Shown: piece by piece, positions 1 through 32,000 of the stretch
Layout of the letters: each line of letters opens with the position of its first letter
Position numbering within the stretch: position 1 is the first letter of the stretch
Assembly (NCBI RefSeq): GCF_000027325.1
Contig: NC_000908.2
Span: 90,001 to 122,000, forward strand
Source: Mycoplasmoides genitalium G37
Lineage (GTDB): Bacteria; Bacillota_I; Bacilli_A; Mycoplasmatales; Mycoplasmoidaceae
Reading direction: 5' to 3'
DNA length: 32,000 nucleotides
Made by a program: the position numbers and the translations under genes
The notes under the pieces: model-generated
The model's database searches: none
Told to the model about the DNA's origin: nothing
What the model saw: only the letters and a program-made list of their open reading frames with translations

Positions 1-954
1 CGCTTTAACTTAGCAACTCCTGGTAGAGGTGGTAAGTTAATTACTAAAAAGGAATATTTAGCAGCAAAAGCAGCTCAAAAAACTGATCAAACTACTAACA
101 CTAACTTTAATCAAACCCAAATTGAAGCTGGTATGTTACTAAGAGCTTATGGTGGAAGTGAAAACATTGCTGAATTAGGGGCTTGCATTACTAAATTAAG
201 AGTAACAGTTAAAAACCCTGAACTTGTTAATGAAACTATTATTAAAGACTTGGGAGCAGCTGGGGTAATGCGTACCACTCCAACATTCTTTGTAGCAGTG
301 TTTGGTACTCGAGCTGCTGTTTATAAATCAGCAATGCAAGATATTATCCAAGGCAAAGTAAATTGAACAGAGTTGCAAAAAGTCTTAGATAAAAATGATA
401 GTACTGTTGAAAAACCAGAAATAAAACCAACCCCAGTTTTAAAAGTTCAAGATGAAATTGTGATCCTCTCACCAGTTAATGGCACCTTAAAACCGCTCAC
501 CCAAGTTCCTGATGATACCTTCAAAAATCGTTTGGTAGGAGATGGAATTGCTATCTTACCTAGCGATGGGCACTTCAAAGCACCAGGTGATGTGGGTGTG
601 AAAACTGAACTTGCTTTCCCTACTGGTCATGCCTTTATCTTTGATGTTGATGGTGTGAAAGTAATGCTTCACATTGGGATTGATACAGTAAAAATTAATG
701 CTGATAAAAAACCAGGGGAACAACTTGAAGTGTTTGATGTAAAAACAAAACAAGGAGAATACACTAAATTAAAGAGTGAAAGTGTTGTTGAAGTTGATTT
801 AAAGAAACTTAAACGAAAGTATGATCCAATCACTCCTTTCATTGTGATGCAAGAATCACTTGATAACTTCAAGTTGGTGCCAATTCGCCAACGTGGTGAA
901 ATTAAAGTTGGCCAACCTTTATTTAAACTAATTTATAAAGATAAGAAGAGTTAA
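1..954 (+). CDS. ptsG: PTS glucose-family EIICBA component, C-terminal part (EIIB + EIIA domains); 5' end lies outside the window
   Basis: Frame 1 is open from nt 1. Track ORFs 133-366 and 373-954 share this frame and are joined by TGA 364-366 read as Trp. EIIB-Glc active-site motif LGACITKLRV (Cys codon 184-186). EIIA-Glc two-His motif GHAFIF...VMLHIGIDTV. Stop TAA 952-954. Confidence 0.9.
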
Positions 955-981
955 TCAATAAAACTCGATAATAACTAAAAG

Positions 982-1008
982 CCATAAAACCTTGGTTTTG
1001 TGGTTTTT
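982..1008 (+). terminator. Rho-independent terminator candidate downstream of ptsG
   Basis: CCATAAAACC (982-991) pairs with GGTTTTGTGG (994-1003), including one G-U pair. The apical pairs probably open to form the loop. A T5 run follows at 1004-1008, 28 nt after the ptsG stop. Confidence 0.6.
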
Positions 1009-1043
1009 AGCTTGTTTATAACAATATTATTGCAGTTTTACTG

Positions 1044-1056
1044 CATAATGTAAAAT
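1044..1056 (+). promoter_or_regulatory. Candidate -10 boxes for rpsB (CATAAT 1044-1049, TAAAAT 1051-1056)
   Basis: Pribnow-like hexamers lie 8-20 nt upstream of ATG 1065, implying a very short or absent 5' UTR. AT-rich background makes such hexamers common. Confidence 0.3.
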
Positions 1057-1064
1057 TACACAGC

Positions 1065-1919
1065 ATGTCAGATACAAATACTGAAAAACCTGAGTTAGTT
1101 TCCCTTAATAAGTTAAGTGAGATGCGCACTAACATCGGGATGGTTAAACGTTATTGAAACCCAAAGATGGGATTCTTTATCGAACCTGAACGTAAGCATA
1201 ATAACGATTTATTGAAGCTTGATCTACAGTACCAAGCGTTAAAAACTGCTTATAACTTCATTAAGGATGTTGTTAAAAATCACGGACAAATCCTTTTTGT
1301 TGGAACAAAGAATGATTATGTTAAAAAACTGGTAATTGATATTGCTAAAAGAGTTAATGTTGCATATATTACCCAGCGCTGATTAGGTGGTACTTTAACT
1401 AACTTTAAAACCCTTTCTATCTCAATTAACAAACTCAATAAATTAGTTGAACAGCAAAAGCAAAATGCAAATGATCTAACCAAGAAAGAAAACCTGTTAC
1501 TTTCAAGAGAGATTGAAAGACTTGAAAAGTTCTTTGGTGGGGTCAAAAATTTAAAAAGACTTCCTAATCTAATAGTTATAGATGATCCTGTTTATGAAAA
1601 AAATGCAGTTTTAGAAGCAAACAGCTTAAAAATCCCTGTTGTGGCACTATGCAACACCAACACCAATCCAGAGCTAGTTGACTTTATTATTCCAGCTAAT
1701 AACCACCAACCCCAAAGTACTTGTTTATTGATGAATTTACTAGCAGATGCGATAGCAGAAGCGAAGGGTTTTGAAACCTTGTATGCTTACAAACCAGATG
1801 AACAGATCCAAATTGAAATTCCTCCCAAACAAGAACGCCAAGTTATTAACCGTTCCAATACCAGAAACATCACTAACCAGCGCTTAAACATTAACCGTCA
1901 ACAACAAGAAACTTTATAG
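1065..1919 (+). CDS. rpsB: 30S ribosomal protein S2 (284 aa)
   Basis: ATG 1065. Same frame as track ORFs 1167-1382 and 1641-1919, joined across TGA codons (e.g. 1380-1382). S2-like sequence KRYWNPKM, ILFVGTK, IVIDDP, IPVVALCNTN. Stop TAG 1917-1919. Confidence 0.93.
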
Positions 1920-1923
1920 AGCA

Positions 1924-4548
1924 GTGAACAGTTGAACAGGACTTAGTGAACAAGCGGCAATTAAAAGTCGTCAAGAACATGGTGCTAATTTTCTTCCTGA
2001 GAAAAAAGCTACCCCTTTTTGGTTGTTATTTCTTCAACAATTTAAAAGTTTAGTTGTTATTCTTTTACTGCTAGCTAGCTTGTTATCGTTTGTAGTTGCT
2101 ATTGTCAGTGGTTTGAGAAGTAACTGAAACTTTAACCATGATCTGATTATTGAATGGGTTCAACCTTTTATTATCTTATTAACTGTTTTTGCCAATTCAC
2201 TAATTGGTTCTATCCAGGAATTTAAAGCCCAGAAATCTGCTAGTGCTTTAAAGTCCTTGACAAAGTCTTTCACAAGGGTTTTTAGGAATGGTGAATTAAT
2301 TAGCATTAATGTTAGTGAAGTTGTTGTAGGAGATATTATTTTTGTTGATGCAGGAGATATTATCCCTGCTGATGGCAAATTACTACAGGTTAATAACTTA
2401 CGTTGTTTGGAAAGCTTTTTAACTGGTGAATCAACTCCAGTTGATAAGACTATTGATAGCAATGAAAAAGCTACTATTCTTGAACAGACAAACTTAGTTT
2501 TTTCAGGGGCACAAGTAGTTTATGGTAGTGGCGTTTTTCAAGTGGAAGCAGTTGGGATTAAAACCCAAGTTGGAAAAATTGCTAAAACTGTTGATGATAG
2601 TGTAACTAAACTCTCACCCTTACAACAAAAACTAGAGAAGATAGGAAAGTGATTTAGTTGGTTTGGGCTTGGTCTTTTTGCTGTAGTTTTTCTTGTCCAA
2701 ACTGCTTTATTAGGATTTGATAATTTCACTAATAACTGATCAATAGCTTTAATTGGTGCTATTGCGCTTGTTGTTGCAATTATCCCTGAAGGGCTTGTTA
2801 CTTTTATTAATGTGATCTTTGCATTAAGTGTGCAGAAACTAACTAAGCAAAAAGCCATTATTAAGTATTTATCAGTAATTGAAACACTTGGATCAGTACA
2901 AATTATCTGTACTGATAAAACTGGTACTTTAACCCAAAACCAGATGAAAGTTGTCGATCACTTCTGTTTTAATTCAACAACCCAAACTGATCTAGCAAGA
3001 GCATTGTGCTTGTGTAATAATGCTTCTATTTCCAAAGATGCTAATAAAACAGGTGATCCTACTGAAATTGCTCTCTTGGAATGAAAAGATCGCAGTCAAT
3101 TAGATTTAAAAACCTATTACAGGGTTTATGAAAAAGCCTTTGATTCAATCAGAAAACTTATGACAGTTGTTGTTCAAAAAGACAACCGCTTCATTGTGAT
3201 TGTTAAAGGTGCTCCTGATGTGTTATTACCATTATGTAATAACGTTCAAAATGAAGTAAAGAACATTGAAAACTTACTTGATCAAAGTGCTGGTCAAGGC
3301 TTGCGTACCTTAGCAGTTGCTTTAAAGGTTTTATATAAGTTTGATCAAAACGATCAGAAGCAAATTGATGAACTTGAAAACAACCTTGAATTCCTTGGGT
3401 TTGTTAGTTTACAAGACCCACCAAGAAAAGAAAGTAAGGAAGCGATTTTAGCGTGCAAGAAAGCTAATATAACCCCAATAATGATTACAGGGGATCATCT
3501 TAAAACTGCAACTGTAATTGCTAAAGAGTTAGGCATTTTAACTTTAGATAATCAAGCAGTTTTAGGTAGCGAACTAGATGAAAAGAAGATCTTGGATTAC
3601 AGGGTATTTGCTAGAGTAACTCCCCAACAAAAATTAGCCATTGTTAGTGCTTGAAAAGAAGCGGGATTTACAGTTAGTGTTACTGGTGATGGGGTGAATG
3701 ACGCACCTGCATTAATCAAGAGTGATGTAGGGTGTTGTATGGGGATTACTGGGGTTGATATTGCAAAAGATGCTAGTGATCTGATTATTAGTGATGATAA
3801 TTTCGCTACTATAGTAAATGGTATTGAGGAGGGTAGAAAAACTTTTTTAACTTGTAAACGAGTTTTATTAAACCTGTTTTTAACTTCAATTGCAGGAACA
3901 GTTGTAGTTTTATTAGGACTATTCATCTTAGGACAAGTTTTTAAAACTAATTTATTACAACAAGGTCATGACTTTCAGGTGTTTAGTCCTACCCAACTGC
4001 TAATTATTAACTTGTTTGTTCATGGTTTTCCTGCTGTTGCATTAGCAGTACAACCTGTTAAAGAAAAATTGATGGTAGGTAGTTTTTCTACTAAAAATCT
4101 GTTTTACAACCGCCAGGGATTTGATTTAATCTGACAATCACTATTCTTAAGCTTTTTAACTTTATTGTTCTATAGCTTAGGAATTATATATGCAATTAAT
4201 AACCGTGATTTACAAACTAGCGGGGATCTAATTAATCGTGCTGGATCAACGTGCGGTTTTTTTATTTTGGGTGCTAGTGCTGCTTTAAACTCATTAAACC
4301 TAATGGTAGATAAACCATTGCTTATGACAAACCCTTGGTTTTTTAAGTTAGTTTGAATAGGTTCACTTGCTTCTATACTGGTATTTTTATTGATCATCTT
4401 TATCAACCCTTTAGGGTTAGTGTTTAATGTCTTGCAAGATTTAACTAATCACCCAGTTTTAATAAGCTATAGTTTTGGGGGAGTTATTTTGTATATGGGG
4501 ATGAATGAAGTTGTTAAACTTATTAGATTAGGTTATGGCAATATTTAA
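1924..4548 (+). CDS. P-type (type II, Ca2+/Mg2+-like) cation-transporting ATPase, 874 aa
   Basis: GTG 1924 is the first canonical start after the in-frame TAA at 1885-1887. Five track ORFs (2257-2652, 2812-3084, 3160-3654, 3694-4134, 4165-4356) share frame 1 and join via TGA=Trp. Motifs TGES, PEGL, phosphorylation site DKTGT (2914-2928), TGDH and [10 protein letters not shown]. Stop TAA 4546-4548. Confidence 0.92.
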
Positions 4549-6955
4549 CTTCCTTAAGTTAATTTCACCCAAAAACAGAATTCTCAGTAAGGCAAATAGG
4601 ATTGCCAGTGAGGTTGAGAGTTATAAAAACTACTACCGTAACTTAACTGATCAACAGTTATTTGAAGAGTCAAATAAACTAGTTGATCTTGTCACTAAGC
4701 AAAATTACACCATTCTAGATGTTTGTGTTGCTGCACTTGCTTTAATTAGAGAAGTGGTTTACCGTGAGACTGGTGAATTTGCATATAGGGTGCAGATCAT
4801 AGGAGCTTTTATTGTTTTAAGTGGTGATTTTGCTGAGATGATGACTGGTGAAGGTAAGACCTTAACCATTGTTTTAGCAGCATACGTTTCTGCACTTGAA
4901 AAGCGTGGTGTGCATGTTGTTACTGTTAATGAATATCTAGCTCAAAGGGATGCTAATAATGCAATGAAGATCTTAAAACGGGTTGGGATGAGTGTCGGTT
5001 GTAACTTTGCTAATCTCTCCCCTCAGCTAAAACAAGCTGCATTTAATTGCGATGTTACCTACACCACTAACAGTGAACTGGGGTTTGATTATCTTAGAGA
5101 TAACATGGTCCACAGTTATCAAGATAAGAAGATCAGAGAGTTGCACTTTGCAATAGTTGATGAAGGTGATTCAGTTTTAATTGATGAGGCGCGAACGCCT
5201 TTAATTATTTCAGGTCCTAGTAAAAATGAGTTTGGGTTATATGTTGCAGTTGATCGATTTGTTAAATCATTAACTGAACAGGAGTTTAAGATTGACCCTG
5301 AATCACGTGCTGCTTCTTTAACTGAACTTGGGATTAAAAAAGCAGAGCAAACATTTAAAAAAGAAAACCTTTTTGCTTTGGAAAACAGTGATCTTTTTCA
5401 CAAGATCATGAATGGTTTGACTGCTGTGAAAGTTTTTGAACAGGGCAAAGAGTACATTGTTCGTGATGGCAAGGTTTTAATTGTTGATCACTTTACAGGT
5501 AGGATATTGGAAGGGAGAAGTTACAGTAATGGCTTACAACAAGCTGTACAAGCCAAAGAATATGTTGAGATAGAACCTGAAAATGTGATAGTAGCTACCA
5601 TTACCTACCAATCCTTCTTTAGGCTATACAACCGCTTAGCAGCAGTATCAGGTACTGCTTTAACTGAATCAGAGGAGTTTCTCAAGATTTATAACATGGT
5701 TGTAGTACCAGTGCCAACTAACCGTCCTAACATCAGAAAAGACCGTTCTGATAGTGTATTTGGTACCCCACAAATTAAGTGAATGGCAGTTGTTAAAGAG
5801 ATAAAAAAGATCCATGAAACTTCTCGACCTATTCTGATTGGAACTGCTAACATAGATGATTCTGAACTCTTACATAATCTGTTACTAGAAGCTAATATTC
5901 CCCATGAGGTTTTAAATGCTAAAAACCATTCAAGAGAAGCGGAGATAGTAACTAAAGCAGGACAGAAGAATGCAGTTACTATTTCAACTAACATGGCTGG
6001 AAGAGGAACTGATATCCGTTTAGGTGAAGGGGTTGCTGAAATGGGTGGTCTTTATGTATTGGGAACTGAAAGAAATGAGTCAAGAAGGATTGATAACCAA
6101 CTAAGAGGGAGAGCTGCTAGACAAGGTGATAAAGGGGAAACTAAGTTCTTTATCTCACTAGGTGATTCATTGTTTAAACGTTTTGCTCATGACAAGATTG
6201 AAAGAGCGATTAGCAAATTAGGTAATGAAACATTTGACAGTGCCTTCTTTTCCAAAATGTTAAGTAGAACCCAAAAACGGGTGGAAGCAATTAACTTTGA
6301 CACTAGAAAAAACCTGATTGATTATGACCATGTTCTTGCAAGTCAAAGGGAATTGATTTACAAACAACGTGATAAGTTTTTATTAGCAAACGATTTAAGT
6401 GAAATGATCGACAAAATGCTAGAAAAGTTTGTACAACAGTTTTGTGATCAATATAGAAACCAAAAGAACCAAAACTTAATTAATCACATTGCACTAGCAG
6501 AAGCTTTAAATCTTGAGATGAACATGCAAAACACCATTAATCCAAAGGTGTTTGAAAACATGACTTTTGATGTTGCTGTTGATAAAACCCGTAACTTAGT
6601 AGCTAAAAAGATTAGTGATAAAGTTAATGTTTTGACCAAACCAATTGCTTTAAACAGGTTTCGTGACATTATCATAACTTCGATGGATAAACATTGAACT
6701 GAACACTTGGATAGTGTTTTTAAGTTAAGAGAAGGGGTTGTACTTCGTTCTATGGAACATACGAGTCCTTTAAATGTTTACATTAAAGAAACAGATATCC
6801 TTTTTAAAACAATGTTGCAAAAGATTGCTCAAGATGTCATTGTGCAAATTGCTAACCTCACAACTCCAGATGAATTTGATCATAGCTTAATGCAAGCCAA
6901 TGCTTTAAAGAAACTAGCAGCAATTAAAGCAGATGAAAAATCAAACCAAGAGTAA
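4535..6955 (+). CDS. secA: Preprotein translocase ATPase SecA (806 aa)
   Basis: Track ORFs 4535-5782, 5783-6697 and 6707-6955 share one frame and join via TGA 5780-5782 and 6695-6697. Motifs MMTGEGKTL (Walker A), VDEGDSVLIDEARTPLIIS (DEAD-like) and TNMAGRGTDI. The start overlaps the ATPase gene by 14 nt. Confidence 0.95.
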
Positions 6956-8903
6956 TAGTTTATTTCAACTTTCCACTAACTATATACCTACTGGTGATCA
7001 ACCTGAAGCAATTAAGAAATTATCAGAATTTAAAACTAAGCAGCAGGTTTTATTGGGGGCCACAGGCACAGGTAAAACCTTTACAATTGCTAATGTAATT
7101 CAAAACAGCCAACTCCCAACAGTTGTTATTGCTCATAACAAAACCCTAGCAGGTCAACTCTTCAATGAATTAAAGCAACTGTTTCCTAAAAATGCAGTTG
7201 AATATTTTATCTCTTACTTTGATTTTTATCAACCTGAAGCTTACTTACCCAGTAAAGGGATCTACATTGAAAAAAGTGCTACAGTCAATGAAGCGATTAA
7301 ACGCTTAAGAGTCTCAACACTGCATTCACTTTCAACAAGAAAAGATGTTATTGTAGTAGGTTCTGTTGCTAGTATTTATCCCACCTCATCTCCCAGTGAT
7401 TTTGTTAAGTATTGCTTGTGGTTTGTGGTTGGCAAAGATTATGATTTGAAAACCATTAAAGATAGGTTAGTTAGTCTTAACTATGTTGTTAATAAACAAC
7501 AATTAACCCCAGGAAAATTTCGCTTTCAGGGTGATGTTTTGGAGGTATTTCCTGGTTACAGTGATGCTTTTGTGATCAGAATCTCCTTTTTTGATACTAA
7601 AGTAGAACAAATTTGTCAAATTGACCCACTAACAAATAAGATTTTAAACCAACTCTTTGAGATTAAGATAGGTCCTGCTGATGAATATGTTGTAAACCAA
7701 TCTGATCTTGATATAGCAATTAAAAATATTAAACAAGAACTTCAGGAACGAGTTAATTATTTCAATAAGCAAAATCTTGTTGAAAGAGCACAACGTTTAG
7801 CCACCATTACTAACCATGATCTCAATGATCTGAAGGCTTGGGGATTTTGTAGTGGAGTTGAAAACTATGCTAGACACTTAGAGTTGAGGATGGCTAACTC
7901 AACCCCTTACAGTATCTTTGATTATTTTAAGGGGGATTGGTTACTGGTTATTGATGAATCACACCAAACTTTACCGCAACTTAATGGGATGTATAACACT
8001 GATCTTTCAAGAAAGCAAAGCTTAATTGATTATGGTTTTCGACTCCCCTCTGCACTTGATAACAGACCGCTCTCATTTGCTGAATTACAACAAAAAATGC
8101 AAAAAGTTATTTATGTTTCAGCAACTCCAAGAGATAAAGAGATTAGTTTAAGTCAGAATAATGTCATTGAACAGTTAGTTAGACCAACTTACTTGGTTGA
8201 TCCTATTATCGTTGTTAAACCAAAAGATAACCAGGTGGAGGATCTCATTGAAGAGATTATCAACCAACGCCAAAACAACACAAGAACATTTGTTACTGTT
8301 TTAACTATTAAGATGGCTGAAAACCTCACTGAATACTTAAAGGAACGCAAAATTAAAGTTGCCTATATCCATAAGGACATTAAAGCATTGGAACGTTTAT
8401 TGTTAATTAATGACCTGAGAAGAGGTGAATATGAGTGTTTAGTTGGGATTAACCTTTTAAGAGAAGGGTTAGATGTCCCTGAAGTTGCTTTAGTTTGTAT
8501 CTTTGATGCAGATATCCCAGGACTACCTAGGGATGAGAGAAGTTTAATCCAGATTATTGGACGTGCTGCTAGAAATGAACATGGTCGAGTTGTTATGTAT
8601 GCTAACCATGTTACTGAACAGATGCAAAAAGCCATTGATGAAACCAAAAGAAGAAGAACTGTTCAAATGGAATATAACAAGCTACATAATAAGACACCAA
8701 AAACAGTTGTTAAACCCCTTACCTTTGTTCAACCAATCAAATTAAAAGCTAAGAGTAATGCAGAAAAAAATGCTGCATTAATCAAACAATTAACCAAAGA
8801 AATGAAGAAAGCAGCAGCTAATCAAAATTATGAACTTGCCATTGAGATTAGAGATTCCATATTTGAATTGGAAAAAGAAATTGGTAGTAAAATTAAAGTA
8901 TAG
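6933..8903 (+). CDS. uvrB: Excinuclease ABC subunit B (656 aa)
   Basis: A single uninterrupted ORF. Motifs PTGDQPEAI, GATGTGKTF (Walker A), DESH and a C-terminal UVR-type helix (NYELAIEIRDSIFELEKE). Overlaps the secA 3' end by 23 nt. Confidence 0.95.
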   Translation: MKNQTKSNSLFQLSTNYIPTGDQPEAIKKLSEFKTKQQVLLGATGTGKTFTIANVIQNSQLPTVVIAHNKTLAGQLFNELKQLFPKNAVEYFISYFDFYQPEAYLPSKGIYIEKSATVNEAIKRLRVSTLHSLSTRKDVIVVGSVASIYPTSSPSDFVKYCLWFVVGKDYDLKTIKDRLVSLNYVVNKQQLTPGKFRFQGDVLEVFPGYSDAFVIRISFFDTKVEQICQIDPLTNKILNQLFEIKIGPADEYVVNQSDLDIAIKNIKQELQERVNYFNKQNLVERAQRLATITNHDLNDLKAWGFCSGVENYARHLELRMANSTPYSIFDYFKGDWLLVIDESHQTLPQLNGMYNTDLSRKQSLIDYGFRLPSALDNRPLSFAELQQKMQKVIYVSATPRDKEISLSQNNVIEQLVRPTYLVDPIIVVKPKDNQVEDLIEEIINQRQNNTRTFVTVLTIKMAENLTEYLKERKIKVAYIHKDIKALERLLLINDLRRGEYECLVGINLLREGLDVPEVALVCIFDADIPGLPRDERSLIQIIGRAARNEHGRVVMYANHVTEQMQKAIDETKRRRTVQMEYNKLHNKTPKTVVKPLTFVQPIKLKAKSNAEKNAALIKQLTKEMKKAAANQNYELAIEIRDSIFELEKEIGSKIKV

Positions 8904-8905
8904 CA

Positions 8906-9319
8906 ATGCGACAGTTTATTAAGCTTAGCCTCTTAGTCTTTGTCTTGCTTTTCTTAAGTGAACTTATCTGTAGGTTCTCTTTACGCTTAGTAAATTCTAT
9001 TAAAGCGAGATATAAATCTTCAGTATTTTCCTACACTGCTTGTTTGCTATTTTTAAAGAGTTTTCAAAACTTTTCTAATGCTTTTCAGAAGTTAGCTAAC
9101 TGGGTATTTTGATTTGAAAATGATGTTAATGAACTGTTATCTATCTTTTACTTTAACTTTGATCAGAAGAGTGAAAAAGTAGATTACAACTTCTTTAATG
9201 GTTATAAAGTTACTGCTCAAAAAGTAGTTGAAAAAGAACAGTTATTAACTTGTAAGTTAAGTGATTACTACCGTTTATTTAGAGATAAAACCTTTTGATT
9301 TGAACTTATCAACAACTAA
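8906..9319 (+). CDS. Hypothetical membrane-anchored protein, 137 aa (MG074-like)
   Basis: ATG 8906 lies 2 nt after the uvrB stop. Track ORF 8906-9112 extends across TGA 9110-9112 and 9296-9298 to TAA 9317-9319. N-terminal hydrophobic helix LSLLVFVLLFLSELI. No motif I recognise. Confidence 0.7.
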
Positions 9320-9354
9320 TAAGATCCTTATTGGCTGTTTAAGTTTGCTCTCTT

Positions 9355-9361
9355 TATAAAT
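9355..9361 (+). promoter_or_regulatory. Candidate -10 box (TATAAAT) for the P116-like gene
   Basis: Lies 22 nt upstream of ATG 9383 in the 63-nt gap after the MG074-like gene. Sequence-only guess. Confidence 0.25.
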
Positions 9362-9382
9362 TCATAACTTTTCTCTTAACAT

Positions 9383-12300
9383 ATGAAATTAAGTACAATA
9401 ACTACTATCTGCTTGTCAATATCTGGTGCTTTTGGTACTACTGCAATTGCTTTACCAACTACAGTAGCATTGTTAAAAAACCACCAACAGCAAAACACTG
9501 AAAAACAACAAAACCCGATTAAAGATATCCGCTTTGGTTTAAACAATGTACAGGTTCCAAATACCATTCCGTTACACCAAACTGTGGTTGAAGTGACCAA
9601 CAACAAAGCAATTGTTGATTACAAAGATGCACCCCAAAAATTCTTTTTAGCTAAAAGTGCGTTAAATAATAAACTCCAAGTTGAGTTTGATAAGTTCTTG
9701 TTAAGAACAGGAGTGATTAATGCTTTAAATGCAGATTTGAAAGAATGGATAGACCAAACATTATTTATCCCCAATCAAAGTTTTTTTGATCTTAGTGCTA
9801 ATAAACTCAATTTAACTTTGTCAAATCAAAGCGAAGTGAGTTTAGATCTTGAGTTTATTTTTACTAACTTTAGTGATAAAAATCAACCATTAAAACTCCC
9901 CTTTGATGGTAGTGTGGTGGTTAATGCTAACGAGTCATACACCTATTCAGTTAAAGCAACACTACAGAAACTAAAAGTATTGACTTATTCAAGAGCAGAT
10001 CATTCTGTAGGGATTAGTTATGCAATACCAACAGTGAGTTTAAATGGCAAAACTCAAAATGACTTTAGTTTTAACCCCTTTAAAAGTAATATTAACTTTG
10101 CTTTCAAAAATGTCTACAATGCTTTAAATCCGTTTGAAGCACAACAATACCTGGTTGGCCAAGGTAAGTTTTTAAACCAAAAAGTTAATGCTGATGATGT
10201 TAAAAATGACATTAATAATCACATTGAAACCCAGTTTAATGTTGCTAAAATCACAGCAACTCTTTTAGGAAAAGCTTTTAAGCAGTTTGGTGAACATAAA
10301 AATGGTCAACCACTTTCACTTTTAAAAGTACTAAGTGGATTAAACAATGAGTTTAAACAACTCTTTAATTATGTCAGACCTGGTTTAGGTGATTTTGTTA
10401 GTGATTTAATCCAAAGCTCCAGTCAATCAAGTAATAAAAAAACTGTTTACCAGCTATTATTTGAAAACAAGACAACAATTATCCACTTGTTGCAAGATCT
10501 TAATATTAGTGAACTGAACTCTGTTTTACCAGTTGTTGATATTTTGTTTGAAGGGATTAACAGTGCAGAATCACTATACCAAAGGATCCAATCATTTAAG
10601 GATTTAATTGTTCCTGCTTTAAAAGCTGATAAGCAACTTAAGAGCTTAGAAGCGATTATTTTAGCAGTTTTAGACAATCCTAATACCTATGTTTTTGATC
10701 TTGTTTACCAAAACAAATCGATTCTGTTTAATTTGTTAAGTGATTTTCTTAAAAACACCGCAAACACTTTACCATTTCTTCAAGAACAGTTTGATATTGT
10801 TAACCACTTATTTGCCAATGAAGCGATCTTTGATCTGTTTTCCAATGCTGACTTTGTTGAGAAGATTGCTGATCTTTTTTTAGCAAAACAAAAGGTACAA
10901 GAAGTTAATAATGATGGAACTAAATCAACAAAAATTGTTGATTCGATTTTAGTTGCTACCCTTAAGGGTTTAGTTGGTGATCAGCTCAGTTCAATCACTG
11001 AACTGTTAAACATCTATATCTTTGAAAATGAATTTTTAAACAGAAATGATAGTAATAGTTCAGTTAAAAAACAACAAACTGATAGTCTAAAAAATCTGTT
11101 TAGCGTAATTGGTGATATTTTAAGTGAGACCAATGTTAACAAGATCACTTTACACGCAGTTAAAAATAATGAACTTCTTTCGTTAGTTGAAACAGCTTCA
11201 ACACTAAAAATTAAACATCTTAATGTTCAATACAAAGTTTTAGTTGATAAGTTTGAATTGAAAAACAGTTTCATTAAGGAACTATTAAATTTTTTCCCAG
11301 ATACTAAAGATATCACCCCAACTATTAAAAAGGTACTGTTTGAAAGTGAAAATTATAAAACACTCCGTAAGAAGTATGAAAATGAAGGGTTCCCAGGTTA
11401 TCACTGGGCTAAGTTCATTGTCCCAGGTACCTTCAATTCTGCTGAAAACACTTTCTATTCTGCTATTGATAAAACTAAATCAATTCGCGATCTGTTTGCT
11501 GACATGTTATTTGGTAAGAGTTTAGAGAGTGTTAATGACAGTGATAGTTTTATCAAAATTAATGGTTCATTTACATTAAAGTACCACGGTGATAACTTAA
11601 ATTTACTCCCTAACTACCACTCATTAATCACTAAGAATGTTGGTTATCAAATAGTTAATGTTAATTTTCATATTGATGCAAGATTGCTAACTGCAGAACT
11701 ACAAAACACGGTATTTTCAAATCCAAAACCAGTTATTAAATCACCTGTTGAACTCTCCAAATCCTTATTTGAAGTTTGAAAGACTATCTTTGAAAACTCA
11801 GTTAACCAAATCTTAAAAAAAGAATATACTTTCAAAGATAATCTAAAGTTCTTTCCTTTTAAAGCTGATGGCTCCTCGCGCTTAGAATTTGATCTATCAA
11901 AACCTGATCAACGTGTTATTCCTTTTGCTTTTGTTGATGGTTATCAATTCCAACTAAAAAAAGAGTTAATTCCTAACAAAGAAACAAAAAAAGAAGCTAA
12001 TTCTTCACCAGTTTTAAAGCTTTATGATGCAGTTAAAAGAAACGATAGACAATATCGTCCTAATCACCACCATGATGATCTGAGAAACTATCCTAGCCTT
12101 AAATCTCAACTAGAACTTATATTAAACCTTGGTGATAAGCTTAAAGCTAATAATGATTTTATAGATGACACTGTTGTTAATGCTTTGCAATATAAAACTA
12201 GTTTTAAATCTACTCTAAAAGTTAACAGTTTAGGAATTCCTATTAACCTTTTCTTTTTCACATTGTGACTTAAATTTAACTTAGAAATTCCAATTGACGG

Positions 12301-12457
12301 TTCATTAACATTAACATCCGTTAATGTTGTTTTCCCATACAGTTTGTATGATACTAGTTCAAATGAATTTACAAGGATAGTCGATCGCTTAAATTTCACT
12401 GATACCAACTTCTATCTAAAAGATGCATTTCCTAATTTCTGGTTTGTTGGTTTCTAG
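9383..12457 (+). CDS. Large surface or membrane-anchored protein, 1024 aa. Homolog of the M. pneumoniae 116-kDa surface antigen P116 (MG075-like)
   Basis: Track ORF 9383-11779 continues in frame through TGA 11777-11779 and 12266-12268 to TAG 12455-12457. N-terminal hydrophobic anchor [26 protein letters not shown] without a canonical lipobox. N/K/L/F-rich with no catalytic motif. Assignment to the P116 family is from recall of gene order and size, not from a search. Confidence 0.85.
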
Positions 12458-12870
12458 AGTAATGAAACTAAACCACTAACTAAACTACCAACTAGATAAA
12501 CAATCAAGTTCATCCACCAAAACCCACTAGTTTTTTGTCTGTAAGTTGCACTTTGATCTTGATATTGATTAAAACTAACTAATGGTTTTGCATAAACACT
12601 ACCTAACTTAAGATATCTGTTAAACTTACTAATTTCATACCGCATTCCATCACAAGTTTTTAAACGGAATATCCCCTGTAAACAAACAAGTAATAAGTTA
12701 ACAAAAAAGCTAGTTAGTACTGAATTTTTAACAACCACTGTAAAATTGGTTGACTTGTGAAAATAAATAGTAATGTTTAAGATCAAAAAGAAAAGGATTA
12801 GATAAAATACGCTAACAACTATCCCACCATACTCAGCTTTATTACTGTTTTTGTTTTGATTTAAAACCAT
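12454..12870 (-). CDS. Small hypothetical integral membrane protein, 138 aa, about 3 TM segments (MG076-like)
   Basis: ATG (complement of 12868-12870) is preceded by an in-frame TAG. Hydrophobic stretches [39 protein letters not shown] and [21 protein letters not shown]. The only minus-strand gene in the window. Its stop (complement of 12454-12456) overlaps the stop of the P116-like gene. Confidence 0.7.
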
Positions 12871-13013
12871 CTAGTAATCGTTATTAGTATCATTTTTTTA
12901 TAAAATAATCAAGAACATCAGCACATGATCTTTATCACTAAATTTATGTTTGGTTTCAAATGAAGTTGGATTATAAATCCTGCTTTATTGTAATCATGCT
13001 TTAGATTTAGAAG

Positions 13014-13040
13014 CTGGTTACTTTTGTTTCAGGTAACCAG
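13014..13040 (+). promoter_or_regulatory. Leader hairpin A upstream of oppB
   Basis: Perfect 8-bp inverted repeat CTGGTTAC (13014-13021) / GTAACCAG (13033-13040) with an 11-nt loop. Confidence 0.4.
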
Positions 13041-13060
13041 TACCATTTCCAAAAAACTGA

Positions 13061-13088
13061 GAACCTGAAAAAAACAGGTTCTTTTTTT
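13061..13088 (+). terminator. Intrinsic-terminator-like hairpin B, 16 nt upstream of the oppB start
   Basis: GAACCTG (13061-13067), A7 loop, CAGGTTC (13075-13081), then a T7 run (13082-13088). An A6 run at 13051-13056 makes it symmetric, so it could act in both directions. Confidence 0.5.
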
Positions 13089-13103
13089 ATTTCTATTTAG
13101 TAA

Positions 13104-14327
13104 ATGTTCAAGTATATTCTTAAACGATTAGGACTAGCAGTAGTTGCGATGTTTATCGTAATGTCTATAGTCTTCTTTTTAGTGAACGCTACTGGTAATG
13201 TTCCCTTGTCAGCCACTTCTGCAAGAGATATTGCTGCAGTGCAAGCACAACTACAAGAGTTTGGGTTTAATGACCCTATTATAGTTAGGTATTTTCGCTA
13301 TTGAGCTAAGCTATTTTCCTTTCAAGCTGATGCTTTAGGAATTTATTATGCAAACCCTAACCAAACAATTGGTGAGATTGTGTTTGCAAGAGTACCAAAT
13401 ACCTTATATGTGGTTTTAATCTCTTTTTTAATTGGTTCATTGCTAGGGATCTTTTTAGGGATGGTTTCAGGATTGAATAGAGGGAAGTTTTTAGATGCAG
13501 CAATTAATGTGTTGGTAGTTTTATTTGTATCTATTCCTTCATTTGTAGTGGGATTAGGGTTACTTAAACTAGCAGGATTTTTAAATCTACCACCACGGTT
13601 TATTAACTTTGATGATGCTTTTTTTAGCTTTGATCGTTTCTTGCTTGCATCAATTATCCCGATCCTTTCATTGGTCTTCTATTCATCAGCTGCTTTTACA
13701 TACAGGATTAGAAATGAGGTGGTGGAAGTGATGAATCAAGACTATATTAAAACTGCAAAAAGTAAGGGACTTGGGATGTTTGCTGTAGCTAGGTATCATA
13801 TCTTTAGAAACTCGATTATTCCTTCTATTCCCTTGTTTGTATTTGGAATCTCAGGTGCTTTTTCAGGTGGATTTATTATTGAGTCTTTGTTTGGAGTACA
13901 AGGGGTATCTAGGATCTTAATTGATTCAGTGCAAGTTAATGAAACTAACATGGTAATGTTTAATATCTTGTTTATCCAAGGGATTCCCTTATTAGCAAGT
14001 GTCTTTATTGAATTTATCTATGTTTTAGTTGATCCTAGAATTAGGATTGCAAATAGTTCTAATGTTAGCTTATTAACTAAGTTAAAGTTCTTAAGTTCAA
14101 GACACCAATGGTTAATGAAGTGAAACAAGATTAACAGTGATAATGCCCAAAATATTGTGTTTAACTCGCCACTGCACCACCAGCTATTAGAACTCAATGC
14201 AATTGATTACAAAACAAAAACAGTTCAACTAACAACTGAACAAAAAACTGCTCTCAATATCAGTGCAACTGCTAACTTTATCTTACTTGGTAACAAGTGT
14301 TTAAAACTCAAAACAATCCATGGATAG
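13104..14327 (+). CDS. oppB: Oligopeptide ABC transporter permease OppB (407 aa) with a C-terminal extension
   Basis: Track ORFs 13104-13304 and 13380-14123 share one frame, join via TGA 13302-13304, and extend past TGA 14121-14123 to TAG 14325-14327. Typical N terminus MFKYILKRLG. Permease core ends at the usual LVDPRIRI (about 14046), followed by 92 further codons. Confidence 0.9.
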
Positions 14328-15450
14328 AAATAAAAGTTTTGACCCTAACTTATTTAAAAGGGTTGATATCAACTTATTAAAGCGAAATGATCAGCTTATT
14401 GGTAAACCAACTACCAATTCAATAGAAATTATCAAGCGCTTGTTTCAAAACAAGTGGGCCATCTTATTTTTTCTTTTAATAGTTGTTATTGTGCTATTAG
14501 CAATTATTGTGCCTTTAACTTCCCCTTTTTCAGCAGTAACTCCTGTTTCAACCAATGCCTTAGCACAAAATCTACCACCACGGTACTTATGGCATAAACC
14601 AGGTGACATTTTAGTTCATAAGATTACAGCAAGATCAATTGCTGAAATCTCTCAAGCTAGTGGAGTTTTAGTAGGAACATTACCTAGTGCAAATAGTAAT
14701 CCCTTAGCAACTAATGTCCAGTATGATATTGCTCCTTTTCAACTCCAAGAATTGCGTAATTATTTCCCTTTATTGGGGACTAATGGACTTGGGATTGATA
14801 TTTGAACCTTGTTGTGAGCTTCTGTTGCCAAGTCATTGTGAATTGCAGTAGTAGTAGCAATTATAGCAATGGTGTTTGGAACCATTTATGGAGCGGTTGC
14901 TGGAAGCTTTGTTGGACATATGGCTGATAACATTATGAGTAGGATCATTGAGATTATTGATATAGTCCCTTCTATTCTTTGAATTATTGTCTTAGGAGCT
15001 ACATTCCGCTTTGGTGGGGTTAAACAATTTGATGATAGTGTTGTAATCTTTACTTTAATCTTTGTGTTTTGAACATGACCTGCTACTACAACCAGAATTT
15101 ACATTTTGAAAAACAAAGATACAGAGTACATCCAAGCAGCTAAGACCCTAGGGGCACACCAAATCAGAATTATCTTTGTTCATATGTTACCTGTTGTATT
15201 TGGGAGATTAGCTGTTGTGTTTGTTAGTTTAATCCCAGCAGTTATTGGTTATGAAGCTTCCTTAGTTTTCCTTGGGTTAAAACCAGCTACTGATATTGGC
15301 TTAGGGGCACTTTTAAACCAAGTAACTTCAAGTGATAATGTAGCTTTAATCTTAAGTTCGATTGTTAGCTTTGCAGTTTTAACAGTAGCAGCTAGAACAT
15401 TTGCTAATGCTTTAAATGATGCAATTGACCCTAGGGTTGTAAAACGATAA
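14320..15450 (+). CDS. oppC: Oligopeptide ABC transporter permease OppC (376 aa)
   Basis: Track ORFs 14320-14805 and 15106-15450 share one frame. The 300-nt gap between them contains only TGA codons as apparent stops. Motifs YIQAAKTLGA (EAA loop region) and C-terminal DAIDPRV. Overlaps oppB by 8 nt. Confidence 0.9.
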
Positions 15451-15451
15451 A

Positions 15452-16660
15452 ATGGCACTTAAAAGAAGTAATTTCTTTGTTGATAAAGACCAACAACTAA
15501 AGGATAATTTGATCTTAGACATCACTGATTTACATGTTAACTTTAAGGTTAAAGATGGGATCTTACATGCTGTTAGAGGGATTGATCTTAAGGTAGAGAG
15601 GGGTAGTATTGTAGGGATTGTAGGTGAATCAGGCAGCGGTAAATCAGTGAGTGTTAAATCAATTATTGGTTTTAATGACAATGCACAAACTAAAGCCAAA
15701 CTGATGAACTTTAAAAACGTTGATATTACCAAACTAAAGAAACACCAGTGGAAGTATTATAGAGGGACATATGTCTCTTATATTTCCCAAGACCCATTGT
15801 TTTCTCTAAACCCAACAATGACGATAGGAAAACAAGTAAAAGAAGCGATTTATGTGGCTTCAAAAAGAAGGTATTTCCAAGCTAAATCAGACTTAAAATT
15901 TGCTTTATCAAATAAGGAGATTGACAAAAAAACTTATAAAAGTAAACTAAAAGAGATCAAACAAACCTACCAACAAAAAATAAAACCTATCAATGTAGAG
16001 AAAAAAACCTTAGAGATCCTGCAGTTCATTGGTATTAATGATGCCAAGAAACGTTTAAAGGCATTCCCAAGTGAGTTTTCAGGAGGGATGAGACAGAGAA
16101 TTGTGATTGCTATTGCAGTAGCAACTGAACCTGATTTAATTATTGCTGATGAACCTACTACTGCACTTGATGTAACTATTCAAGCTAAGGTATTAACTTT
16201 AATTAAACAACTCCGTGATCTACTTAATATCACTATTATCTTTATTAGTCACAATATCTCTTTAATTGCTAATTTCTGTGACTTTGTTTATGTTATGTAT
16301 GCAGGGAAAATTGTAGAACAGGGTCTGGTTGAAGAGATCTTTACAAATCCACTCCATCCCTATACATGGGCATTGATTTCTTCAATTCCTGAACAGAAAG
16401 ATAAAAACAAACCACTAACTTCTATCCCTGGAGTTATTCCTAACATGTTAACCCCACCAAAGGGTGATGCTTTCGCTAGTAGAAACCAATATGCTCTAGC
16501 AATTGACTTTGAATACCATCCACCCTTTTTTGAAGTTACTAAAACCCATAAAGCAGCAACTTGATTGCTGCATCCCCAAGCCCCTAAAGTTGAACCACCT
16601 CAAGCGGTTATTGATAACATTACCTTAACCAAAAAAGCACTGCAATTTAAAGATCAATAA
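15452..16660 (+). CDS. oppD: Oligopeptide ABC transporter ATP-binding protein OppD (402 aa)
   Basis: Walker A GESGSGKSV, Q-loop ISQDP, signature FSGGMRQR, Walker B LIIADEPTTALD, H-loop ISHN. Extends past TGA 16562-16564 to TAA 16658-16660. Confidence 0.93.
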
Positions 16661-19206
16661 TGGAAAACCAAAACACAAAAAAACCACTTGTTAATGTTAA
16701 GGCTTTGAGCATGATGTTCAAGGTCAGAGGAACTCTTTTTAAAGCCCTTGATGAAATTGGTTTTACTGTTAATGAAGGGGACTTCTTTGGGGTTATTGGT
16801 GAGAGTGGTAGTGGTAAATCAACCACGGGAAAATGTTTGATTAGATTAAACATTCCTAGTGGTGGAAAGATTGAGATTGCCAACCACTTACTCTCAGGAA
16901 AAAAACTTACTAAAGAGAATAACCAGTGGTTAAAACAAAACATCCAAATGGTGTTTCAAGACCCTTATTCATCTATTAACCCTACTAAAAATGTGCTAAC
17001 TGTGATTTCAGAACCGCTGGTAATTAGTAAAACTGTTTTTGGGGAAACAAAACAATACTTAAAGAGTTTGCAAAAGCTCTCTTTTAAAGTAAAGAAAACA
17101 TTGTTAAGGAATGATATTGAACTTGAAACCAAGTTTCACAATAACTTTTTTAAAACCGTTATTAAGCAAATTAATGAATCATTGTTTAACTTTGAAGATC
17201 TTGATTACAAGGATTTAAAACCATCACATTTAAGGCAAAGAATCATAAATGAAACAGATAAATTCATTGAAAAAATTAGAAGTGAGTTTGCCCTTTTTTA
17301 TGATTTTTATGCTAACCAATCAGTACCCTTGCAAAAGGCATTAGATGATGCGAATTCCTCTTTAACACCATCTAGTGTTATTGAGTTAAAAAACCAGTTA
17401 AAAGCATTACAAAAACAAGCAAAGATTTCAAAGGCAGCATGGGATATTTTACAAGCCCTAAAGCAAAACCAAAAGGAGTTGAAAGATTATGAAAATTATG
17501 TCCATTTTGAACTCCAAAAAAAGCCACGAATCTATCTTAATACCTGACTTTTAACAACCAAAAGCTACATTAAAGATTCCAAGCAAAACATGCAGCTTAC
17601 TGATGATATCTTTGCTTTTTCATATAACAGTATGGTTGACAAGAAAAGAAACTTGGTTTTAATTCTTTCTAAATACTATAAGCTGTTACCTTATTTCTAT
17701 GACCAATCAGTATTTGATAATGCTGATCAATTTGATGAAATTGCTAACCTTATCTTTTTTGATTTAGTTGAAACATTGCTTGGTGTAACTAGTTTATTTA
17801 ATGATGCATTAGCAGCTGATAAAGTCCCACTAATTAAGTTTGCTAAGTTCTTAAATAAGTTATGTGACTTGCGCTTTTTAACCTTAAAAAAGAGCTTTAA
17901 AAAAACAAGAGTAAGTTGTAGCTTTAGTTTTAACAGTGAACCTGAAATCTTGTTTGCCAACAGCTGCTATGATTTGCAACAAATGCCTCAAATCATTAAA
18001 CCCTTTTGAGAGAAGCTTTTTAATGAACAGAACTACCAAAAGATTATTGATTCAGTTTCAAGACTGAATGTAATGATTGCAAATTACATTACCAAAGCTT
18101 TTGAAATTAAAAAAACTATTGATGAAAAACTAAGGGAGTTTAAACAACAAAATTTAGCTTTAAAAAAAGCTTATTCAGCTAACAAGAAAAGTGAGGCAAA
18201 CAAAGCTTCCATTAATGAGTTAAAAGTCAATTTAAAAACACTTAAAAAACAGCTTAAACAAGAGAAAAATACTACTAAAAAACAATCAAAAAAGGAATTA
18301 AAACCACTTTTAAAAGAACACCATACTGCTTTAAAACTCCATGATGAGTTTAACCATGATTTACGCAAGTGGTTCAAAAAACTTAACTTTATGGTTAAGA
18401 AATACAACCGACTGGAAAACAGCCAGAAAAAGTTTTGTTTAGTTAAAAAGTTAAAAGCGCTTTTCAAAAAACAGGATGAAACACTGCAAAGTGAATTAAG
18501 ACCAAAACTAAAAACATTTGGTGTAATTAACTTTGAGTACAAACGTGCAGTCAAAGAGTCCAATGTCTTTCGATTGGTGCATTTTGCTAAAAATATCTTT
18601 AAACCATTCTTGTTTTTTAACCTCACCAAGATTTTTATGAGAAATAAGGTCTATGAAGCACTTGATAGTGTTGGTTTAAAAAGAGAACATGCTTACAGAT
18701 ACCCCCATGAATTTTCAGGCGGACAAAGACAAAGAATTGCTATTGCCCGTGCTTTAATCACTAAACCCAAACTGATTATTGCAGATGAATTGATTAGTGC
18801 ACTTGATGTTTCTATCCAAGCCCAAGTTATTAACATCTTGAAAGACTTGGCTAAAAAACACAACTTAACTGTGCTTTTCATTGCCCATGATTTATCAATG
18901 GTGCAAACTGTTTGTAACCGTTTGATCATTATGCATAGGGGCAAGATTGTTGAACGGGGCAGTGTGGATGAGATCTTTTCAAATCCAGTTCATCCCTACA
19001 CCCGTTCCCTAATAAAAGCATCTCCTAAGTTAAGCAAAATCAATGTTGATCTCGCTTCTTTTGATGAAAACTTCACTTATGATAGTGATTATTCACTAAC
19101 CAATATGCCCTTTTATATTAAAGTTCCTAACAGTGAAGAACATGAACTTTACTGTACTCAAAAGCAATTTGATAGTTGAATCAAAGAGGCTACGCCGATA
19201 AATTAA
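16660..19206 (+). CDS. oppF: Oligopeptide ABC transporter ATP-binding protein OppF, 848 aa, with a very large insertion in the nucleotide-binding domain
   Basis: Track ORFs 16660-17547, 17590-18009 and 18073-19179 share one frame, joined by TGA 17545-17547, 18007-18009 and 19177-19179. Stop TAA 19204-19206. Walker A GESGSGKST (16798-16824) and Q-loop VFQDP (about 16957). The signature FSGGQRQR begins only at 18712. Then Walker B LIIADELISALD and H-loop IAHD. Confidence 0.92.
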
Positions 19207-19208
19207 TT

Positions 19209-19214
19209 TAAAAT
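19209..19214 (+). promoter_or_regulatory. Candidate -10 box (TAAAAT) for the rplK-rplA unit
   Basis: Lies in the 55-nt gap between oppF and rplK. It would give a 5' UTR of about 40 nt containing GGGAG and a TGTGG/CCACA stem. Confidence 0.25.
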
Positions 19215-19261
19215 TTTCCAAAAATGTGGGAGCTAATTAAGCGTTTGTACCACAGCAAAAT

Positions 19262-19675
19262 ATGGCTAAAAAAACAGTTACAAGAATCGCTAAGATTAAC
19301 CTAATTGGCGGACAAGCAAAACCTGGCCCTGCGCTTGCTTCTGTAGGGATTAATATGGGTGAGTTTACCAAACAATTTAATGAAAAAACCAAGGATAGAC
19401 AAGGTGAAACGATCCCTTGTATAATCACTGCTTTTAACGATAAATCATTTACTTTTGTCTTAAAAACTACCCCTGTTAGTAACTTAATTAAACAAGCTGC
19501 TAAACTAGAAAAAGGTGCTAAAAATGCAAAAACTATTGTTGGAAAAATCTCCTTACAACAAGCTAAGGAGATTGCGCAATACAAGTTAGTTGATCTTAAT
19601 GCTAACACAGTTGAAGCAGCATTAAAAATGGTGTTAGGTACAGCTAAACAGATGGGAATAGAGGTAACTGATTAA
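19262..19675 (+). CDS. rplK: 50S ribosomal protein L11 (137 aa)
   Basis: Uninterrupted ORF with conserved L11 N terminus [25 protein letters not shown]. Confidence 0.95.
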
Positions 19676-20355
19676 TGAAAAAACTATCAAAAAGGATGCA
19701 AGCTGTTACCAAGCTCATTGATAAAAACAAACTTTATCCTATCCAAGAAGCATTTGAATTAATTAAAAAAACAGCAATTACTAAGTTTGTCAGTTCAGTT
19801 GATATTGCTGTTAGTTTAAACCTTGATACTACTAAAGCTGAACAACAGTTAAGAGGTGCAATTGCTTTTCCTTTTAGTATTGGTAAATCTATCAGAATTT
19901 TAGCTATCACTGATGATGAGAAAAAAGCTAGTGAAGCAGGTGCTGATTTTGTTGGTGGGCTTGATAAGATAGAAGCGATAAAAAATGGCTGATTAGATTT
20001 TGATCTAATTATCACTTCTCCCAAGTTCATGGGAGCATTAGGTAAACTAGGAAAACTATTAGGAACCAGGGGATTGATGCCAAACCCAAAAACTGAAACA
20101 GTTACTGATGATGTAGTTAGTGCTATTAAAGCTTATAAAAAGGGTAAGAAAGAATATCGAACTGATTCATTTGGCAACATCCACCTCTCTTTAGGTAAAA
20201 CAGATACCAAAACTGAGCACTTGGTTGCTAATGCCATGGCTTTAATAGATTTAATTAAGTCTAAACGTCCTAGCACAGTCAAAGGTACTTACATTAAAAA
20301 TATTGCTTTGACAACAACAATGGGACCAAGTTTAAAAGTAAAGCTACCTGATTAA
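19675..20355 (+). CDS. rplA: 50S ribosomal protein L1 (226 aa)
   Basis: Track ORFs 19675-19992 and 20029-20355 share one frame, joined by TGA 19990-19992. L1 motifs LRGAIAFP and LGTRGLMPNPK. The start overlaps the rplK stop by 1 nt (TAATG). Confidence 0.95.
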
Positions 20356-20924
20356 TGCCCACCTATAAACTAATTGTTGGTTTAGGTAACTTAGGTAAAA
20401 AGTATGAGAAAACTCGCCATAATGCTGGTTTTATGGTGTTAGATAGACTAGCTAGTTTATTCCACTTAAACTTTGATAAAACCAACAAGTTAGGTGATTA
20501 TCTTTTTATTAAAGAAAAAGCAGCAATCTTAGCAAAACCTGCTACCTTTATGAATAATAGCGGTCTTTTTGTGAAATGGTTACAAGATCACTTTCAAATT
20601 CCGCTTGCAAACATAATGATAGTCCATGATGAAATAGCGTTTGATTTGGGAGTAATTAGGCTTAAAATGCAAGGGAGTGCTAACAATCATAATGGCATAA
20701 AATCAGTAATTAGACATTTAGATACTGAACAGTTCAATCGTTTACGCTTTGGGATTAAATCACAAAATACGAGTAACATATTGCATGAACAGGTAATGAG
20801 TGAATTCCAGAATAGTGAACTGACTAAACTGGAAGTTGCGATTACAAAGTCTGTTGAACTGTTGAAGCGTTATATTGAAGGAGAAGAGTTACAAAGGTTA
20901 ATGGAATATTATCATCATGGCTAG
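20355..20924 (+). CDS. pth: Peptidyl-tRNA hydrolase (189 aa)
   Basis: N-terminal LIVGLGNLGKKYEKTRHNAGF and HDEIAFDLGVIRLK are classic Pth motifs. TAATG overlap with rplA. Confidence 0.93.
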   Translation: MPTYKLIVGLGNLGKKYEKTRHNAGFMVLDRLASLFHLNFDKTNKLGDYLFIKEKAAILAKPATFMNNSGLFVKWLQDHFQIPLANIMIVHDEIAFDLGVIRLKMQGSANNHNGIKSVIRHLDTEQFNRLRFGIKSQNTSNILHEQVMSEFQNSELTKLEVAITKSVELLKRYIEGEELQRLMEYYHHG

Positions 20925-21789
20925 TGAAAAACAATATATAGCAGGGGTTTCAGGTGGATCTGATTCAATGCTAATGCTTAAACTTTACCAAAAGAAGATT
21001 GCTTGTGTTGTTCATGTCAATTACAACACCAGATCAACCTCATTACGTGATCAAAAGTTAGTAGAACAATATTGTCAAAAATTAAATATTCCACTGGTTG
21101 TTCACACTGTTGATCCTGATCTAGTTTGAAAGAAGAACTTTCAAAATCAGGCACGGAAAATCCGCTTTGATCAGTTTAAAAAGACTGCAAAGCTATACCA
21201 GACCAACAAGTTATTATTAGCTCATCACCGTGATGATTTCATTGAGCAGGCCAAAATGCAACTAGATGCAAAAAAACGTGCTGTTTACTATGGGATTAAA
21301 ACCAGGTGTGAATTGTATGGTTTGAAAATCTACCGTCCCCTAATGAAATACTGAAAAGATGAAATCATTGCCCTCTGTAGACAAGACCATATCCCTTATG
21401 AGATTGATGAAACTAACAAGTTACCTATTTATAAGCGCAATGAAGTGAGGTTAGAGATAGAAAAATGGTCTAAAATCGAAAAAGAACAGTTTTATATTGC
21501 TATCTGTGCAATGAACAAAACAATTGCTCAAAAACTGTTTGTATTAATGAAAAAAGCTAAAAAATGGTTATTACAACCTGATGTTAGGGAATTGAAACGG
21601 TTTTCAATTATTGATCAAAAACAGTTAATTTATAGCTATCTTATTTATCACAAGATTAATGTTAATGGTGAGAAAATTGATGCTATCCTTGATTTTATCC
21701 AACCTAGTCAACAAAAACAATACCGCTTGCAAAACGATATCTTTTTGATGGTGAAAAACCAGTGTTTAGCACTTTTATACAAAAGCTAA
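20917..21789 (+). CDS. tilS: tRNA(Ile)-lysidine synthase, short form (290 aa)
   Basis: PP-loop motif GVSGGSDS near the N terminus. Track ORFs 20917-21129 and 21445-21789 share one frame, joined across TGA 21127-21129 and 21352-21354. Overlaps pth by 8 nt. Confidence 0.88.
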
Positions 21790-22725
21790 ATGAAACATTT
21801 AACTGTCAAAGCATTAGTTTTGCAATTTAATGATTGTATCCAACTCATTGATGGTAAAAACAACATAGATAATGTGATTACTATCCCTGGGTTAAAAAGG
21901 AGTGTTTTTGAACTATTAGGACTATTTTGTAAGCCAATTGGTTCAGTTGCTATTTTAGGTAAACGTGAATTTATTTTTTTAAATCAAAAGCCAGTTGAGC
22001 AACAGAAAAAGATTATTGCAAACCTCTTGAAACTCAAACCACCTGCAGTTATTCTAACCAAGTCATTTCTTGATTGTGGTGTTTTGTTAGCTGTTAATCA
22101 AACTTATCAAGTTCCTATTTTAAAAACTAACTTGTTTTCAACTGAACTCTCTTTTACTGTTGAAACCTATATTAACGAGCAATTTGCTACTGTTCAAAAG
22201 TTACATGGGGTTTTACTTGAAATCTTTGGTGTTGGGGTATTTTTAGAAGGAAAGAGTGGGATTGGTAAATCTGAAAGTGCTTTAGATTTAATTAATAAAA
22301 ACCACCTTCTAATAGGTGATGATGCTATTGAGATCTACAGATTAGGCAATAGGTTATTTGGTAGAGCACAAGCACTGGCAAAAGGCTTTATGGAGATTAG
22401 AGGTCTTGGCATCATTAATATTGAACGTGCTTATGGGTTACAGATTACAAAAGAACAAACTGAAATCCAACTAGCAATTAGTTTGTTGAGTTTAGAGGAG
22501 AAAAACAACGCTAGTTTTGAGCGCTTAGGCAGTGATTTAAAACTAAAAAATCTGCTTGGGGTTAAGATTAGTTACTATCAGATCCCTATCTCTTCAGGTA
22601 GAAAAACAAGCGAAATTATTGAAAGTGCAGTAATCGATTTTAAACTTAAGAAAAGTGGTTACAATTCAGCAAACGAGTTTATCTTAAAGCAACGTGCCAT
22701 GTTAGAAGAACAAACTGATGAATAG
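21790..22725 (+). CDS. hprK: HPr kinase/phosphorylase (311 aa)
   Basis: Uninterrupted ORF. P-loop GKSGIGKSE followed by LIGDDAIEI and EIRGLGIINI, the HprK signature region. ATG directly follows the tilS stop. Confidence 0.93.
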   Translation: MKHLTVKALVLQFNDCIQLIDGKNNIDNVITIPGLKRSVFELLGLFCKPIGSVAILGKREFIFLNQKPVEQQKKIIANLLKLKPPAVILTKSFLDCGVLLAVNQTYQVPILKTNLFSTELSFTVETYINEQFATVQKLHGVLLEIFGVGVFLEGKSGIGKSESALDLINKNHLLIGDDAIEIYRLGNRLFGRAQALAKGFMEIRGLGIINIERAYGLQITKEQTEIQLAISLLSLEEKNNASFERLGSDLKLKNLLGVKISYYQIPISSGRKTSEIIESAVIDFKLKKSGYNSANEFILKQRAMLEEQTDE

Positions 22726-23866
22726 ACCAAGTTGATCAACTGCATTTAATATTGGTGGTGGATTTCCCATCCAGTGGTATGGGATCATTGTCTCAATTGG
22801 CATTATTTTTGCCATTTTAATGTTTGTCTTTAAACTGATTTATTGTTACAAATTACAAGACAACAGTTTTTATTTTTTTATCTTTATTGCTGTTTTAACG
22901 ATGGTTTTAGGCGCTCGCCTCTGGTCATTTGTAATTGGTGATTCCAATTTTGCTAACAACAATTTCTTTGATTTTCGTAACGGTGGATTGGCCATTCAGG
23001 GTGGGATTTTGTTAACCAGTATTGTCGGAGTAATCTATTTCAACTTCTTTTTAAATAGTAAGACCAATAAAACCAAAACGATTGCTGAATTACTGAATAA
23101 TAAGAATGAAATAAAAGCTGTTTATGTTGAAAGAAATATCTCTGTTCTAGTGATGTTAGATCTGATTGCTCCTTGTGTTTTAATTGGTCAAGCAATTGGC
23201 AGATGGGGTAATTTTTTCAACCAAGAAGTTTATGGGTTTGCTTTAGCTGGAACAATGAATGATCCCCAAGCATTGGCTAATACCCAGTGGGGATTTTTAA
23301 AGATCTTAATGCCTAAGGTTTGGGATGGGATGTGGATTGATGGTCAGTTTCGCATTCCGCTCTTTTTAATTGAGTCATTTTTTAACACTATTTTCTTTGT
23401 GTTAATTTACTTTGTAATGGATTTTATTAGGGGAGTTAAAAGTGGCACAATTGGTTTTAGTTATTTTCTTGCTACTGGAATCATTCGTTTAATCTTGGAA
23501 AACTTTAGAGACCAAACCTTTTATTTTCAAACTTCAATAACCACTAGTATTTTGTTTATTGTCGTTGGTATTTTAGGAATTTTTTATTGCCAGTTTATCC
23601 ATGTCAAATTAAGAAATTACTTCTGAACTTATTTCTTTCTTTATGCCTTTTATAAAGTAGCTGCTTTTTTCACTACACTTTTTTTGAATAACAGAAAGCA
23701 AATGGCACAACAGAAGTTTGCTTTTTATGAAAAATCACTTCCCAATAAGAAGCGTTCTTTTTTTGAAATGAAGTATTACAATGATGTAACAACACCCAAA
23801 ATTTATCGTTTAACTGATCAGGAAATGAAGTTATTTGATAAATTAGAGGCAGTTACAACCAGCTAG
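22718..23866 (+). CDS. lgt: Prolipoprotein diacylglyceryl transferase (382 aa) with a C-terminal extension
   Basis: ATG 22718 overlaps hprK by 8 nt. Same frame as track ORFs 22820-23626 and 23684-23866 via TGA 22733-22735 and 23624-23626. Lgt-like FPIQWYGIIVSIG, GARLWSF and GRWGNFFNQEVYG. Confidence 0.9.
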
Positions 23867-23873
23867 ATTTTGT

Positions 23874-23879
23874 TAGAAT
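23874..23879 (+). promoter_or_regulatory. Candidate -10 box (TAGAAT) for rpsL-rpsG-fusA
   Basis: Lies in the 28-nt lgt-rpsL gap, 15 nt upstream of ATG 23895. It would give a 5' UTR of about 9 nt. Confidence 0.35.
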
Positions 23880-23894
23880 ACTTCAGTTGTCTAT

Positions 23895-24314
23895 ATGGCT
23901 ACAATAGCGCAATTAATTAGAAAACCACGCCAAAAAAAGAAGGTTAAATCAAAGTCACCTGCACTCCATTATAACCTCAACCTTTTAAACAAAAAAACTA
24001 CCAATGTTTACTCACCACTAAAGCGTGGTGTTTGCACCAGGGTTGGCACCATGACCCCCAGAAAACCTAATTCTGCACTAAGAAAGTATGCTAAGGTTAG
24101 ACTTACAAATGGCTTTGAAGTACTTGCTTATATCCCAGGAGAAGGTCATAACCTACAAGAACACAGTGTTACTTTATTAAGGGGGGGTAGAGTAAAAGAT
24201 CTCCCTGGAGTTAGATACCATATTGTTCGTGGTACTTTAGATACAGTTGGTGTTGACAAAAGAAGACAACAACGTTCTGCATATGGCGCTAAAAAACCAA
24301 AACCAAAATCTTAA
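23895..24314 (+). CDS. rpsL: 30S ribosomal protein S12 (139 aa)
   Basis: [12 protein letters not shown]..., [14 protein letters not shown] and [20 protein letters not shown] are highly conserved S12 sequences. Confidence 0.97.
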
Positions 24315-24330
24315 CTTGATCAGTTAAATA

Positions 24331-24798
24331 ATGAGAAAAAATCGTGCTTTAAAAAGAACTGTTTTACCCGATCCTGTTTTTAACAACACACTGGTTACAA
24401 GGATTATTAATGTCATCATGAAAGATGGCAAGAAGGGTTTAGCACAACGCATCTTGTATGGTGCTTTTGAGATCATTGAAAAACGCACCAACCAACAACC
24501 TTTAACTGTCTTTGAAAAAGCAGTTGATAATGTTATGCCCCGCTTAGAGTTAAAAGTGAGAAGAATTGCTGGTTCTAACTACCAAGTACCAACTGAAGTT
24601 CCCCCTGACAGAAGGATTGCTTTAGCACTAAGATGGATTGTGATCTTTGCTAACAAAAGAAATGAAAAAACAATGCTTGAACGTGTTGCTAATGAAATTA
24701 TTGATGCTTTTAATAACACGGGTGCTAGTGTTAAAAAGAAGGATGATACTCACAAGATGGCAGAAGCTAACAAAGCCTTTGCCCACATGCGTTGGTAG
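24331..24798 (+). CDS. rpsG: 30S ribosomal protein S7 (155 aa)
   Basis: LPDPVFNN..., [16 protein letters not shown] and C-terminal NKAFAHMRW are typical of S7. Confidence 0.97.
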
Positions 24799-24807
24799 TT
24801 ATTTATT

Positions 24808-26874
24808 ATGTCAAGAACAGTTGATTTAAAAAACTTCCGTAACTTTGGCATTATGGCCCATATTGATGCTGGGAAAACCACCACATCAGAACGTATTTTG
24901 TTCCATTCAGGTAGAATTCACAAGATTGGTGAAACCCATGATGGTGAATCAGTGATGGACTGGATGGAACAAGAAAAAGAAAGGGGTATTACTATCACCT
25001 CTGCAGCCACTTCAGTGAGCTGAAAAAACTGCAGCTTAAACTTGATTGACACTCCTGGCCATGTTGACTTTACAGTTGAAGTGGAGCGTAGCTTAAGGGT
25101 TTTGGATGGAGCAATTGCGGTATTGGATGCTCAAATGGGAGTAGAACCACAAACTGAAACAGTATGAAGACAAGCTTCACGCTATGAAGTACCACGGGTA
25201 ATCTTTGTTAATAAGATGGATAAAACCGGTGCTAACTTTGAGCGCTCTGTTTTATCAATTCAACAACGCTTGGGAGTGAAAGCTGTTCCTATTCAATTTC
25301 CCATAGGTGCTGAAAATGATTTCAATGGCATCATTGATATCATCACTAAAAAAGCTTATTTTTTTGATGGTAATAAAGAGGAAAATGCTATTGAAAAACC
25401 AATTCCTGAACAGTATGTTGATCAAGTTGAAAAACTTTACAACAACTTAGTTGAAGAAGTTGCTAGTTTAGATGATCAACTCATGGCTGATTATCTAGAT
25501 GGTAAACCAATTGAAATTGATGCAATTAAAAATGCAATTAGAAACGGGGTAATTCACTGTAAGTTTTTCCCGGTATTGTGTGGTTCAGCATTTAAAAACA
25601 AGGGAATTAAACTCTTACTTGATGCAGTGGTTGATTTTCTCCCTTCACCTGTTGATGTCCCACCTGCTAAAGCAATTGATGCAAACAACAAAGAGATATC
25701 TATTAAAGCTAGTGATGATGCTAACTTTATTGGCTTAGCATTTAAAGTTGCTACTGATCCTTTTGTTGGTAGATTAACTTTTATTAGGGTTTATGCAGGA
25801 GTTTTAAAATCTGGTTCTTATGTTAAGAATGTTAGAAAAAACAAAAAGGAAAGGGTATCACGTTTAGTGAAAATGCACGCACAAAATCGCAATGAAATTG
25901 ATGAAATTAGAGCAGGGGATATCTGTGCAGTAATTGGCTTGAAAGATACTACTACTGGAGAAACTTTAACTGATGATAAGCTTGATGTGCAACTAGAAGC
26001 AATGCAATTTGCTGAACCAGTGATCTCTTTAGCAGTAGAACCTAAAACTAAAGCAGATCAGGAAAAGATGTCAATTGCTTTATCAAAACTAGCAGAAGAA
26101 GATCCTACTTTTAAAACCTTTAGTGATCCTGAAACAGGGCAAACTATTATTGCTGGAATGGGTGAGTTACACCTTGATATCTTAGTTGATAGGATGAAAC
26201 GTGAATTTAAGGTAGAAGTTAACATTGGTGCACCTCAAGTTAGCTTTCGTGAAACCTTTAAATCAACTAGTGAAGTTGAGGGTAAATACATCAAACAATC
26301 AGGTGGTAGAGGTCAATATGGACATGTTAAAATCCGTTTTGAACCTAATAAAGATAAGGGCTTTGAATTTGTTGATAAGATTGTGGGCGGAAGGATTCCA
26401 AGGGAATATATTAAACCAGTTCAAACTGGTCTTGAAAATGCAATGAATTCAGGTCCTTTAGCAGGTTACCCAATGATTGATATTAAAGCTACCTTATTTG
26501 ATGGTTCTTTCCATGAAGTTGACTCAAGTGAAATGGCTTTTAAAATTGCTGCATCCTTAGCTTTAAAAGAAGCAGGTAAACAATGTAACCCAGTTTTACT
26601 TGAACCTATTATGGCAATAGAAGTTACTGTACCTGAACAGTACTTTGGGGATACAATGGGTGATATCAGTTCAAGAAGAGGGATCATTGAAGGTACTGAA
26701 CAACGTGATAATGTTCAACTAATAAAAGCAAAAGTACCTTTAAAAGAGATGTTTGGTTATGCCACTGATTTACGCTCTTTTTCCCAAGGTAGGGGTAATT
26801 ATGTAATGCAATTTAGCCATTATGCTGAAACTCCTAAAAGCGTTGTTAATGAGATAATTGCTAATAAAAAATAG
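24808..26874 (+). CDS. fusA: Translation elongation factor G (688 aa)
   Basis: Track ORFs 24808-25023 and 25216-26874 share one frame, joined across TGA 25021-25023 and 25165-25167. G motifs [17 protein letters not shown] and NKMD. TGA 25021 sits at the Trp conserved before the DTPGH region. Confidence 0.97.
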
Positions 26875-26925
26875 ATACTTAATAAAAATATAACTTTACT
26901 CAATGAGTTTTTCCAAAAAGTTTTT

Positions 26926-27552
26926 ATGCACTACAATATCATTCTTTTAGTTGATGGTACGCTTAGTTTAGAACAAGCTAACCAAGTTGAACAAAAACAC
27001 CAAAAATTGCTTGAAAAGGCAACTGAATTTAAAAGTGAATACTTAGGTTTAAAAGAGTTGGCTTACCCCATTAAAAAGCAACTTTCTGCTCACTATTACA
27101 GATGGAGTTTTCATGGTGAAAGCAATTGTACTAAGGAGTTTAAAAGAGCTGCTAACATCAATAAGCAGATAATAAGAGAGTTAATTATTAACAGAGAAAA
27201 AGACTATGGTTATTTAGGTTCAGTTAACCCTAAAAAACAACAACTGTCTTTGCAGAAGCTAACCAAGTATAATGAGATTATTGCTAGTGAAAATAATCCT
27301 GATAACCCAGATGCGCCTGTCACTTCTGGTCTAGCTTCTGTTAAACCACGGCTATCAAGAGTTGAAAAACAAAAGGAACGTGAACTTGAAAAGTGAACGG
27401 TTGTTCACCAATCAGGTAACTTTGATACTGTACAGATCAATCCTTATCGTCCTAGGATAAAACGCTTTTTACAAAACAACCAACAAACCTCCCAAGCTAA
27501 TAATAACCAACCTCGTTTTCAAAATCAATTTAAAAAAGGAGCAAAACCTTAG
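26926..27552 (+). CDS. rpsF: 30S ribosomal protein S6 (208 aa) with a long C-terminal tail
   Basis: The N-terminal region of about 100 aa is S6-like (YNIILLVD..., LGLKELAYPIKK). The frame continues past TGA 27394-27396 to TAG 27550-27552. Confidence 0.88.
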
Positions 27553-28035
27553 ATGAACCGGGTCTTCTTGTTTGGTAAACTCAGTTTTACTCCCAACCGT
27601 TTACAGACAAAAAATGGTACGTTAGGAGCTACTTTTTCCATGGAATGTCTTGATTCCAGTGGTTTTAATAATGCCAAATCATTCATTAGAGTAACTGCTT
27701 GAGGTAAAGTTGCTAGTTTTATTGTTGCTCAAAATCCTGGGGTGATGCTTTTTGTAGAAGGAAGATTAACTACATATAAAATTACTAACAGTGAAAATAA
27801 AAACACCTATGCTTTACAAGTAACTGCTGATAAGATCTTTCATCCTGATGAAAAAACTACCAATGAAGAACCTATTAAATCAACTGTAGTTGATTCACCC
27901 TTTATGAATCCCAAAGCAAGTGTTACAGAAGCTGAGTTTGAACAAGCATTCCCCCATCAAGATGAAACTGATTTTAACAACATTACCCCTATATTTGAAA
28001 ATGATGTCCAACTAGAGGAGGAAAGTGATGATTAA
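27553..28035 (+). CDS. ssb: Single-stranded DNA-binding protein (160 aa)
   Basis: ATG 27553 immediately follows the rpsF stop, with AAGGAG at 27536-27541. OB-fold sequence MNRVFLFGKL..., VTAWGKVA (TGA 27700-27702 = Trp) and FVEGRLTTY. Track ORF 27742-28035 is its 3' part. Confidence 0.9.
28015..28021 (+). promoter_or_regulatory. Shine-Dalgarno-like GAGGAGG upstream of rpsR, inside the ssb 3' end
   Basis: Perfect anti-SD complement 3 nt before GTG 28025 and 6 nt before ATG 28028. Most other starts in this window have no such element. Confidence 0.5.
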
Positions 28036-28342
28036 TAAAGAACAGGATTTAAACCAATTAGAAACCAACCAAGAACAGAGTGTTGAACAAAACCAAACTG
28101 ATGAAAAGCGCAAGCCAAAACCAAACTTTAAAAGAGCAAAAAAATATTGTCGATTTTGCGCCATAGGTCAACTAAGGATTGATTTTATTGATGATTTGGA
28201 AGCAATCAAACGCTTTCTCAGTCCCTATGCAAAGATTAATCCTAGAAGAATTACAGGTAATTGCAACATGCACCAACGTCATGTAGCTAATGCTCTAAAA
28301 CGAGCACGTTACCTAGCTTTAGTGCCATTTATTAAAGATTAA
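28025..28342 (+). CDS. rpsR: 30S ribosomal protein S18 (105 aa from GTG 28025, or 104 aa from ATG 28028)
   Basis: Conserved S18 core CRFC...IDFIDD...LKRFLSPYAKINPRRITGNCNMHQRHVANALKRARYLALVPF. Overlaps ssb by 11 nt. Confidence 0.93.
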   Translation: MMINKEQDLNQLETNQEQSVEQNQTDEKRKPKPNFKRAKKYCRFCAIGQLRIDFIDDLEAIKRFLSPYAKINPRRITGNCNMHQRHVANALKRARYLALVPFIKD

Positions 28343-28344
28343 AT

Positions 28345-28797
28345 ATGAAGATAATTTTGAAGCAAGATGTTGCTAAATTAGGCAAGCGGTTTGATGTTGT
28401 TGAAGTTAAAGATGGGTTTGCTATCCATTTTTTATTTCCCAAAAAACTAGCTGCACCTTTAACAAAGAAAGCAATTGCTAACCGTGATTTGTTTTTAAAA
28501 CAACAACAAGAACAATACCAAAAAAATCGTGCCTTAGCTGAAAAATTGAAACTAGTAATTGAACAAACACCATTAACTTTTCAACTCAAACAACACGATG
28601 GCAAGCCATATGGTTCAATCATCACCAAACAAATAATTAATTTAGCAAAACAACAAAGACTTGATTTACAGCGCTTTATGTTTAAAGATAATGTGCGCTT
28701 ACAGTTTGGTGAACACAAACTAATTTTGCACCTTTTTGAGGAGATAACTGCAACTTTAACTGTTATAGTGAACCCTGAAAATGGGACAACAAACTAG
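28345..28797 (+). CDS. rplI: 50S ribosomal protein L9 (150 aa)
   Basis: MKIILKQDVAKLGKRFDVVEVKDGFA is the typical L9 N-terminal domain. The gene sits in the rpsR-rplI-dnaB context. Confidence 0.92.
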   Translation: MKIILKQDVAKLGKRFDVVEVKDGFAIHFLFPKKLAAPLTKKAIANRDLFLKQQQEQYQKNRALAEKLKLVIEQTPLTFQLKQHDGKPYGSIITKQIINLAKQQRLDLQRFMFKDNVRLQFGEHKLILHLFEEITATLTVIVNPENGTTN

Positions 28798-30187
28798 TTT
28801 TAAATATGCAAATGATAGCAACATTGAACGTGCTGAAAGACGTTTGATGCAAGCAGTTGCTCAAAACAGTGAGGGCATTGATCTAATTTTCAATAAACTT
28901 GAACCAATTGATTTTTTTGCAACCCCTTTCAAACTCATTTTTCAAACTGCAAAAGAAAACTACCAATTAAATAACCCTATTATTGGTTCTGGTTTACTAG
29001 AAGCGGTTAAGTTTAAACTTGATGCTAATGATCAATCCACTAAAAGTGAACTTGAAATTTTATTCACAAAGATCTTATTAATCCGTTTACCACCTAACCA
29101 AACAGAGATTAAAACACTGGTTGATGTTGTTAAAAAAGCTTCTATTTTTCGCAGGTTACAACAGTTTGCTAAGCGTGTTTACAACGAGGAATTTAAGTTA
29201 AAAGAAGATCGTTTTGAAGGCTATTTACAAGCTATTCAAGATGATTTTGTCAAGATTATCCACAGTGCTTTTAGTAACATCTTTGCTTTTAGCTATGATG
29301 AGATTGCCAATCAAGAGGAAGCATTAATTAAAAAGGTTCACCGTGGGGAATTGATCATCAGTGGACTTTCAAGTGGATTTTTAAAATTAGATCAACTTAC
29401 ATCAGGTTGAAAACCAGGAGAGTTAATAGTAATAGCAGCTCGCCCAGGTAGAGGTAAAACTGCCCTTTTGATTAATTTTATGGCTAGTGCAGCTAAACAA
29501 ATTGATCCTAAAACTGATGTGGTCCTCTTCTTTAGTTTAGAGATGCGTAACCGGGAAATTTACCAAAGGCACTTAATGCATGAAAGTCAAACTAGTTACA
29601 CACTAACCAACCGGCAAAGGATTAATAATGTCTTTGAAGAGTTAATGGAAGCATCTTCAAGGATCAAAAACTTACCTATTAAACTCTTTGATTACAGTAG
29701 TTTAACACTCCAAGAGATCAGAAACCAAATTACTGAAGTGAGTAAAACCAGTAATGTTAGGTTAGTAATTATTGACTATTTACAACTTGTTAATGCTTTA
29801 AAAAATAACTATGGTTTGACAAGACAACAAGAAGTGACAATGATCTCTCAATCACTTAAAGCATTCGCTAAGGAGTTTAATACCCCTATTATTGCTGCAG
29901 CTCAACTTTCTAGAAGGATTGAAGAAAGGAAAGATTCCAGACCAATTCTTTCTGATTTAAGAGAATCAGGTTCAATTGAACAGGATGCGGATATGGTTTT
30001 ATTTATCCATAGAACTAATGATGATAAAAAAGAACAGGAAGAGGAGAACACAAACTTGTTTGAAGTGGAGCTTATCTTAGAAAAGAACAGAAATGGTCCC
30101 AATGGCAAAGTTAAACTAAACTTTCGCAGTGACACTTCTTCTTTTATTAGTCAATATTCCCCTAGTTTTGATGACCAATACAGTTAA
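28781..30187 (+). CDS. dnaB: Replicative DNA helicase DnaB (468 aa)
   Basis: Track ORFs 28781-29410 and 29468-30187 share one frame, joined via TGA 29408-29410. Walker A ARPGRGKTA, Walker B VIIDYLQL, and SRRIEERKDSRPILSDLRESGSIEQDAD. Overlaps rplI by 17 nt. Confidence 0.93.
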
Positions 30188-30190
30188 TTT

Positions 30191-31387
30191 ATGAAACTGA
30201 AGTTTTACAAACTACCTTTAATTACTACAGCATTTAGTTTTGTATTTTTAACTGCTTGTTCAACACCCCAATCTTCCTTTTTTCTCCCTGCACAAACAAC
30301 TATTAGTACTTTAAAAATTAATGGTATGGAAAACAAAACAGGTTATTTTCTTGAAACGCAGCGTTCTCGTGGTAGTTACAATCCCACCGCTTCACTTACT
30401 ATGATTAAGTTAGGAGATGAAAAAGAGTTTAAAAACGTAGATACAACCAAGCAAGATGAAGTTTTGTTTGCCAACATTTATGGTGGAATCTCTTCATTGC
30501 TTAACTTCAGAATTATCCAACCGATGTTAACCTACTGAAACTTAGTTAACAACTCATTAAGTCAGATTGGTAGTACTAATGACTTAATTACATTCAAAGA
30601 TAGTGGATATAAAGATCAACTTGCAAAAGCGCTTGCTAACAATCTCATAGTTGCTGATGAAGGTAATAATAACTTTTGGTTTGGTTTAAAAGCCCTAAAG
30701 TTTGATACGGTTAAACTCCAAGCTAATAATACTGCTACTAGTTCAACAAGAGCTTCAACTACTCAAAATACTAATAATAAGATTGATGCACGTGAAAAAA
30801 TCACCATTAATGGGAATGGTGGAACAAATAATGATCAAAATGCTACTGTTCAAAAGTTGATAGGTATTGAAAATATTGAAGTTGAGTTTAGCTTTGTTAA
30901 AACTGGTTTTAATGGAAATGAGATTAAGTTTGAAGATTATGTAACAGATTCTTCCCCCACAACATCTTTATTAAAGCAAGTTTGAAAAAGTAAGTGAAAT
31001 ACCGAGTTGACCCACACCAGCTTTAAATTCAAACTCAATTCTTTCAATGTTTTGTTAACTTATCAATTGGAAGCAAACCAAAAAAGCCAATATCTTCCCA
31101 ATGGCTTTAGCTTTCTTTTTCCATCTAATTTAGAAGGAAAGATAGATAGTTCAAAAAGCTATTGAAACAATCTTGTTGATTTTTCAAAAAGAACCACAAA
31201 TGAAGAGAACACAATGCTACTAACTGATTTGCAAAAGAAACAAGATCAAGTGAATCGGTTTGTTGGTTTTATTGGTCAAAACCACTTTACTTTAAGTGCT
31301 AACAGCATTAATGAAAAGCAGTTTAACGATGCTAGTACTGCTGATTTTTTTAAAGCAATCTTTCAAAAAGTGAGTATCAATGAATAA
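30191..31387 (+). CDS. Putative lipoprotein, 398 aa (MG095-like; from recall, MG067/MG068/MG395-type family)
   Basis: Signal peptide plus lipobox MKLKFYKLPLITTAFSFVFLTAC|S. Track ORF 30191-30538 extends in frame through four TGA codons to TAA 31385-31387. N/T/S-rich mature part. Confidence 0.8.
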
Positions 31388-31570
31388 CAATTTTAGCCAT
31401 TCAGTTTTGAAAAGAAAAGTTTAAATTAATGGTAAAATTATTCATTAAACTTTCCTTGTTAGTTGTAGTTTTCAATACTGTTTGTATTTCGAAGTTCATT
31501 TTAAAAAATTCGTAGTTCTAGATCTTTAAAATATGTTTATTTAATTGTCTTTTTTAATTTCATAAATTGT

Positions 31571-32000
31571 TTGAAAACACAAAAAAATATCTTTAAGGTC
31601 AAGGCCTTACTACTTTCACTTTTTTCTGCTGCTGTTACCATCACTATTTTTGCTTTACCTATCTTTGCAAACAATGGTTCTAAAACTGATTTAGGTTTGC
31701 TTTCTAAAAATAGTGCTGATTTTTTAGGTAGTTCAAAAAGAAGTCTTGCTGGCTTTGATACTCCTTTTAGTCCAGATAACCTCCAGTATTTAGAAAAAGA
31801 AACTGATTATGATCAGAACTTTAAAAGTTTTACTGAAAAGTTTAAAGATGAAAAAATAACTAACAACCAACTTGGTATTGTTGATATCTATAACTTATTC
31901 AGTGGTTTTCACAAGAGTGTCAAAAGCACAGTTGACTTAATGAACCAACTGCAAAAGCAAGTTGAAGCTGCTAATGCTATCTTCCCAGTTGATGATGCTT
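31571..32000 (+). CDS. Secreted or membrane-anchored protein, 5' fragment (MG096-like; from recall, MG032/MG096/MG288-type family); continues beyond the window
   Basis: Frame is open from 31505 to the window end, and the first canonical start is TTG 31571. Encodes MKTQKNIFKVKALLLSLFSAAVTITIFALPIFANNG, a signal-peptide-like N terminus. Absent from the ORF track because no stop lies in the window. Confidence 0.7.
   Translation, partial: MKTQKNIFKVKALLLSLFSAAVTITIFALPIFANNGSKTDLGLLSKNSADFLGSSKRSLAGFDTPFSPDNLQYLEKETDYDQNFKSFTEKFKDEKITNNQLGIVDIYNLFSGFHKSVKSTVDLMNQLQKQVEAANAIFPVDDA

What the first reader, a model, noticed from the sequence alone, without database searches (positions are those of the whole stretch)
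9383..12457. 1024-aa P116-like surface protein: a large orphan fold in a minimal genome
It is the largest gene in the window. It has an N-terminal membrane anchor but no lipobox. I could not recognise any catalytic or nucleotide-binding motif anywhere in its 3 kb. From recall, the M. pneumoniae ortholog (P116, MPN213) is an essential immunodominant surface protein. It was recently reported to have a novel fold with a large hydrophobic cavity that extracts cholesterol and other lipids from the environment. If that holds here, this is the lipid-scavenging device of a cell that cannot make its own lipids. How it hands lipids to the membrane, and whether the flanking unknown genes take part, is unresolved.
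Basis: partly seen in the sequence, partly recalled or inferred. Interest (0 to 1): 0.7.

Follow-up and report, generated by a model that had tools for sequence, protein, structure and literature searches.

The report
Known lipid-scavenging surface protein MG075 (P116)

Summary
Under the mycoplasma genetic code (TGA = Trp), 9383..12457 (+) is one 1024-codon ORF and the largest in the window. Its product is 100% identical to Mycoplasmoides genitalium MG075. It is 51-52% identical, end to end, to M. pneumoniae P116 (PDB 8A9A, E = 0). It matches Pfam PF23707 "P116" over the full length (1392 bits) and NCBIfam "P116 family lipid acquisition surface protein" (781 bits).

An AlphaFold2 model superposes on the P116 cryo-EM structures (TM 0.78 and 0.84), and no other PDB fold matches at E <= 0.001. 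The residues published as functional are kept:
- the dimer-interface Trp;
- the N-domain Trp;
- the membrane-inserting Phe residues;
- the F loop (FAFVDGF becomes FAFVDGY).

The bridge and finger helices are significantly amphipathic.

Lipid transport by MG075 itself is still inferred from orthology.

The flanking genes MG074 and MG076 are linked to it only in M. genitalium and M. pneumoniae, not in M. testudinis. Published work shows the P116 ectodomain transfers lipids on its own.

One unexplored piece remains: a conserved C-terminal beta module (aa ~931-1024) that is absent from every modelled structure.

The parts
9383..12457 (+). Complete CDS of MG075, the P116-family lipid acquisition surface protein (1024 aa, table 4, stop TAG 12455-12457)
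   Evidence: ORF; 100% identical to M. genitalium MG075; P116 family
9383..9475 (+). N-terminal membrane anchor (aa 1-31): basic K2 followed by a hydrophobic helix; no lipobox
   Evidence: KD 1.64 for residues 6-24; single non-conserved Cys10; helix 2-40, low pLDDT; the literature describes an N-terminal TM helix plus linker
9476..9565 (+). Gln/Asn-rich flexible linker (aa 32-61), equivalent to P116 residues 30-59
   Evidence: residue map; pLDDT < 50 for residues 1-73
9566..10120 (+). N-terminal ('thumb') domain (aa 62-246). Contains W122 (=W121), F88 (=F87), I215 (=F214) and F228 (=F227), the equivalents of the membrane-docking residues
   Evidence: 53.5% identity to P116 60-245; beta-rich in the model; residue roles from PMC10023570 and PMC12487902
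10121..11974 (+). Core ('hand') domain (aa 247-864): bridge helix, amphipathic finger helices, palm beta-sheet and dimerisation helices, which together form the hydrophobic lipid cavity
   Evidence: TM 0.84 to 9FCH, TM 0.78 to 8A9A; amphipathic helices; hydrophobicity pattern r = 0.81-0.91 against P116
10187..10297 (+). Bridge helix (aa 269-305, = P116 268-304)
   Evidence: map; helix 270-303, pLDDT 81-87; amphipathic, z = 3.3, p = 0.0005
11405..11407 (+). Codon for W675, equivalent to the dimer-interface Trp681 of P116
   Evidence: Trp in 9 of 10 family representatives; the W681A mutation weakens the P116 dimer (PMC10023570)
11906..11974 (+). F loop / hinge (aa 842-864): [12 protein letters not shown]848, F850 and Y854 correspond to F854, F856 and F860
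   Evidence: 67% identity; role in membrane insertion and lipid caging from PMC12487902
11777..11779 (+). In-frame TGA (codon 799) read as Trp
   Evidence: aligned with Trp in P116
12266..12268 (+). In-frame TGA (codon 962) read as Trp
   Evidence: aligned with Trp in P116
11975..12172 (+). Poorly conserved, mostly helical connector (aa 865-930); includes an HHH tract
   Evidence: 37% identity for P116 868-957; pLDDT 41-60 around residues 870-910
12173..12454 (+). Conserved C-terminal beta module (aa 931-1024). Predicted as four long strands. PY (P985, Y986) is invariant across the family. It ends in FPNFWFVGF. No experimental structure covers it
   Evidence: 63% identity for the last 73 aa; conservation; models; no PDB fold match at E <= 0.001
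8906..9319 (+). Upstream neighbour: MG074-like small membrane protein (137 aa, DUF5426). Not shown to belong to the system
   Evidence: PF17473, 197 bits; 38.5% identical to the M. pneumoniae neighbour; none in the M. testudinis locus
12454..12870 (-). Downstream convergent neighbour: MG076-like small membrane protein (138 aa, MPN214 family). Its stop codon overlaps the MG075 stop by 4 nt. Not shown to belong to the system
   Evidence: NF045743, 270 bits; overlap conserved in M. pneumoniae; found only in M. genitalium and M. pneumoniae

Best explanation
The gene encodes MG075, the M. genitalium ortholog of M. pneumoniae P116. P116 is a surface-anchored, homodimeric, ATP-independent lipid transfer protein.

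Shown here:
- The protein has an N-terminal membrane helix and a flexible linker.
- The sequence, predicted fold, amphipathic helices and key residues of the core match P116.

Inferred from orthology to P116 (PMC10023570, PMC12487902, PMC12708652):
- The core forms a large hydrophobic cavity holding about 20 lipids per monomer.
- One monomer touches a host membrane or lipoprotein with its charged face (D-docking).
- The other monomer inserts the aromatic residues of the F loop and N-terminal domain into the bilayer (N-docking). Here these are F848, F850, Y854, F88, I215 and F228.
- Lipids splay tail-first through the distal core access into the cavity.
- The finger helices move outward as cargo accumulates.
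- Once full, cargo engages the F loop and the protein detaches.
- Wringing of the dimer on its flexible linker lets the cavity face the mycoplasma membrane and unload down the concentration gradient.

This would supply cholesterol, sphingomyelin and phosphatidylcholine to a cell that cannot make them. That M. genitalium needs exogenous sterol is established knowledge about the species, not something tested here.
For: Identity and family:
- 100% identical to M. genitalium MG075; 51% identical at 100% coverage to the 1030-aa M. pneumoniae protein.
- PDB 8A9A/8A9B 'Lipid binding protein P116 (MPN213)': E = 0, 1021 bits.
- Pfam P116: 1391.8 bits against a cutoff of 27, model positions 1-1041 of 1041.
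- NCBIfam 'P116 family lipid acquisition surface protein': 781 bits against a cutoff of 65.

Fold:
- AF2 model has pLDDT 71 and pTM 0.66.
- Foldseek gives E = 9.4e-72, TM 0.78 and 792 aligned columns to 8A9A_A, and TM 0.84 to 9FCH_A. Nothing else matches at E <= 0.001.

Functional residues:
- W121->W122, W681->W675, F87->F88, F214->I215 (hydrophobic, as the paper says holds for all species), F227->F228, F854->F848, F856->F850, F860->Y854.
- Tyr is the commonest residue at the last position across the family.

Cavity-forming character:
- 22-28% of 18-residue windows in the core and finger regions exceed the 95th percentile of shuffled helical hydrophobic moment, against 5% expected.
- 9 of 12 predicted helices between residues 270 and 579 are individually amphipathic at p <= 0.05.
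- The hydrophobicity pattern correlates with P116 at r = 0.83-0.91, and at r = 0.38-0.69 with homologs only about 20% identical.

Expression and surface location (from the literature):
- An MG075 peptide was detected by mass spectrometry (PMC12453214).

Mechanism: taken from PMC10023570 and PMC12487902.
Against: - I found no paper in the searchable library that tests lipid binding or transfer by MG075 itself. Function rests on orthology at 52% identity.
The evidence for a cavity is indirect.
- The AF2 model is only moderately confident (pLDDT 71), with several finger segments at 50-60.
- Dimerisation is inferred from one conserved Trp.
- The unloading step into the mycoplasma membrane is hypothesised even for P116.
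- The role of the conserved C-terminal module is unknown.
Confidence: 0.9

Rival explanations
1. MG075 keeps the P116 fold but has a diverged role in M. genitalium. It might have a different lipid cargo or source suited to the urogenital niche, or act mainly as an immunodominant surface antigen with reduced transport activity.
For: - Only 52% identity to P116.
- Substitutions at two docking positions: F214->I215 and F860->Y854.
- No direct functional test of MG075 was found.
- MG075 is strongly immunoreactive in patients (PMC12077152).
Against: - Both substitutions are conservative and lie within the family norm. Tyr is the commonest residue at the F860 position, and position 214 is hydrophobic in all species.
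- The hydrophobic pattern of the bridge and finger helices is kept (r = 0.83-0.91).
- P116 itself binds a broad range of lipids.
- M. genitalium has the same sterol dependence (established knowledge).
Confidence: 0.07
2. It is primarily a cytadhesin, which was the original proposal for P116.
For: [quoted passage not shown] An antibody to the core domain reduces localisation of M. pneumoniae to atherosclerotic tissue (PMC12708652).
Against: - Antibodies against the P116 ectodomain did not affect adhesion or motility, and the protein is spread evenly over the cell rather than at the attachment organelle (PMC10023570).
- The fold is a lipid cavity with bound lipids.
- The antibody effect on tissue localisation is explained by blocked lipid uptake and growth.
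Confidence: 0.02
3. The ORF is a pseudogene or a truncated 798-aa product, because two TGA codons interrupt it.
For: Under table 11 the frame stops at 11779.
Against: - Both TGA codons align with Trp in the M. pneumoniae protein.
- Every large gene in the window becomes continuous only under table 4.
- The region after the first TGA is 37-67% identical to P116, and the last 73 aa are 63% identical.
- Public databases hold the 1024-aa protein.
Confidence: 0.01

Closest known systems
M. pneumoniae P116 (MPN213; PDB 8A9A, 8A9B, 9FCH, 9GVG; Pfam PF23707; NCBIfam NF045696)
   Same: - Same length class (1024 against 1030 aa).
- Colinear alignment from Met1 to the C-terminal FWFVGF.
- Same domain order: TM anchor, linker, N-terminal domain, core with bridge helix and finger helices, F loop, C-terminal region.
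- Same key residues.
- Same predicted fold (TM 0.78-0.84).
- Same genomic neighbourhood: secA-uvrB-DUF5426-P116-MPN214(-).
   Different: - 48% of residues differ.
- F214->I and F860->Y.
- A 9-residue deletion in the loop after helix 536-553 (VEVAKAEAKD is missing).
- The 865-930 connector is the most diverged part (37% identity).
- MG075 has one Cys (C10) in the anchor; P116 has none there.
- No direct biochemical or structural data exist for MG075.
Distant P116-family members (for example M. testudinis P0003; the literature also names M. pirum, M. amphoriforme, M. tullyi and M. gallisepticum)
   Same: - Same architecture and length (999-1168 aa).
- N-terminal hydrophobic anchor.
- Conserved F228, W675, the aromatic F loop and the C-terminal PY motif.
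- P0003 scores 829 bits on NF045696.
   Different: - Only 19-22% identical.
- Large insertions in the N-terminal domain.
- Different gene neighbourhood: MFS transporter downstream, no DUF5426 or MPN214 genes.
Eukaryotic and bacterial lipid transfer proteins (SMP/TULIP domains; large lipid transfer proteins such as lipovitellin and MTP)
   Same: It works like them: a hydrophobic cavity shuttles lipids without ATP. The P116 authors note that the N-terminal domain resembles SMP domains.
   Different: There is no membership. The best non-P116 Foldseek hits (lipovitellin, MTP, vitellogenin) have E >= 0.02, probability <= 0.06 and TM about 0.06-0.09. The cavity is far larger and takes a broad range of lipids.

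Membership tests
P116 family (Pfam PF23707 / NCBIfam NF045696) | Full-length match to the family profiles above the curated cutoffs | tested here: met
   PF23707: 1391.8 bits (cutoff 27), protein 2-1024 against model 1-1041. NF045696: 781.4 bits (cutoff 65). PDB 8A9A: E = 0.
P116 family | Architecture: N-terminal TM helix, flexible linker, small N-terminal domain, large core domain | tested here: met
   Hydrophobic segment 6-24. Colinear alignment with the P116 domain boundaries. Secondary structure of the AF2 model.
P116 family | Unique 'half-open hand' fold: bridge helix, four pairs of amphipathic finger helices, five-stranded palm sheet | tested here: met
   AF2 model against 8A9A_A: TM 0.78, rmsd 5.7 A over 792 columns. 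Against 9FCH_A: TM 0.84. No other PDB fold at E <= 0.001. The model's confidence is moderate (pLDDT 71).
P116 family | Large solvent-accessible hydrophobic cavity | tested here: inconclusive
   Indirect support only: significant amphipathicity of the bridge and finger helices and conservation of the hydrophobic pattern.
P116 family | Conserved dimer-interface tryptophan (W681) and homodimer formation | tested here: met
   W675 aligns with W681 and is Trp in 9 of 10 family representatives. Dimerisation itself is not testable with these tools.
P116 family | [quoted passage not shown] | tested here: met
   F88, I215, F228, F848, F850 and Y854. The two changes are conservative and typical of the family.
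P116 family | Binds and transfers cholesterol, sphingomyelin, phosphatidylcholine and other lipids without ATP | not testable with these tools
   Shown for M. pneumoniae P116 only. No paper testing MG075 was found.
P116 family | Surface-exposed, immunogenic, essential | not tested
   Literature only. MG075 is found in lipid-associated membrane extracts and is seroreactive in 87% of infected adults (PMC12077152). A peptide was seen by mass spectrometry. I did not look up essentiality in M. genitalium.
Bacterial lipoproteins (considered) | Lipobox with invariant Cys at the end of the signal peptide | tested here: not met
   The only Cys (C10) sits in T-T-I-C inside the hydrophobic helix and is absent from P116.

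The most novel reading that the evidence does not exclude
The conserved C-terminal beta module (aa ~931-1024) may be a second membrane-interacting element.

What is known about it:
- The last 73 aa are 63% identical to P116, more than the core domain.
- The PY motif is invariant in all ten family representatives aligned.
- It has a hydrophobic FPNFWFVGF terminus.
- It was cut off the P116 expression constructs (residues 30-957) and is absent from the resolved models (60-868).

What it might do: tether the C-terminus to the mycoplasma membrane, or provide the surface over which cargo is handed to the cell's own bilayer. That is the step still only hypothesised for P116. The self-sufficient in-vitro picture would then be incomplete for the delivery half of the cycle.
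Probability: 0.2. Interest if true: 0.45.

Novelty: already known. Interest (0 to 1): 0.12.

Why it matters
P116-type proteins explain how sterol-dependent, genome-reduced mycoplasmas get membrane lipids with a single ATP-independent protein. They are also candidates for antibody or vaccine intervention and for serodiagnosis, and MG075 is already used as an M. genitalium-specific antigen.

For this window the result is a confident annotation, not a discovery. The gene, its family, its fold and its mechanism are published.

Two things are added here:
- a residue-level check that the M. genitalium ortholog keeps every published functional element;
- evidence that the neighbouring unknown genes are not conserved partners.

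The C-terminal beta module is also flagged as the part of the family that no modelled structure covers.

Tried and rejected
- **Word-indexed homolog search.** It returned only MG075 and P116, with a single query and with a 10-sequence profile. The 8000-candidate limit was reached in both searches. The exhaustive profile search was needed to see the family: 13 representatives in 1.84 billion.
- **Genome-collection scans.**
  - The MG075+P116 alignment found no confirmed locus, so M. genitalium and M. pneumoniae seem not to be retrievable there.
  - The 10-sequence alignment was too divergent to derive patterns.
  - Only M. testudinis could be fetched, so synteny was tested in a single distant species.
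- **C-terminal module, structure.** Foldseek of the module alone gave no significant match. The weak top hits were long beta hairpins of pore-forming proteins (perforin-2, pleurotolysin, MAC, gasdermin, CsgG), with TM <= 0.31 and E >= 0.04. I treat these as generic hairpin resemblance, not evidence.
- **C-terminal module, amphipathicity.** Only one of the four predicted strands (959-990) is significantly beta-amphipathic, so a transmembrane beta-hairpin reading is not supported.
- **Internal repeats.** A profile-profile search for an internal repeat (C-terminal module against N-terminal domain or palm) found nothing. It also failed to detect the published N-domain/core structural duplication, so the test has no power.
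- **Rfam.** A scan of the whole window gave no hits.
- **Promoters.** The sigma-70 scan found no more sites than shuffled sequence.
- **Cavity volume.** It could not be computed because model coordinates are not exposed.
Full report
**Observation**

The tool's default code (table 11) closes the frame at 11779, giving 798 aa. Read with the mycoplasma code (table 4, TGA = Trp), the frame starting at ATG 9383 runs to TAG 12455-12457. That gives 1024 codons with two in-frame TGA codons, at positions 799 and 962.

Both TGA codons align with tryptophans in the M. pneumoniae ortholog, where W799 and W962 are invariant columns. The gene is therefore intact, not a pseudogene. It is the largest ORF in the window; the next largest are 874, 848 and 806 aa. 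The window is about 30-37% G+C, and all its large genes become continuous only under table 4.

**Identity**

The protein is 100% identical to Mycoplasmoides genitalium MG075. It is 51% identical over 100% of its length to a 1030-aa protein, M. pneumoniae P116 (52% in the pairwise alignment).

- Against the PDB sequence set, the best hit is 8A9A/8A9B, 'Lipid binding protein P116 (MPN213)': E = 0, 1021 bits, query 32-1024. It is followed by 9GVG and 9FCH, which are shorter constructs of the same M. pneumoniae protein.
- Pfam gives PF23707 'P116' at 1391.8 bits across the whole model.
- NCBIfam gives NF045696 'P116 family lipid acquisition surface protein' at 781 bits.

**Anatomy**

I mapped the published P116 domain boundaries (PMC10023570) through the alignment:

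| Residues | Element |
|---|---|
| 1-31 | membrane anchor |
| 32-61 | Gln/Asn-rich linker |
| 62-246 | N-terminal domain |
| 247-864 | core domain |
| 269-305 | bridge helix (within core) |
| 842-864 | F loop (within core) |
| 865-930 | poorly conserved connector |
| 931-1024 | conserved C-terminal region |

Residues 6-24 are the most hydrophobic stretch in the protein. The single cysteine, C10, lies in T-T-I-C inside that helix and is not present in P116.

**Fold**

An AlphaFold2 model was built from a 10-sequence family alignment. It has mean pLDDT 71 and pTM 0.66. It shows a beta-rich N-terminal domain, a long helix at 270-303 in the position of the bridge helix, a run of helices from 313 to 585, and long palm strands (608-627, 722-745, 752-765).

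Foldseek against the PDB returns 8A9A_A (E = 9.4e-72, target-normalised TM 0.78, 792 columns) and 9FCH_A (E = 2.5e-48, TM 0.84). Nothing else matches at E <= 0.001. The next hits are lipovitellin, MTP and vitellogenin, with TM about 0.06-0.09, which is not meaningful. The fold is shared with P116 and, as the P116 authors reported, with nothing else.

**Cavity-forming character**

I could not compute a cavity because coordinates are not exposed. The sequence evidence is consistent with one:

- 22% of 18-residue windows in the core, and 28% in the finger region, exceed the 95th percentile of shuffled helical hydrophobic moment. [quoted passage not shown]
- The bridge helix and 8 of the 11 finger-region helices are individually amphipathic at p <= 0.05.
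- The hydrophobicity profile correlates with P116 at r = 0.91 (bridge helix), 0.83 (fingers) and 0.81 (palm and dimer region). It still correlates at r about 0.4-0.7 with homologs only about 20% identical.

**Functional residues**

Every residue singled out in the P116 papers is kept or conservatively replaced:

| P116 residue | MG075 residue | Published role |
|---|---|---|
| W121 | W122 | centre of the N-domain aromatic cluster |
| W681 | W675 | dimer interface; W681A weakens the dimer |
| F87 | F88 | membrane docking |
| F214 | I215 | membrane docking; the paper states this position is hydrophobic in all species |
| F227 | F228 | membrane docking |
| F854 | F848 | F loop |
| F856 | F850 | F loop |
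| F860 | Y854 | F loop |

In the 10-member alignment, W675 and F228 are nearly invariant. The position of F850 is aromatic in every member, and Tyr is the commonest residue at the Y854 position.

**How it most likely works**

This section is inference from orthology. P116 is a homodimer. Each core holds a cavity of about 18,000 cubic angstroms, which was found filled with lipids. It extracts phosphatidylcholine, sphingomyelin and cholesterol from serum and HDL (PMC10023570).

The isolated ectodomain moves lipids between liposomes without ATP. Docking proceeds in steps (PMC12487902):

1. One monomer contacts the membrane through its charged face.
2. The other monomer inserts the F-loop and N-domain phenylalanines.
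3. Lipids enter tail-first through the distal core access.
4. Accumulated cargo then engages the F loop and releases the protein.

An antibody to the core blocks cholesterol uptake and growth (PMC12708652). MG075 retains all the parts this mechanism needs, so I assign it the same mechanism with about 0.9 confidence.

Direct evidence for MG075 is limited. A peptide has been identified by mass spectrometry ([17 protein letters not shown], hexosylated at S581; PMC12453214). [quoted passage not shown] I found no paper testing its lipid activity.

**Family breadth**

An exhaustive profile search of 1.84 billion cluster representatives found only 13 proteins at E <= 0.001, and 5 at E <= 1e-30. The full-length ones are 999-1168 aa and 19-22% identical to MG075. 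One of them is from M. testudinis and scores 829 bits on the NCBIfam model. The literature lists M. pirum, M. amphoriforme, M. tullyi, M. testudinis and M. gallisepticum, and finds none in Ureaplasma, Acholeplasma or M. hominis. This is a small, clade-restricted family.

**Flanking genes**

- Upstream, 8906-9319 (+) encodes a 137-aa DUF5426 protein, MG074-like.
- Downstream, 12454-12870 (-) encodes a 138-aa MPN214-family protein, MG076-like.
- Around them lie secA, uvrB and oppBCDF, which I identified by reading the translations.

M. pneumoniae has the same order, secA-uvrB-DUF5426-P116-(minus-strand gene). The neighbours there are 38.5% and 63% identical to MG074 and MG076.

At the M. testudinis P116 locus the neighbours are different. 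Upstream are a 152-aa protein with no family match and a 245-aa membrane protein with only a sub-threshold Pfam hit. Downstream is a Mycoplasma MFS transporter. There is no tblastn match to MG074 or MG076. The MG076 family was found only in M. genitalium and M. pneumoniae, although that search method is limited.

These two species are close relatives that also share the surrounding gene order. The shared neighbourhood is therefore not evidence of functional coupling. The self-sufficiency of the P116 ectodomain in vitro also argues against obligatory partners. This rests on a single distant locus, so it is suggestive, not conclusive.

**The one unexplored part**

The last 73 residues are 63% identical between MG075 and P116. 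That is more than the core (53%) and far more than the preceding connector (37%). P985 and Y986 are invariant in all ten family representatives aligned.

[quoted passage not shown] The resolved models cover residues 60-868, and the Foldseek target 8A9A_A has 809 residues.

AF2 predicts four long strands at 931-956, 959-990, 998-1012 and 1018-1023. It does so both in the full-length model and for the module alone (pLDDT 75.5).

The evidence does not assign it a function:

- Foldseek finds no significant match. The weak top hits are long hairpins of pore-forming proteins and carry no weight.
- Segment 945-963 is the second most hydrophobic in the protein, but it is below the level typical of a TM helix (KD 1.33). 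It is also not hydrophobic in distant homologs.
- Only strand 959-990 is significantly beta-amphipathic.

Its function is open. It is the natural place to look for the still-hypothetical step of unloading into the mycoplasma membrane.

**Verdict**

MG075 is named as the P116 ortholog in the primary literature and in curated family databases. Interest is low (0.12). The residual novelty is the uncharacterised C-terminal module.

Noticed in passing
window 12173-12454 (MG075 aa 931-1024): Conserved C-terminal beta module. The last 73 aa are 63% identical to P116, and PY is invariant across the family. It lies outside the published P116 expression constructs and all resolved models. It is predicted as four long strands and has no significant PDB fold match.
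   Followed up: partly
window 12454-12457; L001 7618-7621: MG075 (+) and MG076 (-) converge, and their stop codons overlap within 4 nt (CTAG). The same 4-nt convergent overlap occurs in M. pneumoniae (TTAG). There is therefore no room for a terminator between the two genes.
   Followed up: partly
window 12985-13103 (+), in the intergenic region between divergent MG076 and oppB: Two strong hairpins sit just upstream of the oppB start codon. One is a stem of about 11 bp at about 13013-13040. The other is a perfect 9-bp stem followed by a T run at 13059-13083, 20 nt before the oppB ATG. The MFE is -30.8 kcal/mol, z = -3.9 against shuffles, and there is no Rfam match. It looks like a terminator or attenuator-like leader of the opp operon, or the end of a small transcript.
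   Followed up: partly
window 16660-19206 (+): The second ABC ATPase of the opp operon (oppF-like) is 848 aa. A very long Lys-rich insertion lies between its Walker A region (GESGSGKS, near residue 50) and the signature motif (SGGQRQR, near residue 665). This was noted from the translation only.
   Followed up: no
window 30191-31387 (+) and 31571-32000 (+): The first is a 398-aa lipoprotein with a clear lipobox (LTAC). It has no Pfam family but matches NCBIfam 'MG095/MPN233 family lipoprotein'. It is followed by a DUF240 protein that runs off the window end.
   Followed up: partly
window 26926-27552 (+): The ribosomal protein S6 homolog is 208 aa. The Pfam S6 domain covers only residues 2-88, leaving a C-terminal extension of about 120 residues rich in Gln, Asn and Lys.
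   Followed up: no
L002 (M. testudinis) 11494-13713 and 16535-18277: Two paralogous membrane proteins lie just downstream of the M. testudinis P116 homolog, with similar N-terminal sequences. The first matches the Pfam Mycoplasma MFS transporter family (98 bits) and carries a Pro/Gln-rich C-terminal tail; the second was not scanned.
   Followed up: no

What the first reader, a model, noticed from the sequence alone, without database searches (positions are those of the whole stretch)
17050..18625. About 525-codon Lys-rich insertion splitting the OppF nucleotide-binding domain
In OppF, Walker A (16798-16824) and the Q-loop (about 16957) lie almost 1.8 kb from the ABC signature FSGGQRQR (starting at 18712). 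In ordinary OppF proteins, Q-loop and signature are about 60 residues apart. The intervening sequence is one open frame once two UGA-Trp codons are read through. It is rich in K, L, E, N and Q, with long heptad-like stretches such as KVNLKTLKKQLKQEKNTTKKQSKKELKPLLKEHH. That suggests an extended helical or coiled-coil module inserted into the helical subdomain that contacts the permease coupling helices. I recall no function for this module. Keeping about 1.6 kb of extra sequence in a minimal genome argues it is not junk. The standard-code track shows it as three separate ORFs, which hides the architecture.
Basis: partly seen in the sequence, partly recalled or inferred. Interest (0 to 1): 0.65.

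Follow-up and report, generated by a model that had tools for sequence, protein, structure and literature searches.

The report
Giant helical insert splitting mycoplasma OppF
The ATP-burning subunit OppF of the peptide importer in Mycoplasma genitalium really is interrupted by a roughly 535-residue all-helical domain of unknown function, which many mycoplasmas share; it is a real, conserved but uncharacterised appendage of an essential transporter.

Summary
Read with UGA as Trp, 16660..19206 (+) is a single 848-codon oppF gene (M. genitalium MG_080). Its ABC ATPase domain is intact but split. Walker A and the Q-loop lie at residues 47-100. The signature motif, Walker B and H-loop lie at 685-743. 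About 535 residues (125-660; 17032..18639) are inserted between the first and second helices of the helical subdomain.

The insert is not junk, not a split gene and not a mobile element. At least 58 protein clusters (50% identity) from Mycoplasmoides, Malacoplasma, Metamycoplasma and Mycoplasmopsis have the same architecture, and their inserts are detectably homologous. AlphaFold2 predicts the insert as all-helical with high confidence, with a conserved bundle and a variable hairpin of 54- and 80-residue helices. Nothing in Pfam, NCBIfam or the PDB matches it.

Lysine richness and net charge are not conserved, and I found no significant heptad signal. Published data show that M. pneumoniae OppF is essential, expressed and cross-linked into the Opp complex in cells.

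The function remains untested. My best guess is a rigid cytoplasmic arm on the rotating helical subdomain that braces or regulates the transporter. Unrelated large inserts sit at the same loop in Opp ATPases of other bacteria.

The parts
16660..19206 (+). oppF coding sequence (848 codons plus TAA), read with UGA as Trp. Its ATG overlaps the oppD stop codon (TAATG).
   Evidence: It is 99% identical to the M. genitalium protein P0001. NCBIfam best hits are DppF/OppF-type families.
16660..17031 (+). N-terminal part of the ATPase domain (residues 1-124): Walker A at 16798-16824, Q-loop Q100 at 16957-16959, and the first helix of the helical subdomain.
   Evidence: Pfam ABC_tran matches residues 30-140. 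PDB alignments cover residues 8-124. This part is 86% identical to M. pneumoniae.
17032..18639 (+). The insert (residues 125-660, about 535 aa): an all-alpha module with no match in Pfam, NCBIfam or the PDB.
   Evidence: Gly+Pro is 1.35% (family median) against 8.9% in the rest of the protein.
17032..17430 (+). Proximal helices of the insert (residues 125-257). The start of this segment is conserved across the family.
   Evidence: AF2 helices 125-138, 142-179, 188-207, 210-233 and 239-255. Conservation profile. 46% identical between M. genitalium and M. pneumoniae.
17431..17895 (+). Conserved helical core of the insert (residues 258-412; four long helices). This is the best-conserved and most confidently predicted part.
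   Evidence: Mean pLDDT is 89-96 per block of 10 residues. Family consensus is Y.KS..T.KS.IK..KQ. 57% identical between M. genitalium and M. pneumoniae.
17896..18024 (+). Short linker with a small beta-hairpin and short helices (residues 413-455). This region is prone to indels across the family.
   Evidence: (gap occupancy).
18025..18432 (+). Two very long consecutive helices (residues 456-509 and 512-591), read here as a hairpin.
   Evidence: 37% identical between M. genitalium and M. pneumoniae. Low family conservation.
18433..18639 (+). Returning helices (residues 592-660), with the conserved motif AI.FEYK leading back into the ATPase domain.
   Evidence: F625 and E626 are at least 90% conserved. 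AF2 helices 609-642 and 645-670.
18640..19035 (+). C-terminal part of the ATPase domain (residues 661-792): second helix of the helical subdomain, signature FSGGQ at 18712-18726, Walker B at 18772-18789, H-loop His743 at 18886-18888, and the start of oligo_HPY.
   Evidence: 98% identical to M. pneumoniae.
19036..19203 (+). C-terminal tail (residues 793-848). It has a single Cys, so it cannot carry the four-Cys [4Fe-4S] site of E. coli DppF.
   Evidence: The E. coli cluster and its role are described in PMC12136057.
17545..17547 (+). In-frame TGA encoding Trp296.
   Evidence: It aligns with a Trp in M. pneumoniae (LNAWLLTTK).
18007..18009 (+). In-frame TGA encoding Trp450.
   Evidence: It aligns with a Trp in M. 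pneumoniae (PYWEKLF).
19177..19179 (+). In-frame TGA encoding Trp840.
   Evidence: W840 is invariant in 36 homologues.
15452..16660 (+). oppD, the partner ATPase. It carries about 38 extra residues at the equivalent loop.
   Evidence: Pfam ABC_tran plus oligo_HPY. Q-loop-to-signature distance is 96 against a normal 56-58.
13104..15450 (+). oppB (13104..14327) and oppC (14320..15450), the permease genes of the same operon.
   Evidence: Pfam BPD_transp_1 and OppC_N.

Best explanation
SHOWN. 16660..19206 encodes one polypeptide, the OppF ATPase of the OppBCDF peptide importer of M. genitalium. All catalytic motifs are intact. A module of about 535 residues is spliced into the variable loop between the first two helices of the alpha-helical subdomain. 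The module is an ancient, vertically inherited, fast-evolving domain. It is shared by OppF of the pneumoniae-group and hominis-group mycoplasmas. It is predicted to fold as a purely helical structure: conserved base helices, a conserved bundle of about 155 residues, and a variable hairpin of two helices of 54 and 80 residues. By helix geometry the longer helix is about 12 nm long.

INFERRED. The module is anchored by both ends to the subdomain that grips the permease coupling helix. That subdomain rotates about 20 degrees per ATP cycle in the E. coli homologue. So the insert most likely acts as a rigid cytoplasmic arm of the transporter. It would be a structural or regulatory appendage that braces the OppC-OppF/OppD assembly or docks a cytoplasmic partner, and so either senses or restrains helical-subdomain rotation. 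It is not an enzyme and not a nucleic-acid binder.

My probabilities: about 0.95 that it is a real, selected, folded domain of a single OppF polypeptide; about 0.35 for the specific brace or regulatory-arm role.
For: Single gene:
- UGA as Trp is pervasive in the window, and W840 is invariant.
- M. pneumoniae OppF was detected with 15 peptides.
- It is cross-linked in cells within an OppA-OppC-OppF complex.

Insertion site:
- PDB alignments stop at residue 124 and resume at 655-663. Only about 10 residues lie between these points in M. tuberculosis OppD and E. coli DppF.

Conservation:
- 36 clusters at 90% identity and at least 58 clusters at 50% identity share the architecture. Walker A to Q-loop is exactly 53 residues, and Q-loop to signature is 469-641.
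- A profile built from the M. genitalium and M. pneumoniae inserts alone finds other inserts at E = 5e-10 to 3e-4. A second-round profile finds untrained members at 1e-160 to 1e-7.
- M. genitalium and M. pneumoniae are 49% identical over 535 residues with almost no gaps.
- Named taxa include M. alvi, Malacoplasma penetrans, Mycoplasmopsis anatis, M. phocimorsus and Metamycoplasma neophronis.

Fold:
- AF2 gives pLDDT 83.8 and pTM 0.74 for the full protein, and pLDDT 85.2 for the insert alone. The insert is all helix.

Essentiality:
- MPN218 had 1 or 0 transposon insertions in 2044 bp, depending on the read threshold. Non-essential genes of similar size had about 900-1000. MG_080 is also scored essential.

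Mechanical context:
- In E. coli, DppF pairs with DppC and the helical subdomain rotates about 20 degrees (PMC12136057).
Against: - No experiment or computation here addresses what the insert does.
- I could not model the OppBCDF complex or inspect model coordinates, so the geometry relative to membrane, OppD or OppC is unknown.
- The hairpin is poorly conserved in sequence, length and charge. That argues against a specific binding surface there.
- Unrelated inserts sit at the same loop in other lineages. This shows the site is simply permissive.
- Transposon intolerance follows from OppF being essential. It does not show that the insert itself is needed.
Confidence: 0.6

Rival explanations
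1. Tolerated expansion segment. The loop between the first two helices of the helical subdomain is structurally permissive. A helical insertion arose once, grew, and is kept only because deleting it cleanly is hard and it must stay folded so as not to poison an essential ATPase. It has no function of its own.
For: - The insert evolves much faster than the ATPase core: 49% identity against 86-98%.
- The hairpin varies in length, sequence and charge.
- At least two further large insert types sit at the same loop. Neither shows detectable sequence similarity to this one. One is in the OppD-slot proteins of Clostridia, Bacilli and Treponema MAGs (hhalign probability 0.3%). The other is the JCVI-syn3-type OppF/OppD models of 649 and 561 positions, whose insert region does not match this one.
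- No known domain or motif is present.
Against: - Every family member seen keeps at least about 420 inserted residues, despite strong genome reduction.
- The 258-412 core and both junctions are conserved. They carry enough covariation for pLDDT above 90 from only 23-36 sequences.
- No insert-less close relative appeared among the top hits, although the search was biased towards insert-bearing proteins.
Confidence: 0.25
2. SMC/Rad50-like or BAR-like effector arm. The basic, elongated helices bind DNA/RNA or the acidic inner leaflet, or tether the transporter to the Triton-insoluble cytoskeleton, and so couple ATP hydrolysis to a second cellular job.
For: - The topology mimics SMC/Rad50: a long helical excursion between the Walker A/Q-loop half and the signature/Walker B half.
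- The best Foldseek hits, though not significant, are condensin Smc, Rad50, the MukB elbow and F-BAR domains.
- The M. genitalium insert has a net charge of about +37 to +39.
- M. pneumoniae OppF co-purified with the Triton-insoluble attachment-organelle core fraction (PMC4669176). It elutes in the void fraction on size-exclusion chromatography.
Against: - Foldseek gave no hit at E <= 0.001, and TM-scores were about 0.1.
- The Pfam SMC_N score is 19 bits, below the 40-bit cut-off.
- Positive charge is not conserved: -16 to +51 across the family, +9 in M. pneumoniae, and the median equals that of the rest of the protein.
- There is no significant heptad periodicity.
- The family occurs in species without an attachment organelle.
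- The authors of PMC4669176 themselves treated OppF as carry-over from a large complex.
Confidence: 0.1
3. Split gene, pseudogene or mobile insertion. The TGA codons end translation, giving separate polypeptides, or the 1.6 kb is an intein or an IS remnant.
For: Under the standard code the frame is broken at 17545 and 18007.
Against: - TGA is used as a sense codon in 17 of the 26 long ORFs in the window.
- The Trp codons align with Trp in orthologues, and W840 is invariant.
- Neither half of the ATPase domain could work alone.
- The whole length is conserved in dozens of species.
- There are no terminal or internal repeats.
- There is no Hint, endonuclease or transposase signal.
- The M. pneumoniae orthologue is expressed and essential.
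Confidence: 0.01

Closest known systems
Canonical OppF/DppF ATPases of PepT-type ABC importers (E. coli OppBCDF 8Z21, E. coli DppBCDF 8Z1V, M. tuberculosis OppABCD 8J5Q)
   Same: All catalytic motifs are present, as is the oligo_HPY C-terminal region and the operon with oppB, oppC and oppD. Sequence similarity reaches E = 1e-54 to 1e-86 over both halves of the domain.
   Different: The domain is interrupted by about 535 residues where the solved proteins have about 10. The C-terminal domain lacks the four Cys that bind the stabilising [4Fe-4S] cluster in E. coli DppD/DppF.
SMC / Rad50 / RecN-type ABC ATPases
   Same: A long helical excursion separates the Walker A/Q-loop half from the signature/Walker B half of one ABC domain. 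Long-coiled-coil proteins of this kind are the top Foldseek hits, though weak.
   Different: There is no significant structural or sequence match. No hinge or zinc-hook signature was found. No regular heptads were detected. The protein belongs to a membrane importer, not a DNA-handling machine.
ABCF proteins (EttA-type 'arm' in the first ATPase domain); this comparison rests on my own knowledge
   Same: A helical hairpin is inserted into the alpha-helical subdomain between Q-loop and signature. It projects from the ATPase to contact a partner.
   Different: The ABCF arm is about 45 residues, and this insert is about 535. ABCF proteins have two fused ATPase domains, no permease, and act on ribosomes. 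Sequence similarity was not tested directly, because Pfam has no model for the arm.
JCVI-syn3 / Mycoplasma mycoides OppF and OppD (NCBIfam NF043078 with 649 positions, NF043079 with 561 positions)
   Same: These are mollicute Opp ATPases whose models are 230-320 positions longer than ordinary OppF/OppD. The C-terminal half starts at model positions 471 and 345, which implies an insert in the same region.
   Different: Only the ATPase halves match: 244 bits against the 800-bit cut-off. The M. genitalium insert and 22 related inserts give no hit to these models. So the inserts are either unrelated or diverged beyond recognition.
Expanded Opp systems of Clostridia, Bacilli and Treponema MAGs (loci L003, L010, L013, L015, L031)
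   Same: A large, helical insert with low Gly/Pro content lies after the Q-loop of an Opp-type ATPase. The Q-loop-to-signature distance is 316-449.
   Different: The insert is in the first (OppD-slot) ATPase. Four of the five (L003a, L010a, L013a, L015a) form their own sequence family at 23-45% identity; the shorter L031a insert matched none of them. A profile of all five inserts shows no relation to the mycoplasma insert (hhalign probability 0.3%). Their second ATPase carries a different insert before the Q-loop.

Membership tests
ABC transporter ATPase, Opp/Dpp (PepT) type, OppF | Walker A, Q-loop, LSGGQ signature, Walker B with catalytic Glu, D-loop and H-loop His | tested here: met
   GESGSGKS at 47, Q100, FSGGQ at 685, IIADE at 706, SALD, and H743. 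Pfam ABC_tran scores 89.6 bits against a 25-bit cut-off.
ABC transporter ATPase, Opp/Dpp (PepT) type, OppF | oligo_HPY C-terminal region | tested here: met
   PF08352 scores 28.4 bits against a 27.1-bit cut-off, at residues 764-793.
ABC transporter ATPase, Opp/Dpp (PepT) type, OppF | Encoded in an operon with the OppB and OppC permeases and a second ATPase, OppD | tested here: met
   oppB 13104..14327, oppC 14320..15450 and oppD 15452..16660, supported by Pfam BPD_transp_1, OppC_N and ABC_tran.
ABC transporter ATPase, Opp/Dpp (PepT) type, OppF | Reaches the curated equivalog score of an OppF/DppF model | tested here: not met
   PRK15079 OppF scores 234.5 against a cut-off of 540. DppF scores 233.9 against 660. 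PRK11308 scores 264.8 against 408. The shortfall reflects divergence and the split domain, and no other family scores higher.
ABC transporter ATPase, Opp/Dpp (PepT) type, OppF | Contiguous ATPase domain, with Q-loop to signature about 56-60 residues | tested here: not met
   585 residues here, against 56-58 in ordinary relatives.
ABC transporter ATPase, Opp/Dpp (PepT) type, OppF | Four-Cys [4Fe-4S] site in the C-terminal domain (as in E. coli DppD/F and M. tuberculosis OppD) | tested here: not met
   There is one Cys after the HPYT motif. All 135 insert-bearing relatives scored have 0-1 Cys there. Many insert-less relatives also have 0-1, so this is not specific to the insert (PMC12136057).
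SMC/Rad50-like ABC ATPases | Pfam SMC_N or a Rad50-type model above its cut-off | tested here: not met
   SMC_N scores 19.3 bits against a 40-bit cut-off. Among the 23 related inserts scanned against NCBIfam, one weakly matches a Rad50 model and one an archaeal SMC-related model.
SMC/Rad50-like ABC ATPases | Long antiparallel intramolecular coiled coil with heptad periodicity, ending in a hinge or hook | tested here: inconclusive
   AF2 gives adjacent helices of 54 and 80 residues. A crude heptad score peaks at 0.65, below the 95% level of 0.775 for shuffled sequences. The best Foldseek E-value is 6e-3 with TM about 0.1. Model coordinates could not be inspected.
JCVI-syn3-type OppF (NCBIfam NF043078) | Equivalog cut-off of 800 bits, including the model's insert region | tested here: not met
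   244 bits, from the ATPase halves only. The insert alone gives no hit.
Intein or mobile-element insertion | Hint/endonuclease or transposase domain, flanking repeats, patchy distribution | tested here: not met
   No such domains were found. No significant repeats were found. The insert was present in all relatives sampled.

The most novel reading that the evidence does not exclude
The variable loop of the helical subdomain in Opp-type ATPases may be a recurrent site where giant helical 'arms' evolved independently. I see at least three sequence-unrelated types: mycoplasma OppF, syn3-type OppF/OppD, and the OppD of Clostridia and Bacilli. Some other systems also carry inserts before the Q-loop in OppF. 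Together these would define a class of armed ABC importers. In them, the ATP-driven rotation of about 20 degrees of the helical subdomain would swing a lever of about 10 nm that does mechanical or signalling work in the cytoplasm. That is the SMC/Rad50 principle used by a nutrient transporter.
Probability: 0.12. Interest if true: 0.8.

Novelty: new variant of a known kind. Interest (0 to 1): 0.5.

Why it matters
OppF is scored essential in both M. genitalium and M. pneumoniae, the classic minimal-genome models. Yet 63% of its length is a domain with no family, no structural relative, and no description in the papers I could search. Minimal-cell models treat Opp as an ordinary importer.

If the insert braces or regulates the transporter, it would be a new way of controlling an ABC importer from within the ATPase domain. 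It would also be a lineage-specific feature of an essential protein in human and veterinary pathogens.

If it is a neutral expansion, it is a striking case of 1.6 kb of tolerated ballast in a genome of about 580 kb. Either answer can be reached with one in-frame deletion experiment.

Tried and rejected
- The word-indexed protein search with the insert alone found only M. genitalium and M. pneumoniae. With the insert alignment it found only P0001. The 8000-candidate limit was presumably filled by unrelated proteins, so a search was wasted.
I ran it with the full-length alignment instead.
- The genome-contig scan with the insert alignment had no stretch conserved enough to search with. With the full-length alignment it was flooded by ordinary OppD-OppF pairs. 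It did, by accident, reveal insert-bearing Opp systems outside the Mollicutes.
- A sequence profile of the insert against the PDB gave only chance hits. Foldseek on the full model matched only the ATPase domain. Foldseek on the insert model gave nothing at E <= 0.001.
- The canonical heptad coiled-coil idea was not supported by a crude test.
- Internal duplication was rejected.
- A conserved basic surface for DNA or membrane binding was rejected, because charge is not conserved.
- I tested whether the insert compensates for the lost [4Fe-4S] cluster. All insert-bearing proteins lack the Cys ligands, but so do many insert-less ones, so the idea is compatible but not specific.
- Homology to the syn3-type insert and to the non-mollicute OppD inserts was not detected.
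- The 1999 M. hominis opp operon paper could not be read.
- No tRNA genes were found in the window.
- Literature searches for a description of the insert found none.
Full report
**What the window is**

The window has 33% G+C. Under table 4 it resolves into a compact array of long ORFs. Under table 11 most of them are broken by TGA: there are 43 in-frame TGA against 33 TGG in 26 ORFs. The ORF 16660..19206 (+) translates to 848 residues. It is 99% identical to the Mycoplasmoides genitalium protein P0001 and 64% identical to an 851-residue protein (P0002) that I take to be the M. pneumoniae orthologue, from its 816,560-bp contig and full collinearity.

The gene sits in an oppB-oppC-oppD-oppF operon, downstream of a P116-family gene. 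Its ATG overlaps the oppD stop codon as TAATG.

**Checking the observation**

- Walker A is at 16798.
- Q-loop Q100 is at 16957.
- The signature FSGGQRQR starts at 18712.

The Q-loop-to-signature distance is 585 residues.

Alignments to solved structures cover residues 8-124 and then resume at 655-663. These structures were M. tuberculosis OppABCD, E. coli DppBCDF and E. coli OppBCDF. The solved proteins have only about 10 residues between those two points.

So the insert is about residues 125-660 (17032..18639). It lies between the first helix after the Q-loop (NVLTVISEPLVI) and the second helix of the helical subdomain (RNKVYEALDSVGL). From my own knowledge, this region is described as structurally diverse among ABC ATPases.

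It encodes W840, which is invariant in 36 homologues. That is direct support for read-through.

**Is it real and selected?**

The full-length search returned 36 clusters (90% identity) of 790-995 residues. Each has one Walker A, one signature, and a Q-loop-to-signature gap of 505-739.

An exhaustive profile search of 1.84 billion representatives put at least 58 clusters (50% identity) with this architecture among the top 150. In all of them the Walker A-to-Q-loop distance is exactly 53 residues, and the Q-loop-to-signature distance is 469-641.

Named members include:
- M. alvi
- Malacoplasma penetrans (two paralogues)
- Mycoplasmopsis anatis
- M. phocimorsus
- Metamycoplasma neophronis

M. bovis oppF2 is 2403 bp (PMC4045577). 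On my reading of these taxa, the insert therefore predates the split of the pneumoniae and hominis groups.

The inserts are homologous rather than merely similar in composition. A profile built from only the M. genitalium and M. pneumoniae inserts hits other inserts at E = 5e-10 to 3e-4. The second-round profile then hits sequences it was not trained on at 1e-160 to 1e-7.

Identity between M. genitalium and M. pneumoniae, by region:

| Region | Identity |
|---|---|
| N-terminal ATPase half | 86% |
| C-terminal ATPase half | 98% |
| Whole insert | 49%, almost without gaps |
| Insert core (258-412) | 57% |
| Long hairpin (456-591) | 37% |

**What it looks like**

AlphaFold2, run with 36 family sequences, gives mean pLDDT 83.8 and pTM 0.74 for the whole protein. 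For the insert alone, with 23 sequences, mean pLDDT is 85.2.

The insert is entirely helical apart from one small beta-hairpin. It has four parts:
- proximal helices at 125-255;
- four long helices at 258-412, with pLDDT 89-96, which are also the best-conserved segment;
- a short linker prone to indels;
- two consecutive helices of 54 and 80 residues (456-509 and 512-591), followed by helices that return to the ATPase domain through the conserved AI.FEYK motif.

Across the family the insert has a median of 1.35% Gly+Pro, against 8.9% in the rest of the protein.

No Pfam or NCBIfam model covers it. A sequence profile against the PDB gives only chance hits. Foldseek on the insert model finds nothing at E <= 0.001. 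The weak top hits are generic long-helix proteins with TM-scores near 0.1: condensin Smc, Rad50, the MukB elbow, dynein stalks and F-BAR domains.

There are no internal repeats and no flanking repeats.

**What it is not**

- It is not a split gene. The evidence is the genetic code, the invariant Trp, and protein-level data.
- It is not an intein or a mobile element.
- It is not a conserved basic surface. Net insert charge runs from -16 to +51 across the family. It is +9 in M. pneumoniae against +37 here, and the median per residue equals that of the rest of the protein.
- It is not shown to be a canonical coiled coil. A crude heptad test peaked at 0.65, below the 95% level of 0.775 for shuffled controls.

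**Published evidence on the M. pneumoniae orthologue, MPN218**

- In the saturating transposon study, the central 2044 bp of the gene had 1 insertion at the lower read threshold and 0 at the higher. Non-essential genes of similar size had about 900-1000. Both MPN218 and MG_080 are scored essential (PMC4332154 supplements).
- This rules out free tolerance of disruption. It cannot isolate the insert's own role, because any insertion there also removes the signature, Walker B and H-loop half of an essential ATPase.
- MPN218 was detected with 15 peptides and elutes mainly in the largest size-exclusion fraction.
- In-cell cross-linking detected an OppA-OppC-OppF complex (bioRxiv 10.1101/2020.02.28.970111).
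- It also appeared in the Triton-insoluble attachment-organelle core fraction, which the authors attributed to carry-over of a large complex (PMC4669176).
- In M. synoviae, the MS-H vaccine strain differs from its parent at OppF codon 156 by a frameshift, and field re-isolates revert to the parental sequence (PMC9749132).

**Mechanism**

What is shown is the anatomy. A folded helical module is anchored by both ends in the subdomain that contacts the permease coupling helix. In E. coli DppBCDF, DppF pairs with DppC, and the helical subdomain rotates about 20 degrees between the inward-facing and outward-facing states (PMC12136057).

I infer that the insert behaves as a rigid arm moving with that subdomain. 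The conserved base and core, together with a variable distal hairpin, fit a structural or regulatory appendage better than an enzyme or a specific nucleic-acid binder. Such an appendage would brace the complex or offer a docking surface that senses or restrains rotation.

One idea I tested concerns the C-terminal [4Fe-4S] clusters of E. coli DppD and DppF. Loss of those clusters disassembles the complex. All 135 insert-bearing OppF proteins scored have 0-1 Cys in that region. So do many insert-less relatives. The compensation idea is therefore compatible with the data but not specific to the insert.

The main rival is a tolerated expansion segment with no function of its own.

**A wider pattern, found by accident**

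Among the loci fetched from genome contigs, several standard-code bacteria carry Opp operons with a large helical insert after the Q-loop of the first ATPase (the OppD slot). The Q-loop-to-signature distance there is 316-449. Their second ATPase has a different insert before the Q-loop, with a Walker A-to-Q-loop distance of 141-337. The bacteria include Bacilli MAGs, Faecousia, Gallimonas and a Treponema MAG.

Four of those five OppD-slot inserts (L003a, L010a, L013a, L015a) form their own family at 23-45% identity; the shorter L031a insert matched none of them. A profile of all five shows no relation to the mycoplasma insert (hhalign probability 0.3%).

NCBIfam's JCVI-syn3 OppF and OppD models have 649 and 561 positions, which implies further inserts. 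The M. genitalium insert does not match them either.

M. genitalium OppD itself has about 38 extra residues at the same loop. OppB has a C-terminal tail of about 90 residues.

So this loop is a recurrent insertion site in Opp ATPases. That can be read in two ways: the site is simply permissive, or 'armed' Opp transporters are a convergent solution.

**Novelty and verdict**

The gene and its length have long been in the databases. I found no description of the insert in the searchable literature, and no family model for it.

I class it as a new variant of a known kind. It is an Opp-type ABC ATPase with a giant, lineage-specific helical domain inside the helical subdomain. It resembles SMC/Rad50 and the ABCF arm in topology only.

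Function remains open. Interest is moderate.

Noticed in passing
window 15860-16000 (oppD residues ~137-183): OppD also has extra sequence at the equivalent loop of its helical subdomain. Its Q-loop-to-signature distance is 96 residues against a normal 56-58. The extra stretch is Lys-rich (YFQAKSDLKFALSNKEIDKKTYKSKLKEIKQTYQQKIKPINVEKK). The OppD of a related Mycoplasma sp. MAG (L001) has a similarly long Walker A-to-signature distance (148 against 151 here; ordinary OppD about 114), whereas Metamycoplasma neophronis (L007) is near normal at 117.
   Followed up: partly
window 14046-14324 (oppB residues 315-407): OppB continues for about 90 residues beyond its permease domain (Pfam BPD_transp_1 ends at residue 314). 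An ordinary OppB in locus L002 is 314 aa. If this tail is cytoplasmic, it is a candidate partner for the OppF insert.
   Followed up: partly
loci L003, L005, L010, L013, L015, L031, L038, L061 (genome contigs): Bacteria using the standard genetic code (Bacilli MAGs, Faecousia, Gallimonas, Treponema and Sphaerochaeta MAGs) have Opp operons with large helical inserts. The first ATPase has an insert after the Q-loop. The second has an insert before the Q-loop. OppA (820-980 aa) and OppC (448-659 aa) are also enlarged. Four of the five OppD-slot inserts are homologous to each other (the L031a insert matched none), and a profile of all five is not detectably related to the mycoplasma insert.
   Followed up: partly
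window 19036-19203 (OppF C-terminal tail) and oppD C-terminus: The C-terminal domains of M. genitalium OppD and OppF have 0 and 1 Cys. They therefore lack the four-Cys [4Fe-4S] site that stabilises E. coli DppBCDF. All 135 insert-bearing OppF relatives scored also have 0-1 Cys there.
   Followed up: yes
window 9383-12457 (+): The 1024-residue ORF upstream of the opp operon matches the Pfam P116 family (PF23707) end to end. No OppA-like gene lies between it and oppB. Only a 138-codon ORF on the minus strand (12454..12870) lies there.
   Followed up: partly
window 18171-18629 (-): A 152-codon antisense ORF lies entirely inside the Lys-rich part of the insert. It is most likely a by-product of the A-rich coding strand (AAA read as TTT on the opposite strand) and not a gene.
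   Followed up: no
window 16658-16662 and 14320-14327: Adjacent opp genes overlap. The oppD stop and oppF start share TAATG, and oppB and oppC overlap by 8 nt. This is consistent with translational coupling across the operon.
   Followed up: no
OppF residues 351, 414, 476 (window 17710-17712, 17899-17901, 18085-18087): The window's OppF differs from the database representative of M. genitalium (P0001) at three residues: V/L, K/N and Y/D. All three fall inside the insert and none in the ATPase core. The numbers are too small for a test.
   Followed up: no
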